From the NCBI RefSeq assembly GCF_003018255.1, contig NZ_CP027440.1: DNA of 64,000 nt, one strand, 5' to 3'. The DNA comes from Escherichia coli. Its GTDB lineage: Bacteria > Pseudomonadota > Gammaproteobacteria > Enterobacterales > Enterobacteriaceae. The notes beneath the pieces were generated by a model that had not been told where the DNA came from, did no database searches, and saw only the letters and a program-made list of their open reading frames with translations. The position numbers were made by a program, and so were the translations under genes. Shown here piece by piece: positions 1 through 64,000 of the stretch. Each line of letters opens with the position of its first letter. The first letter of the stretch is position 1.

Positions 1-107
1 TGCTCCTGACTTAAGCTGCGCACCGACGGCAATTTCTCCCCGTGACGATACAGCCCTTGCTCAATCCGCTCGGCAAGTAGAGTCGCCAGATGTTGATAAC
101 GCGTCAT
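1..107 (-). CDS. yjiR: GntR/MocR-type transcriptional regulator, N-terminal fragment; the gene continues left of the window
   Basis: The reverse complement starts with ATG at 107 and reads MTRYQHLATLLAERIEQGLYRHGEKLPSVRSLSQE, a GntR winged-helix N-terminus. It is divergent from yjiS as in K-12 (memory). Confidence 0.7.
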   Translation of the reverse strand, partial: MTRYQHLATLLAERIEQGLYRHGEKLPSVRSLSQE

Positions 108-283
108 GCTGTATTCCTTATTTGGACCATACAGAGAGAAAAACCGGTACAGATGAGGCTAAAAAACCGGATGCAGATGCTGTTTTAACCTGTCTGTATG
201 TTAAATAAAACTAATATTTGCATCTGTATTGTGAACTGCCAGAAGACGGATGATGAAGCCTCTGAAAGATGAGGAGGCAGCAG

Positions 284-448
284 ATGGAATTTCACGAAAA
301 CAAAGCTAAAGCACCGTTTATTGGACTTGTGCAACTCTGGCAGGCAGTGAGGCGTTGGCGGCGGCAAATGCAGGCCCGGCGGGTGTTACAGCAGATGAGT
401 GATGAGCGGTTGAGGGATATTGGGTTACGCAGGGAGGATGTGGAGTGA
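284..448 (+). CDS. yjiS: DUF1127 small protein (54 aa)
   Basis: Hand translation gives MEFHENKAKAPFIGLVQLWQAVRRWRRQMQARRVLQQMSDERLRDIGLRREDVE followed by TGA. A GAGGAGG Shine-Dalgarno lies at 270-277. The ORF is below the track cutoff. Confidence 0.8.
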   Translation: MEFHENKAKAPFIGLVQLWQAVRRWRRQMQARRVLQQMSDERLRDIGLRREDVE

Positions 449-544
449 TGGGGCAGTTCGTCGCGGATAAACAGGATTTCTCTATAACCTCCACAAGGAA
501 GTGGTTATTATTGCGAAATCATCGCTTCACGGAAAGACGTCAGA

Positions 545-2638
545 ATGAAAGCTACAGAAGCCCGCCTACTCGATTTTTTAAAACGTTCGCAGCAGTTTGT
601 TATTCCCATTTATCAACGGACTTATTCATGGACAGAACAACAATGTCGGCAACTTTGGGACGACATCATTCGTGCCGGAAAGCGTGACGATATATCAGCG
701 CATTTTATCGGTTCGGTTGTTTATATAGAGCAGGGATTGTATCAGGTTTCTGGTATTTCTCCGTTGCTGGTCATTGATGGTCAACAGCGGCTGACGACCG
801 CAATGTTGCTGATTGAGGCTTTATCACGCCATCTTGGCGAAGACGAAGTTTTTGATGGCTTTTCAGCAATGAAATTGCGTAATTATTATTTACTCAATCC
901 TTATGAGTCCGGCGAGAAAGGATTTAAATTACTGCTGACCGAGACTGATAAAGACAGTTTGCTGGCGTTAATAAAACAAAGACCAATGCCAGAAAACTAT
1001 TCCCATCGAATAATGGAAAACTTTACTTTCTTTGATGAACAAATTGCCAAACTCGGTGATGACTTGATCCCCTTATGTCGTGGGTTAGCAAAGTTATTAA
1101 TTGTCGATGTGGCGCTTAATCGTGGTCAGGATAATCCGCAACTGATTTTTGAAAGTATGAACTCCACCGGTAAGGCGTTAAGTCAGGCCGATCTGGTGCG
1201 CAATTTTATTCTGATGGGCCTCGAACCAGAGCATCAAACCCGGTTGTATGAAGATCACTGGCGTCCAATGGAAGTCGCTTTTGGTCAGCAAGGTTACAGC
1301 GAATATTTTGACAGCTTTATGCGTCATTATCTGACGGTAAAAACGGGGGAGATCCCTCGGACAGATGAAGTCTATGAGGCATTTAAACTCCATGCCCGCA
1401 GCCAGAGTGTTGCTGAAAAAGGCGTAGATCGGCTGGTTGAAGATATTCACATCTACGCGGAGTATTACTGTGCAATGGCATTGGGAAAAGAAAGTGACAA
1501 ATCGCTTGCTACGGCTTTTCAGGATTTGCGCGAGTTAAAGGTCGATGTGGCATATCCTTTCTTACTGGCGCTTTATCATGACTATAAAAATGGCGATTTG
1601 CCTCACGAAGATTTCCTGAGCATAATTCGTTTAATTGAATCTTATGTTTTCCGCCGTGCAGTATGTGCGATTCCGACGAATTCTCTTAACAAGACGTTTG
1701 CCACTTTTTATAAAGTCATTAATAAAGAAAAATATCTGGAAAGTATTCAGGTACATTTTCTGAATCTGCCTTCATATCGTCGTTTCCCCAACGATGATGA
1801 ATTTAAACGGGAATTAAAAGTTCGCGATCTCTATAACTTCCGTAGTCGCAGCTACTGGTTACGACGACTGGAAAACGATAAACGCAGAGAGCGCGTGGAA
1901 GAGTTTACGATTGAGCATATTATGCCGCAGAACGAAAATCTGTCGGCTAAATGGCGCGAAGAGTTGGGAAGCGACTGGCAGCGTGTGCATAAAGAATTGT
2001 TACATACGTTGGGGAATCTCACTTTAACGCGCTATAACTCCCGCTACAGTGACAGACCTTTCGCGGAAAAACGCGATATTGAAGACGGCTTTAAGCATAG
2101 CCCGCTTTATTTGAATATCGGTCTTGGACAGTGCGAAAAATGGGATGAAGCCGCCATTCACGCCCGAGCCGATCGTCTGGCCGATCTTGCGGTTCAGGTT
2201 TGGCAAGCGCCTGCTCTTCCTGAAGAGGTTTTAGCTGTTTATCGGGCGCAGCCGGAGAACAAAACCAGTTACAGCCTGAGTGATTATCCTTTTCTTGCTG
2301 ATGGTTCGCATAGCCGGGTGTTATTTGATCATCTTCGCGATGAAGTTATGCGCCTGGACGCAGGGATCACGCAGGAAGTATTGAAGCTCTATATTGCGTT
2401 TAAAGCTGAAACGAATTTTGTTGATGTTGTGCCGCAAAAAAGCCGACTGCGATTGTCGCTTAATATGCAGTTTCATGAACTGGTCGATCCGAAAGGTATT
2501 GCCAAAGATGTGACAAATGTTGGGCGATGGGGCAATGGCGATGTGGAAATTGGTTTCAGTGACCTCGCACAACTTCCTTACATTATGGGATTAATTCGTC
2601 AGGCATTTGAAAAACAGATGGAGAACGCGTTGGTATAA
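545..2638 (+). CDS. DUF262 (ParB-like NTPase) plus DUF1524 (His-Me finger) protein, a GmrSD-family type IV restriction enzyme candidate with an extra C-terminal domain
   Basis: 697 aa ORF. The N-terminal part has the motifs IPIYQRTYSW and VIDGQQRLTT, typical of DUF262. The central part has EHIMPQN ... GNLTLTRYNSRYSDRPF, typical of the DUF1524 HNH-like nuclease. It sits where K-12 has yjiT/yjiV/mcrBC (memory). Confidence 0.8.
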   Translation: MKATEARLLDFLKRSQQFVIPIYQRTYSWTEQQCRQLWDDIIRAGKRDDISAHFIGSVVYIEQGLYQVSGISPLLVIDGQQRLTTAMLLIEALSRHLGEDEVFDGFSAMKLRNYYLLNPYESGEKGFKLLLTETDKDSLLALIKQRPMPENYSHRIMENFTFFDEQIAKLGDDLIPLCRGLAKLLIVDVALNRGQDNPQLIFESMNSTGKALSQADLVRNFILMGLEPEHQTRLYEDHWRPMEVAFGQQGYSEYFDSFMRHYLTVKTGEIPRTDEVYEAFKLHARSQSVAEKGVDRLVEDIHIYAEYYCAMALGKESDKSLATAFQDLRELKVDVAYPFLLALYHDYKNGDLPHEDFLSIIRLIESYVFRRAVCAIPTNSLNKTFATFYKVINKEKYLESIQVHFLNLPSYRRFPNDDEFKRELKVRDLYNFRSRSYWLRRLENDKRRERVEEFTIEHIMPQNENLSAKWREELGSDWQRVHKELLHTLGNLTLTRYNSRYSDRPFAEKRDIEDGFKHSPLYLNIGLGQCEKWDEAAIHARADRLADLAVQVWQAPALPEEVLAVYRAQPENKTSYSLSDYPFLADGSHSRVLFDHLRDEVMRLDAGITQEVLKLYIAFKAETNFVDVVPQKSRLRLSLNMQFHELVDPKGIAKDVTNVGRWGNGDVEIGFSDLAQLPYIMGLIRQAFEKQMENALV

Positions 2639-2651
2639 CGTGGCGAATAAT

Positions 2652-2677
2652 ACCCGGTAGCACTGGCGCTACCGGGT
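2652..2677. terminator. Bidirectional hairpin between convergent genes
   Basis: ACCCGGTAGC (2652-2661) pairs with GCTACCGGGT (2668-2677) across a 6-nt loop. It lies between the stop codons of the DUF262 gene and symE. Confidence 0.6.
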
Positions 2678-2684
2678 CAATGTA

Positions 2685-3026
2685 TCAGGCGACTTTCTGT
2701 TTACCCGCAATCACCCCAATAAATTCCCGCACCTGCTTTTGTTTACGCGCCGACAGCTTGCACACCTGGCGCAGCGACTGCATTAGCTCGCTCTCTTCGG
2801 GGGCGGGTGGTTGGGCGGTGAGGACAATACAGCCTTCCATCACTTTGACAGCTATCGCCGTGCCGGTGGCAAAACCGGCGGCTTCCAGCCACTGACCTTT
2901 CAGGGTGATGGCGGGAATACGGCTGTAATCCGGGTAGCGACTCGCATAACTCACGGTTAATTGACGGTTATTTGCCGGGGAGACTTCTGCTTCGAACGGT
3001 TGTGCAATAGAATGCGTGTCAGTCAT
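2685..3026 (-). CDS. symE: SOS-induced toxin-like protein SymE (AbrB/SpoVT fold)
   Basis: From ATG at 3026 the translation is [52 protein letters not shown]..., 113 aa, matching K-12 SymE from memory. The longer track ORF (to 3083) is probably an upstream extension. Confidence 0.9.
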
Positions 3027-3097
3027 AACTGCTATTCCTTGAAAATAGTGATTGTGATGAGCGGTGCGGGTGTGTTGGCGCACATCCGCACCGCGCT
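3021..3097 (+). ncRNA. symR: SymR antisense sRNA (type I antitoxin-like), placed by analogy
   Basis: In K-12, SymR is a 77-nt RNA antisense to the symE start and 5' UTR, beginning a few nt inside the CDS (memory). A long hairpin, GCGGTGCGG (3061-3069) with CCGCACCGC (3086-3094), ends at the predicted 3' end. Confidence 0.45.
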
Positions 3098-3101
3098 AAA
3101 T

Positions 3102-3121
3102 ACCTGGATATATCATCAGTA
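3102..3121. promoter_or_regulatory. LexA (SOS) box upstream of symE
   Basis: The sequence acCTGgatatatcatCAGta has CTG-N10-CAG with an AT-rich core and lies about 80 bp upstream of the symE start. symE is known to be LexA-regulated. Confidence 0.65.
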
Positions 3122-3246
3122 AATACAGGGAAAGTCCAGCTAAAAATTAATGAAAATAAGATAGAAGTTAGCGTGAAATATAATTTTTGGTGATGTGAAT
3201 AAAGCGGCTATTGAGCCGCTTTATTGGTTTTATGAGGGCGAGAAAA

Positions 3247-4983
3247 TTAGTTTATCGCCGCGTTAGTCAGTGCGTCTGCAAGGTGCAGTTGGGTTTGTTG
3301 GGCGGTTTTTATACGAGTTTTAAGCTTATCGCATAGTTCATGAAGTAAACCTACTTGTGAAAATATTCTATATTGTTCAGTTAATGGTGGGCATGGGAAT
3401 GAATACAACATTACACTATTTGCTGATAGGTTGGGTTGTGCTGAGCCATTATCAAAGCGGTAAATCTGTGAGCGCCCAAATGGACTGGTTAAATAATTAT
3501 AAATATACCCTCCCATTTCTGTGATAAATGGTCTAATGATCATTAGTGATGAGGCAATAGCTCCTGTTTCATAGGGGGTTACAAAGGCAGTTTTACCAAA
3601 AGTTGCTCCTCGTAGGCAATAAACCAAATCACCTTTTTGAATTTTCCCACTTCTTAATTCATTAAATTTTCCTTCGGTTATAAAATTCATTTCTGTAACC
3701 GTAAGTGTACCATTTTTTTCTATATGTCCAGTATTGATCCAAGGAATACCTTGAGAAACATACTCATTTTTATTGGGATAATTACTTCCACGATCGCCAT
3801 TTATAAACTCTGATGTTAAACCAAATTTACACCACTCCCACCCTTCCGGCAGTTCAAACGGTTTTTCCTCATTGCTAATTGGCGGTAGTGGTTTTTGTTT
3901 TTTTATTTTCCCTTCTTTCACCAGTTGAGCTTTTTCCTGCGCAATTCGTTTGAGCAGTTCAGAGGCGGGTTCGTCATTCGGATCCTGCGGCACAAGTTTA
4001 CCCATTACGGCCAGTTGAAGAATGGTCTGTTTTAACGCATCCACGCTGGCTTCGGTGGTAAATAGGGTGTCGAAATGCTCGCTAATACGCGCCCAGTTTT
4101 CAGCCAGTTCCTCGGCGTTTTGGCTGTCTGTAAGCGTTCCCAACAGGGTTTCAACCAGTTGCTGATGTGCGTCCAGACTGGTCAGGGATTGCTGTTCCAG
4201 TTGGTCGCAGAGAACTGTAAGTTCTCTGATTTTTCTGACAATTTGTTGTTGTTCATTTATAGGCGGTAAAGCGATTATCTGTTGTTCCATTTTTTCTTTA
4301 GTCATATGGAGCATTGCAATACCGTTACCTTGCGATTTTATTTTATCTGTAATGGATAAAAGAAAATCATGTATAAAATATTTGTTTGAGTACTCTTCTG
4401 CAAATAAATTTAATTTCCATATATGGTAGTGATAAATTACTTTTTCTCCTGTCCAAATGAATGGCCCAAAAGATGCGGACCAAGCGTATATTAAATCACC
4501 ATTATTTATATATTTGTTTTCGTCTAATTGGAGGTCAGAGTAATACCACTCATTTGATGTGAATAGATTACCAACACGCAGCAAAGGAGTGCCTGTTTGA
4601 AGCATTTCATGTTTTTTATATGCTCGACCGTTAATAACCTCCATGAGATCTGCAACCCGCACCCACTCCCATCCCTCCGGCAATTCAAACGGCTTCTCTT
4701 CCTCGCTAATTCCTGGCAGTGGTTTTTGCTTTTTAATTTTACCTTGCTTCACCAGCTCTGCTTTTTCCGCAGCAATACGCTTCAGCAGCTCCGACGCCGG
4801 TTCATCATTCGGATCCTGCGGCACCAGTTTACCGCGCACCGCCAGTTCCAGAATCAGCTCACGCAATTTCTTAATGCCATACAAATCAATTTTACCGGAA
4901 CTGCCGCGCCCGGCGGTGGAACGGGTTTGCAACGCCGAGGTCCAGGTTTCCATATGATCAACGATCAGCTTTTCCACACTCAT
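3247..4983 (-). CDS. hsdS: Type I restriction-modification specificity subunit HsdS (578 aa, two TRDs)
   Basis: Two variable AT-rich target-recognition regions alternate with two near-identical conserved blocks (LAV.GKLVPQDPNDEPASELLKRIA.EKA.LVK.GKIKKQKPLP.IS.EEKPFELPEGWEW). The start ATG overlaps the hsdM stop by 1 nt (TGATG at 4981-4985). Confidence 0.92.
   Translation of the reverse strand: MSVEKLIVDHMETWTSALQTRSTAGRGSSGKIDLYGIKKLRELILELAVRGKLVPQDPNDEPASELLKRIAAEKAELVKQGKIKKQKPLPGISEEEKPFELPEGWEWVRVADLMEVINGRAYKKHEMLQTGTPLLRVGNLFTSNEWYYSDLQLDENKYINNGDLIYAWSASFGPFIWTGEKVIYHYHIWKLNLFAEEYSNKYFIHDFLLSITDKIKSQGNGIAMLHMTKEKMEQQIIALPPINEQQQIVRKIRELTVLCDQLEQQSLTSLDAHQQLVETLLGTLTDSQNAEELAENWARISEHFDTLFTTEASVDALKQTILQLAVMGKLVPQDPNDEPASELLKRIAQEKAQLVKEGKIKKQKPLPPISNEEKPFELPEGWEWCKFGLTSEFINGDRGSNYPNKNEYVSQGIPWINTGHIEKNGTLTVTEMNFITEGKFNELRSGKIQKGDLVYCLRGATFGKTAFVTPYETGAIASSLMIIRPFITEMGGYIYNYLTSPFGRSQIYRFDNGSAQPNLSANSVMLYSFPCPPLTEQYRIFSQVGLLHELCDKLKTRIKTAQQTQLHLADALTNAAIN
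3835..4016. repeat. hsdS internal direct repeat, copy 1 (conserved-region DNA)
   Basis: An imperfect direct repeat of about 180 bp matching 4664-4848, for example ...ttcggatcctgcggcac.agtttacc... . It encodes the duplicated HsdS conserved region. Confidence 0.8.
4664..4848. repeat. hsdS internal direct repeat, copy 2
   Basis: Partner of 3835-4016, offset by about 830 bp. Confidence 0.8.
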
Positions 4984-6452
4984 CAGTTAACCTCCTTGCC
5001 AGACAGCGCAGCGCCAAGAATATCGCGCAGTTGATTACGCAGCGTCTGGATCTCCGCCTGCTGTTTTGCATACTGCGCTAACAGTTCGTCCGGGTCATGG
5101 CTGACGGTTTCCGCCTGATGTGGGTTTTTAATATCCAGATTGAAGTTACGCGCAATCACGTCATCAATGCTGACTTTCCACGCTTGCTCATTCTCGATGC
5201 GGCTGGCAAAACCATCGGCCTCGTTACCCCACCAGTCAATCTCCGCCTGAAACTCTTCGAACTTCATCGGCTTGGTTTTACTGTAATTTTTCACGCCCGC
5301 CGGATACGGATGCTCATAGAACCAAATCTCTTTGGTTGGCTGACCTTTGGTAAAAAACAACAGGTTGGTTTTAATGCCGGTATAGGGGTTAAACACACCA
5401 TTCGGTAAACGCACGATGGTATGCAGATTGCACTCTTCGGTAAGCAGCTTTTTGATTTTGGTTTTAACGCCTTCGCCAAATAGCGTGCCATCCGGCAATA
5501 CCACCGCCGCGCGACCGTTTTTCGCCAGTACTTCCACAATCAGTTGCAGAAACAGATCCGCTGTTTCGCGGGTTTGCATCTCTGCCGGAAAGTTCTTCTC
5601 AATACCGTCTTCTTCCGTGCCACCAAACGGCGGGTTGGTAACAATGACATCCAGTTGCTCATCCCAGGAGGAAAGCGGTTTGTTCAGGGTGTTGTCGTGA
5701 CGAATTTGTACAGGCACTTCAATGCCGTGCAGCAGCATATTGGTGGTCGCCAGCAGGTGCGGAAGCTGTTTTTTCTCGACACCGTGGATCTGTTGTTGCA
5801 GCGTCTGATGATCGGCGACGCTCTTCACGTATTTGTTCTTTACATGATCGAACGCGCAGGCAAGAAAACCGCCCGTACCGCAGGCCGGGTCCATAATGGA
5901 TTCGCCGAGTTTCGGATCAACGCGATCCACCATAAAGCGAGTGACGGCGCGTGGCGTATAGAATTCGCCAGCATTGCCCGCAGATTGCAGATCTTTAAGG
6001 ATCTGTTCGTAAATATCACCAAACAGATGGCGTTCGCTGGCGCTGGTAAAGTCAATTTCGTTCAGCTTGTTGATCACCTGGCGCAGTAGCGTACCGTTTT
6101 TCATATAGTTATAGGCATCGCTGAACGCCTGCTTCACCACGTAGCCGCGTGGGTTTTTATCGATAGGCGCAGTGAGGTTTTTCAACGCCGGGAACAGATC
6201 ATCATTAACGAATTCCAGCAGGGAATCACCGGTAATGCCCTGAGCGTTTGCGGCCCAACTGCGCCATAAATAACGCTGTGGGATCGGATATTGATAGTTA
6301 TCCTGCTCCAGTTCCAGCGCCTCTTCCTGGGCATCGAAGATTTTCAAAAACAGCAGCCAGGAGAGCTGACCGAGACGCTGCGCATCGCCATCCACACCGG
6401 CATCTTTGCGCATAATATCTTGTAATGATTTGATTACTGAACTGATAGACAT
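4983..6452 (-). CDS. hsdM: Type I R-M N6-adenine DNA methyltransferase HsdM
   Basis: Contains the AdoMet motif I DPACGTGGFL and the catalytic motif IV NPPFGG. The N-terminus MSISSVIKSLQDIMRKDAGVDGDAQRLGQLSWLLFLK is typical of HsdM. I placed the start at ATG 6452 (alternative 6464), because the track start at 6488 lies inside a terminator hairpin. Confidence 0.92.
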   Translation of the reverse strand: MSISSVIKSLQDIMRKDAGVDGDAQRLGQLSWLLFLKIFDAQEEALELEQDNYQYPIPQRYLWRSWAANAQGITGDSLLEFVNDDLFPALKNLTAPIDKNPRGYVVKQAFSDAYNYMKNGTLLRQVINKLNEIDFTSASERHLFGDIYEQILKDLQSAGNAGEFYTPRAVTRFMVDRVDPKLGESIMDPACGTGGFLACAFDHVKNKYVKSVADHQTLQQQIHGVEKKQLPHLLATTNMLLHGIEVPVQIRHDNTLNKPLSSWDEQLDVIVTNPPFGGTEEDGIEKNFPAEMQTRETADLFLQLIVEVLAKNGRAAVVLPDGTLFGEGVKTKIKKLLTEECNLHTIVRLPNGVFNPYTGIKTNLLFFTKGQPTKEIWFYEHPYPAGVKNYSKTKPMKFEEFQAEIDWWGNEADGFASRIENEQAWKVSIDDVIARNFNLDIKNPHQAETVSHDPDELLAQYAKQQAEIQTLRNQLRDILGAALSGKEVN

Positions 6453-6473
6453 GTTGTATTCCATGAAAAACAA

Positions 6474-6503
6474 GGCCTTCTGCAACATGATGGTTGCAGA
6501 AGG
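6474..6503 (-). terminator. Perfect 12-bp-stem hairpin plus T-tract between hsdR and hsdM
   Basis: GCCTTCTGCAAC (6474-6485) pairs with GTTGCAGAAGGC (6492-6503) across the loop ATGATG. On the minus strand it is followed by TTGTTTTTC. Confidence 0.6.
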
Positions 6504-6518
6504 CGCAAAAGAGAGTTG

Positions 6519-8951
6519 TTAAGCAGAGCGGGGCGGTAATTGGTAGATTTCGTTTTCCAGCTCGCTGAGCGCCTGATTATACCCGTTACGGTCGCCAAAT
6601 CCGGTTTTAATAATCTCCGGTAAGGTGCCCATGCTGTCGAATGGTTTAAGTTTCAGCACCTGAATACTTTCGATCTCCTGTACGCCCGCATCGGCGTATT
6701 TATCCAGCAGATTATCGAGCACGGCTTGCGCTGCTTCAGAGTATTTTGTGAAGTAGTTCCGCTTGCGCACGTTCTCGGCGCGCTCTTTGCGGGTTAACGG
6801 CGGCTGACCATACACTACGTGGCAAAGCATGTCGAACGGGTCGAGATCTTTACCGACTTCTTCTGCCAGTACTTCCCAGATGATCCCCTGTTGTTCCAGC
6901 TCGTGAATGATCGCTTCTTTGCGATCGGCGTCCTGCCACTTGCGGGTAAAGTCATCCAGCGAGGCATATTCTTTGAGCAGTGTTTTGCGGGTGTAATCTT
7001 TAAAAGATTCGGTAACCAGTTTACCGTCGGCATCGTAATACTGAACACGCTGCGCAATAACGCCCACCGCTACACCGTTGACGTGAAACTTGCGGATTTT
7101 CTTCTCGTCTTCTTCCGGAAGTGGGCCGACATCATCGGTATCGGTAACCTGGTATGGTGGCGCAGGCGGTTCATCAACGCCTGTTACCTGTTCGTCGTCA
7201 TGTTCGCTGATTTCTTCGAGTTTCTCTTCAAAATCAGATTCTGGATCGGCGATATCCTCTGATGTGGTATCCATGACTTTTTCGGGAATGCCATCGAAAC
7301 GCTCATCGGCAAACAGTTCGGTGGCTTTTTTAAAGTCGAGGATGGTAAACCAGAGTTTGCCGTAACGTTCGTCGATGCGTGTACCACGACCGATAATTTG
7401 CTTGAATTTGGTCATCGACTGGATGTTCTGGTCCAGTACTACCAGTTTGCAGGTTTTAGCATCCACACCAGTGGTCATCAGCTCTGAAGTGGTCGCGATA
7501 ACCGGGTACGCTTTTTTCGGGTTGATGAAGTTATCCAACTGAGCTTTGCCAATTTCATCATCGCCGGTGATTTTCATGACGTATTTGTCGTTCTTTTTCA
7601 CCTGCTCCGGGTTGAGATTCACCAGGGCGCGGCGCATACGTTCTGCATGATCGATGTCGTTACAGAAGACGATGGTTTTATCCATCGGGTTGGTGCGCTT
7701 GAGGTAGTCGGTAATGGTTCTGGCAACCAGTTCTGTCCGTTCGTCGATTACCATCGTGCGATCGAAATCTTTCTGGTTATAGATACGATCGTCGATCACT
7801 TCGCCGTTTAAGTCAGTTTGCCCTTTGGTTGGGCGCCAGCCTTGCAGATCAACATCAATATCAACACGGACAACTTTATAAGGGGCGAGGAAGCCGTCTT
7901 CGATCCCTTCTTTTAGCGAGTAGACGTAAACCGGATCGCCGAAGTAATCCGTGCTGGAGACTTCATGCGTCTCTTTTGGCGTGGCGGTTAAGCCAATTTG
8001 GGTGGCGGAACTGAAATAATCAAGGATCTCTCGCCAGGCGCTGTCTTCGGATGCGCTGCCGCGATGGCATTCGTCGATCACGATCAGATCGAAGAAATCT
8101 GGTGCGACTTGTTTAAACGCTTTTTGGTCTTCCTCCGGGCCAGTTATAGCCTGATAGAGCGCGAGGTGAATTTCATAAGCGGGATCAATGGTGCGTCCGC
8201 TGACTTTGGTCATTGCCGTACCAAATGGCTGGAAATCATTATTTTTGGTTTGGTCGACCAGAATGTTGCGATCGGCAAGGAACAAAATGCGTTTTTTATT
8301 TTTTGATTTCCACAGGCGCCAGATGATCTGGAATGCGGTATAGGTTTTCCCTGTTCCGGTCGCCATGACCAGCAGAACGCGGTTTTGCCCGTTGGAGACG
8401 GCTTCAATGGTTTTGTTGATTGCCTGAAGCTGGTAATAACGAGGCGATTTGCCGCTGCCATCGTCGTAATAGTCCTGAGTAATCACCGGAAGCTGAGCTT
8501 GTGTGTATCCTTTCCAGAGGCAGAATTTTTGCCAGAGTTCAGCGGGGGAGGGGAAGTCATCCAGCGTTATTTGCTTTTCAAGGCATTCACCTTCAGCTGC
8601 GGTGGCATCGCGGAAGATAAAGCCATCACCGTTGGTGGCAAAAACAAAAGGAACGTCCAGCAGGCGCGCATATTCAATGCCCTGTTGCATCCCTTTGCCA
8701 ATTTCATGTTTGTTGGCTTTTGCTTCAATCACGGCTAAGGGAATGCCTGGTTTGTGATACAGCACGATGTCAGCAGATTTTACCGTTCTGCGTGCCGCAA
8801 CTTTACCACGTACGATGACTTTACCGTTCCGGAGTTTGACCTCCTGTCTGATTTGCGTTGTGTTGTCCCAGCCTGCATTGAGAATGGCTGGCATAACGCA
8901 TTTGGTAATGATGTCTGCTTCCGTCAGGTTACTTAGGTTCAGTTCCGCCAT
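6519..8951 (-). CDS. hsdR: Type I R-M restriction/translocase subunit HsdR (810 aa)
   Basis: The N-terminus has a PD-(D/E)xK-like region (ADIVLY ... VIEAKA). The helicase region has motif I MATGTGKT and motif II VIDECHR. The C-terminal region resembles the EcoEI_R_C domain of type IB enzymes (memory). Confidence 0.92.
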
Positions 8952-9091
8952 GGGGTGTTCTCATCTAAATGCGATGCGTAAATTCTACACAGAAAAATAG
9001 ATGAATTCATCTGTTCAAAGAGTATTATCAGCGTTAAGTCACTGTTTTAAAGGTATTCTTGAGTTTCATCAATAGCTGGATAAGGATTCAT

Positions 9092-10060
9092 ATGGAGAAT
9101 GTTCGGTTCTTGCAAGGAGTGAAACAATATTTTTGTACTAAGGCATTAGATGTCATTCTGCTAATTTATCTACTCCTTGGTTTTATACTTCTCCCTTATA
9201 AATATCTGTGGAAAGATATTATTTTATCTCTGTACTTTGTTGGTATTCTTCTTTATGCATTAGTGGAAGAAAATCGCATTGCAGAATATATGGGGTATTT
9301 TGTTAAGTTCAGTAATAAAAACAGGTTGAATAGTTGTGCTGCCTGGTGTTCACTTATTGCATGGTTTATATTTTTGTTTTTTGTGCTTTCAATTAATATT
9401 TTTCCAGTCAGTGCCTCTGTATATATTTTTAGTGCTTTTTCATTATTTGTTTTTCTGGGGGGTATTTTTATTATATTAGAGTTAGAGTTTAAAGAAAATA
9501 AAAAATTAATGATTATTAGGTCTGTGACTATAGCAGTCATGCCAATTATATATTTATTCACAAGTAGTTATGCTTCCAGTTTATTTTTAAGTTTGAGTAA
9601 TCTAAACATTACGCTAACTCCATGGGTTGAGTATTTCTGGAAAGGGATGGTTTTTATGTTGCTTTTCTTCATGTTAATGCAACTTATTATCTATTTTGCT
9701 TTTTTAACTCTGGGGACTAAATTAAGTGTGTATAGGTTGTTTATACTTGCCGGAGCATTTGTAGTATCTACTTTTTTAGTGGCTTTTGCTTTAAAAAATG
9801 TAGAAGGTATTTCGTACTACGTTTTAAAAAGCACCATAGATTTTGAATGGCGTAATCAGATTAAATGTGGCCAGTTGAATATTTCACGTTCGAATGAAAA
9901 GTATTTTGGGTTTAATACTGATAAATATACTGTATTTTATTCCGGCAGAGATGGTAAATGGGGCTTTGATGAGTTGAAATGTAAGAAAGGTTCTGACAGG
10001 AGAGATGCATATTCTATTGAGAATGTCTCAGAATATAACGTGCCTGGATGGCTGAAATAA
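9092..10060 (+). CDS. Orphan AT-rich polytopic membrane protein (about 7 TM) with a roughly 75-aa soluble C-terminal domain, function unknown
   Basis: ORF with AAGGA 5 nt upstream of ATG 9092; the track start at 9059 is TTG. It has seven hydrophobic stretches, then ...DFEWRNQIKCGQLNISRSNEKYFGFNTDKYTVFYSGRDGKWGFDELKCKKG... . Sampled lines are about 28-30% GC against about 50% in the flanks. It occupies the K-12 mrr position (memory). Confidence 0.7.
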   Translation: MENVRFLQGVKQYFCTKALDVILLIYLLLGFILLPYKYLWKDIILSLYFVGILLYALVEENRIAEYMGYFVKFSNKNRLNSCAAWCSLIAWFIFLFFVLSINIFPVSASVYIFSAFSLFVFLGGIFIILELEFKENKKLMIIRSVTIAVMPIIYLFTSSYASSLFLSLSNLNITLTPWVEYFWKGMVFMLLFFMLMQLIIYFAFLTLGTKLSVYRLFILAGAFVVSTFLVAFALKNVEGISYYVLKSTIDFEWRNQIKCGQLNISRSNEKYFGFNTDKYTVFYSGRDGKWGFDELKCKKGSDRRDAYSIENVSEYNVPGWLK

Positions 10061-10166
10061 GTCATCTTTATAAATTATATAGTAAAGGTTCTGGTCATAA
10101 ACGAGCATAGTTAAACATAAACGGGGCATACTCCACACACTTGATGTGCAGCAAGAAGTTGAACTC

Positions 10167-10292
10167 ATGGCTTTGGTTAATAAATCTGACGAAGATATTG
10201 ATTACAGCGACATTCCTGCGTCTGGTAGCGAAGCATGGGCTGACGCCACACGCGGCAATTTTTTGCCAGATCCAGGTATTCACGCGCAATAA
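10167..10292 (+). pseudogene. Truncated BrnA/DUF4415-like antitoxin fragment (41 codons)
   Basis: Hand translation gives MALVNKSDEDIDYSDIPASGSEAWADATRGNFLPDPGIHAQ followed by a stop. The motif DEDIDYSDIP...W..A.RG.F is as I remember DUF4415. There is no RHH C-terminus and no adjacent BrnT. Confidence 0.35.
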
Positions 10293-10293
10293 A

Positions 10294-10339
10294 ACTTAGC
10301 GGAGGGGAGCACGTCGTTCTGTTTCCCCCTCACTGCTAA
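10294..10339 (-). terminator. Probable yjiA terminator
   Basis: Imperfect inverted repeat CTTAGCGGAGGGG ... CCCCTCACTGCTAAG. On the minus strand it is followed by TTTTATT and lies just downstream of the yjiA stop. Confidence 0.5.
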
Positions 10340-10377
10340 GTGGGGCATTGGGTTGCTTTACACTCAACCTTTTACGA

Positions 10378-11334
10378 TTATTTCCTCAACCCCGCAAACG
10401 CCGCCCGAATCTTATCCTCCGGCAGCTGAATCCCGATAAACACCATTGTGCTATGCGGTGTTTCATCGCCCCACGGGCGGTCCCAGTCGGCGCTGTAGAG
10501 GCGTTGGACGCCCTGGAACAGCAGGCGGCTAGGTTCGCCGTCAATCCACAGCATCCCTTTGTAACGCAGTAGTTTATCCGCCGATTCCAGCAGCAGGTTT
10601 TCCATCACGCGGGAAACTTCGCTGATATCTACCGGGTAATCCAGTTCCACCACAATCGACGAAATATCGTTTTGTTTATCCGCGATAAAGTGGAAACGCG
10701 GTTTGGTGCTGACGACGTTTTCTTCCAGCATAAAACCGTTGGTGTTGAACAACAGGCCCAGGTCGATGTCACCGTGGGTGACGGTGTAGACCGGTGCGCG
10801 GGCGTTGATGCGCGCCAGGCGTTCACGCAGTTTCTCTACTTCGCCTGCGACGTCGGTTTTAGTCAGCAGAATACGGTCAGCGTAGCCCACCTGGGACTGG
10901 GCGATGGTGAACTGGTTCATCTGCTCATCGGCATGTACCGCATCCACCAGCGCAATCACGCCATCCAGCAGGTAACGCTGGCATAAAATCTCATGGGAGA
11001 AAAAGGTCTGAATAATCGGGCCGGGATCGGCCATGCCGGTGCATTCAATGACCAGACGGTCGAACTGAATATTGCCCTTGTCGAGATTGTCCAGCAGGTC
11101 GAGTAGCGCGTCCTCCAGCTCGTTGGAGCGCGAACAGCAGATGCAGCCGTTGGTCAGCGTTTTGATCTGCGTGGCGCGGTCGCCAATCAGTTGATCATCA
11201 ACGGAGACTTCGCCGAATTCGTTTTCAATCACGGCAATTTTGTAGCCGTGCTGTTCATTAAGAATATGGCGCAGCAGGGTGGTTTTGCCCGCGCCTAAAA
11301 AACCGGTGAGTAGGGTAACTGCAATCGGGTTCAT
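10378..11334 (-). CDS. yjiA: CobW/G3E-family metal-binding GTPase
   Basis: MNPIAVTLLTGFLGAGKTTLLRHIL (P-loop) and the CxCC motif GCICCS. 318 aa from ATG 11334, matching K-12 YjiA. Confidence 0.93.
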   Translation of the reverse strand: MNPIAVTLLTGFLGAGKTTLLRHILNEQHGYKIAVIENEFGEVSVDDQLIGDRATQIKTLTNGCICCSRSNELEDALLDLLDNLDKGNIQFDRLVIECTGMADPGPIIQTFFSHEILCQRYLLDGVIALVDAVHADEQMNQFTIAQSQVGYADRILLTKTDVAGEVEKLRERLARINARAPVYTVTHGDIDLGLLFNTNGFMLEENVVSTKPRFHFIADKQNDISSIVVELDYPVDISEVSRVMENLLLESADKLLRYKGMLWIDGEPSRLLFQGVQRLYSADWDRPWGDETPHSTMVFIGIQLPEDKIRAAFAGLRK

Positions 11335-11344
11335 GCTCTCTCCA

Positions 11345-11548
11345 TTAACAACAGCGCATACCGCCTTTACCATCGCCGCCGTAGCGCGCGTTCTGGCGTT
11401 CGCGGAAGAATTCTTCATAGCTCATGTACGGCTTGTCGGGATGGTTGGTCTTCATATGCTCGACGTAGTTGTCGTAGTCTGGAATGCCAATCAACATCTT
11501 CGCCGCCTGGCCGAGATATTTTTTTGCCTGTCCTAAGTTACCAAACAT
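11345..11548 (-). CDS. yjiX: DUF466 small protein, CstA-family partner
   Basis: The 67 aa product [58 protein letters not shown]... matches K-12 YjiX. Confidence 0.92.
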
Positions 11549-11597
11549 AGTTCACTCTGATAAGAACAAAGCCCCGCCGAAGCGGGGCTAAACACGG

Positions 11598-13748
11598 TTA
11601 GTGGTGCGAAGAGATCTTCACGCCGCCTTCCGGGATTGGAACGTACGGAGTTTCTTTGTCAGTACGTTTGTCGCTGTTACGCACCGCAAGCCAGGTTTTG
11701 AAACCGTAGAAGATGATGCTGTACACCACAATCAGGAACAGAATACTCAGACCCGCGTTAGTGTAGTTGTTCACAACGATGTGGTTCATGTTGGCAATCT
11801 GCTGTGCCGTCAGGTCAGTACCGTTAGCAATCTTCTCTTTGTACTGGCTTGCCATGTAGAAGAAGCCTTCCATCTGCGGGTTGGTGCTGAACAGTTTCAG
11901 GCCCAGCGCCCAGGTGGTGCAGATAAGCAGCCATACAGCCGGAACAACAGTTACCCAGATGTATTGGGTGCGCTTCATCTTAATCAGCACAACGGTGCCC
12001 AGTACCAGTGCTACGGCTGCCAGCATCTGGTTGGAAATACCGAACAGCGGCCACAGGCTCTTAACGCCGCCCAGCGGATCGACCACGCCCTGATACAGCA
12101 GGTAGCCCCACAGACCCACACAGCCCGCAGTACCGATGATACCAGCAACCAGAGAGTCGGTTTTTTTCAGGAACGGGATGAAGTTACCCAGCAGGTCTTG
12201 CAGCATAAAGCGGCCAGAACGGGTACCCGCATCCAGCGCGGTCAGGATGAACAGGGCTTCGAACAGAATACCGAAGTGATACCAGAAGCCCATGTCAGCC
12301 ATCGGCAGCACTTTGTGGAACACGTGCGCGATACCTACCGCCAGCGTCGGCGCACCACCTGCACGGTTCAGGACAGAAGGTTCACCAATGTCTTTCGCGG
12401 TTTGCAGGATCTGCTCTGGCGAAATCACGAAGCCCCAGGAGCTGACGGTCGCCGCCGCGTGTGCGGTAACGTCTTTCAACTGCGCCATGATGATCGGCGC
12501 GTTCTCGCCACCCATTTCATGCAGGTTAGGCATGGTGATGCCAAGGCCAGCAGGCGGGGTGTTCATCGCGAAGTAAAGACCCGGTTCGATGATGGACGCA
12601 GCAACCAGCGCCATAATCGCCACGAAGGACTCCATCAGCATTGCGCCGTAGCCAATGAAACGCGCGTCGGTTTCGTTAGCCAGCAGTTTCGGCGTCGTAC
12701 CGGAAGAGATCAGCGCGTGGAAGCCAGATACCGCACCACAGGCGATGGTGATGAACAGGAACGGGAACAGAGCGCCTTTCCACAGCGGGCCAGTACCGTC
12801 AATGTACTGGGTCATCGCAGGCATTTTCAGTTCCGGGTTCAGCACCACGATACCCAGCGCCAGGCCGACGATAACGCCGATTTTCAGGAAGGTTGCCAGA
12901 TAGTCGCGTGGTGCGAGGATCAGCCACACCGGCAGCAGCGCGGAAACAAACGCATAGCCAATCAGCGCGAAGGTAATGGTGGTGTCTTTAAAGGTCAGTG
13001 CCGGACCCCAGTACGGATCGTGAGCAATCACGCCACCGAAGTAGATAGAGGCAACCAGCAGCACGATACCAATGACAGAGACTTCACCCACACGCCCCGG
13101 ACGAATAAAGCGCATGTAGATACCCATAAACAGCGCAATCGGTACGGTTGAGCAAACGGTGAAGACACCCCACGGACTTTCGGCCAGGGCTTTAACCACA
13201 ATCAGCGCCAGGACGGCGAGGATGATGATCATGATTAAGAAACAGCCAAACAGCGCGATAGTCCCCGGTACTGGCCCCATCTCTTCTTTGATCATCTCAC
13301 CAAGAGATGCGCCATTACGGCGAGAGGAGATAAACAGCACCATAAAGTCCTGAACCGCACCGGCCAGCACGACCCCCGCCAGCAGCCACAGCGTGCCAGG
13401 CAGGTAGCCCATCTGCGCGGCGAGAACCGGACCCACCAGCGGACCTGCACCGGCGATAGCGGCGAAGTGGTGACCAAACAACACGTAACGGTTGGTCGGA
13501 ACGTAGTTCAGACCGTCGTTGTTAATAACCGCAGGCGTCGCGCGCGTGGGGTCGAGTTTCATCACCTTCTGGGCGATGTACAGACTGTAGTAGCGATAAG
13601 CCACCAGATACACCGACACAGAGGCGACCACGATCCACAGGGCGCTGACGTGCTCCCCCCGACGTAATGCAACTACCGCGAGGCAGAATGCACCGATGAT
13701 TCCGAGAATCACCCAGGGTATGTGCTTGAATATCTTTTTAGTATCCAT
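11598..13748 (-). CDS. btsT: CstA-family pyruvate/H+ symporter
   Basis: 716 aa polytopic protein starting MDTKKIFKHIPWVILG, matching K-12 YjiY/BtsT. Confidence 0.93.
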   Translation of the reverse strand: MDTKKIFKHIPWVILGIIGAFCLAVVALRRGEHVSALWIVVASVSVYLVAYRYYSLYIAQKVMKLDPTRATPAVINNDGLNYVPTNRYVLFGHHFAAIAGAGPLVGPVLAAQMGYLPGTLWLLAGVVLAGAVQDFMVLFISSRRNGASLGEMIKEEMGPVPGTIALFGCFLIMIIILAVLALIVVKALAESPWGVFTVCSTVPIALFMGIYMRFIRPGRVGEVSVIGIVLLVASIYFGGVIAHDPYWGPALTFKDTTITFALIGYAFVSALLPVWLILAPRDYLATFLKIGVIVGLALGIVVLNPELKMPAMTQYIDGTGPLWKGALFPFLFITIACGAVSGFHALISSGTTPKLLANETDARFIGYGAMLMESFVAIMALVAASIIEPGLYFAMNTPPAGLGITMPNLHEMGGENAPIIMAQLKDVTAHAAATVSSWGFVISPEQILQTAKDIGEPSVLNRAGGAPTLAVGIAHVFHKVLPMADMGFWYHFGILFEALFILTALDAGTRSGRFMLQDLLGNFIPFLKKTDSLVAGIIGTAGCVGLWGYLLYQGVVDPLGGVKSLWPLFGISNQMLAAVALVLGTVVLIKMKRTQYIWVTVVPAVWLLICTTWALGLKLFSTNPQMEGFFYMASQYKEKIANGTDLTAQQIANMNHIVVNNYTNAGLSILFLIVVYSIIFYGFKTWLAVRNSDKRTDKETPYVPIPEGGVKISSHH

Positions 13749-13904
13749 AGTAAAACCTGGCATGTATTGATTAATAGTTGGCCGAAGCCGTTCTAGGTTT
13801 GCGTTGCGTTTGAGGAGGTAAATTGACCGCTATCCTGCAGTGATGTTGCCAGAGTTACGCGCGCGTAAAGTAAGGTAAATAACTGAGTGGTTATTTTAGG
13901 GACG

Positions 13905-13932
13905 TAAGCGGTCAGGAATGGCGGTGAGCGGT
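13905..13932 (-). promoter_or_regulatory. Candidate BtsR (YehT, LytTR) binding direct repeat upstream of btsT
   Basis: The minus strand reads ACCGCTCA-N12-ACCGCTTA, which resembles the ACC[G/T]CT[C/T]A direct repeat reported for the yjiY promoter (memory; I recall a 13-bp spacer). Confidence 0.5.
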
Positions 13933-13960
13933 TGGGCAAGAATTATTCGTCGGGTGGATA

Positions 13961-13976
13961 TGTGATTGAGATCACA
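13961..13976. promoter_or_regulatory. Consensus CRP site upstream of btsT
   Basis: TGTGAttgagaTCACA has perfect half-sites. btsT (yjiY) is reported to be cAMP-CRP dependent. Confidence 0.6.
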
Positions 13977-14011
13977 ATAAAAATGCCCCTTCGATAATTA
14001 ACCGAAGGGGC
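13977..14011 (-). terminator. Rho-independent terminator of the PLP-enzyme gene
   Basis: GCCCCTTCG (13985-13993) pairs with CGAAGGGGC (14003-14011). On the minus strand it is followed by ATTTTT. Confidence 0.75.
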
Positions 14012-14015
14012 GTTC

Positions 14016-15236
14016 TTAGAAGAGAGTGTCTAATTCTGCCAGTACGTTGTAGTCGTCATCAGTCAATAACAACGTTTTCCATTTGTCGAAGGTCAGGCAC
14101 GGATGCGATGTGCCAAACACCAGAATATCCCCCACTTGCACGTCGCTATTAGCTGACAGTTGCAACATGCAGTGCTGATCCATAATACCTGTACTGCGAA
14201 TCGCCTGTGGATCAAATGCCAGTGATTTGCCGTTGCGGTAGTGGGCGACTGGTTGCGGCAGTCCGGCGTCGAAGGCGCAATCACGCTTACCAAAATTTAC
14301 CACCGCACGATCAGCTTCCGGCACCGATTGCACCATGGCGACCAGTTCCAGCGCAGATGTGAGATCGCCTGCCAGATCGCAGGCCACAGGATCACGGGCA
14401 AGCAACTGTTGTTGTGCCGCGTCGTAGATCCCGGTGTCGTGAGTGATGTAGCAGCCAGGGCGAATAACAATGCGGCAGTTATCAGGCTTTTCTGCCGCCA
14501 GCCAGATATTGCACACCACGTCATACCAGACCGTGCCTGCTCCGGTGAGAATAAACTCGCCATCAACCAGACTTGCCATATCACAGGCCAGTTGTGCGGC
14601 ATCCCGCAGCAGAGCTTCTACCTGCGGTTGTGGATCGTCACCGTGTAAAACGCCTTCATATAACTCAAGCCCCCGCAGGCGTAACCCCGGTAATTGGGCT
14701 GCCTGTTTAGCCAGTGTCAGTGCGGCATCCCTTGAGCGGCAACCACAGCGCCCGCCGGGGACACCCAACTCAATCATCACGTTCAGTGTCTGTTGCTGAC
14801 TGGCAAAAAAGGCAGACAAAGCGCGGGCGTTCTCAATGCTGTCGATACAGCAGATAAAATCGACCGTCGGGTAATGTCGTTGCAACTGGGCAATCAACTG
14901 CATATTCGCCTTGCCGACCAGCTGGTTAACCATCAGCACTCGCTGAATACCGCTCGCCATTGCCGCACCAGCCTGCCATGCGCTACCGACACCTATTGCC
15001 CAGGCGCCTGCCGCCTGCTGCGCCTGAAAAATCCACGGCGTCATGGTGGTTTTACCGTGCGGTGCCAGCGAAACGCCGCGCGCGTCAGCATAACGCTGCA
15101 TCCACGTAATGTTGTTCTCCAGGGCCTGCTTTTTAATGATCGCGGCAGGTAAACAGACATCTTCGGCAAGGAGATTTGCGGGCATTTGCATCAGGGCAGA
15201 TTTATGGGGAACCAGAGGTTCTGAGTGGTATTTCAT
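14016..15236 (-). CDS. PLP-dependent D-serine/D-threonine dehydratase or aldolase-like enzyme (alanine-racemase-N fold, DSD1 family)
   Basis: 406 aa. It has a PHGKT lysine motif (SLAPHGKTTM) and a C-terminal HPC motif (GTSHPCLTFDKW), as in the D-Ser dehydratase-like family. I remember it as absent from K-12 at this locus. Confidence 0.75.
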   Translation of the reverse strand: MKYHSEPLVPHKSALMQMPANLLAEDVCLPAAIIKKQALENNITWMQRYADARGVSLAPHGKTTMTPWIFQAQQAAGAWAIGVGSAWQAGAAMASGIQRVLMVNQLVGKANMQLIAQLQRHYPTVDFICCIDSIENARALSAFFASQQQTLNVMIELGVPGGRCGCRSRDAALTLAKQAAQLPGLRLRGLELYEGVLHGDDPQPQVEALLRDAAQLACDMASLVDGEFILTGAGTVWYDVVCNIWLAAEKPDNCRIVIRPGCYITHDTGIYDAAQQQLLARDPVACDLAGDLTSALELVAMVQSVPEADRAVVNFGKRDCAFDAGLPQPVAHYRNGKSLAFDPQAIRSTGIMDQHCMLQLSANSDVQVGDILVFGTSHPCLTFDKWKTLLLTDDDYNVLAELDTLF

Positions 15237-15436
15237 AACATTTACCTTTTAAGTTTTTCACCGTATCGGATGTGAGTATCACTTGTAACTAAATGAAATA
15301 TAAATATTTAGTTTATTTATCTTATTATTTATGAATAAAAGTATCATAAAATCATCTGGGTTTTGCGTAGTTTTCCACTGTTTTTCGTCCTTGTAAATGG
15401 TTAACTTGTCACCATTGCAGAAATGGAGTGACGAAC

Positions 15437-16879
15437 ATGCAGGTTGACTGGTTAATCAAAAATGTGACCGTTATCGACGGTAGCGGCGGCCCTGAATTTC
15501 GCGGTGACGTGGCAATAACAGGTGATCGGATTGTCGATATTGCCCCTGCGCTTAACGTTACGGCGCAGCAGGTCATTGACGGGGAAGGGCGGGTGCTGGC
15601 ACCCGGGTTTATCGACGTTCATACCCATGACGATATCAACGTTATTCGCATCCCGGAATATCTGCCAAAGATCAGCCAGGGGATCACTACGGTGATTGTC
15701 GGTAACTGCGGGATTAGTGCGGCGTCGGCGAAAATGAAAGGTGAAGTTCCTGACCCGATGAATCTGTTGGGGGAAGCAGAGCACTTTATTTATCCTACCG
15801 TTGAAAGCTATGCCCAGGCAGTGGAAGCAGCCAGGCCGTCACTGAACGTTGGCACGCTGATTGGTCATACGGCGCTGCGTAATAACCATATGGACGACCT
15901 GTTTCGCCCGGCGACGGTGGATGAAATTGCCGCTATGCGTGCCGACTTACGTCTGGCGTTGAGTCAGGGGGCGCTGGGGTTAAGTTCCGGGCTGGCCTAT
16001 GCAACGGCATTTCAGGCGACTACCGAAGAAGTCATGGCGCTGGCGGAAGAATTAGCCGGTGAGAAGGGCGTTTATACCACCCATCTGCGTTCTGAATTTG
16101 AACCGATTCTCGATGCCCTGGATGAGGCGTTTCGTATTGGGCGTCATGGCAAAGTGCCTGTCGTGGTTTCCCACCATAAATGTGCCGGGGCGAAAAACTG
16201 GGGGCGGACAAAAGAAACGTTGGCCTTTTTTGACCAAATGCGTCAACACCAGGAAATTGGCTGCGATGTCTACCCTTACTCAGCCAGCTCTTCAACGCTG
16301 GATCTCAAACAAGTCACCGACGAATTCGATATTGTGATCACCTGGTCACAAACACATCCGCAGCAGGCCGGGAAAACACTGGCGCAAATCGCCATCGACT
16401 GGCAGATGAGTATGCTGGAGGCCGCGAAGCTGCTAATGCCTGCCGGGGCTATCTATTACAACATGGACGAGCGCGACGTCCGCCGAGTGTTGAGTTATCC
16501 GGTCAGTATGATTGGCTCTGACGGCCTGCCCAATGATCCCATGCCGCATCCACGTTTATGGGGCGCCTTCCCTCGCGTGCTGGGCCACTATTGCCGTGAT
16601 GAAGGCTTATTCCCACTGACCACGGCTATCCACAAAATGACCGGGCTTTCTGCCAGCCGTTTTCGCCTGCCCCAGCGTGGACTGGTGAAAGTCGGTTATT
16701 TTGCGGACCTGGTGTTGTTCGATCCACAAACCATTCGTGATGTTGCCAGCTTTTCTGATCCCAAACGCCCGGCAGATGGCATTGAGGCGGTGATGGTGAA
16801 CGGCGTTATGAGCTATGGTCCCGATAAACATATTACAGGCCGTGCGGGACGCTTCCTGCGCCGGCAGACCTCACATTAA
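15437..16879 (+). CDS. N-acyl-D-amino-acid deacylase (D-aminoacylase), amidohydrolase superfamily
   Basis: WLIKNVTVIDGSG ... PGFIDVHTHDD (HxH metal site). GGAG lies 8 nt upstream of ATG 15437; the track start at 15428 is GTG. Confidence 0.8.
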   Translation: MQVDWLIKNVTVIDGSGGPEFRGDVAITGDRIVDIAPALNVTAQQVIDGEGRVLAPGFIDVHTHDDINVIRIPEYLPKISQGITTVIVGNCGISAASAKMKGEVPDPMNLLGEAEHFIYPTVESYAQAVEAARPSLNVGTLIGHTALRNNHMDDLFRPATVDEIAAMRADLRLALSQGALGLSSGLAYATAFQATTEEVMALAEELAGEKGVYTTHLRSEFEPILDALDEAFRIGRHGKVPVVVSHHKCAGAKNWGRTKETLAFFDQMRQHQEIGCDVYPYSASSSTLDLKQVTDEFDIVITWSQTHPQQAGKTLAQIAIDWQMSMLEAAKLLMPAGAIYYNMDERDVRRVLSYPVSMIGSDGLPNDPMPHPRLWGAFPRVLGHYCRDEGLFPLTTAIHKMTGLSASRFRLPQRGLVKVGYFADLVLFDPQTIRDVASFSDPKRPADGIEAVMVNGVMSYGPDKHITGRAGRFLRRQTSH

Positions 16880-16888
16880 GGAGTGAAT

Positions 16889-17278
16889 ATGAGCATTAAA
16901 CGTTACGGTACGGAAGGTGGAACAGGCACTGGCGGGCAGCATTTGCCTTTTGCCAGGGCGGTTGAGGCGGGCGGCTGGCTGTACGTCTCCGGGCAAACAC
17001 CCATGAAAAACGGTGAAGTGGTAGAAGGCGGAATCGTTGAACAGTCACGACTGGCGATCCAAAACTGTGTCGACATCATGACTGAAGCCGGTTATAGCCT
17101 GGCGGATGTGGTTCACGTGAAAGTGATCCTGACCGACGCCCGCTATTTCCAGTCATTTAATAAAGTATTCAGAGAATTTTTTGGCGAGAATCCGCCTGCA
17201 CGTATTTGTTGTGTGGCTGATCTGGTTGTCGATTGTAAAGTCGAAGTCGATGTGACCTGTTATAACGCGACCCGCTAA
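16889..17278 (+). CDS. RidA/YjgF-family enamine/imine deaminase
   Basis: 129 aa. AAGGAG lies 5 nt upstream of ATG 16889. The YjgF-like core is GWLYVSGQTP ... ARICCVADLVVDCKVEVDV. Confidence 0.8.
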   Translation: MSIKRYGTEGGTGTGGQHLPFARAVEAGGWLYVSGQTPMKNGEVVEGGIVEQSRLAIQNCVDIMTEAGYSLADVVHVKVILTDARYFQSFNKVFREFFGENPPARICCVADLVVDCKVEVDVTCYNATR

Positions 17279-17380
17279 TAAATTTAAGAATTAAAAAAAC
17301 AGACCGCAATTGAGTGCTGAATACATTCAGCACTCCGGGAACTCTTACATTAATTTCTCTCTACTGGCAGGATGTGAATT

Positions 17381-18850
17381 ATGAACAGTCATATCTTTTT
17401 AGTCGGCTTTATTATTTATGCCATCGCCATGATTTGGCTTGGTTGGTTTGTTTCTCGTAATCAGAAAAGCGGAGAAGATTTTCTGCTGGGCGGGCGTTCG
17501 CTGCCGCTGTTTCTGACGCTGGGGTCAACCGTTGCCACGATGGTTGGCACGGGTTCCAGTATGGGGGCAGTGGGCTTTGGCTACAGCAATGGCTGGGCCG
17601 GAATGCTTTATGGCGTCGGTGGAGCCGTAGGTATATTGCTGGTGGCGTGGCTGTTTGCACCGGTACGTAAATTACGTTTTATGACCATGAGTGAAGAACT
17701 CTCTTATTATACTGGCGGTAGTCATTTAATTAAAAATATTGTCGGCCTGATGATATTTATTGCCTCTATTGGCTGGCTGGGGGCGCATATATTAGGTGGA
17801 AGTATGTATCTTGCCTGGGCGACGGGTATTGATCTTACTGTGGCAAAATTAATTATCGCCTTAGCTTTTGCGATTTATGTTATTATCGGCGGTTATTCGG
17901 CGGTAGTGTGGACAGATACTATTCAGGCCCTAATTCTGTTCTTTGGCTTTATATTAATGGCTATTCTTGCCGTTGTTCACGTTGGCGGCTGGAGTGCGAT
18001 TGAGCAGGCGATGGACCCAAAAGCGATGAGCCTGTTTGCGATTGATAAAATGGGCGTGCTGCCTGCGCTTTCGCTGGCACTGGTTATTGGCGTAGGTGTG
18101 CTGGCAACACCGTCTTATCGCCAGCGTATTTACTCGGGTAAAGATGTTCCCTCTGTACGCCGTTCGTTTGTTATTACTGGGGTGTTATATCTGTTCTTCT
18201 CGATTTTGCCTGCCATTATCGGCATGGCGGCGTTCACCATGAACCCAAATCTGGAAAACAGCAACTACGCCTTCTTGTTCGCGACCAGTTTCTTACCTGC
18301 CATTCTTGGGCTGGTGGTGCTGATTGCCGGGCTTTCAGCCACCATGTCTTCTGCCAGCTCCGATGCCATCGCGGCGGTGGCGATTATGATGCGCGACGTC
18401 TACACCATGATTACCGGCAGAATGCCGCCGGAGGACAAGGCCATTACTTACTCACGCTGGATGTTGACCTTTGTTATTGGCCTGGCGCTGGTCTTTGCTC
18501 TGACCTCTAATGACATCATCAGCTACATTACCAAAATGATTTCGATGCTGATGTCCGGGCTGTTTATCTGCTCGATTCTCGGTCGCTTCTGGCTACGCTT
18601 TAACTGGCAGGGCGCGCTGGCGGTGTTAGTGAGCGGTATGGTGATGTCAATTGTGGTGCTGATGAATGCCGACTGGCTGGCTTACTGGGGTAACCCGTGT
18701 ATTCCGTCAGTGCTGGGCAGCCTGGTCGCTGGCGTACTGGTGACGTTGGTAACGCCAGCAAGTCAGGTCAGCCGGGAAGAAGCTTTGGCGATTATCACCA
18801 ATGAGCGTGAAAACCAGAGTGTCGTGATCACCAAACCTGAAGAAGCATAA
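17381..18850 (+). CDS. Sodium:solute symporter (SSS) family transporter
   Basis: 489 aa, about 13 TM, with the N-terminal motif EDFLLGGRSLP typical of PutP/PanF-type SSS carriers. Confidence 0.8.
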   Translation: MNSHIFLVGFIIYAIAMIWLGWFVSRNQKSGEDFLLGGRSLPLFLTLGSTVATMVGTGSSMGAVGFGYSNGWAGMLYGVGGAVGILLVAWLFAPVRKLRFMTMSEELSYYTGGSHLIKNIVGLMIFIASIGWLGAHILGGSMYLAWATGIDLTVAKLIIALAFAIYVIIGGYSAVVWTDTIQALILFFGFILMAILAVVHVGGWSAIEQAMDPKAMSLFAIDKMGVLPALSLALVIGVGVLATPSYRQRIYSGKDVPSVRRSFVITGVLYLFFSILPAIIGMAAFTMNPNLENSNYAFLFATSFLPAILGLVVLIAGLSATMSSASSDAIAAVAIMMRDVYTMITGRMPPEDKAITYSRWMLTFVIGLALVFALTSNDIISYITKMISMLMSGLFICSILGRFWLRFNWQGALAVLVSGMVMSIVVLMNADWLAYWGNPCIPSVLGSLVAGVLVTLVTPASQVSREEALAIITNERENQSVVITKPEEA

Positions 18851-18859
18851 CCAACAATG

Positions 18860-19765
18860 CTAATCGCCAAGTGGCTGGCGGTTAGCGCCCCCACGGTGGC
18901 TGTCTAACACCAGTTTTATCCGCCGCAGGCGATCTTTCGCCTGCGCTTTATTTGCCATTGCCAGTTCTGTTGCCAGTACATCGACCATGGCTAACATCGC
19001 GTAGCGGGAAGGGGTGGGCTTAAAGATGTAATCACTTTCCTGAACCAGTAACGGCAATACCAGATCCACCTGTTCCGCCAGCGGTGTTTGTGCTGGTGTA
19101 ATGGCAATAACACGCGCGCCATACTGACGGGCGATTGCCGCACTTTCGATGATTTCCGGTGTATAACCGCCCAGCGACAGTACAATCACCACATCCTGCG
19201 GCATCACTGCCGAGCACATCATTCTCATCATCAGGGCATCATTCTGACTGACCACCGGTAGCCCCAGACGGAATAAACGGTACTGAATCTCCTGTGAACA
19301 GATGGTGGAACCGCCGCCAGTTCCCAATGCAAGAATTTGCCGCGCCTGACTTAACCAGCTTACAGCCTGGCTGATGGCATTCATATCCAGCGAACGACGA
19401 TGCGTTTCCAGCACGCTAATAATCGCTTCGTAGATCCCCTGAACACCGTCAAGATCCGGTACATCGAGAATAAACCGCTGCCCGACAGCCAGTGACTGCG
19501 CCAGTTTGACTTTCAACTCGCGGACATCTTTGCACCCCAGTGCACGGGCAAAACGCGTCACCGACGCCTGACTGGTTTGCGTTAACCGCGCCAGCTCAGC
19601 AATGGGCAGTTCCACCGCGGCGGGGACATCATCAAGAATAAATTGTGCGATACGCTTTTCAGTGGCGGTTAACGCCATAAACCGTTCGGTAATACAGGAG
19701 ATGATATCGATGCTATAAGCCATAGGAGTATCACTGGTTCGAAGAAGATTGATACTTTGTACCAT
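18860..19765 (-). CDS. RpiR/MurR-family regulator (HTH plus SIS domain)
   Basis: LTATEKRIAQFILDD ... HTH_6-like N-terminus, with a SIS domain (ILALGTGGGSTICSQE). The start is uncertain: 19765, 19723 or 19678. Confidence 0.8.
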   Translation of the reverse strand: MVQSINLLRTSDTPMAYSIDIISCITERFMALTATEKRIAQFILDDVPAAVELPIAELARLTQTSQASVTRFARALGCKDVRELKVKLAQSLAVGQRFILDVPDLDGVQGIYEAIISVLETHRRSLDMNAISQAVSWLSQARQILALGTGGGSTICSQEIQYRLFRLGLPVVSQNDALMMRMMCSAVMPQDVVIVLSLGGYTPEIIESAAIARQYGARVIAITPAQTPLAEQVDLVLPLLVQESDYIFKPTPSRYAMLAMVDVLATELAMANKAQAKDRLRRIKLVLDSHRGGANRQPLGD

Positions 19766-19846
19766 AAACTGCCGCTATAGAGTGTGACCCTCACAAAAAA
19801 CGCAAGTTTGCTGCAACAAAAGCAGTGCCGACGCTTTTCCACAGCA

Positions 19847-19873
19847 TAAAGTTTTCCACCACCAGGCCGACAA
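19847..19873 (+). promoter_or_regulatory. Sigma-28 (FliA) promoter of tsr
   Basis: TAAAGTTT-N11-GCCGACAA against the consensus TAAAGTTT-N11-GCCGATAA, about 30 bp upstream of the tsr start. Confidence 0.75.
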
Positions 19874-19904
19874 CCAGTGTATCTGTCTAGTGGAAAGAGA
19901 AACC

Positions 19905-21569
19905 ATGTTAAAACGTATCAAGATCGTGACCAGCTTACTGCTGGTTTTGGCCGTTTTTGGCCTTTTACAACTGACATCAGGCGGTCTGTTCTTTAATGCC
20001 TTAAAGAATGACAAAGAAAATTTCACTGTTTTACAAACCATTCGCCAGCAGCAATCCACGCTGAATGGCAGCTGGGTTGCGTTGTTGCAGACGCGTAACA
20101 CCCTCAACCGCGCGGGTATCCGCTACATGATGGATCAGAATAATATTGGTAGCGGTTCAACCGTTGCTGAGCTGATGCAGAGTGCCAGTATTTCGCTGAA
20201 ACAGGCGGAAAAAAACTGGGCGGATTACGAAGCGTTGCCGCGTGACCCGCGTCAGAGCACCGCCGCAGCGTCAGAGATCAAACGTAATTACGATATTTAT
20301 CACAATGCGCTGGCGGAGCTGATCCAACTGTTAGGTGCAGGCAAAATCAACGAGTTCTTTGATCAACCGACCCAGGGATATCAGGACGGTTTCGAGAAGC
20401 AGTATGTGGCTTACATGGAGCAAAACGATCGGCTCTATGATATCGCCGTCAGCGATAACAATGCCTCCTACAGCCAGGCGATGTGGATTCTGGTAGGCGT
20501 GATGATCGTCGTACTGGCGGTCATCCTCGCCGTCTGGTTCGGTATTAAAGCCTCGCTGGTCGCGCCAATGAATCGCCTGATTGACAGCATTCGTCATATT
20601 GCAGGCGGCGATCTGGTGAAACCGATTGAGGTGGATGGCTCTAATGAGATGGGGCAACTGGCAGAGAGTTTGCGCCATATGCAGGGAGAGCTGATGCGTA
20701 CCGTCGGTGATGTGCGCAACGGGGCCAATGCCATCTATAGCGGTGCCAGCGAAATCGCCACCGGCAATAACGATCTCTCTTCGCGCACCGAGCAACAGGC
20801 CGCTTCGCTGGAAGAGACGGCAGCCAGCATGGAGCAACTGACCGCAACGGTGAAGCAGAACGCCGAAAATGCGCGTCAGGCCAGCCACCTGGCGTTAAGT
20901 GCTTCCGAAACGGCGCAACGCGGCGGCAAAGTGGTGGATAACGTGGTGCAGACTATGCGCGATATCTCCACCAGTTCGCAGAAAATCGCCGATATTATCA
21001 GCGTAATTGACGGTATTGCCTTCCAGACCAATATTCTGGCTTTGAACGCGGCGGTTGAAGCAGCGCGCGCGGGTGAGCAAGGGCGCGGTTTTGCGGTGGT
21101 TGCGGGAGAAGTGCGTAATCTGGCCCAGCGTAGCGCTCAGGCTGCTCGTGAAATTAAAAGCCTGATTGAAGACTCGGTGGGGAAAGTGGATGTTGGCTCT
21201 ACGCTGGTCGAAAGCGCCGGGGAAACAATGGCGGAGATTGTCAGTGCCGTGACCCGCGTGACGGACATTATGGGCGAAATTGCTTCTGCTTCTGATGAGC
21301 AGAGCCGTGGTATCGATCAGGTTGGCTTAGCGGTTGCTGAGATGGACCGGGTAACCCAACAAAACGCCGCGCTGGTGGAAGAATCTGCCGCTGCCGCCGC
21401 CGCGCTGGAAGAGCAGGCCAGTCGCCTGACCGAAGCAGTGGCAGTGTTCCGGATTCAGCAACAGCAGCAACAGCAGCGTGAAACATCGGCTGTAGTAAAA
21501 ACCGTGACGCCAGCTACGCCGCGTAAAATGGCCGTGGCAGATAGCGGCGAGAATTGGGAAACGTTTTAA
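19905..21569 (+). CDS. tsr: Serine chemoreceptor (MCP I)
   Basis: [22 protein letters not shown]..., with the HAMP and MCP signalling domains and a C-terminal NWETF pentapeptide. 554 aa from ATG 19905. Confidence 0.95.
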
Positions 21570-21580
21570 TCGCCATAAAA

Positions 21581-21610
21581 ATGCCCGATAAGCAAAATGT
21601 TATCGGGCAT
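21581..21610. terminator. Bidirectional terminator between tsr and lgoT
   Basis: ATGCCCGATAA pairs with TTATCGGGCAT across an 8-nt loop. It is flanked by A-runs upstream, between convergent genes. Confidence 0.7.
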
Positions 21611-21617
21611 AGGGAGT

Positions 21618-22979
21618 TTAATCTTTACGCGGGTCGTTGATCGGCTGACGAACCAGGAAGATGTACGCCAGTGCCCCCGCTGCGGTGACGCAACCGCAGA
21701 TGATTAGTGCCAGACGGAATGAGTGGGTGGTATCAACAATAAAACCAGTAATGATCGGCGCGAAAGAGGCGCAGATGAAGCTGGCAAAGTTCTGGATACT
21801 GCCCACCGACGCCGTCATGCGAGAAGCAACTGCGACGTGGATCAAGCCCCAGCAGGATGTTCCGGCAAAGTGAATACAAAACAGTGCCATGCCAATCAGC
21901 AGAACCGCTGTCATGGATGTTGTCGCTTGCGGTACGACCAGCGTAAAGGCGGCAGAACAGAACATCCCGGCAATAATGCAGATCTTACGGCTTTTAATCG
22001 GAGCCATTCCCCCTTTGACCAGCCAGTCGGTAACGTAACCGTTGACCAGCATCCCGGCAGCCCCAAACAGGAAAGGGATAGCCGCCATCAACCCTGTGCT
22101 TTTTAAATCCAGGTTATAGGCTGTTTGCAGGTAACCAGGAAGCCAGGCCAGATACAGCCACGCAGTGTAGTTGATGCCACTGAATCCGATCATCATTCCC
22201 CACATTGTGCGGTTACGGAACAGGCTGCGCCATTCGGCAAAACTGAGCGGATCTCGGCGGGCATTGACGCTACCAGCATTGAGGTAAGCTTGTTCAACGG
22301 CAGTCAGTTCTACGTGCTCGCGGTTGCGATAGAGCATATACCAGCCAATGGCGAGAAAAATCCCCAGCACACCAATGGTAATAAACATCCCACGCCAGCC
22401 CATCACCAGCATCATCGCCGCCAGAATCGGTGGGCTTACGGCAACGCCAATAGTAGAAGCTGCGTTGAAGAAGCCCATCGGGCGTCCGCGCTCTTTGATG
22501 TTGAACCAGTCGTTAATGACTTTTACACCGCATGGGTTCATCGGCGCTTCACCAATCCCCATACCGATACGCACCAACACGAACTGCGTAAAGCTGTGCA
22601 CCATGCCAGACATGGCCTGGAACAGTGACCAGAAGAACATCCCCAGTCCCAGCATCAGGCGTGGGCCTTTACGATCCAATAGTGGGCCGCAAGGAAGTTG
22701 CGCAATCCCGTAAGCGAGTGAAAACACGGAGAGCAAAGCGCCGATTTCGGTAGCACTTAATCCCAATTCTTCACGAATCGTTAAATTTGCAACCGACAGC
22801 GAACTGCGGTCGAGATAATTGATTACCGCCGCAAAAAATAATAACAACATGGCGGTGGTTTGAATGCGTTTAATTCGGGTACTGCGTTGAACTAATCCAT
22901 CTGGTGGCACGGGAATATCTGCCGACGAAGATGGAGTAAATGAAGAACGCGGATCGAGGGTGATATTTTCTTTTTCCAC
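21618..22979 (-). CDS. lgoT: MFS L-galactonate:H+ symporter
   Basis: 453 aa MFS protein matching K-12 YjjL/LgoT (memory), with the lgoR/lgoD context. Confidence 0.9.
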   Translation of the reverse strand: MEKENITLDPRSSFTPSSSADIPVPPDGLVQRSTRIKRIQTTAMLLLFFAAVINYLDRSSLSVANLTIREELGLSATEIGALLSVFSLAYGIAQLPCGPLLDRKGPRLMLGLGMFFWSLFQAMSGMVHSFTQFVLVRIGMGIGEAPMNPCGVKVINDWFNIKERGRPMGFFNAASTIGVAVSPPILAAMMLVMGWRGMFITIGVLGIFLAIGWYMLYRNREHVELTAVEQAYLNAGSVNARRDPLSFAEWRSLFRNRTMWGMMIGFSGINYTAWLYLAWLPGYLQTAYNLDLKSTGLMAAIPFLFGAAGMLVNGYVTDWLVKGGMAPIKSRKICIIAGMFCSAAFTLVVPQATTSMTAVLLIGMALFCIHFAGTSCWGLIHVAVASRMTASVGSIQNFASFICASFAPIITGFIVDTTHSFRLALIICGCVTAAGALAYIFLVRQPINDPRKD

Positions 22980-23193
22980 GCCGGACTCCTGTATTTATAA
23001 TTTTAATTGTTTACGTAATTGTGCATTACGCAAGGTTGACATTAACGGCAGGTTAAAGTTTTAGGACTTTACTACCGCTCACAAAAACATTTTTAGTCGA
23101 CTGATTGTGAGCATAGGTAAGCGGGAATTTCCCGGTATTTATCTTTTGATAAAACCGTGCACCCGCTAATAGTTTGCTGTTTTTAATCCGTAC

Positions 23194-24108
23194 TTAATGA
23201 GCATAACGCGTGTTCTCATTAATGGATCGAATCATTGATTGTTTAGCTGAATTCAAATGGTTACGGAGCGCAAGGGTGGCATCAAGGTCACTGCGGCAAA
23301 TCAGAGCACTGAGAATGGTCATATGCTCATCGACGGCAATGATATTGCGCTGTTTAAGATCGCTTTCGTCCCATTGATAGTGAAAATGAAAGATGACTGA
23401 GATGATCTCAAGCGATTGATCAAAAAAGATATTGTCGGCAGCTGAAAGCAGTAAGGAGTGAAAATCTCTGTCAAGTTGCGAGAACATGCGAAAGCTATTG
23501 CCGATGTTGTCACGCAGTAGCCGATGACGTTCGAGCATGGTTTTCGCCTGCAGCCAGCGGGGATCATGATCAGGCAGGTTGAGAAAGTGCTGAAGTGAAT
23601 GTGTTTCGAGCATTTCGCGTAGCTCAAACAGCTGCTCGGCGTAGGATTGATCGAATTGCTTCATGCTCCACTGGCCGCGCTTTTCGCTTTGAATAAGATT
23701 ATAACGGCCGAATTTTAAAAGATATTCTCTTACAACCACCGGGCTGACACCCGCGGCCCGCGCCAGTTGCAGTTCAGAAAAAGTTTCCCCAGGGCGTAAC
23801 TGACGCTGGTTTATCATCGTGAAAAAAGCCTGCTCAAACACTTTGTTTTGTTCACTCATTGAAGCGGTAGTACAGGCGAAACCGTCATCATGGTCAGGTT
23901 TACGCGCAATAACATAGTCGTTTCCAACCTGCGTTAAGACGCCGCATTCGCGTAAGTGGCTGAGAATATGACGCACTGTAGTGCGGCTGATGTTGTACAT
24001 TTCCGCCAGCGCACTTTGCGATGGAAGTGGGGAAGGGATATGACCCCGCGCCATATCATCAATGACCTGGTTAATCACATTGTGGCGTAAATTTTGTGAA
24101 CGACTCAT
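23194..24108 (-). CDS. lgoR: GntR-family regulator of L-galactonate catabolism
   Basis: 304 aa. Its N-terminal GntR HTH is LPSQSALAEMYNISRTTVRHIL. It matches K-12 YjjM. Confidence 0.9.
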   Translation of the reverse strand: MSRSQNLRHNVINQVIDDMARGHIPSPLPSQSALAEMYNISRTTVRHILSHLRECGVLTQVGNDYVIARKPDHDDGFACTTASMSEQNKVFEQAFFTMINQRQLRPGETFSELQLARAAGVSPVVVREYLLKFGRYNLIQSEKRGQWSMKQFDQSYAEQLFELREMLETHSLQHFLNLPDHDPRWLQAKTMLERHRLLRDNIGNSFRMFSQLDRDFHSLLLSAADNIFFDQSLEIISVIFHFHYQWDESDLKQRNIIAVDEHMTILSALICRSDLDATLALRNHLNSAKQSMIRSINENTRYAH

Positions 24109-24246
24109 ATTTTCCTCCTTGTGAGTCCATTAAAACCCGATTTAAAACATTTTTATGCGTGTGTTTTCACAAAACAGATTTTCCGTTCCGCTGCCATTTT
24201 TCATTTTCATTGATATCTAAGGCAACAAAAAATGGAGAGCCGAATC

Positions 24247-25269
24247 ATGTCTACGATGAATGTTTTAATTTGCCAGCAGCCGAAAGAATTAGTCTGGAAA
24301 CAACGCGAGATACCTATTCCGGGTGACAATGAAGCATTAATAAAAATTAAGTCTGTCGGGATTTGCGGTACCGATATACATGCCTGGGGTGGAAATCAAC
24401 CATTTTTTAGTTATCCACGTGTTTTAGGCCATGAAATATGTGGGGAGATTGTTGGGCTGGGTAAAAATATTGCTGATCTTAAAAATGGTCAGCAAGTTGC
24501 TGTGATCCCTTATGTTGCCTGTCAGCAATGCCCTGCATGTAAAAGCGGTCGTACCAATTGCTGTGAAAAAATTTCAGTTATTGGCGTGCATCAGGATGGT
24601 GGTTTTAGTGAGTATTTGAGCGTGCCGGTGGAGAACATTTTGCCCGCAGACGGTATTGACCCGCAGGCGGCAGCATTGATTGAACCTTTCGCTATTAGCG
24701 CTCATGCGGTGCGTCGCGCAGCCATTGCTCCCGGCGAGCAGGTGCTGGTGGTCGGGGCGGGGCCAATCGGTCTGGGCGCGGCGGCAATCGCTAAAGCCGA
24801 TGGCGCACAGGTGGTAGTGGCGGATACCAGTCCGGCGCGCCGTGAACATGTGGCAACGCGTCTGGAATTACCTGTACTGGACCCGTCAGCCGAAGATTTT
24901 GACGCGCAGCTGCGGGCGCAGTTTGGTGGTTCGCTGGCGCAGAAAGTGATCGACGCGACAGGTAATCAACATGCGATGAATAACACCGTAAATCTGATTC
25001 GTCACGGCGGCACGGTGGTATTTGTCGGTCTGTTTAAAGGTGAGTTGCAGTTCTCCGATCCGGAATTCCATAAAAAAGAAACGACGATGATGGGCAGCCG
25101 CAACGCCACGCCGGAAGATTTCGCTAAAGTCGGTCGATTGATGGCGGAAGGGAAAATCACTGCCGACATGATGTTAACCCATCGCTACCCGTTCGCCACG
25201 CTGGCAGAAACCTACGAACGTGATGTGATTAACAATCGTGAGTTGATTAAGGGTGTAATTACTTTCTGA
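24247..25269 (+). CDS. lgoD: L-galactonate-5-dehydrogenase (Zn-dependent MDR)
   Basis: MSTMNVLICQQPKELVW ... GICGTDIH ... GHE, 340 aa from ATG 24247, matching K-12 YjjN. Confidence 0.92.
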   Translation: MSTMNVLICQQPKELVWKQREIPIPGDNEALIKIKSVGICGTDIHAWGGNQPFFSYPRVLGHEICGEIVGLGKNIADLKNGQQVAVIPYVACQQCPACKSGRTNCCEKISVIGVHQDGGFSEYLSVPVENILPADGIDPQAAALIEPFAISAHAVRRAAIAPGEQVLVVGAGPIGLGAAAIAKADGAQVVVADTSPARREHVATRLELPVLDPSAEDFDAQLRAQFGGSLAQKVIDATGNQHAMNNTVNLIRHGGTVVFVGLFKGELQFSDPEFHKKETTMMGSRNATPEDFAKVGRLMAEGKITADMMLTHRYPFATLAETYERDVINNRELIKGVITF

Positions 25270-25296
25270 TAAGGCGAGATTATTAAAGTTGCCATG

Positions 25297-25331
25297 CAGC
25301 GTCCGGGGAAGTGTTGGGCGCTGTTTTTTTT
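25297..25331 (+). terminator. lgoD rho-independent terminator
   Basis: CAGCGTCC pairs with GGGCGCTG (one G-U pair), followed by T8-9. Confidence 0.65.
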
Positions 25332-25406
25332 GTTTCTTAATAGTGTGTTGTAAGCCGGAGAAGGCGTGTAGGCCGCACCTTATGCGACCTACACATCAGT
25401 CAGGAA

Positions 25407-27698
25407 TTACCCTTCACGTTCTACCACTTTAATCTCCACCATGCCGATCCCGAGCTTACGCGGCGAGTGTCCGAGGATATTCCCTTCGTTGGTTGAGACA
25501 GGTTCCGGCGGCACAATTACCAGCGTGTCGGCATCGGTTGGGTTATCGAAATGCAGCGTGGTGGTGGTCACTTCATTGCCCAGCACAAGAGTTTGTTCTT
25601 CATTGCCTACGCGTACCGGAATAGGACGGCTGGCGTTATTGCCGTATGCTTTGGCGGTAATCACCAGGTCAAATTTCTTCGGCAGCGGATGCTTGTACTC
25701 GATTTTTACTTCGTCGCCCAGTTGCGCGTTGGACCAGCGGCCCCACGACTCCGGACGGGAAATTCCGCTAAACTGTTTCACCTCTTCTGGCGCACCGGCG
25801 ACGTTAAAGATGAAACTGTCGGCTTTGTAGCGAATATCGTTATCAACAATCTTCAGCGTATCGACATTGCCTTTGTAACGCGCCATGTCGATGACCGTAT
25901 CTTTAAATGCCGTTTTGCCCTTCCATGTTGTTTTGTCAACATGCTGGACAATTTGCTGACCGCCAAGCTGCCCTTGCGAGACACACCAGTCGGTGGAAAG
26001 TGCCAGTTCCGGAGCCCAGAGTTGTGCCATCTTATAGCAACGGTCAACCCAGACGAAATTGTCGCGTGGAGCGAAATCGGCCAGCTGGAAACGCAGCGGT
26101 GCTGAGTATTCGCTTTCCGGCAGCGGTTCCACGCGTTTGTCTGAAACCCGCAACAGCAGCGGCAAACGGAAATGGCTACCCGAGAAGGCAATCATGTTTT
26201 TCTGCTGGTCGATGGTGAACTCTTTCATCTCTTTAGGGAATTTCCACAGGCGGATGATATCTGGCTTCCACGCCAATGTTTTCTCTTTGATATTGAGGAA
26301 GATTTCCGACATCGACTGCCCGGATAAACTGCTACGACCAAGTCCGAGATAGTTATCGCCACCGAGAATGTCCAGCACCGTCGCGCCGTTATCCATCGTG
26401 TTACGCTTCACTGCCAGCGTCTCTTGCTGCGGCTTGTCGCCACGGATGACAAAAAACAGGTTATTGCGATCCTGCTTATTGAGGTATTTCCACGCCGTGT
26501 TGTTCATCGCTAAATGGTCAGAAGAGACGACGATGACGGTATCTTTAAACCACGGTGACGCTTTGATTTTGTTGATAAACGTCGCGATATTCTCCTGACT
26601 GCAACTTACCGCGCTGAATGACTGATTCGGCTTACCGTCAAAATCATATTTTTTGCGGTTACAGGTACGCGAGATAAAACCATCCGGGTGATGGGTATCG
26701 ACTGTCAGGGTAAACAGTGAGAATCGCTGACCTGAGCGGGAAAGCTCTTCAAACTTTTTCCACGCTTCATCGAGAACGGTATCGTCGTAGAATCCCCAGT
26801 CGTTGCGATAGTGCGGGTCGGCCACCACGCTTTTCAGCTCTTCTGAGCCGTATAAGTTGTCGAAGCCGTGCGATTTCAGGAACACATCTTTACCGGCAAA
26901 ACGCAGATTCGCGCCCTGCACGAAATAGTTCTGATAACCCGAGTTTTTCAGGATATCGCCCAGACAGATGTTCTGCGGGAAGAAGCTGGAGACAGAGGCG
27001 GAGGCGTTGCCTTCAAAGGGGGCAAACAGCGGTATGCCACACTGAGAAGCCACCATGCCTGCAATCGTGTAATCCGTTCCCGGCAGCTGCTGCGTGTGGC
27101 TGAAATCCAGGCCTTCATTTTTCAACGCGCCCAGTTCAGGCGTGAGATCCGGGAAAGCTTCGTTATCAAAATAGGTCCGCTCGAGACTTTCGCCGTAGAT
27201 ATAAACCAGGTTGAGTTTCGGGTCAGGGATAGTTTTCGACGGCTCTTTATAATAAGCCGCAAAGTCCGGGTCGCCGTCGCGTGACTGGGATTTCACCAGT
27301 TCCGTTATCTGACGAAATGCCGGGCTGGCATCCACTGAACCCAGCGCCAGTAAGAGTGCCAGCAGGCTGTAACCAAAATGGTGCGGATGATGACGACGAC
27401 GGCGCAGGATCCAGCCCAGCGCACCGAACACTGCCGTCAGCCCCAGCACAATGCCGATACCAGGCAGGATGTATTTGCTGACACCAGCACCGGTCAGGCT
27501 GTTGGTTAAGGTATAGAGAACCGCGTCGTTAATACCATCGCCAGTAAAATAGTCGCTGGCAAACAGGGTGATATTTAAAACGACAAATAGCCCCAGTACC
27601 GTTAATGTGGCTGCAAACCACCAGGTGTTACGTCCCGCTTTCCATGCGTAAATCAGCACAGAGGCGAGAAAAAGGGCGAAAGAGAGTAGTTCTGACAA
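25407..27698 (-). CDS. opgB: Phosphoglycerol transferase I (OPG biosynthesis)
   Basis: 763 aa, [20 protein letters not shown]..., with a sulfatase-fold domain. It matches K-12 MdoB/OpgB. Confidence 0.95.
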
Positions 27699-27951
27699 CG
27701 GGCGATCCTCACTAAACCGGGCCGTTTAGCCAACGTTTAAGCTTTTTGAGAAGCACAATGTAATGGCGTCGCCATATTGCTGCAATTCTAGTGTCAAAAA
27801 AATGCGATGTTGTTAGGAATTAGTTTATAAACAGACTTTTTTGATTACGGTCGCTTCCCGTGTAACAGGGGGAAAACCGTCCAGGAGCAGGGAAAAGGGC
27901 AGGAGAGAGCCGCGTCAGCCGGGTAACAGCTAAAACGCGGCATTTCGCGGT

Positions 27952-28449
27952 TCAGGAAATGAAGTTCAGCCCCTGCTTTAACACCAGATCGCAGGCTTTG
28001 GTTTTCACCTTTTCTGCCAGCGGAGTCGTTCCAATATTATCCAGATTGAGTTGCTGACCATCTTTGGTTTTCAGCAAACCCTGAATGCCATCCAGATAGT
28101 TGGTGTCTTCTTTTTGCTCTTCACTGTTCAGGCCCAGTTTTTCCAGTACCTGATTCTTGATGTTTTCGACATCGGTTACCGAAGCCAGCTTTTGCTTCGC
28201 GCAGTATTGCAGAATGCCTGCGGCATTGTTCATGTTATCTGCGCTTAAGGCCTGGTTTCCGCTGCTAAGCAAGTTAGTTAATGACGCGAGCGACCAACCG
28301 CCTTCCTGTGTCGTGCTGTTTTGGTTGCCAAGTTCGCTGGCGGCGCTGGAGAGCGCATCTTTCCAGGACGCAGCATGCACCCCGGTGGAAATTAATGCGC
28401 TGGCGGCAATGGCACAGCACAGAAGATGTTTAATAGTTTTCATCATCAT
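27952..28449 (-). CDS. yjjA: DUF2501 periplasmic protein
   Basis: Signal peptide MKTIKHLLCCAIAASALISTGVHA. It matches K-12 YjjA. Three consecutive ATGs make the exact start ambiguous. Confidence 0.88.
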   Translation of the reverse strand: MMMKTIKHLLCCAIAASALISTGVHAASWKDALSSAASELGNQNSTTQEGGWSLASLTNLLSSGNQALSADNMNNAAGILQYCAKQKLASVTDVENIKNQVLEKLGLNSEEQKEDTNYLDGIQGLLKTKDGQQLNLDNIGTTPLAEKVKTKACDLVLKQGLNFIS

Positions 28450-28494
28450 TACTCAAGGTGGAATTGTGTCGCAGTATACCGCCAGAAACGGGGA

Positions 28495-29232
28495 TTAATA
28501 CTCTTTACCCGTTACCCGGCTACGGTAGCTATCCCAGTTGAAGATCACCCACAAACTGTTACCCAGGCGCATACGGTCCATCACGCGTTCGCCCAGCAAC
28601 TTGGTCATCTCTTCCATATTACTGTTGGTCAGCATCCCGGTTGGGCGTTTGGAAGAAGAGCGGCGATCGACGATCTGGTTGATGATCACTTTTTCGTATT
28701 TCGATTCGGTCTGCACGCCGATCTCATCGATCACCAGCAGATCAACGTTGCTCAGATCGTTAAGCAGTTGTTCTTCGCTGGTACCGCTATTCCTGAAGGT
28801 ATCTTTCATCGCCGACATAATATCGGCCACGGTGATGATCAATACGGATTTACCGCGTAGCAGCAGCTCGTTGCAGATTGCCGCCGCCAGATGGTTTTTG
28901 CCGGTTCCGGGCTTGCCAGAAAAGATGAAGCTGGCGATGTTGCCGTCAAACTCTTCGACATACTGGCGCGCTTTGCTTAACGCATTCATCTGCCCTTCAC
29001 ACTCAACGCGATAGTTCTCAAAGGAGCAGTTCTGATGCAGTGGACGAATACCGGAGCGGTTAAAGGTGCGCTGCATTTTCATCGCCCGATTTTCACGTTC
29101 GAGAGCGGCGGAGCGGATCGCTCCTTGTTCTTTCTGCCAGGCCAGTAGTTCTTCACCCGTTTTGAACGCAGGTTTGATATGGGCAGGCATCATTTTTTGC
29201 AGGCGTTGCATCAGGTCGCCAACGTTTTTCAT
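28495..29232 (-). CDS. dnaC: DNA replication helicase loader DnaC
   Basis: 245 aa, Walker A GKPGTGKNHL, identical in layout to K-12 DnaC. Confidence 0.96.
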   Translation of the reverse strand: MKNVGDLMQRLQKMMPAHIKPAFKTGEELLAWQKEQGAIRSAALERENRAMKMQRTFNRSGIRPLHQNCSFENYRVECEGQMNALSKARQYVEEFDGNIASFIFSGKPGTGKNHLAAAICNELLLRGKSVLIITVADIMSAMKDTFRNSGTSEEQLLNDLSNVDLLVIDEIGVQTESKYEKVIINQIVDRRSSSKRPTGMLTNSNMEEMTKLLGERVMDRMRLGNSLWVIFNWDSYRSRVTGKEY

Positions 29233-29234
29233 CG

Positions 29235-29774
29235 TTACCCTCTGAATCCTGGTGGAATTTGGCTGTCAGGTTCGCTGACCGTATTCACATCTCGTTTCGG
29301 CAGTCCGCCGTTGCTGGCACGGCCGATTTGCAGGCTGCGCGCCAGTTTTTGTTGCCACTGTACATGGTGAAAGACTTTACCTTCCGCCTGCCAGTAGGCA
29401 ATGAATGAGGCCAGTTCTTCGGTGGTCACCGGCTCTCTTAGCGCCACGCCCCATAGCGCCGCCAGGCGGATAAAGTCGGCATCGGGTTGCCAGTCCGGAT
29501 ACATGGCGAATTTCCCCATGGGTACAGCAACGGGAGCGGCTTGCGGTTCCTGATAGAGTTGATCGTCCAGAGCGACATCGCTTCCCGGACGCGCCAGCTT
29601 TTCTTCCAGCGCCAGCAGTTCAGCCAGGCGTGCAGGCGTGACGGCATAAAACGCCGGGGCGTTGTTGTCAAATACGGCAACCACACCGCCTTCAGCTTTT
29701 GCCAGAACGGTTTGGTGATCGTGTACCAGGGCGTCAATACCAACGACGTCCGGGGTCAAAACTCTGGAAGACAT
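29235..29774 (-). CDS. dnaT: Primosomal protein DnaT
   Basis: [30 protein letters not shown]..., 179 aa from ATG 29774. Confidence 0.95.
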
Positions 29775-29881
29775 ACTGTTTCTCAAATATGGAACGATGA
29801 ACGAGAAGGGAGATAACTTTTATAGTAACACACGGAGGAGAGGAGGCTGTCTCTCATCCGCGTGCTTTAAGTGAGGCAATT

Positions 29882-30355
29882 TTATACGCGAGGGCGCTTG
29901 CGGTACAACCATAATCCAGGAATGGAAAGACCGATGGATAACGCACCAACAATTGATGAAGCTGTAAGAAAGTTGGTTAACAGGGTAATCATCAACGGTT
30001 CGCTGTAACCTAGCTGGCTGATTTTTACCGCCGAAATCATTGCGGTATAAGCCGATATGCCAGGGAACATAGGAATAACAGCCGCCACGGTAAACACTTT
30101 CGGATGCGCCAGATACCAGCGCGACCATTGAATACCAATGGTGCCGACCAGCATAGAAGCCATAAAAGTTGACCACTCAATATTCAGCCCGCTGGTCATT
30201 AAGATCATTCGGGAACCATGACCTATCGAGCCAAGCAGCGCACACCAGCGTAACGCCCGCACGGGAACGTTGAACACCATCGCAAAGCCGACCGCAGGAA
30301 TGGCGGCGAGGATCATATCCTGCGCCAACGCTAACAGAAATTCGATCACACCCAT
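29882..30355 (-). CDS. yjjB: ThrE-family inner membrane protein (succinate exporter subunit)
   Basis: [24 protein letters not shown]..., 157 aa. It overlaps the yjjP stop by 10 nt. Confidence 0.9.
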
Positions 30356-31116
30356 CCGCGTAGCCCCCAAATCGTCAGTGCCATCACCACGCCGACGCAG
30401 GTAGCCAGTGTCAGCAGACTGGCGATCGCCCAGCGTGCCAGTCCGGTATTGATGTGGCCTTTAAACATATCGGCGACGGCATTAATCAACGGAAAACCCG
30501 GCACCAGCAGCAGAACGCTGGCGGCCATCGCGATAGTGGGTGTATTGCTGAAAGTGGGAAGTTGCAAAAGCAAACCGGAAATGGTGGTGGCGGCGAAAGC
30601 GGTGAGGCAAAAGTTGATCTGTGGATGAAGATGACGTTGTGCCAGCAGCTGGCGGATATACATCGCGACCGTACTGGCAAAGAAGGTGATGACGGCACCA
30701 TCCCAGCCACCTTTATTGAGTTTACAGAAACAGGCGCAAGAAAGGCCGACCATTAAGGCTACCAGCCATCTCGGGTAACGTAATGGCTGAATTTGGCTAA
30801 ATCGTTTCTCTACACCTTTGTAATCCAGCAGATGATGCTCCGCCAGAATCACAATGTGCTGGACTTCAGTCACCACATGCATATTAATGCCGCGATCGTG
30901 ATTTTTTCGTGTCGATGTCAGGCATTGCCCATCTTTAATGGTTGTCAGCACTATGGCGTTCGAAGAGATAGAACTTTCGACGCTGTCCATTCCCAACGCC
31001 CGACCCAGTCGTGAGGAAAGCTCATCAACCAACGCGCTTTCCGCACCATGTTGCAAAAGAAATAATCCACACTGGATACAAAGCCGTGTTACGGCTCGCT
31101 GTTGCTCAGTTTGCAT
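30346..31116 (-). CDS. yjjP: ThrE-family inner membrane protein
   Basis: [27 protein letters not shown]..., 256 aa from ATG 31116. Confidence 0.9.
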
Positions 31117-31734
31117 AACTCGCCCTTTGTCATAGACGTGCTGCGTATTGTTCAGATAATGAGAATCCATTTGTATCATGAAGCACGGTTGTTTTGCGGC
31201 AGGTTAAGATCAAAATTGCGCTGATTAATCCTGGTTATCGGGAGAAGCTCGGTGTTAAAAAGCGAATTATCTCTCGTCGCAAACAAATTATCGCATGAAT
31301 ATTATCACTATAATGAATTTATTGTTTAGCCCTTACGAATCAGGATAAAAGATAACTGGGCGCGTTTTTTAATTTTTACAAGTTAAAACTATCAGATTTT
31401 ATTGAATAAATATTGATTGTGTGATTTTGCATTCTGCTGGAAGGGATATCAGTTAATTATAAATTAAATGAATGAGAATTCTGTTTTTCATTAAGTATTT
31501 CTAACAACTTAATGTAGATATTTTAAATGTCTCCAGGCTATTTCACCAGGTTATCATTTGATGCTAACCTTCTGACACATGCAGTGGAGTTGTTGTGCAG
31601 CAGGAGTATGCTGATATGAAAGTGAATGCTAAGGATAATTTATTCGCTTAATCTATTAATTTGCTGGAAACATTTAAGGAATGAATATCCTGAATAAACC
31701 ATCATGATTTTTAGACAGTGGATGTGGAGGAAAT

Positions 31735-32460
31735 ATGTTGCCAGGATGCTGCAAAAATGGAATTGTTATCAGTAAAATACCTGTTATGCAAGCAGGGTTA
31801 AAAGAGGTCATGAGGACTCACTTCCCTGAATATGAAATAATATCCAGCGCCTCTGCGGAGGACCTTACCTTATTACAATTACGTCGTTCCGGATTAGTCA
31901 TTGCTGATTTAGCCGGTGAAAGTGAAGATCCACGTTCTGTTTGTGAACATTATTATTCTTTAATCTCACAATATCGGGAAATTCACTGGGTTTTCATGGT
32001 GTCACGCTCCTGGTATTCCCAGGCAGTAGAACTGCTTATGTGCCCTACGGCGACGTTATTGTCTGATGTTGAACCCATTGAGAATCTGGTCAAGACCGTA
32101 CGTTCCGGCAATACGCACGCAGAGCGTATCAGCGCCATGCTGACCTCTCCGGCAATGACTGAAACTCATGATTTTAGCTATCGCTCCGTCATTCTCACTC
32201 TTTCAGAGCGCAAGGTACTGCGGCTATTAGGTAAAGGATGGGGCATCAACCAGATAGCTTCATTGCTTAAGAAAAGTAATAAAACTATCAGCGCCCAAAA
32301 AAACAGTGCGATGCGTCGACTGGCAATTCACAGCAACGCTGAAATGTATGCATGGATAAATAGCGCGCAGGGTGCAAGAGAACTTAACTTGCCTTCTGTT
32401 TATGGAGATGCCGCAGAATGGAACACAGCCGAATTAAGAAGAGAAATGTCGCACTCATAG
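31735..32460 (+). CDS. yjjQ: LuxR/FixJ-type transcriptional regulator
   Basis: 241 aa with a C-terminal LuxR HTH ([34 protein letters not shown]). It is preceded by a 550-bp very AT-rich region, which is H-NS silenced in K-12. Confidence 0.93.
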
Positions 32461-33095
32461 AAAAATGCGTCATGAGCAGTATCGGTATTGAGAGTTTATT
32501 CAGAAAGTTTGCGGGTAACCCTTATAAGCTCCATACCTATACCAGTCAGGAGTCATTTCAGGATGCCATGTCGCGGATCTCGTTTGCGGCGGTCATTTTT
32601 TCTTTTTCTGCCATGAGAAGTGAGCGCAGAGAGGGATTATCTTGCCTGACTGAACTGGCGATTAAGTTTCCGCGTACCCGGCGTTTAGTTATTGCGGATG
32701 ATGATATTGAAGCTCGGCTGATTGGTTCATTGTCGCCATCACCGTTGGACGGTGTATTAAGTAAAGCGTCAACGCTGGAGATTTTTCATCAGGAACTCTT
32801 TTTGTCATTAAATGGTGTACGTCAGGCGACCGACCGACTGAACAATCAGTGGTACATTAATCAAAGCCGAACGCTAAGCCCGACGGAGAGAGAAATATTG
32901 CGCTTTATGTCGCGTGGCTACTCAATGACACAAATTGCCGAGCAGCTTAAACGCAATATCAAAACGATCCGTGCACATAAATTTAATGTGATGTCGAAAC
33001 TGGGCGTCAGTTCTGATGCAGGGTTGTTGGAGGCCGCAGATATTCTGTTATGTATGCGGCATTGCGAAGCAAGTAATGTGTTGCATCCCTATTAA
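32418..33095 (+). CDS. bglJ: LuxR-type activator BglJ (RcsB partner)
   Basis: 225 aa, [21 protein letters not shown]... . It overlaps yjjQ by 43 nt. Confidence 0.93.
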
Positions 33096-33131
33096 TCCAC
33101 ATGATGCCGGGTTTACTTCCCCGGCAGTGCT

Positions 33132-33920
33132 TCATTTCAGCGTACAATCGCCACATTGCTGCACATCCGGTAAGCGATAACGCTGGCAGCAAGTGCGGCG
33201 CACCAGCAGGCCGTCGCGCAGTACCACGGTACGCCAGAGTGGATTATCTTCACCGTTCGTGAGCATTTTCTCAAAAAAGAGGGCATGGCGCAGCGATTCA
33301 ACCGTCGCCTCGCCAAGCAGCTGTTTCATCTCAGTCAGATACCAGTTGATCAAATAACCGGTATTGCTCCAGATAAGTTTGCCGTTGATCTCTCCCGTCG
33401 CTTCTAATGCCTGCACTACCGGAACAAGCGCCTGGCTGATTAACGTTTCCATTCGCTGCTGCGGCGAATGTAGTGTTGCGTTTTTATCTTCACACACATC
33501 GACCCAGAAACAGGCGGCGCGTCCGGTTTCGTGAAACTCAACGTGGAAATGTTCCGGCGACACATCTAATGCTTTTTCCTGCGTCAGCAGCGCCAACATT
33601 AATGGTGGCACCATCAGGCCGATATACCATTGTGCCCATAGTGAGATCAGCGGTTTGTTCTCGCGGATCATCAAGGGTTGGTTGCGGTAGATATGATCGG
33701 AATAGACCGCCAGTTGAGAACTTAGCGTATTCGGTGATGACCATTGCGCCAGCGTCATGGCACGGAGCGGTGCGGGTTCATCCAGACGGATAAACTCCAG
33801 CAAATGTTCACGATGTTCGGCGATCGTCGCCCGTACGGCTTGTGCAAGCCCAGCATCCTGCGGCTGGAGATGCGTTCGCCAGATAACATCTTCATAGAGC
33901 GGTGCGGAACGATAGGCCAT
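33132..33920 (-). CDS. fhuF: Ferric-siderophore reductase (2Fe-2S)
   Basis: 262 aa with the C-terminal cluster motif CCQRYRLPDVQQCGDCTL. Confidence 0.95.
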   Translation of the reverse strand: MAYRSAPLYEDVIWRTHLQPQDAGLAQAVRATIAEHREHLLEFIRLDEPAPLRAMTLAQWSSPNTLSSQLAVYSDHIYRNQPLMIRENKPLISLWAQWYIGLMVPPLMLALLTQEKALDVSPEHFHVEFHETGRAACFWVDVCEDKNATLHSPQQRMETLISQALVPVVQALEATGEINGKLIWSNTGYLINWYLTEMKQLLGEATVESLRHALFFEKMLTNGEDNPLWRTVVLRDGLLVRRTCCQRYRLPDVQQCGDCTLK

Positions 33921-33937
33921 AATCGTGATAGTAATCT

Positions 33938-33958
33938 AAATGATAATGATTGCTAATC
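33938..33958. promoter_or_regulatory. Fur box at the fhuF promoter
   Basis: aaatGATAATGATTgCTAATC resembles the consensus GATAATGATAATCATTATC and lies 18 bp upstream of the fhuF start. Confidence 0.7.
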
Positions 33959-34000
33959 CTAGCGATAGGTTTACCCGATAGCAAGGGATTTCTCTGGCTT

Positions 34001-34042
34001 GCAAATGATAAAGATTATCATATGATATTGGTTATCATTATC
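34001..34042. promoter_or_regulatory. Tandem Fur-box-like sequence upstream of yjjZ
   Basis: gcaaATGATAAAGATTATCATATGATATTGGTTATCATTATC contains overlapping GATAAT/ATTATC hexamers. Confidence 0.6.
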
Positions 34043-34060
34043 AATGAAAGAGATGAAACC

Positions 34061-34297
34061 ATGTTGCAACGTACGCTGGGCAGTGGCTGGGGAGTGTTGC
34101 TGCCGGGATTGCTGATTGCAGGGCTGATGTATGCGGATTTATCGCCGGATCAATGGCGGATTATCATTCTGATGGGATTAGTATTGACGCCGGCGATGCT
34201 GTATCACAAACAGTTGCGGCATTACGTTTTGCTGCCATCGTGCCTGGCGCTTATTGCTGGCATCATGCTGATGATAATGAATTTGAAGCAGGGATGA
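34061..34297 (+). CDS. yjjZ: Small membrane protein (78 aa), Fur-regulon
   Basis: MLQRTLGSGWGVLLPGLLIAGLMYADLS... from ATG 34061. The longer track ORF is an upstream extension across the Fur boxes. Confidence 0.85.
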   Translation: MLQRTLGSGWGVLLPGLLIAGLMYADLSPDQWRIIILMGLVLTPAMLYHKQLRHYVLLPSCLALIAGIMLMIMNLKQG

Positions 34298-34335
34298 TAA
34301 AACAGGGAAGAAACAAGAAAGGAAGTAAAGATAAT

Positions 34336-34422
34336 TGGTGCGAGGGGGGGGACTTGAACCCCCACGTCCGTAAGGACACTAACACCTGAAGCTAGCGCGT
34401 CTACCAATTCCGCCACCTTCGC
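34336..34422 (-). tRNA. leuQ: tRNA-Leu(CAG)
   Basis: The reverse complement reads GCGAAGGTGGCGGAATTGGTAGACGCGCTAGCTTCAGGTGTTAGTGTCCTTACGGACGTGGGGGTTCAAGTCCCCCCCCTCGCACCA, 87 nt with an encoded CCA. Confidence 0.97.
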
Positions 34423-34456
34423 ACAGTCATCTTACTTTTTTTGATATTGCCTCGTT

Positions 34457-34543
34457 TGGTGCGAGGGGGGGGACTTGAACCCCCACGTCCGTAAGAACAC
34501 TAACACCTGAAGCTAGCGCGTCTACCAATTCCGCCACCTTCGC
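34457..34543 (-). tRNA. leuP: tRNA-Leu(CAG), variable-arm variant
   Basis: Same 87-nt sequence except plus-strand A at 34496 (G in the other two copies). In the tRNA this is a C to U change in the variable-arm stem, turning a G-C pair into G-U. Confidence 0.95.
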
Positions 34544-34571
34544 CCAGTGCGAGCAATATCAACGTGGTTTT

Positions 34572-34658
34572 TGGTGCGAGGGGGGGGACTTGAACCCCCA
34601 CGTCCGTAAGGACACTAACACCTGAAGCTAGCGCGTCTACCAATTCCGCCACCTTCGC
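34572..34658 (-). tRNA. leuV: tRNA-Leu(CAG)
   Basis: Identical to the 34336-34422 copy and first gene of the operon. The spacers of 28 and 34 nt match my memory of K-12. Confidence 0.97.
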
Positions 34659-34694
34659 ATACCGTCAATTCTTAAAAAGAATTGCTACCACGGA

Positions 34695-34730
34695 GGCGCA
34701 TTCTAGTGGTTTTCAGCTTTTCGTCAATAG
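34695..34730 (-). promoter_or_regulatory. leuV operon promoter
   Basis: The minus strand reads TTGACG (34727-34722), a 16-nt spacer, TAGAAT (34705-34700), then the GC-rich discriminator GCGCCTCC typical of stringently controlled stable-RNA promoters. Confidence 0.65.
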
Positions 34731-34794
34731 TTAATTATCGACAGAGGTGTAATTGCTGGAAAAATGTCCATCAGCGGATTGTGGATAATTCGTT

Positions 34795-34830
34795 TGTCGG
34801 TCAGATAAGGCGTGTACGCCGCATCCGACA
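34795..34830. repeat. Degenerate REP element
   Basis: tgtcggtcagataaggcgtgtacgccgcatccgaca resembles the REP consensus GCCGGATAAGGCGTTTACGCCGCATCCGGC. Confidence 0.6.
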
Positions 34831-34857
34831 CGGTATGCGGCGATATATATCAGATAC

Positions 34858-35889
34858 TCAACCTTTCTTCGCCTGGCGGGTCATAATGGCGCGATACACC
34901 TTGAAGCGCCCGGTTTGCGCGATCACTTCGTGGAAGCCAAATGTCTCATCCAGCACGTCCGGATAAGGCAGGAAGGCGTTCGCTACAATTCGCAGCTCGC
35001 CGCCGCTATTAAGATGACGCACCGCGCCGCGAATCAGCGTTTGCGCGGCATCCAGGCTGGTTTGCATCCCATCGTGGAACGGCGGGTTGGAGATGATCAT
35101 ATCAAAACGACCTTTCACCTCGGAAAAGACGTTACTGGCAAAGACTTCACCTTCAACACCGTTGGCCGCAAGTGTTGCGCGGCTGGCTTCTACCGCTGGT
35201 GCAGAGACATCGCACAGAGTGAGACGAATTTTCGGCGAATGGCGCGCAAAGGCAACCGAAAGTACGCCCGCGCCACAGCCGACATCCAGCACTTTACCTT
35301 TCGTGTGCGGGGTTAACGTCGAGAGCAGCAACTGGCTACCGACATCCAGACCGTCGCGGCTAAACACGCCAGGCAGCGTTTTGACCGTCAGGCCATCGAC
35401 GCTGTATTCGCCCCAGAATTTATCGGCATCAAATACTGGCTGTTTTTCCAGACGACCAAAATAGAGGCCACAGCGACGAGCGCTGTCCATTTTATTCAAC
35501 GGCGCATAATCTGACAGCATCTGCTCGGCGCTGCGCACGCCGCTGCGGTTCTCGCCAACGACAAAAATATCCGTGCCCACTGGCAGCAGAGAAAGTAAAT
35601 TCATCAACTGGAACTGGGCTTCCGGTTTGTTCTTCGGCCAGTAGTAAATCAGCGTATCGCAATCTGCGACATCATCCGCCGTGGCGACCAGACTAAAACG
35701 GGCGTTATCCCCCATCTGGCGGCTTAACACCTGCCAGTGGTGGAATTGCTGGGTATGAGCACGGCTGGCCGCGGTATCTAAACGCGCGGGCAGGTCATCC
35801 TGTAAGTCTCCGGCAAAAAGAATACGGCTTTGTTCGAAATCATCACTGTGACGCAGCAAGACTTCACTTGCCGGGGTAAATGCAGACAT
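34858..35889 (-). CDS. rsmC: 16S rRNA m2G1207 methyltransferase
   Basis: 343 aa with the motifs [11 protein letters not shown] and NPPFH. It matches K-12 RsmC. Confidence 0.95.
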
Positions 35890-35991
35890 GGAATGCTCCT
35901 CAATTAATACTGGCGGCGATTATAGCCATATGTTGGCGCGGTATCGACGAATTTGCTATATTTGCGCCCCTGACAACAGGAGCGATTCGCT

Positions 35992-36405
35992 ATGACATCC
36001 CGACGAGACTGGCAGTTACAGCAACTGGGCATTACCCAGTGGTCGCTGCGTCGCCCTGGCGCGTTGCAGGGGGAGATTGCCATTGCGATCCCGGCACACG
36101 TCCGTCTGGTGATGGTGGCAAACGATCTTCCCGCCCTGACCGATCCTATAGTGAGCGATGTTCTGCGCGCGTTAACCGTCAGCCCCGATCAAGTGCTGCA
36201 ACTGACGCCAGAAAAAATCGCGATGCTGCCGCAAGGCAGTCGCTGCAACAGCTGGCGGTTGGGTACTGACGAACCGCTATCACTGGAAGGCGCTCAGGTG
36301 GCATCACCGGCGCTCACCGAATTACGGGCAAACCCAACGGCACGCGCCGCGTTATGGCAACAAATTTGCACATATGAACACGATTTCTTCCCTCGAAACG
36401 ACTGA
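35992..36405 (+). CDS. holD: DNA polymerase III psi subunit
   Basis: 137 aa, MTSRRDWQLQQLGITQWSLRRPGALQGEIAI... . Confidence 0.95.
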   Translation: MTSRRDWQLQQLGITQWSLRRPGALQGEIAIAIPAHVRLVMVANDLPALTDPIVSDVLRALTVSPDQVLQLTPEKIAMLPQGSRCNSWRLGTDEPLSLEGAQVASPALTELRANPTARAALWQQICTYEHDFFPRND

Positions 36406-36820
36406 TTTACCAGCGGCTTACCACATTGAACAACGCGCCCACGCCTTTCCGTGGAGTGAAAAAACCTTTGCCAGCAACCAGGGCGAGCGTTATCTCAACT
36501 TTCAGTTAACGCAAAACGGCAAAATGGCGGCGTTTGCGATTACGCAAGTGGTGCTGGATGAAGCTACATTGTTCAATATTGCGGTCGATCCTGACTATCA
36601 GCGTCAGGGATTGGGAAGGGCGCTGCTGGAACATCTGATCGACGAACTGGAAAAACGCGGCGTGGCGACGCTATGGCTGGAAGTCCGTGCTTCAAACGCT
36701 GCCGCCATTGCCCTGTACGAAAGTTTAGGCTTTAACGAGGCGACAATTCGCCGCAATTACTACCCCACCACGGACGGTCGCGAAGACGCCATCATCATGG
36801 CGTTGCCAATCAGTATGTAA
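36374..36820 (+). CDS. rimI: Ribosomal protein S18 alanine N-acetyltransferase (GNAT)
   Basis: 148 aa with the GNAT motif [14 protein letters not shown]. It overlaps holD by 32 nt. Confidence 0.95.
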
Positions 36821-36834
36821 GACAAGGTGGAATA

Positions 36835-37512
36835 ATGAAGTGGGACTGGATTTTCTTTGATGCCGATGAAACGCTGTTTACCTTTGACTCATTCACCGGC
36901 TTGCAGCGGATGTTTCTTGATTACAGCGTCACCTTTACCGCTGAAGATTTTCAGGACTATCAGGCCGTTAACAAGCCACTGTGGGTGGATTATCAAAACG
37001 GCGCGATCACTTCATTACAGCTTCAGCACGGGCGGTTTGAGAGCTGGGCCGAACGGCTGAACGTCGAGCCGGGTAAACTCAACGAAGCCTTTATTAATGC
37101 GATGGCGGAAATCTGTACGCCACTGCCGGGCGCGGTTTCTCTGCTTAACGCCATTCGTGGCAACGCTAAAATTGGCATCATCACCAACGGCTTTAGCGCC
37201 TTGCAGCAAGTGCGTCTGGAACGCACGGGCCTGCGTGATTATTTCGATTTGCTGGTGATTTCCGAAGAAGTTGGCGTTGCCAAACCGAATAAGAAAATTT
37301 TCGATTATGCGCTGGAACAGGCAGGCAATCCTGACCGTTCACGTGTGCTGATGGTTGGCGACACAGCTGAGTCCGATATTCTCGGTGGCATCAACGCCGG
37401 GCTTGCGACCTGCTGGCTGAATGCGCACAATCGCGAGCAACCAGAAGGCATCGCGCCCACCTGGACCGTTTCTTCGTTGCACGAACTGGAGCAGCTCCTG
37501 TGTAAACACTGA
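36835..37512 (+). CDS. yjjG: HAD-family pyrimidine 5'-nucleotidase
   Basis: 225 aa with the HAD motif I FFDADETL. Confidence 0.94.
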
Positions 37513-37602
37513 TTGCCTCCCCCCCGTTGATGGGTAAAATAGCCGCAATTTTTCGTTTTCAACAAGCGCGGCGCGATGCCGCTTACTCAAGAAGAAAGAA
37601 TT

Positions 37603-39192
37603 ATGACGTTGTCTCCTTATTTGCAAGAGGTGGCGAAGCGCCGCACTTTTGCCATTATTTCTCACCCGGACGCCGGTAAGACTACCATCACCGAGAAGGT
37701 GCTGCTGTTCGGACAGGCCATTCAGACCGCCGGTACAGTAAAAGGCCGTGGTTCCAACCAGCACGCTAAGTCGGACTGGATGGAGATGGAAAAGCAGCGT
37801 GGGATCTCCATTACTACGTCTGTGATGCAGTTTCCGTATCACGATTGCCTGGTTAACCTGCTCGACACCCCGGGGCACGAAGACTTCTCGGAAGATACCT
37901 ATCGTACCCTGACGGCGGTGGACTGCTGCCTGATGGTTATCGACGCCGCAAAAGGTGTTGAAGATCGTACCCGTAAGCTGATGGAAGTTACCCGTCTGCG
38001 CGACACGCCGATCCTCACCTTTATGAACAAACTTGACCGTGATATCCGCGACCCGATGGAGCTGCTCGATGAAGTTGAGAACGAGCTGAAAATCGGCTGC
38101 GCACCGATCACCTGGCCGATTGGCTGCGGCAAGCTGTTTAAAGGCGTTTACCACCTTTATAAAGATGAAACCTATCTCTATCAGAGCGGTAAAGGCCACA
38201 CGATTCAGGAAGTCCGCATTGTTAAAGGGCTGAATAACCCGGATCTCGACGCTGCGGTTGGTGAAGATCTGGCACAGCAGCTACGTGACGAACTGGAGCT
38301 GGTGAAAGGCGCGTCTAACGAGTTCGACAAAGAGCTGTTCCTTGCGGGCGAAATCACTCCGGTATTCTTCGGTACTGCGCTGGGTAACTTCGGCGTTGAT
38401 CATATGCTGGATGGCCTGGTGGAGTGGGCTCCTGCGCCGATGCCGCGTCAGACTGATACCCGTACCGTAGAGGCGAGCGAAGACAAATTTACCGGCTTCG
38501 TATTTAAAATTCAGGCCAACATGGACCCGAAACACCGCGACCGCGTGGCGTTTATGCGTGTGGTGTCCGGTAAATATGAAAAAGGCATGAAGCTGCGCCA
38601 GGTGCGTACTGCGAAAGATGTGGTGATCTCCGACGCGCTGACCTTTATGGCGGGTGACCGTTCGCACGTTGAAGAAGCGTATCCTGGCGATATCCTTGGT
38701 CTGCACAACCACGGCACCATTCAGATCGGCGACACCTTTACCCAGGGTGAGATGATGAAGTTCACCGGTATTCCGAACTTCGCGCCAGAACTGTTCCGTC
38801 GTATCCGCCTGAAAGATCCGCTGAAGCAAAAACAGCTGCTTAAAGGGCTGGTACAGCTTTCCGAAGAGGGCGCGGTGCAGGTGTTCCGTCCGATCTCCAA
38901 CAACGATCTGATCGTTGGTGCGGTTGGTGTGCTGCAGTTTGATGTGGTGGTAGCGCGTCTGAAGAGCGAATACAACGTTGAAGCAGTGTATGAGTCAGTC
39001 AACGTTGCCACTGCCCGCTGGGTAGAATGTGCGGACGCGAAGAAATTCGAAGAGTTCAAGCGTAAGAACGAAAGCCAACTGGCGCTTGATGGCGGCGATA
39101 ACCTCGCTTACATCGCTACCAGCATGGTCAACCTGCGCCTGGCGCAGGAACGTTATCCAGACGTTCAGTTCCACCAGACCCGCGAGCATTAA
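37603..39192 (+). CDS. prfC: Peptide chain release factor 3 (GTPase)
   Basis: [28 protein letters not shown]..., with the G-domain motifs AGKT, DTPGH and NKLD. 529 aa from ATG 37603. Confidence 0.96.
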
Positions 39193-39584
39193 TTCTTGCC
39201 TCCAGGGCGCGGTAGCCGCTGCGCCCTGTCAATTTCCCTTCCTTATTAGCCGCTTACGGAATGTTCTTAAAACATTCACTTTTGCTTATGTTTTCGCTGA
39301 TATCCCGAGCGGTTTCAAAATTGTGATCTATATTTAACAAAGTAATGACATTTCTGACGGCGTTAAATACCGTTCAATGCGTAGATATCAGTATCTAAAG
39401 CCGTCGATTGTCATTCTACCGATATTAATAACTGATTCAGAGGCTGTAATGGTCGTTATTCATCACCCATCGCTTTTGTGATGGCGGCCATTGACTTCTG
39501 TAGAGGGTGAAGTCTCTCCCTATTCAGCAATGCAACCTCGTGTTGCCAGGCTCAAATTACGAGCAAACATACAGGAATAAATCG

Positions 39585-40191
39585 ATGACTATGACAAGAC
39601 TGAAGATTTCGAAAACTCTGCTGGCTGTAATGTTGACCTCTGCCGTCGCGACCGGCTCTGCCTACGCGGAAAACAACGCACAGACTACCAATGAAAGCGC
39701 AGGGCAAAAAGTCGATAGCTCTATGAATAAAGTCGGTAATTTCATGGATGACAGCGCCATCACCGCGAAAGTGAAGGCGGCGCTGGTGGATCATGACAAC
39801 ATCAAGAGCACCGATATCTCTGTCAAAACCGATCAAAAAGTCGTGACCCTGAGCGGTTTCGTTGAAAGCCAGGCTCAGGCCGAAGAGGCAGTGAAAGTGG
39901 CGAAAGGCGTTGAAGGGGTGACCTCTGTCAGCGACAAACTGCACGTTCGCGACGCTAAAGAAGGCTCGGTGAAGGGCTACGCGGGTGACACCGCCACCAC
40001 CAGTGAAATCAAAGCCAAACATGCTGGCGGACGATATCGTCCCTTCCCGTCATGTGAAAGTTGAAACCACCGACGGCGTGGTTCAGCTCTCCGGTACCGT
40101 CGATTCCCAGGCACAGAGCGACCGTGCTGAAAGTATCGCCAAAGCGGTAGATGGTGTGAAAAGCGTTAAAAATGATCTGAAAACTAAGTAA
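39585..40191 (+). pseudogene. osmY: osmY (periplasmic BON-domain stress protein) interrupted by a +1 frameshift
   Basis: Frame 1 reads [28 protein letters not shown]...TSEIKAK, then an out-of-frame tail that stops at 40064. The rest ([24 protein letters not shown]...NDLKTK) continues in the +1 frame to 40191. The total span is 607 nt, which is 202 codons plus 1. The extra base is near 40021 (aaacAtgctggcg). Confidence 0.8.
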
Positions 40192-40317
40192 TTCGTCGTA
40201 ATTCGTCCTCCCGAACTTTGTCGGGAGGCGCGATGTGCACCACACTAAAAATATCGCATTGAGTGATTTTCACGCTCATATCAAGCGGTGACATTAACTA
40301 TGGTAAAGGAGACGCTT

Positions 40318-40479
40318 ATGTTTCGTTGGGGCATCATATTTCTGGTTATCGCGTTAATCGCCGCCGCACTTGGGTTTGGTGGTCTGGCCGGTACCGCTGC
40401 AGGCGCAGCTAAAATTGTCTTTGTCGTCGGGATTATTCTGTTCCTGGTGAGTTTGTTCATGGGCCGAAAACGACCCTAG
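40318..40479 (+). CDS. ytjA: DUF1328 small membrane protein (53 aa)
   Basis: AAGGAG Shine-Dalgarno, then [53 protein letters not shown]. Confidence 0.88.
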
Positions 40480-40507
40480 ATTTCAGACCATTAAGAAAAT
40501 TTTATCC

Positions 40508-40533
40508 AAAGCCAGTCCAGCGGACTGGCTTTT
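40508..40533 (+). terminator. ytjA rho-independent terminator
   Basis: AAAGCCAGTCC-agcg-GGACTGGCTTT followed by TGCGGTTTT. Confidence 0.8.
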
Positions 40534-40600
40534 GCGGTTTTAGCGAATAATAAATTGCGTTACTTTGTCATTCTTTCACAACAAAAACAGGAAGGCAGAG

Positions 40601-41674
40601 GTGGGGCAGCGAATACCTGTAACGCTTGGTAATATTGCGCCGTTGTCGCTAAGGCCGTTCCAGCCTGGACGAATAGCTCTGGTGTGCGAAGGCGGCGGAC
40701 AGCGTGGAATTTTCACGGCTGGCGTGCTGGATGAGTTTATGCGCGCGCAGTTTAATCCTTTCGATCTTTATCTCGGCACATCTGCCGGGGCGCAGAACCT
40801 CTCGGCGTATATCTGCAATCAGCCCGGTTACGCGCGCAAAGTCATCATGCGCTATACCACAAAACGCGAATTTTTCGATCCATTGCGCTTTGTCCGTGGA
40901 GGAAATCTTATCGATCTCGACTGGCTGGTGGAGGCCACTGCAAGCCAGATGCCGTTGCAAATGGATACCGCCGCGCGGTTGTTTGACAGCGGCAAATCGT
41001 TTTATATGTGCGCCTGTCGTCAGGATGACTATGCGCCGAATTACTTTTTACCAACCAAACAAAACTGGCTGGATGTGATTCGCGCCTCCAGTGCGATACC
41101 TGGCTTTTATCGTAGCGGAGTGTCGCTGGAAGGCATTAACTACCTGGATGGCGGGATCAGTGATGCGATTCCGGTTAAAGAGGCGGCAAGGCAGGGAGCA
41201 AAAACCTTGGTCGTCATCCGCACCGTGCCGTCGCAAATGTACTACACGCCGCAGTGGTTCAAACGCATGGAACGCTGGCTGGGTGACAGTAGCCTGCAGC
41301 CGCTGGTCAATCTGGTGCAGCATCATGAAACCAGCTATCGTGACATTCAGCAATTTATTGAGAAACCACCGGGCCAGCTGCGGATATTCGAAATTTATCC
41401 GCCGAAGCCGTTGCATAGTATCGCGCTTGGCAGTCGGATTCCGGCGCTGCGTGAAGACTATAAACTTGGGCGTTTATGCGGTCGTTATTTTCTGGCAACG
41501 GTCGGTAAGTTATTGACTGAAAAAGCGCCGCTTACCCGCCATCTGGTGCCGGTGGTGACGCCGGAATCGATTGTCATTCCGCCTGCGCCAGTCGCCAACG
41601 ATACGCTGGTTGCCGAAGTGATCGACGCTCCGCAGGCGAACGACCCGACATTTAACAATGAGGATCTGGCTTGA
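40601..41674 (+). CDS. yjjU: Patatin-like phospholipase family protein
   Basis: GTG start at 40601. It has the oxyanion motif GGGQRG and the nucleophile elbow GTSAG. 357 aa. Confidence 0.9.
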   Translation: MGQRIPVTLGNIAPLSLRPFQPGRIALVCEGGGQRGIFTAGVLDEFMRAQFNPFDLYLGTSAGAQNLSAYICNQPGYARKVIMRYTTKREFFDPLRFVRGGNLIDLDWLVEATASQMPLQMDTAARLFDSGKSFYMCACRQDDYAPNYFLPTKQNWLDVIRASSAIPGFYRSGVSLEGINYLDGGISDAIPVKEAARQGAKTLVVIRTVPSQMYYTPQWFKRMERWLGDSSLQPLVNLVQHHETSYRDIQQFIEKPPGQLRIFEIYPPKPLHSIALGSRIPALREDYKLGRLCGRYFLATVGKLLTEKAPLTRHLVPVVTPESIVIPPAPVANDTLVAEVIDAPQANDPTFNNEDLA

Positions 41675-42450
41675 TTTGCCGTTTTATCGACACCCACTGC
41701 CATTTTGATTTCCCGCCTTTTAGTGGTGATGAAGAGGCCAGCCTGCAACGCGCGGCACAAGCGGGCGTAGGCAAGATCATTGTTCCGGCGACAGAGGCGG
41801 AAAATTTTGCCCGCGTGCAGGCGTTAGCGGAAAAATATCAACCGCTGTATGCCGCATTGGGCTTGCATCCTGGTATGTTGAAAAAACATAGCGATGTGTC
41901 TCTTGATCAGCTACAGCAGGCGCTGGAAAGGCGTCCGGCGAAGGTGGTGGCGGTGGGGGAGATCGGTCTGGATCTCTTCGGCGACGATCCGCAATTTGAG
42001 AGGCAGCAGTGGTTACTCGACGAACAACTGAAACTGGCGAAACGCTACGATCTGCCGGTGATCCTGCATTCACGGCGCACACACGACAAACTGGCGATGC
42101 ATCTTAAACGCCACGATTTGCCACGCACTGGCGTGGTTCACGGTTTTTCCGGCAGCCTGCAACAGGCCGAAAGGTTTGTACTGCTGGGCTACAAAATCGG
42201 CGTAGGCGGTACTATCACCTATCCACGCGCCAGTAAAACCCGCGATGTCATCGCAAAATTACCGCTGGCATCGTTGTTGCTGGAAACCGACGCGCCGGAT
42301 ATGCCGCTCAACGGCTTTCAGGGGCAGCCTAACCGCCCGGAACAGGCTGCGCGGGTGTTTGACGTACTTTGCGAGTTACGCCCGGAACCAGAAGATGAGA
42401 TTGCCGAAGTGTTGCTAAATAATACGTATACGTTGTTTAACGTGCCGTAG
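41671..42450 (+). CDS. yjjV: TatD-family metal-dependent deoxyribonuclease
   Basis: The TTG start overlaps the yjjU stop. The N-terminus is FIDTHCHFD, 259 aa. Confidence 0.9.
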   Translation: MICRFIDTHCHFDFPPFSGDEEASLQRAAQAGVGKIIVPATEAENFARVQALAEKYQPLYAALGLHPGMLKKHSDVSLDQLQQALERRPAKVVAVGEIGLDLFGDDPQFERQQWLLDEQLKLAKRYDLPVILHSRRTHDKLAMHLKRHDLPRTGVVHGFSGSLQQAERFVLLGYKIGVGGTITYPRASKTRDVIAKLPLASLLLETDAPDMPLNGFQGQPNRPEQAARVFDVLCELRPEPEDEIAEVLLNNTYTLFNVP

Positions 42451-42668
42451 GCCGGATAAGGCGTTCACGCCGCATCCGGCAGTTGGCGCACAATGCCTGA
42501 TGCGACGCTTGACGCGTCTTATCATGCCTACAAGTCTGTGCCGAACCGTAGGCCGGATAAGGCGTTCACGCCGCATCCGGCAGCTGGCGCACAATGCCTG
42601 ATGCGACGCTTGACGCATCTTATCATGCCTACAGGTCTGTGCCGATCCGTAGGCCGTATCCGGCATGT
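42447..42668. repeat. BIME: about 2.2 tandem copies of a 101-bp unit, each holding two REP elements
   Basis: gtaggccggataaggcgttcacgccgcatccggca ... gcctgatgcgacgcttgacgcgtcttatcatgcctac recurs at 42447, 42548 and, partially, 42649. Confidence 0.9.
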
Positions 42669-43531
42669 CACAAATATAGCGCCGGAAATATTAACCGGCT
42701 CACCCCGCGCTCCCATAACGCATCAGCCAGTTGTTCCACATCCTCCGGCGTGGCGCTCGGCCAGCTTTGCGCCTCGCCATACACGCCGTGGGCATGAAAC
42801 GCGTTCAGGCGTACCGGAACATCGCCAAGTCCCTTGATTAACGCCGCCAGTTCTTCGATGTGTTGCAAATAATCCACCTGGCCAGGGATTACCAGCAAAC
42901 GCAGTTCCGCCAGCTTACCGCGCTCTGCCAGCAAACAGATGCTGCGCTTGATCTGCTGATTATCGCGTCCGGTTAATTGCTGATGACATTCGCTCCCCCA
43001 CGCTTTGAGATCGAGCATTGCGCCGTCGCACACCGGAAGCAATTTTTCCCAGCCGGTTTCGCTCAACATGCCATTACTGTCCACCAGACAGGTGAGGTGG
43101 CGCAGTTGCGGATCGTTTTTGATAGCAGTAAACAGCGCCACCACAAACGGTAGCTGGGTCGTGGCTTCGCCGCCGCTTACCGTTATCCCTTCGATAAACA
43201 GCACTGCTTTGCGGATATGGCTAAGCACCTCATCCACGCTCATGGACTGCGCCATTGGCGTGGCATGTTGCGGACACATCTTCAGGCAGGTATCACATTG
43301 CTCGCAGACCACAGCGTTCCACACCACTTTGCCGTCGACAATCTGCAACGCCTGATGCGGACACTGCGGCACGCACTCTCCGCAATCATTACAGCGCCCC
43401 ATCGTCCACGGATTGTGACAGTTTTTGCAGCGCAGATTGCAGCCCTGCAAAAACAGAGCCAGACGACTGCCTGGCCCGTCAACGCAGGAGAAGGGGATAA
43501 TCTTACTGACTAAAGCGCATCTGCTGTTCAT
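42668..43531 (-). CDS. yjjW: Glycyl-radical enzyme activating protein (radical SAM)
   Basis: 287 aa with the radical SAM motif CNLRCKNC (Cx3Cx2C) plus two ferredoxin-like clusters ([24 protein letters not shown]). Confidence 0.92.
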
Positions 43532-45053
43532 GGCTTATCACGCGCGGCTGGCGTTCCAGAATACGAGTGTTGCGTGCGGCTTCTTCTCCCAGCCAGGTGG
43601 TGTTGGTGCGTGAACCTTCGGCGCGATATTTTTCTAAATCCGACAAACGCACCATATAACCGGTAACGCGAACCAGATCGTTACCGCTGACATTGGCGGT
43701 AAATTCACGCATTCCGGCTTTAAAGGCACCGAGGCAAAGCTGTACCAGCGCCTGCGGATTACGTTTGATGGTTTCGTCGAGCGTCAGAATGTCGCTGATG
43801 CCGGAATAATAATAAGCATGATGCGGGGCGACAGTTTGCAGATGGGTAATCGGATCTGGCTCATCACCATACGGCAAGCGTGCGCCAGGCGTGGTGCCGA
43901 TATCGGAACTGATCCCCGACTGTGCGTGTAGCATGGCGCGTTTTTGCCAGCCATATTTCACGGGGGTATTGGCGACAAACTCCGCCAGTTGTGCGCTGAT
44001 GCGATAACCCACTTCATTTGCGGCGGCTTCTTTACCGTAGCGCGCGGCAATCCCTTCTTTCTCACACAGCAAGTTAACTGCTTCCGCCAATCCGTACATG
44101 CCAAACATTGGCACAAAACGTTCAGGGTTAATCAGCCCTTCTTTCACCAGGAAGCTATTCTCAAAGAAGTGTGATTGTTGATAGAGGAATTCACACCGCG
44201 CATCGATGATGGCGATCTGCTGCTGGCAGTAGTGCGGTAGAGTGCGTGTAAAGAAGTCATCCAGCGATTCACTGCGCTCGGCAATGGCTTTCAGGTTAAG
44301 GCGTACCAGCGTGCTGCCACCACCCGCCAGCGGCAGTGAGTTGTAACAGCTCACAATCCCGTAGCCCCCTTTTGTGAAAATTTTATCATGCACCGGACCG
44401 TTGGCGATGTGCGGTTTGCTACATTCACAGAGGTTCTTCGCCACTTCCAGCAGTAGGTCATCAGGGGTGATTTCAGGATCGTAGATAAAGGTCAGGTTCG
44501 GTGAAACCTGCTTCAACTCTGCGTCTGCACGTAAGATCGCGCGGGTAATGGGCGAATCAGACGGGCCGATATTGGCGTGCATAAAGGCGTCTGGCAGGGT
44601 TCTGTCGAGGTAACGCCAGAAACGTTTTATTCGAATATCGATCTCGTCTTGTGTTAGAATTCTAACATACGGTTGCAACAACGCATCCAGTTGCCCCAGG
44701 TAGACCGGCATCGATGTGACCGATGGTACGTGGTGGTAAAGAATGGTCAGCAGAGAGAGTGCATCATCAAGATCTTTCGCGCCTTCCAGCTCCAGCCATT
44801 CGGAACCGTTCGCCAGAAAACGGGCGTAATCGGGTAAGACATAGCGCGGTTTGTACGGCGCATGACCTTCAAACATATCGCAGATTACACCTTCATCCAG
44901 CGCGCGGCGGGCTTCGGCAGGAAGCTGTGGGTAAGGCAGATTGTTTTCTGCTTCCAGTGCCAGAAAATGGCGCTTCTGCTCCGGGCTAAGTACCGGGCTG
45001 GTGACAATTTGCTGGCAACGTTGTTGCAGTGCATTTTCATGAGAAGTGGGCAT
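43503..45053 (-). CDS. yjjI: YjjI-family short glycyl-radical enzyme, substrate unknown
   Basis: 516 aa with a C-terminal glycyl radical fingerprint RVTGY (…[13 protein letters not shown]…). It overlaps yjjW by 29 nt. Confidence 0.9.
44373..44388. promoter_or_regulatory. DeoR operator O_E
   Basis: TGTGAAAATTTTATCA matches the 16-bp DeoR palindrome at 12 of 16 positions. It lies exactly 279 bp upstream of O1, as I remember for K-12. Confidence 0.6.
44652..44667. promoter_or_regulatory. DeoR operator O1 (deoP1)
   Basis: Perfect palindrome TGTTAGAATTCTAACA, 599 bp upstream of O2 (the published O1-O2 spacing, from memory). It lies inside the yjjI coding sequence. Confidence 0.8.
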
Positions 45054-45164
45054 CTTCTTTTCCTTTTATGCCGAAGGTGATGCGCCATTGTAAGAAGTTT
45101 CGTGATGTTCACTTTGATCCTGATGCGTTTGCCACCACTGACGCATTCATTTGAAAGTGAATTA

Positions 45165-45237
45165 TTTGAACCAGATCGCATTACAGTGATGCAAACTTGT
45201 AAGTAGATTTCCTTAATTGTGATGTATATCGAAGTGT
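45165..45237 (+). promoter_or_regulatory. deoP2 CRP/CytR regulatory region (two CRP-like sites about 52 bp apart)
   Basis: TTTGAaccagaTCGCA (45165-45180) and TGTGAtgtataTCGAA (45218-45233). The tandem CRP sites that flank CytR binding are a known feature of deoP2. Confidence 0.55.
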
Positions 45238-45250
45238 GTTGCGGAGTAGA

Positions 45251-45266
45251 TGTTAGAATACTAACA
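45251..45266. promoter_or_regulatory. DeoR operator O2 (deoP2)
   Basis: TGTTAGAATACTAACA, a near-perfect palindrome 45 bp upstream of the deoC start. Confidence 0.8.
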
Positions 45267-45310
45267 AACTCGCAAGGTGAATTTTATTGGCGACAAGCCA
45301 GGAGAATGAA

Positions 45311-46090
45311 ATGACTGATCTGAAAGCAAGCAGCCTGCGTGCACTGAAATTGATGGACCTGACCACCCTGAATGACGACGACACCGACGAGAAAGTAATT
45401 GCTCTGTGTCATCAGGCCAAAACTCCGGTCGGCAATACCGCCGCTATCTGTATCTATCCTCGCTTTATCCCAATTGCTCGCAAAACGCTGAAAGAGCAGG
45501 GTACCCCGGAAATCCGTATCGCTACGGTAACCAACTTCCCACACGGTAACGACGACATCGAAATCGCGCTGGCAGAAACCCGTGCGGCAATCGCCTACGG
45601 TGCTGATGAAGTTGACGTTGTGTTCCCGTACCGCGCGCTGATGGCGGGTAACGAGCAGGTTGGTTTTGACCTGGTGAAAGCCTGTAAAGAGGCTTGCGCG
45701 GCAGCGAATGTACTGCTGAAAGTGATCATCGAAACCGGCGAACTAAAAGACGAAGCGCTGATCCGTAAAGCGTCTGAAATCTCCATCAAAGCGGGTGCGG
45801 ACTTCATCAAAACCTCTACCGGTAAAGTGGCTGTGAACGCGACGCCGGAAAGCGCGCGCATCATGATGGAAGTGATCCGTGATATGGGCGTAGAAAAAAC
45901 CGTTGGTTTCAAACCGGCGGGCGGCGTGCGTACTGCGGAAGATGCGCAGAAATATCTCGCCATCGCCGATGAACTGTTCGGTGCTGACTGGGCTGATGCG
46001 CGTCACTACCGCTTTGGTGCTTCCAGCCTGCTGGCAAGCCTGCTGAAAGCTCTGGGCCACGGCGACGGTAAGAGCGCCAGCAGCTACTAA
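45311..46090 (+). CDS. deoC: Deoxyribose-phosphate aldolase
   Basis: AGGAGAA Shine-Dalgarno, then [29 protein letters not shown]..., 259 aa. Confidence 0.97.
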
Positions 46091-46167
46091 GGCTTGATTT
46101 GCCGGATGATGCAGCGATGCTCATCCGGTTCCCCGATTACCTCGTCTCTTTTCCACGGGAGGTTACC

Positions 46168-47490
46168 TTGTTTCTCGCACAAGAAATTATTCGTAAAAAA
46201 CGTGATGGTCATGCGCTGAGCGATGAAGAAATTCGTTTCTTTATCAACGGTATTCGCGACAACACTATCTCCGAAGGGCAGATTGCCGCCCTCGCGATGA
46301 CCATTTTCTTCCACGATATGACAATGCCTGAGCGTGTCTCGCTGACCATGGCTATGCGAGATTCAGGAACCGTTCTCGACTGGAAAAGCCTGCATCTGAA
46401 TGGCCCGATTGTTGATAAACACTCGACCGGCGGCGTCGGCGATGTCACTTCGCTGATGTTGGGGCCGATGGTCGCAGCCTGCGGCGGCTATATTCCGATG
46501 ATCTCCGGTCGCGGCCTCGGTCATACTGGCGGTACGCTCGACAAACTGGAATCCATCCCTGGCTTCGACATTTTCCCGGATGACAACCGTTTCCGCGAAA
46601 TTATTAAAGACGTCGGCGTGGCGATTATCGGCCAGACCAGCTCACTGGCTCCGGCGGATAAACGTTTCTACGCGACCCGTGATATTACCGCAACCGTGGA
46701 CTCCATCCCGCTGATCACTGCCTCTATTCTGGCGAAGAAACTGGCGGAAGGTCTGGACGCGCTGGTGATGGACGTGAAAGTAGGTAGCGGCGCGTTTATG
46801 CCGACCTACGAACTCTCTGAAGCCCTTGCCGAAGCGATTGTTGGCGTGGCTAACGGCGCTGGCGTGCGCACCACCGCGCTGCTCACCGATATGAATCAGG
46901 TACTGGCCTCCAGTGCAGGTAACGCGGTTGAAGTTCGTGAAGCGGTGCAGTTCCTGACGGGTGAATATCGTAACCCGCGTCTGTTTGATGTCACGATGGC
47001 ACTGTGCGTGGAGATGCTGATCTCCGGCAAACTGGCGAAAAATGACGCCGAAGCGCGCGCGAAATTGCAGGCGGTGCTGGACAACGGTAAAGCGGCAGAA
47101 GTCTTTGGTCGTATGGTCGCGGCACAAAAAGGCCCGACCGACTTCGTTGAGAACTACGCGAAGTATCTGCCGACAGCGATGCTGACGAAAGCAGTCTATG
47201 CTGATACCGAAGGGTTTGTCAGTGAAATGGATACCCGCGCACTGGGGATGGCAGTGGTTGCAATGGGCGGCGGACGCCGTCAGGCATCTGACACCATCGA
47301 TTACAGCGTCGGCTTTACTGATATGGCGCGTCTGGGCGACCAGGTAGACGGTCAGCGTCCGCTGGCAGTTATCCACGCGAAAGACGAAAACAGCTGGCAG
47401 GAAGCGGCGAAAGCGGTGAAAGCGGCAATTAAACTTGCCGATAAAGCACCGGAAAGCACACCAACTGTCTATCGCCGTATCAGCGAATAA
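46168..47490 (+). CDS. deoA: Thymidine phosphorylase
   Basis: TTG start at 46168 after a GGGAGG Shine-Dalgarno. The product begins (M)[21 protein letters not shown]..., 440 aa. Confidence 0.95.
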
Positions 47491-47520
47491 CGGTATACTG
47501 ATCTGATCATTTAAATTTGA

Positions 47521-48765
<1,245 letters not shown>

Positions 48766-48821
48766 TGGATTTGGGCGGAGCAGTGACTCCGCCTTTAATA
48801 TGTCACAAAAAGGATAAAACG

Positions 48822-49541
48822 ATGGCTACTCCACACATTAATGCAGAAATGGGCGATTTTGCTGACGTAGTTTTGATGCCAGGCGACCCGCTGCGTGCGA
48901 AGTATATTGCTGAAACTTTCCTTGAAGATGCCCGTGAAGTGAACAACGTTCGCGGTATGCTGGGCTTCACCGGTACTTATAAAGGCCGCAAAATTTCCGT
49001 AATGGGTCACGGTATGGGTATCCCGTCCTGCTCCATCTACACCAAAGAACTGATCACCGATTTCGGCGTGAAGAAAATTATCCGCGTAGGTTCCTGTGGT
49101 GCTGTTCTGCCGCACGTAAAACTGCGTGACGTCGTTATCGGTATGGGTGCCTGCACCGATTCCAAAGTTAACCGCATCCGTTTTAAAGACCATGACTTTG
49201 CCGCTATCGCTGACTTCGACATGGTGCGTAACGCGGTAGACGCGGCAAAAGCACTGGGCGTTGATGCTCGCGTTGGTAACCTGTTCTCCGCTGACCTGTT
49301 CTACTCTCCGGACGGCGAAATGTTCGACGTGATGGAAAAATACGGCATCCTCGGCGTGGAAATGGAAGCGGCTGGTATCTACGGCGTCGCTGCAGAATTT
49401 GGCGCGAAAGCCCTGACCATCTGCACCGTGTCTGACCACATCCGCACTCACGAGCAGACCACTGCCGCTGAGCGTCAGACCACCTTCAACGACATGATCA
49501 AAATCGCGCTGGAATCCGTTCTGCTGGGCGATAAAGAGTAA
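48822..49541 (+). CDS. deoD: Purine nucleoside phosphorylase
   Basis: [31 protein letters not shown]..., 239 aa from ATG 48822. Confidence 0.97.
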
Positions 49542-49572
49542 TTGTGTTTTGCTGAAAGGCGATTGTCGTGTG

Positions 49573-49603
49573 AAGCCGGAGTGGGAGACTGCTCCGGCTT
49601 TTT
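49573..49603 (+). terminator. deo operon rho-independent terminator
   Basis: AAGCCGGAG-tgggagactg-CTCCGGCTT followed by TTT. Confidence 0.85.
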
Positions 49604-49701
49604 AGTATTTATTCATCAATAGCAACTGATTTATAGATTTACTATTATTTTTCATATGGATAGAAAATAAAATCCATTCAAGTATCTATTCACGAATCTA
49701 T

Positions 49702-49965
49702 TCATTTATGTTCAGCCGTCATCCAGGAAGGGCATATCAGCAACTCTGGTGGACAACCATAAATTCCTGCCATTTTGCTTTTGATGTTTGAACTAAGCCG
49801 TTCCGTCTTTTCGATCTGTTTTAGAGAATTAATGGAGATACCTAACATTTTACTTACTTCAGCAAGTGATAGTTTATGCCTGATACGCACGGCGGTTAGC
49901 CAGGATATACCCTGGCTGAACATTAAATTGATAATCTCCCGTTCCTGGTTTTCCAGATCGATCAT
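49702..49965 (-). CDS. Small XRE-family helix-turn-helix protein (87 aa), orphan
   Basis: The HTH reads LSLAEVSKMLGISINSLKQIEKTE. A GGAAGGA Shine-Dalgarno precedes ATG 49965. The gene is AT-rich and lies 31 bp downstream of lplA on the same strand. I remember K-12 carrying the hipA-like yjjJ on the opposite strand here. Confidence 0.65.
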   Translation of the reverse strand: MIDLENQEREIINLMFSQGISWLTAVRIRHKLSLAEVSKMLGISINSLKQIEKTERLSSNIKSKMAGIYGCPPELLICPSWMTAEHK

Positions 49966-49996
49966 ATTTCCTTCCCTGGATATTTTAATCAGCGAG

Positions 49997-51013
49997 TTAC
50001 CTTACCGCCCCTGCCATCCACGCTGACAACTCCCGTAGCTCTTTTTCCTGTTCCGGGAAGTCAACCAGCAGCGCTTCGCACTCCTGTTGCAGCATATCCG
50101 CGCGGTACAGACAGCCTTGCAGTCGCCCGGCGAGGGCTTCCAGCGGCGCGGGGTTGAGACTGTCGGTAAACACCTGGGCGCGGGTGATATGGCCTTTTTC
50201 AACGTCGAAATGCAGTTCCACGCCGCCCCAGGTAAAGCGTTCATCCAGCAGATGCGAGAATGCCGGAGCCTGACCGAAGTTCCATTCCCAGCTACTCTGG
50301 CGGGCAAAGGTTTCGGCGAAGTTTGGCAAGTCTGGCGTTTTGTCCGGGGAGATGATTTCCGCTTCCACGCGCTCGCCATAATGGGCGAAAAAGGCCTCGG
50401 TTATGGCCTCGCAAACCTGCTCATGGGTGATCCCCGGTAGCAATTCGGTCAGATTGGTCACGCGGGAACGCACTGAGGTAATGCCTTTCGCCGCCAGTTT
50501 CTTTTTATCCGGATTGAGATAGTTTGCCAGGCGGCTAAGGTCGGAATTGAGCAGCAAAGTGCCGTGGTGGAAGCCACGATCTTTGGTTTCGCGATAGGCC
50601 GAGCCTGAGACTTTGCGATCGCCTTCGGCGGTTTTCACCACCAGATCGTTACGCCCGGAAGCTTCGGCGCTGACGCCGAGCGCGTTCAGCGCATTGAGCA
50701 CAATCGACGTGGAGATGGTTTTATCGTACTCCGGCTTGCCAGCCATAAAGGTAAAACAGGTATTGCCGAGATCGTGGAACACTGCGCCGCCACCGCTACT
50801 GCGCCGCGCCAGGCGGACGTTATCTTCTTCCATCCGCCGGGTATTACACTCTTTCCACGGGTTCTGCGCGCGACCAATCACTACCGTGTCGGCATTGCGC
50901 CAGAGAAACAGAACGCGCTGCGTAGCCGGCATCTGGCGAAAAATACACTCCTCTACCGCCAGGTTAAACCACGGGTCGTAAGAGTCAGAGATGAGCAGGC
51001 GTAATGTGGACAT
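49997..51013 (-). CDS. lplA: Lipoate-protein ligase A
   Basis: 338 aa, [29 protein letters not shown]... . Confidence 0.97.
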
Positions 51014-51040
51014 AACGATTTCCTTTCTTGTAGTAATGGG

Positions 51041-51685
51041 TCACTCTTTTTTCTCGCTTTCTTCCTCTTCCGGCACCGGTTTACTGGCGGTTAACAGGAA
51101 GGGCGATTGCTGCCAGCGGGTGCGTTTACCCTGTAGCAGCGTGCGGGTCAGCACTACGCCGATTGCCAGTGAGAGCAGCAACATCAGGCGTAAAATGTTA
51201 GTGGTGTTATCCACCTGTTGGGCTTCGGTGGCGAGCGTATGGGTGTCGAGCGTAAGGCGCAGATAGCCGAGCGGTCCGTTTTTCCCGGCAATAGGTTCGA
51301 CAATCTGCTGGTTAAAATAGCCGCCCGCTTTTTTGCCGTCGAGCGCCAACCGGTCGCGCACTTCGACGCTTTCGCCAGAACGGGCGATAAGATCGCCTTG
51401 TTCGTCATACACGCCCGCGTCGAGGATACGGCCTTCATCCGTTAACTGATCAAGGATCGCCTGAATGCGTTTTTCATCCGGTGAGTCGGTACGCATCAGC
51501 GGTGCAACGTTCAGCGTCACCTGACGCGCCAGGGTGCGGGCCAGTTCTTCCAGCTGTGGATTACGCTGTCGCTGGTGGTTTTGACTAAACCATGACGCTC
51601 CCTGCATCAGCGCCACTAACAAGGCAAGACAGAACAGGACAATCACTGCCCGATGCAGCCGGAATTTCAGTTTTGTGCGAGCCAT
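51041..51685 (-). CDS. ytjB: Smp-family inner membrane protein
   Basis: 214 aa, MARTKLKFRLHRAVIVLFCLALLVALMQG... . Confidence 0.9.
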   Translation of the reverse strand: MARTKLKFRLHRAVIVLFCLALLVALMQGASWFSQNHQRQRNPQLEELARTLARQVTLNVAPLMRTDSPDEKRIQAILDQLTDEGRILDAGVYDEQGDLIARSGESVEVRDRLALDGKKAGGYFNQQIVEPIAGKNGPLGYLRLTLDTHTLATEAQQVDNTTNILRLMLLLSLAIGVVLTRTLLQGKRTRWQQSPFLLTASKPVPEEEESEKKE

Positions 51686-51790
51686 CTTCCACCCTTTGAA
51701 AATTTGAGACTTAATGTTGCCAGAAGCAATGGATACAAGGTAGCCTCATGCGTTATTTTCCCTGCTTCGAACGATTTTACAGGAGCCTTA

Positions 51791-52759
51791 ATGCCTAACA
51801 TTACCTGGTGCGACCTGCCTGAAGATGTCTCTTTATGGCCGGGTCTGCCTCTTTCATTAAGTGGTGATGAAGTGATGCCACTGGATTACCACGCAGGTCG
51901 TAGCGGCTGGCTGCTGTATGGTCGTGGACTGGATAAACAACGTCTGACCCAATACCAGAGCAAACTGGGCGCGGCGATGGTGATTGTTGCCGCCTGGTGC
52001 GTGGAAGATTATCAGGTGATTCGTCTGGCAGGTTCACTCACCGCGCGGGCTACGCGCCTGGCCCACGAAGCGCAGCTGGATGTCGCGCCGCTGGGGAAAA
52101 TCCCGCACCTGCGCACGCCGGGTTTGCTGGTGATGGACATGGATTCCACCGCCATCCAGATTGAATGTATTGATGAAATTGCCAAACTGGCCGGAACGGG
52201 CGAGAGGGTGGCGGAGGTAACCGAACGGGCGATGCGCGGCGAACTCGATTTTACCGCCAGCCTGCGCAGCCGCGTGGCGACGCTGAAAGGCGCTGACGCC
52301 AATATTCTGCAACAGGTGCGTGAAAATCTGCCGCTGATGCCAGGCTTAACGCAGCTGGTACTCAAGCTGGAAACGCTGGGCTGGAAAGTGGCGATTGCCT
52401 CCGGCGGCTTTACTTTCTTTGCTGAATACCTGCGCGACAAGCTGCGCCTGACAGCAGTGGTAGCCAATGAACTGGAGATCATGGACGGTAAATTTACCGG
52501 CAATGTGATCGGCGACATCGTTGACGCGCAATATAAAGCGAAAACCCTGACCCGCCTCGCGCAGGAGTATGAAATCCCGCTGGCGCAGACCGTGGCGATT
52601 GGCGATGGAGCCAATGACCTGCCGATGATCAAAGCGGCAGGGCTGGGGATTGCCTACCATGCCAAGCCAAAAGTGAATGAAAAGACGGAAGTCACCATCC
52701 GTCACGCTGACCTGATGGGGGTATTCTGCATCCTCTCTGGCAGCCTGAATCAGAAGTAA
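51791..52759 (+). CDS. serB: Phosphoserine phosphatase
   Basis: AGGAG Shine-Dalgarno, then MPNITWCDLPEDVSLWPGLPL..., with the HAD motif DMDSTAI. 322 aa. Confidence 0.96.
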   Translation: MPNITWCDLPEDVSLWPGLPLSLSGDEVMPLDYHAGRSGWLLYGRGLDKQRLTQYQSKLGAAMVIVAAWCVEDYQVIRLAGSLTARATRLAHEAQLDVAPLGKIPHLRTPGLLVMDMDSTAIQIECIDEIAKLAGTGERVAEVTERAMRGELDFTASLRSRVATLKGADANILQQVRENLPLMPGLTQLVLKLETLGWKVAIASGGFTFFAEYLRDKLRLTAVVANELEIMDGKFTGNVIGDIVDAQYKAKTLTRLAQEYEIPLAQTVAIGDGANDLPMIKAAGLGIAYHAKPKVNEKTEVTIRHADLMGVFCILSGSLNQK

Positions 52760-52807
52760 TTGCCTGCCCGTCATCCTGCGGGCGGCACAGCATTAACGAG
52801 GTACACC

Positions 52808-54190
52808 GTGGCAAAAGCTCCAAAACGCGCCTTTGTTTGTAATGAATGCGGGGCCGATTATCCGCGCTGGCAGGGGCAGTGCAGCGCCTGTCATGCCTGG
52901 AACACCATCACCGAGGTGCGTCTTGCTGCGTCGCCAACGGTGGCGCGTAACGAGCGTCTCAGTGGCTATGCCGGTAGCGCCGGAGTGGCAAAAGTCCAGA
53001 AACTTTCCGACATCAGCCTTGAGGAGCTGCCGCGTTTTTCCACCGGATTTAAAGAGTTCGACCGCGTATTAGGCGGCGGGGTGGTGCCGGGAAGCGCCAT
53101 TCTGATTGGCGGTAACCCAGGTGCGGGGAAATCCACGCTGTTGCTGCAAACGCTGTGCAAACTGGCGCAGCAGATGAAAACGCTGTATGTCACTGGCGAA
53201 GAGTCGCTGCAACAGGTGGCAATGCGCGCTCATCGCCTTGGCCTGCCGACTGACAATCTTAATATGCTGTCGGAAACCAGCATCGAGCAGATCTGCCTGA
53301 TTGCCGAAGAAGAGCAACCGAAGCTGATGGTAATTGACTCCATCCAGGTGATGCATATGGCGGATGTTCAGTCATCGCCTGGCAGCGTGGCGCAGGTGCG
53401 TGAAACGGCGGCTTATCTGACGCGCTTCGCCAAAACGCGCGGCGTGGCGATTGTCATGGTTGGGCACGTAACCAAAGATGGCTCGCTGGCTGGCCCTAAA
53501 GTGCTGGAACACTGTATCGACTGTTCGGTGCTTCTGGATGGCGATGCCGACTCTCGTTTTCGCACCTTACGCAGCCATAAAAACCGCTTCGGCGCGGTGA
53601 ATGAGCTGGGCGTCTTCGCGATGACCGAACAGGGGCTGCGTGAAGTTAGCAACCCTTCCGCCATCTTTTTAAGCCGCGGTGATGAAGTGACCTCCGGTAG
53701 CTCAGTGATGGTAGTGTGGGAAGGAACGCGTCCACTGTTGGTGGAGATCCAGGCGCTGGTCGATCACTCGATGATGGCGAACCCACGCCGCGTCGCAGTA
53801 GGGCTGGAGCAAAACCGTCTGGCAATCCTGCTGGCGGTGCTGCACCGTCACGGTGGGTTGCAAATGGCCGATCAGGATGTATTTGTTAACGTGGTCGGCG
53901 GCGTGAAGGTAACGGAAACCAGCGCCGACTTAGCGTTACTGCTGGCGATGGTTTCCAGCCTGCGCGACAGACCGCTGCCGCAGGATCTGGTGGTGTTTGG
54001 TGAAGTCGGGCTGGCAGGGGAGATCCGCCCGGTGCCCAGCGGCCAGGAACGAATTTCTGAAGCGGCGAAACACGGTTTTCGCCGGGCGATTGTTCCGGCG
54101 GCTAACGTGCCGAAAAAAGCGCCGGAAGGGATGCAGATTTTTGGCGTTAAAAAACTCTCCGACGCGCTTAGCGTGTTCGACGACTTATAA
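52808..54190 (+). CDS. radA: DNA repair protein RadA/Sms
   Basis: GTG start. It has a zinc finger CNECGADYPRWQGQCSAC, Walker A GNPGAGKST, and a Lon-like C-terminus. 460 aa. Confidence 0.96.
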   Translation: MAKAPKRAFVCNECGADYPRWQGQCSACHAWNTITEVRLAASPTVARNERLSGYAGSAGVAKVQKLSDISLEELPRFSTGFKEFDRVLGGGVVPGSAILIGGNPGAGKSTLLLQTLCKLAQQMKTLYVTGEESLQQVAMRAHRLGLPTDNLNMLSETSIEQICLIAEEEQPKLMVIDSIQVMHMADVQSSPGSVAQVRETAAYLTRFAKTRGVAIVMVGHVTKDGSLAGPKVLEHCIDCSVLLDGDADSRFRTLRSHKNRFGAVNELGVFAMTEQGLREVSNPSAIFLSRGDEVTSGSSVMVVWEGTRPLLVEIQALVDHSMMANPRRVAVGLEQNRLAILLAVLHRHGGLQMADQDVFVNVVGGVKVTETSADLALLLAMVSSLRDRPLPQDLVVFGEVGLAGEIRPVPSGQERISEAAKHGFRRAIVPAANVPKKAPEGMQIFGVKKLSDALSVFDDL

Positions 54191-54210
54191 TGAGAGATAC
54201 GGAGGGAGAT

Positions 54211-55443
54211 ATGTCGTCATTTGATTACCTGAAAACTGCCATCAAGCAACAGGGCTGCACGCTACAGCAGGTCGCTGATGCCAGCGGTATGACCAAAGGG
54301 TATTTAAGCCAGTTACTGAATGCCAAAATTAAAAGCCCCAGCGCGCAAAAGCTGGAGGCGTTGCACCGTTTTTTGGGGCTTGAATTTCCCCGACAGAAGA
54401 AAACCATTGGTGTCGTATTCGGTAAGTTCTACCCGCTGCATACCGGACATATCTACCTTATCCAGCGCGCCTGTAGCCAGGTTGACGAGCTGCATATCAT
54501 TATGGGCTTTGACGATACCCGCGACCGCGCGTTGTTCGAAGACAGCGCCATGTCGCAGCAGCCCACGGTGCCGGATCGTCTGCGCTGGTTATTGCAAACC
54601 TTTAAATATCAGAAAAATATCCGTATTCATGCTTTCAATGAAGAGGGCATGGAGCCATATCCGCACGGCTGGGATGTATGGAGCAACGGCATCAAAAAGT
54701 TTATGGCTGAAAAGGGGATCCAGCCGGACCTGATCTACACCTCGGAAGAAGCCGATGCGCCACAGTATATGGAACATCTGGGGATCGAAACGGTGCTGGT
54801 CGATCCGAAACGCACCTTTATGAGTATCAGCGGTGCGCAGATCCGCGAAAACCCGTTCCGCTACTGGGAATATATCCCCACTGAAGTGAAGCCGTTTTTT
54901 GTGCGTACCGTGGCGATCCTTGGCGGCGAGTCGAGCGGTAAATCCACCCTGGTAAACAAACTTGCCAATATCTTCAATACCACCAGTGCGTGGGAATATG
55001 GTCGCGATTATGTCTTTTCACACCTCGGCGGTGATGAGATCGCATTGCAGTATTCCGACTACGATAAAATCGCGCTGGGACACGCACAATACATTGATTT
55101 TGCAGTGAAATATGCCAATAAAGTGGCGTTTATCGACACTGATTTTGTCACTACCCAGGCGTTCTGCAAAAAGTACGAAGGGCGGGAGCATCCGTTCGTG
55201 CAGGCGCTGATCGATGAATACCGTTTTGATCTGGTTATCTTGCTGGAGAACAACACCCCTTGGGTGGCGGATGGTTTACGCAGCCTCGGCAGTTCGGTGG
55301 ATCGCAAAGAGTTCCAGAACTTGCTGGTGGAGATGCTGGAAGAGAACAATATCGAATTTGTGCGGGTTGAAGAAGACGATTATGACAGCCGTTTCCTGCG
55401 CTGCGTGGAGCTGGTGCGGGAGATGATGGGGGAGCAAAGATAA
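54211..55443 (+). CDS. nadR: Trifunctional NAD regulator / NMN adenylyltransferase / RN kinase
   Basis: MSSFDYLKTAIKQQGCTLQQVADASGMTKGYLSQLL (HTH), with the motifs GKFYPLHTGH and GGESSGKST. 410 aa. Confidence 0.96.
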   Translation: MSSFDYLKTAIKQQGCTLQQVADASGMTKGYLSQLLNAKIKSPSAQKLEALHRFLGLEFPRQKKTIGVVFGKFYPLHTGHIYLIQRACSQVDELHIIMGFDDTRDRALFEDSAMSQQPTVPDRLRWLLQTFKYQKNIRIHAFNEEGMEPYPHGWDVWSNGIKKFMAEKGIQPDLIYTSEEADAPQYMEHLGIETVLVDPKRTFMSISGAQIRENPFRYWEYIPTEVKPFFVRTVAILGGESSGKSTLVNKLANIFNTTSAWEYGRDYVFSHLGGDEIALQYSDYDKIALGHAQYIDFAVKYANKVAFIDTDFVTTQAFCKKYEGREHPFVQALIDEYRFDLVILLENNTPWVADGLRSLGSSVDRKEFQNLLVEMLEENNIEFVRVEEDDYDSRFLRCVELVREMMGEQR

Positions 55444-55485
55444 TCATCTTTATAAGATGTTGAGTGGGATTACTGATTCAAAAGT

Positions 55486-55518
55486 GTACTTAGTACTCCA
55501 TTTTGGTGTACAATGTAC
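55486..55518. promoter_or_regulatory. Paired GTAC-N3-GTAC palindromes in the TA cassette promoter, a candidate antitoxin operator
   Basis: GTACttaGTAC (55486-55496) and GTACaatGTAC (55508-55518), 22 bp centre to centre. The second overlaps a TACAAT -10-like hexamer 17-27 bp upstream of the toxin start. Confidence 0.5.
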
Positions 55519-55534
55519 CTTCCAGGGAGGGGTA

Positions 55535-55867
55535 ATGGGTAAGGCGATAATATTTATAGAGACGCCAATGTTTACGCGTCAGATCAAGCAGATTGCAACC
55601 GATGATGAATTAAAGGAATTACAAAAAGAACTCATCGGAACTCCCGATAAAGGTGATCTCATTCAGCAGACTGGTGGATTGCGTAAAGTCCGAATGGCTG
55701 CGGGTTCACAGGGAAAAAGTGGCAGTGTCAGAATAATTTACTTTCTGGCGACGGAAGAGATTATTTATTTGATTATGGCCTATCCGAAAAATGCCAAAGA
55801 TAGTCTGACAGATACGGAAAAAGCTCAACTAAAGAAGTTGACGAAACTGCTCAAAGGCGAGATATAA
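55535..55867 (+). CDS. RelE/ParE-superfamily (HigB-like) toxin, 110 aa
   Basis: GGGAGGGG Shine-Dalgarno, then MGKAIIFIETPMFTRQIKQIATDDELKELQKELIGTPDKGDLIQQTGGLRKVRMAAGSQGKSGSVRIIYF... . This is the pattern of COG4737/RelE-fold toxins that pair with a downstream HTH antitoxin (memory). Confidence 0.7.
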   Translation: MGKAIIFIETPMFTRQIKQIATDDELKELQKELIGTPDKGDLIQQTGGLRKVRMAAGSQGKSGSVRIIYFLATEEIIYLIMAYPKNAKDSLTDTEKAQLKKLTKLLKGEI

Positions 55868-55868
55868 A

Positions 55869-56153
55869 ATGAGTTTTTTTGATGAGTTGAAAACCTCTCT
55901 GGAAGAGGCTGTCGAGATTAAACAAGGTTTAAAAGAACCTGCACGGGTGACCCGCTACGAAATTGCGGATGTTAAAGCTATTCGTGAGCAACTCAACGTT
56001 TCGCAAAGTGAGATGGCAAAAGCTCTGGGAACCAGTGTGGATACCATTAAAAGCTGGGAATCGAAGCGAAGAAATCCTACGGGATTGGCTGCAAAAGTAC
56101 TTGCCACAATTAAAGAAAATCCTGACTTTTTCCGGGAACTTGCCTCCCATTAA
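55869..56153 (+). CDS. XRE/MqsA-C-terminal-like HTH antitoxin, 94 aa
   Basis: The start is 1 nt after the toxin stop. The HTH reads IREQLNVSQSEMAKALGTSVDTIKSWESKRRNPTGLAAKVL. Confidence 0.7.
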   Translation: MSFFDELKTSLEEAVEIKQGLKEPARVTRYEIADVKAIREQLNVSQSEMAKALGTSVDTIKSWESKRRNPTGLAAKVLATIKENPDFFRELASH

Positions 56154-56167
56154 TCATTTAACTAATA

Positions 56168-56197
56168 CCGGATGCGATGCTGGCGCGCCGCATCCGG
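56168..56197. terminator. REP-like hairpin / bidirectional terminator between the TA cassette and ettA
   Basis: CCGGATGCG ... CGCATCCGG followed by CATTTTAC, between convergent genes. Confidence 0.5.
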
Positions 56198-56208
56198 CAT
56201 TTTACGCA

Positions 56209-57876
56209 TTACTTCGCAATACGCTTGTACTTGATACGCTTCGGCTCCAGCGCGTCTGCGCCCAGCGTGCGTTTCTTGTACTCTTCGTACTCGGTAAAGT
56301 TACCTTCGAAGAACTCAACTTTACCCTCATCCTGGTAATCCAGGATGTGCGTGGCGATACGGTCGAGGAACCAACGGTCGTGCGAGATAACCATCGCGCA
56401 GCCCGGGAACTCCAGCAGGGCGTTTTCCAGCGCGCGCAGGGTTTCGATATCCAGGTCGTTGGTTGGTTCGTCGAGCAGCAGCATGTTGCCGCCAACTTGC
56501 AGCAACTTCGCCAGATGCAGACGACCGCGCTCACCGCCGGAGAGTTCGCCAACGCGTTTACCCTGATCAACCCCTTTAAAGTTAAAGCGGCCAACGTAGG
56601 CGCGGCTTGGCATCTCGGTGTTGCCGATTTTCATGATATCCAGCCCGCCGGAAACTTCTTCCCAAACGGTTTTGCTGTTATCCATTGAGTCACGGAACTG
56701 ATCAACCGATGCCAGTTTCACCGTTTCACCCAAAGTGATGGTGCCGCTGTCCGGCTGTTCCTGACCAGAGATCATACGGAACAGCGTCGATTTACCCGCA
56801 CCGTTCGGACCGATGATCCCGACGATCGCCCCTTTCGGGATCGAGAAACTCAGGGAGTCAATCAGCAGACGATCGCCATAGGATTTACGCAGATTGCTGA
56901 CTTCCAGCACTTTGTCGCCCAGACGCGGTCCAGGTGGAATAAACAGTTCGTTGGTTTCGTTACGTTTCTGATATTCGGTGCTGTTCAGTTCTTCAAAGCG
57001 CGCCAGACGTGCTTTACCTTTCGACTGACGGCCTTTAGTACCTTGACGTACCCACTCCAGCTCTTTCTCAATCGACTTACGACGCGCAGCTTCTTGTGAA
57101 GCTTCCTGCGCCAGACGCTGATCTTTCTGCTCCAGCCAGGAGGAGTAGTTACCTTCCCACGGAATACCTTCACCGCGGTCCAGTTCGAGGATCCAGCCCG
57201 CAACGTTATCGAGGAAGTAACGGTCGTGGGTAATCGCCACAACGGTGCCTTCGAAGTCGTGCAGGAAGCGTTCCAGCCAGGCCACGGATTCGGCATCCAG
57301 GTGGTTGGTCGGTTCGTCGAGCAGCAGCATGTCTGGTTTTTCCAGCAGCAGGCGGCACAACGCCACGCGACGACGCTCACCACCGGAGAGGTTAGCGATT
57401 TTCGCGTCCCAATCCGGCAGACGCAGCGCATCCGCCGCACGCTCCAGCTGAACGTTCAGGTTGTGACCGTCGTGAGCCTGAATGATCTCTTCCAGACGGC
57501 CCTGTTCAGCGGCCAGTTTGTCAAAATCGGCATCCGGATCGGCGTACAGTGCATACACTTCATCCAGGCGTTTCAGGGCGTTAACCACTTCAGAAACCGC
57601 TTCTTCAATGGACTCACGCACGGTGTGTTCCGGGTTCAACTGCGGTTCCTGCGGCAGATAACCAATCTTGATATCCGGTTGCGGACGCGCTTCGCCTTCG
57701 ATGTCTTTATCAATGCCCGCCATAATGCGCAGCAGGGTGGACTTACCCGCGCCGTTCAGACCCAGGACACCAATTTTTGCCCCAGGGAAGAAACTCAGAG
57801 AGATGTTTTTCAAAATATGACGTTTCGGCGGAACAACTTTGCCGACACGATGCATGGTATAAACGAATTGAGCCAC
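56209..57876 (-). CDS. ettA: ABC-F energy-dependent translational throttle protein
   Basis: 555 aa with two ABC cassettes (GLNGAGKST and GPNGAGKST; LSGGERRR and LSGGERGR). Confidence 0.97.
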   Translation of the reverse strand: MAQFVYTMHRVGKVVPPKRHILKNISLSFFPGAKIGVLGLNGAGKSTLLRIMAGIDKDIEGEARPQPDIKIGYLPQEPQLNPEHTVRESIEEAVSEVVNALKRLDEVYALYADPDADFDKLAAEQGRLEEIIQAHDGHNLNVQLERAADALRLPDWDAKIANLSGGERRRVALCRLLLEKPDMLLLDEPTNHLDAESVAWLERFLHDFEGTVVAITHDRYFLDNVAGWILELDRGEGIPWEGNYSSWLEQKDQRLAQEASQEAARRKSIEKELEWVRQGTKGRQSKGKARLARFEELNSTEYQKRNETNELFIPPGPRLGDKVLEVSNLRKSYGDRLLIDSLSFSIPKGAIVGIIGPNGAGKSTLFRMISGQEQPDSGTITLGETVKLASVDQFRDSMDNSKTVWEEVSGGLDIMKIGNTEMPSRAYVGRFNFKGVDQGKRVGELSGGERGRLHLAKLLQVGGNMLLLDEPTNDLDIETLRALENALLEFPGCAMVISHDRWFLDRIATHILDYQDEGKVEFFEGNFTEYEEYKKRTLGADALEPKRIKYKRIAK

Positions 57877-57975
57877 GTTGGACTTCGCCTCTATGTTTAT
57901 CGTGATGATGAGTTTTCAAAGGCGAAGTGTAGCCTGTTTCCTTATCTAATCCCAGCCGGTCGATCACCCTCGCAG

Positions 57976-58102
57976 TATACTCGTCATACTTCAAGTTGCA
58001 TGTGCTGCGCTTACGCTCGCTCACCCCAGTCACTTACTTCTGTAAGCTCCTGGGGACTCACTCACTTATCGCCTTCCTGCAACTCGAATTATTTAGAGTA
58101 TA
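57976..58102. repeat. ERIC (IRU) element, 127 bp
   Basis: TATACTCGTCATACTTCAAGTTGCA ... CGCTCACCCCAGTCACTTACTTCTGTAAGCTCCTGGGGACTCAC ... TGCAACTCGAATTATTTAGAGTATA matches the ERIC consensus from memory, with terminal inverted repeats. Confidence 0.85.
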
Positions 58103-58211
58103 AAAGTAAAAAAGTGTCCGTAACGTGGCGTAAACGGCAATGACTGGTTAGCATAAATCTATTACGCGGCATGACGCTGCATTGATGTATTTACACTTAG
58201 AGGATGCGCTT

Positions 58212-60149
58212 GTGGAAAAAGCCAAACAAGTTACCTGGCGGCTGTTGGCTGCCGGTGTCTGTCTGCTGACGGTCAGCAGCGTGGCGCGAGCCGACTCACT
58301 GGATGAGCAGCGTAGCCGCTACGCCCAAATCAAGCAGGCCTGGGATAATCGACAAATGGATGTGGTCGAACAAATGATGCCTGGACTGAAAGATTATCCG
58401 CTTTATCCCTACCTGGAATACCGTCAGATCACCGATGACCTGATGAATCAACCGGCGGTGACGGTCACTAACTTTGTTCGCGCTAACCCCACGCTTCCTC
58501 CCGCTCGCACGCTGCAATCTCGTTTCGTCAATGAACTGGCGCGGCGTGAAGACTGGCGTGGCTTGTTAGCCTTTAGCCCGGAAAAGCCCGGAACTACCGA
58601 AGCGCAATGTAATTACTACTATGCGAAATGGAACACCGGGCAGAGTGAAGAAGCCTGGCAAGGGGCGAAAGAGCTGTGGCTAACCGGCAAGAGCCAGCCT
58701 AACGCCTGTGACAAGTTATTTAGCGTCTGGCGTGCGTCAGGTAAACAAGATCCGCTGGCGTATTTAGAGCGTATCCGTCTGGCGATGAAAGCGGGTAACA
58801 CTGGACTCGTAACAGTGCTGGCAGGGCAGATGCCTGCCGATTACCAGACTATCGCCTCGGCAATCATTTCACTGGCGAACAACCCTAATACGGTACTGAC
58901 CTTCGCGCGTACAACCGGAGCGACCGATTTTACCCGTCAAATGGCGGCGGTGGCGTTTGCCAGTGTGGCGCGGCAGGATGCTGAAAATGCACGGCTGATG
59001 ATCCCGTCGCTTGCCCAGGCGCAGCAGCTTAATGAAGATCAGATTCAGGAGCTGCGCGATATCGTCGCCTGGCGTTTGATGGGCAATGATGTCACCGATG
59101 AGCAGGCGAAATGGCGCGATGACGCCATTATGCGTTCGCAATCTACTTCGCTTATTGAACGGCGCGTGCGAATGGCGCTTGGCACCGGCGATCGTCGCGG
59201 CCTGAATACCTGGCTGGCGCGTTTGCCGATGGAGGCGAAAGAGAAAGATGAATGGCGTTACTGGCAGGCGGATTTACTGCTGGAACGCGGACGTGAAGCT
59301 GAAGCAAAAGAGATTTTGCATCAACTCATGCAACAGCGTGGTTTCTACCCGATGGTTGCAGCACAACGCATCGGTGAAGAGTATGAGCTGAAGATTGATA
59401 AAGCGCCGCAGAATGTTGACAGCGCCCTGACTCAGGGGCCGGAGATGGCGCGCGTGCGCGAGTTGATGTACTGGAATCTCGATAATACCGCGCGTAGCGA
59501 GTGGGCCAATCTGGTGAAGAGCAAGTCAAAAACAGAGCAGGCGCAACTGGCTCGGTATGCTTTCAATAACCAATGGTGGGAACTTAGCGTTCAGGCAACG
59601 ATCGCCGGGAAGCTTTGGGATCATCTGGAAGAGAGATTCCCGCTGGCCTACAACGATCTTTTCAAACGTTACACCAGTGGGAAGGAGATCCCGCAAAGCT
59701 ATGCGATGGCGATTGCCCGTCAGGAGAGCGCCTGGAATCCGAAAGTGAAATCACCGGTAGGGGCCAGCGGCCTGATGCAGATTATGCCGGGCACGGCGAC
59801 CCATACGGTGAAGATGTTCTCTATTCCTGGTTATAGCAGCCCTGGGCAATTGCTGGATCCGGAAACGAACATCAACATTGGCACCAGTTACCTGCAATAT
59901 GTTTATCAGCAGTTTGGCAATAACCGTATTTTCTCCTCAGCAGCTTATAACGCCGGACCTGGACGGGTGCGAACCTGGCTTGGCAACAGCGCCGGGCGTA
60001 TCGACGCTGTGGCATTTGTCGAGAGTATTCCGTTCTCCGAGACGCGCGGTTATGTGAAGAACGTGCTGGCTTATGACGCTTACTACCGCTATTTCATGGG
60101 GGATAAACCGACGTTGATGAGCGCCACGGAATGGGGACGTCGTTACTGA
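58212..60149 (+). CDS. slt: Soluble lytic murein transglycosylase Slt70
   Basis: GTG start after an AGAGGA Shine-Dalgarno. The product begins (M)EKAKQVTWRLLAAGVCLLTVSSVARA, and the catalytic motif is ESAWNP. 645 aa. Confidence 0.96.
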   Translation: MEKAKQVTWRLLAAGVCLLTVSSVARADSLDEQRSRYAQIKQAWDNRQMDVVEQMMPGLKDYPLYPYLEYRQITDDLMNQPAVTVTNFVRANPTLPPARTLQSRFVNELARREDWRGLLAFSPEKPGTTEAQCNYYYAKWNTGQSEEAWQGAKELWLTGKSQPNACDKLFSVWRASGKQDPLAYLERIRLAMKAGNTGLVTVLAGQMPADYQTIASAIISLANNPNTVLTFARTTGATDFTRQMAAVAFASVARQDAENARLMIPSLAQAQQLNEDQIQELRDIVAWRLMGNDVTDEQAKWRDDAIMRSQSTSLIERRVRMALGTGDRRGLNTWLARLPMEAKEKDEWRYWQADLLLERGREAEAKEILHQLMQQRGFYPMVAAQRIGEEYELKIDKAPQNVDSALTQGPEMARVRELMYWNLDNTARSEWANLVKSKSKTEQAQLARYAFNNQWWELSVQATIAGKLWDHLEERFPLAYNDLFKRYTSGKEIPQSYAMAIARQESAWNPKVKSPVGASGLMQIMPGTATHTVKMFSIPGYSSPGQLLDPETNINIGTSYLQYVYQQFGNNRIFSSAAYNAGPGRVRTWLGNSAGRIDAVAFVESIPFSETRGYVKNVLAYDAYYRYFMGDKPTLMSATEWGRRY

Positions 60150-60173
60150 TCCGCACGTTTATGATATGCTATC

Positions 60174-60191
60174 GTACTCTTTAGCGAGTAC
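60174..60191. promoter_or_regulatory. Trp repressor operator (trpR autoregulation)
   Basis: GTACTCTTTAGCGAGTAC is a palindrome related to the trp operator consensus GTACTAGTTAACTAGTAC, 48 bp upstream of trpR. Confidence 0.8.
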
Positions 60192-60223
60192 AACCGGGGG
60201 AGGCATTTTGCTTCCCCCGCTAA

Positions 60224-60565
<342 letters not shown>

Positions 60566-60569
60566 TTTT

Positions 60570-61177
<608 letters not shown>

Positions 61178-61216
61178 TCAGAAAATTAACGTTACAGCAG
61201 TATACGGAAAAAAAGC

Positions 61217-61864
61217 ATGTTACAGGTATACCTAGTCCGCCACGGTGAAACGCAGTGGAACGCCGAGCGACGTATTCAGGGCCAGTCTGACAGCCCGCTG
61301 ACAGCCAAAGGTGAGCAACAGGCGATGCAGGTGGCAACCCGTGCCAAAGAGCTTGGCATTACGCATATCATCAGTAGCGATTTAGGACGGACCCGGCGCA
61401 CGGCGGAAATCATCGCCCAGGCCTGCGGCTGTGACATCATCTTTGATTCTCGCCTGCGTGAATTAAATATGGGTGTACTGGAAACAAGAAATATCGATTC
61501 ACTCACCGAAGAAGAAGAGAACTGGCGTCGGCAACTGGTCAATGGCACCGTTGACGGGCGTATTCCTGAAGGCGAGTCAATGCAGGAGCTCAGCGATCGC
61601 GTTAATGCGGCACTGGAATCTTGCCGGGACTTACCGCAGGGAAGCCGACCGCTACTGGTGAGCCATGGTATTGCACTGGGATGCCTGGTGAGTACGATTC
61701 TCGGATTACCAGCATGGGCAGAGCGCCGCTTACGTCTGCGTAACTGTTCTATTTCGCGCGTGGATTATCAGGAAAGCTTGTGGCTGGCGTCTGGCTGGGT
61801 GGTTGAAACCGCAGGGGACATCTCGCATCTGGACGCCCCTGCATTAGATGAGCTGCAGCGTTAA
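61217..61864 (+). CDS. gpmB: Histidine-phosphatase family protein (probable phosphoglycerate mutase GpmB)
   Basis: 215 aa, MLQVYLVRHGETQWN (RHG catalytic motif). Confidence 0.95.
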   Translation: MLQVYLVRHGETQWNAERRIQGQSDSPLTAKGEQQAMQVATRAKELGITHIISSDLGRTRRTAEIIAQACGCDIIFDSRLRELNMGVLETRNIDSLTEEEENWRRQLVNGTVDGRIPEGESMQELSDRVNAALESCRDLPQGSRPLLVSHGIALGCLVSTILGLPAWAERRLRLRNCSISRVDYQESLWLASGWVVETAGDISHLDAPALDELQR

Positions 61865-62730
61865 CGACGGATCGGAATCAGCAGTTCACAGCGCAGATTA
61901 ATTGGGCGATCTCCCGCTTTGGCATCTTCTGCCGGGTAGTATCGCTCAATATCCTGACCTTTACGGCGCGTCAAGTTAAGCATTGGCATGCACGTTCCGT
62001 ATACCGTCAGGATAAACTCCTGCACGCCGGTTCCCAGACCTTCATAGGTAAACATCACATATTCGCCGCCCTGCAACATCACCGGATGCCCAGTCAGTAC
62101 ATAGCCATCTGCCTGATCCTGAGCTAACGCGGTGGTGTAGAACACCTCTTGTTCGTCGTCTTTATCCTGGCTCGGACGTGTTTCGTTCAAACCGTAAAGC
62201 ACTGGTGGAATGGTTGGCGAGTTGCCGAGAAAATCGTGCCAGAACTGGTAGCGCATTTCATGGCGGAAATCAGAGATTTGCTCCAGCGAACAGGAGTAGC
62301 TCTGGGTAACACCAATCAGCGGCGTATCTTCCAGGGTGACAAATTTGTGCTCTGGCATAGTGAATTCACCCAGACGCAGCGGCGGGCGAATACCAAAGGC
62401 GCTCCATTCAGGAGAACGGCGGTAAAGTGCAGGAGTCTGGGCAAACTGCTTCTTGAAAGCGCGGGTAAATGTCTGTTGAGAGTCGAAGCGGTATTGCAGC
62501 GCGATGTCCAGAATCGGACGCGCAGTCAGGCGTAGTGCGACCGCCGATTTCGACAAACGACGAGCACGAATATACGCGCCAATAGCATGGCCAGTGACAT
62601 CTTTAAACATTCTCTGTAAGTGCCACTTGGAATAACCTGCTTTCGCCGCTACATTGTCGAGCGACAGGGGCTGATCCAGATGACCTTCCAGCCAGATTAA
62701 AAGGTCGCGAATAATGCCGGCCTGATCCAT
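61861..62730 (-). CDS. rob: AraC/XylS-family right-origin-binding protein
   Basis: 289 aa with an N-terminal double HTH (…AAKAGYSKWHLQRMFKDVTG…). Its stop overlaps the gpmB stop inside GTTAAC. Confidence 0.96.
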   Translation of the reverse strand: MDQAGIIRDLLIWLEGHLDQPLSLDNVAAKAGYSKWHLQRMFKDVTGHAIGAYIRARRLSKSAVALRLTARPILDIALQYRFDSQQTFTRAFKKQFAQTPALYRRSPEWSAFGIRPPLRLGEFTMPEHKFVTLEDTPLIGVTQSYSCSLEQISDFRHEMRYQFWHDFLGNSPTIPPVLYGLNETRPSQDKDDEQEVFYTTALAQDQADGYVLTGHPVMLQGGEYVMFTYEGLGTGVQEFILTVYGTCMPMLNLTRRKGQDIERYYPAEDAKAGDRPINLRCELLIPIRR

Positions 62731-62940
62731 AAAATATCCTCATCCTTTCAACAACGAGCACCTGACATCAGGTAATTGGATAATAGCATTTTTTGCTGTT
62801 TTAGCATTCAGTGTTTTTTTCTTAGTAGAGTATGTTTTAGGGCTTGACGGAAATAAAAGTATTGAGATTTTGTTCTTAATCAATATGTTATTTACCGTGA
62901 CGAACTAATTGCTCGTGTAATAGATAAAAATGGTAACAAT

Positions 62941-63414
62941 ATGAAATACAAGCATTTGATCCTGTCTTTAAGCCTGATAATGCTGGGGCCATTGGCTCAT
63001 GCAGAAGAGATTGGTTCGGTCGACACCGTATTTAAAATGATCGGCCCGGATCACAAAATTGTTGTGGAAGCCTTTGACGATCCCGATGTGAAAAATGTCA
63101 CCTGTTATGTGAGTCGGGCGAAAACCGGTGGTATTAAAGGGGGATTGGGCCTGGCAGAAGATACCTCCGATGCGGCCATTTCTTGTCAACAAGTCGGGCC
63201 GATTGAACTGTCGGATCGTATTAAAAACGGCAAAGCTCAGGGCGAGGTAGTATTCAAAAAACGCACGTCCCTGGTCTTTAAGTCGTTACAGGTCGTGCGC
63301 TTTTATGACGCTAAACGCAACGCGCTCGCTTATCTGGCTTACTCCGACAAAGTTGTAGAAGGTTCGCCGAAAAACGCGATTAGCGCGGTTCCTGTCATGC
63401 CGTGGCGGCAATAA
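62941..63414 (+). CDS. creA: CreA periplasmic protein
   Basis: 157 aa with the signal peptide [21 protein letters not shown]. Confidence 0.93.
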
Positions 63415-63426
63415 CAGAGGCGATTT

Positions 63427-64000
63427 ATGCAACGGGAAACGGTCTGGTTAGTCGAAGACGAGCAAGGGATAGCCGATACGCTGGTCTACATGTTGCAACA
63501 GGAAGGTTTTGACGTCGAGGTCTTTGAGCGAGGCTTGCCAGTGCTGGATAAAGCTCGCCAGCAGGTTCCCGATGTCATGATTCTCGATGTTGGTTTGCCT
63601 GATATCAGCGGCTTTGAATTGTGCCGCCAGTTACTGGCGCTCCATCCGGCGTTACCTGTACTGTTCCTGACGGCCCGAAGTGAAGAGGTCGATCGCCTGC
63701 TTGGGCTGGAAATTGGCGCTGACGACTACGTGGCTAAACCGTTTTCACCTCGCGAAGTGTGCGCCAGAGTGCGCACCTTACTGCGTCGGGTGAAGAAGTT
63801 CTCGACGCCGTCTCCCGTTATCCGTATTGGTCATTTTGAATTGAATGAACCTGCGGCGCAGATCAGCTGGTTTGACACGCCATTAACGCTGACGCGGTAT
63901 GAGTTTTTATTGCTGAAGACGTTACTCAAGTCGCCGGGCCGCGTCTGGTCCCGCCAGCAACTGATGGATAGCGTGTGGGAAGATGCGCAGGACACCTACG
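63427..64000 (+). CDS. creB: Response regulator CreB (OmpR family), 3'-truncated by the window edge
   Basis: MQRETVWLVEDEQGIADTLVYMLQQEGF... contains the receiver domain with the phospho-acceptor region MILDVGLPD. The frame is open to 64000. Confidence 0.93.
   Translation, partial: MQRETVWLVEDEQGIADTLVYMLQQEGFDVEVFERGLPVLDKARQQVPDVMILDVGLPDISGFELCRQLLALHPALPVLFLTARSEEVDRLLGLEIGADDYVAKPFSPREVCARVRTLLRRVKKFSTPSPVIRIGHFELNEPAAQISWFDTPLTLTRYEFLLLKTLLKSPGRVWSRQQLMDSVWEDAQDTY

Follow-up and report, generated by a model that had tools for sequence, protein, structure and literature searches.

A probable chromosomal HigB2/HigA2-type toxin-antitoxin operon in the nadR-ettA spacer of Escherichia coli, with a candidate GTAC-N3-GTAC operator

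Introduction

The HigB2/HigA2 pair of Vibrio cholerae (VCA0468-0469; PDB 5JA8, 5JAA, 8A0X), which lies in the superintegron, is encoded toxin first, the toxin being a RelE-like protein of about 110 amino acids and the antitoxin a protein of about 100 amino acids whose N-terminal segment neutralises the toxin and whose C-terminal part is an XRE helix-turn-helix (HTH). The MqsR/MqsA pair of Escherichia coli has the same toxin-first order, and the mqsRA promoter carries two palindromes. The catalytic residues of V. cholerae HigB2 are R51, R64, Y82 and K84, and the paper that reports them also sets HigB2 apart from the HigB of Rts1 (PMC5416850). HigA2 binds TGTACGC-N5-GCGTACA across the -10 element (PMC11006873), and MqsA binds the short, 3-bp-spaced half-sites AACCT-N3-AGGTT (PMC4894380). 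A further HigB2/HigA2 pair, on the Acinetobacter baumannii plasmid pAB120, has been shown experimentally to comprise a ribonuclease toxin that is neutralised by its antitoxin, with autorepression by the latter (PMC5906591).

The locus considered here is an ordinary cassette, annotated by RefSeq and catalogued earlier. Bustamante and Vidal (2020; PMC7232551) listed it as TA30, "ParE-3/YiaG-2", intact in AIEC NRG857c and UPEC CFT073 (NRG857_22205/22210, ORFs of 333 and 285 bp separated by 1 nt, between nadR and ettA), and called it a genomic islet that K-12 and HS lack. These are evidently the same locus and the same genes as the pair found in the window, a 64,000-nt stretch of the E. coli contig NZ_CP027440.1; a literature search by RefSeq accession returned no papers. 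The TA30 paper took the toxin to be ParE-like and K-12 to be without the genes, whereas we assign the toxin to the HigB2/RelE type (PF06296) and find a remnant in K-12.

Results

The cassette occupies the spacer between nadR, whose stop codon is the TAA at 55441-55443, and ettA, which is convergent to nadS. On the plus strand the toxin gene (55535-55867; ATG at 55535, TAA at 55865-55867; WP_000513550.1, 110 amino acids) is followed, after a gap of 1 nt, by the antitoxin gene nadS (55869-56153; ATG at 55869, TAA at 56151-56153; WP_000007437.1, 94 amino acids), as an earlier note made from the DNA letters had correctly described. The gap suggests translational coupling, and the order, toxin first with the antitoxin directly downstream, is common to most homologous loci. 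The Shine-Dalgarno sequence of the toxin gene, GGGAGGGG, can be read at 55525-55532 (plus strand), and GGAG-like motifs occupy the equivalent place in homologous loci. Between nadS and ettA, and outside the mobile unit, lies a REP-like hairpin (56168-56197; RNA fold -20.9 kcal/mol, z -2.47) with UUUU next to it on the plus strand, which is probably a bidirectional terminator; its right arm is common to the REP region of K-12 and Salmonella. An Rfam scan of 55300-56300 gave no match at E ≤ 0.1, and PADLOC assigned no defence system, returning just weak generic HTH and CARF-like matches (E of at least 1e-5).

The toxin matched Pfam RelE PF06296 (40.2 bits against a cut-off of 27, E 4.6e-10) and, over residues 6-102, the V. 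cholerae HigB-2 structures (5JA8/8A0X, E 8e-17), and in the alignment to these structures all four catalytic residues of V. cholerae HigB2 are kept, as R53, R66, Y83 and K85. It is thus predicted to be a HigB2-type mRNA interferase of the RelE superfamily. RelE and ParE toxins have a common fold, and the RefSeq name "RelE/ParE family" could point to a gyrase poison of the ParE type. The published label ParE-3, and the CDD superfamily label quoted with it (PMC7232551), point the same way. We nevertheless regard a ParE-type toxin as extremely unlikely: Pfam ParE_toxin gave no match at E ≤ 0.1, whereas the RelE model cleared its cut-off, the nearest solved relative is the ribosome-dependent mRNase HigB-2, and the catalytic set retained is RelE-like. 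A similarity of the toxin to Crn1/CARF (E 0.004, and 0.14 in a second search) was treated as noise or distant fold resemblance.

NadS matched the NCBIfam equivalog model NF041265 over its entire length (positions 1-94 of 94; 182.5 bits, cut-off 60) and Pfam HTH_3 (2.9e-10). The single sequence found V. cholerae HigA-2 over residues 33-92 (E 8.9e-7), and a profile of 25 NadS homologs extended the match to positions 3-92 (E 5.8e-9), in keeping with a layout in which a presumed N-terminal toxin-neutralising segment precedes the C-terminal XRE HTH. Within the latter, the recognition-helix region GTSxDTIKSWE..RRNPTGLAAKVL is invariant in the 25 homologs except for one conservative position and the two dotted ones. 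The HTH also bears a distant likeness to the C-terminal domain of MqsA (TIGR03830, 7.9e-10), at 38.6 bits below that model's cut-off of 61.8; the score against PF15731 (22.7 bits) is likewise below its cut-off of 30, and both models were matched in their C-terminal part only. Membership of the MqsR/MqsA family was rejected on these scores, and on the facts that NadS has no cysteine and no N-terminal zinc-binding CxxC domain and that the toxin is not MqsR-like. The earlier reading of the pair as a toxin-first RelE-superfamily cassette with an XRE/MqsA-C-like HTH antitoxin was upheld by these family matches, and so was its resemblance to HigBA, in the V. cholerae HigBA2 and not the Rts1 form: at E ≤ 0.1 the toxin had no match to Rts1-type HigB (PF05015), nor the antitoxin to Rts1-type antidote_HigA (TIGR02607).

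Among Enterobacterales, close relatives of the cassette are for the most part carried by small plasmids and found in a variety of chromosomal settings. A homologous toxin occurs in 622 plasmid records, among them plasmids of about 5.2 kb at 82% identity, and 272 of the 622 matches are from Acinetobacter. The toxin of pAB120 belongs to the same broad family but is plasmid-borne, and Acinetobacter toxins share less than 60% identity with the present one, as inferred from identity bands. The location in the nadR-ettA spacer differs from the superintegron site of the V. cholerae pair.

The gene name nadS and the position next to nadR in Escherichia might suggest a regulator tied to nadR and NAD metabolism rather than an antitoxin. 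The cassette, however, is beside nadR in none of the 79 non-Escherichia loci, most of which have a HigB2-like toxin preceding NadS, and NadS is homologous to an antitoxin across nearly its full length. We reject the link to nadR because the adjacency is found only in Escherichia, and consider it exceedingly improbable that NadS is such a regulator.

Upstream of the toxin gene, on the plus strand, the earlier note had pointed out two GTAC-N3-GTAC palindromes 22 bp apart, overlapping the hexamer TACAAT, and both are present. The distal unit, GTAC-TTA-GTAC (55486-55496), is a probable NadS binding site where a -35 element would lie, and the proximal unit, GTAC-AAT-GTAC (55508-55518), contains TACAAT as the probable -10 hexamer (55509-55514). 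The 64-kb window has the motif at these two places only, against an expectation of about 0.33 occurrences; it is far beyond chance, and is also conserved across the family. It was found in 57 of 59 distinct homologous promoters (37 with one copy, 20 with two), against a background of one match in 281,693 bp of flanks. In these promoters the proximal unit, with the family consensus GGTGTAC-nat-GTAC, lies mostly 29-38 nt upstream of the toxin start, and the second unit, in the 20 that have it, 19-22 bp (mostly 21-22) further upstream. This conservation at a fixed offset makes the suggestion that the repeats are the antitoxin's operator a credible one, and GTAC-N3-GTAC is very probably that operator.

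The -10 assignment stays provisional because a simple sigma-70 consensus scan called no promoter here: the sigma-70/terminator scan made no call over the palindromes, and a good -35 element is lacking. Two sites that it placed inside the toxin gene were within shuffle expectation and were disregarded.

Like the V. cholerae operator, the putative operator has TGTAC half-sites and overlaps a likely -10 element, and like that of MqsA its half-sites are short and spaced by 3 bp. It differs from the former, a single TGTACGC-N5-GCGTACA, in consisting of one or two GTAC-N3-GTAC units, and the spacing between GTAC cores is 7 bp here as against 13 bp in V. cholerae. In addition, an alignment places D58, K61 and S62 of NadS where V. 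cholerae HigA2 contacts bases through R68, E71 and N72, three of the four contacting residues thus being different. Given these differences in base contacts and half-site spacing, the binding geometry of HigA2 cannot simply be copied to NadS.

The full cassette (promoter and toxin) was present in 672 of 5,426 complete E. coli genomes, about 12% or about one in eight, including B2 strains such as UM146. The statement in the earlier note that K-12 lacks any gene here was wrong: 38 nadS codons remain, together with ~30 nt from the end of the toxin gene, and RefSeq annotates a nadS pseudogene. Salmonella shares a spacer free of the cassette with a minority of the E. coli genomes, so that the cassette was probably inserted at this site, as had been supposed. 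The spacer exists in four states: empty, intact, toxin-deleted with an intact antitoxin, and reduced to an antitoxin fragment. In Escherichia the cassette would have come into the spacer between nadR and ettA immediately behind the stop codon of nadR, and in most of the genomes without the full cassette deletions have taken out promoter and toxin, in at least two independent events, leaving nadS or a fragment of it. The right flank has three REPs in the K-12 allele and one in the window; no single event can relate the two flanks, and recombination has probably played a part.

The mechanism of insertion that had been supposed fared differently. The heptamer TAATCAT does occur, as described, at 55441-55447 (plus strand) and 56151-56157, 710 bp apart, holding the nadR and nadS stop codons, respectively. 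It was reasonable to propose that the cassette had entered by microhomology or with duplication of the heptamer, the two copies being its exact ends; both are perfect, both sit exactly at a stop codon, and the right one falls where family homology ends. On this proposal some Escherichia genome should carry nadR-TAATCATTTAACTAATACCGG without the cassette, and empty sites should read ...TAATCATTTAACTAATACCGGATGCG.... Synthetic collapsed junctions of 407 and 70 nt were compared with the 5,426 complete E. coli genomes, and neither found a one-piece match, the predicted empty site being absent; the best matches to the 70-nt query were in two pieces, in toxin-deleted alleles. In E. coli and Salmonella alike, alleles without the cassette read TAAGAACCAATGCCTGATGCG (empty sites are also written TAAGAACCAATGCC...) and do not collapse to a single TAATCAT, and with the absence of the junction this refutes the heptamer as a target-site duplication or microhomology scar.

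Other observations agree. Family homology is limited to 55476-56159, and as it begins at about 55476 the left heptamer lies ~30 bp outside the conserved unit, while in genome L005, from a sister Escherichia, TAATCAG stands in place of the right copy. Nor is the repeat beyond chance, because the TAA stop is already common to both copies and four more bases are needed; 33 different 7-mers are present two or more times within the 881 bp of 55380-56260. The ORF list and the sequence, read across the cassette and the DNA immediately beside it, showed no recombinase gene and no inverted repeats at the ends. We judge the repeat coincidental, and insertion by way of the heptamers very unlikely.

Discussion

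Taken by gene order, family matches and conserved residues, the segment from ~55480 to 56156 is, we are fairly confident, a type II toxin-antitoxin operon of the HigB2/HigA2 type, present here on the chromosome, the mechanism of which would follow from homology. By analogy with V. cholerae HigBA2, from which we infer the toxicity, neutralisation, DNA binding and promoter of the pair, a single promoter would give a bicistronic mRNA for toxin and antitoxin. The toxin would act as a ribosome-dependent RelE-like mRNA endonuclease through R53, R66, Y83 and K85, and the N-terminal segment of NadS, a helix followed by a strand, would neutralise it. A NadS dimer would place its invariant C-terminal HTH on the GTAC-N3-GTAC units that overlap the -10/-35 region and so repress the operon; loss of the labile antitoxin would leave the toxin free to arrest translation.

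That other lineages have often lost the toxin shows the module to be dispensable. It was not unreasonable to consider that it might be a dead relic in the present strain too, with the toxin inactive or unexpressed and only NadS, if anything, of consequence. In most E. coli genomes the toxin is gone and nadS, or a piece of it, is left, NadS stands without a recognisable toxin in 15 of the 79 non-Escherichia loci, and the scan called no consensus promoter. Against this, both reading frames are intact here, none of the four catalytic residues has been lost, the Shine-Dalgarno sequence and the putative operator are likewise undamaged and agree with the family consensus, the promoter-plus-toxin segment is found at 95-100% identity in the 672 genomes, and an intact RelE/ParE toxin CDS was annotated in the 40 sampled rows of that set. 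We therefore think a relic unlikely, and favour the operon as an intact module.

Two further readings are offered tentatively, and taken together are rather unlikely. The NadS family may recognise DNA differently from V. cholerae HigA2, and would then be a separate operator class within HigA2-like antitoxins, in which an invariant recognition helix reads an 11-bp GTAC-N3-GTAC unit; the geometry would resemble that of MqsA, and a second unit often lies two helical turns away. The intact toxin-less nadS alleles may be kept as anti-addiction elements against incoming plasmids of the HigB2 type; the 55-amino-acid NadS' fragment of K-12, which still has the neutralising segment and is reportedly translated, possibly serves in the same way.

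For the annotation of E. coli these results matter little beyond bookkeeping, two labels being corrected: the toxin is of the HigB2/RelE rather than the ParE type, and K-12 holds a remnant rather than an empty site. For the family, they provide a well-supported candidate operator motif, GTAC-N3-GTAC, for widespread plasmid and chromosomal toxin-antitoxin modules, which makes an EMSA or footprint straightforward, and the nadR-ettA spacer offers a natural decay series for the study of chromosomal toxin-antitoxin loss.

Organization and family of the cassette

The cassette between nadR and ettA is an ordinary, annotated member of the HigBA2 family of type II toxin-antitoxin modules. RefSeq annotates both genes, and the spacer islet was catalogued in 2020 as TA30 'ParE-3/YiaG-2' in AIEC NRG857c and UPEC CFT073 (PMC7232551), which is the same locus.

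Direct reading of the stretch bore out all sequence statements of the earlier note. Beyond the nadR stop (TAA, 55441-55443), a strong Shine-Dalgarno sequence (GGGAGGGG, 55525-55532) precedes a toxin ORF of 110 codons (ATG 55535 to TAA 55865-55867; WP_000513550.1), followed after a 1-base gap by the 94-codon antitoxin ORF nadS (ATG 55869 to TAA 56151-56153; WP_000007437.1), so that the toxin comes first. Upstream lie the palindromes GTAC-TTA-GTAC (55486-55496) and, 22 bp from it, GTAC-AAT-GTAC (55508-55518), the latter enclosing TACAAT, and the heptamer TAATCAT occurs at 55441-55447 and 56151-56157. A REP-like hairpin at 56168-56197 (-20.9 kcal/mol) is probably the terminator for both nadS and the convergent ettA. 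No Rfam family or defence-system model applies to the cassette.

The toxin passes the Pfam RelE model PF06296 (40.2 bits, cut-off 27), matches neither the ParE nor the Rts1-HigB model in a Pfam search, and has as its closest solved structures those of Vibrio cholerae HigB-2 (VcHigB2; E 8e-17, residues 6-102). The VcHigB2 residues R51, R64, Y82 and K84, which matter by mutagenesis (PMC5416850), align with R53, R66, Y83 and K85. The antitoxin matches the NCBIfam equivalog NadS over its full length (182.5 bits, cut-off 60) and contains an XRE HTH, and a profile of 25 NadS homologs aligns with V. cholerae HigA-2 at positions 3-92 (E 5.8e-9), a span that takes in the N-terminal segment that is toxin-neutralising in HigA2. 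The classification as a toxin-antitoxin pair proposed from sequence alone was thus sound. NadS was also considered as an MqsA, and this was rejected, since MqsA models reach only its C-terminal HTH with scores under cut-off, and NadS contains no cysteine.

The toxin (55535-55864) also shows weak similarity to CRISPR ring nuclease Crn1 and CARF models (E 0.003-0.15; NCBIfam, PADLOC, PDB), probably noise or a distant likeness of fold.

The putative operator

GTAC-N3-GTAC occurs in the 64-kb window only as the two cassette copies, against about 0.33 expected, and the palindromes are not due to chance. Among 59 distinct upstream regions of homologous toxins, 57 carry the motif within 100 bp of the toxin start (one copy in 37, two in 20), compared with a single occurrence in the remaining 281,693 bp of the homologous loci, and the idea of a GTAC operator put forward in the earlier note is upheld by this comparison. 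With few exceptions the proximal copy starts 29-38 nt ahead of the start codon; distal copies start 49-59 nt ahead of it, and the two are spaced 19-22 bp apart, mostly 21-22. Across the family the consensus reads GGTGTAC-nat-GTAC, with a plausible -10 in its central TAC(T/A)AT; a simple sigma-70 consensus scan called no promoter at the palindromes.

Matching this invariant DNA motif, the recognition-helix region of NadS, GTSxDTIKSWE..RRNPTGLAAKVL, is invariant in 25 homologs save for one conservative position and the two dotted ones. In V. cholerae the site protected by HigA2 is a single TGTACGC-N5-GCGTACA reaching over the -10 (PMC11006873); this operator has the TGTAC core in common with the cassette motif but differs in spacing, and three of the four base-contacting residues of HigA2 differ in the NadS alignment. 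The MqsA operator, AACCT-N3-AGGTT (PMC4894380), has the same geometry as GTAC-N3-GTAC. Given the conservation of the motif across promoters, the invariance of the helix and these comparisons, GTAC-N3-GTAC is very likely the NadS operator.

Alleles of the nadR-ettA spacer

In a population sample of 5,426 complete E. coli genomes, promoter and toxin are present in 672-673, at 95-100% identity and always on the chromosome; UM146 is among the carriers, as are several APEC and UPEC strains. The earlier note's statement that K-12 lacks any gene here proved wrong, as the K-12 spacer reads nadR-TAA-CCG followed by ~30 nt from the 3' end of the toxin gene, nadS codons 1-38 and three REP elements. RefSeq annotates this nadS remnant as a pseudogene, and its 5 nonsynonymous and 2 synonymous changes in 38 codons relative to the window form a neutral-looking pattern. 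The same K-12 codons, which cover the toxin-neutralising segment, and a REP-derived tail make up a 55-aa ORF (L001 778-945), reported as translated in a PIRT-seq study (PMC12350097).

Other alleles document further decay. At least 35 genomes, CFSAN061771 among them, have the K-12 toxin deletion together with a complete nadS and the right flank of the window, and a separate Escherichia species-level genome (L005) has lost the promoter along with toxin codons 1 to ~80 by a different, independent deletion. Of the processes that can be seen at the locus today, toxin loss predominates. In CFSAN061771 the REP sequence directly 3' of the intact, toxin-less nadS harbours an IS1397-family element (L085 713-980).

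Roughly one-tenth of genomes, as estimated from evenly spaced rows, carry a nadS fragment and then several kilobases of unrelated genes, which marks the spacer as a variable hotspot. In E. coli MLI114 (L004 3385-6302), at least 3 kb encoding a GNAT acetyltransferase, DUF1471, SRPBCC, SDR and an aldo/keto reductase separate the fragment from ettA. The spacer varies across genera as well, since in one outgroup genome (L087 3686-4270) an opposite-strand GerE-family regulator overlaps the nadR 3' end and fills it.

The earlier note had proposed that the cassette inserted by microhomology or with a target-site-like duplication, marked by TAATCAT. Entry into the spacer is probable, but TAATCAT is not its scar. 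Within 55380-56260, 33 different 7-mers recur and both TAATCAT copies include a TAA stop, so the repeat is unremarkable; the left copy is separated from the conserved unit by ~30 bp, L005 has TAATCAG in place of the right copy, and none of the 5,426 genomes gave a one-piece match to a 70-nt query spanning the collapsed junction that was predicted. Cassette-free alleles, a few percent of genomes, instead read TAAGAACCAATGCCTGATGCG..., with a junction and REP pair that Salmonella shares; further outgroups likewise lack both cassette and TAATCAT. In cassette-free E. coli (L002 743-860) and Salmonella (L088 2734-2856) the 46 nt of the junction that follow the nadR stop are the same (TAAGAACCAATGCCTGATGCGACGCTTACCGCGTCTTATCAGGCCT), and both have two REPs, in place of which there is only one REP-like hairpin in the window. 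The cassette probably inserted immediately 3' of the nadR stop, into an ancestral spacer resembling that of Salmonella.

Relatives and mobility

A search covering a single genome for each species yielded 80 NadS loci (77-97% identity), only one of which, that of the one Escherichia genome, adjoins nadR or ettA; in most, a HigB2-like toxin lies immediately upstream. DNA homology of the relatives to the window covers 55476-56159 only, from operator to antitoxin stop, with immediate divergence downstream. The toxin family is present on 622 plasmid records, and toxin and antitoxin alike have matches among phage protein families whose function is unknown. This confined homology, the varied contexts and the plasmid copies mark the cassette as a small, mobile module of the addiction type, named NadS only after its neighbourhood in Escherichia.

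Near-identical plasmids of ~5.2 kb (H135-H144, e.g. NZ_CP098700.1, 5,191 bp) from Yersinia ruckeri, Citrobacter and Pectobacterium encode a toxin 82% identical to that of the window; plasmids of this kind could plausibly have supplied the chromosomal cassette. At 15 NadS loci of other genera (L006, L011, L012, L015, L024, L026-L028, L031, L034, L064, L065, L067, L073, L082) no HigB2-like upstream toxin was recognisable by tblastn (E <= 1e-5); these may be orphan antitoxins or be partnered with another toxin.

Proposed mechanism

The sequence comparisons show how the operon is built, to which families its products belong, that the catalytic residues and the putative operator are conserved, and the series of alleles, and homology to VcHigBA2 (PMC5416850, PMC11006873) and an Acinetobacter plasmid system (PMC5906591) suggests how the module might work. 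NadS dimers would autorepress at the GTAC units covering the -10 and -35 region, the NadS N-terminal segment would neutralise the toxin, and degradation of the antitoxin or loss of the genes would release the toxin for HigB2-like ribosome-dependent mRNA cleavage. To this already catalogued module the present analysis makes minor additions, namely a family-wide operator motif, a corrected toxin label and a decay series.
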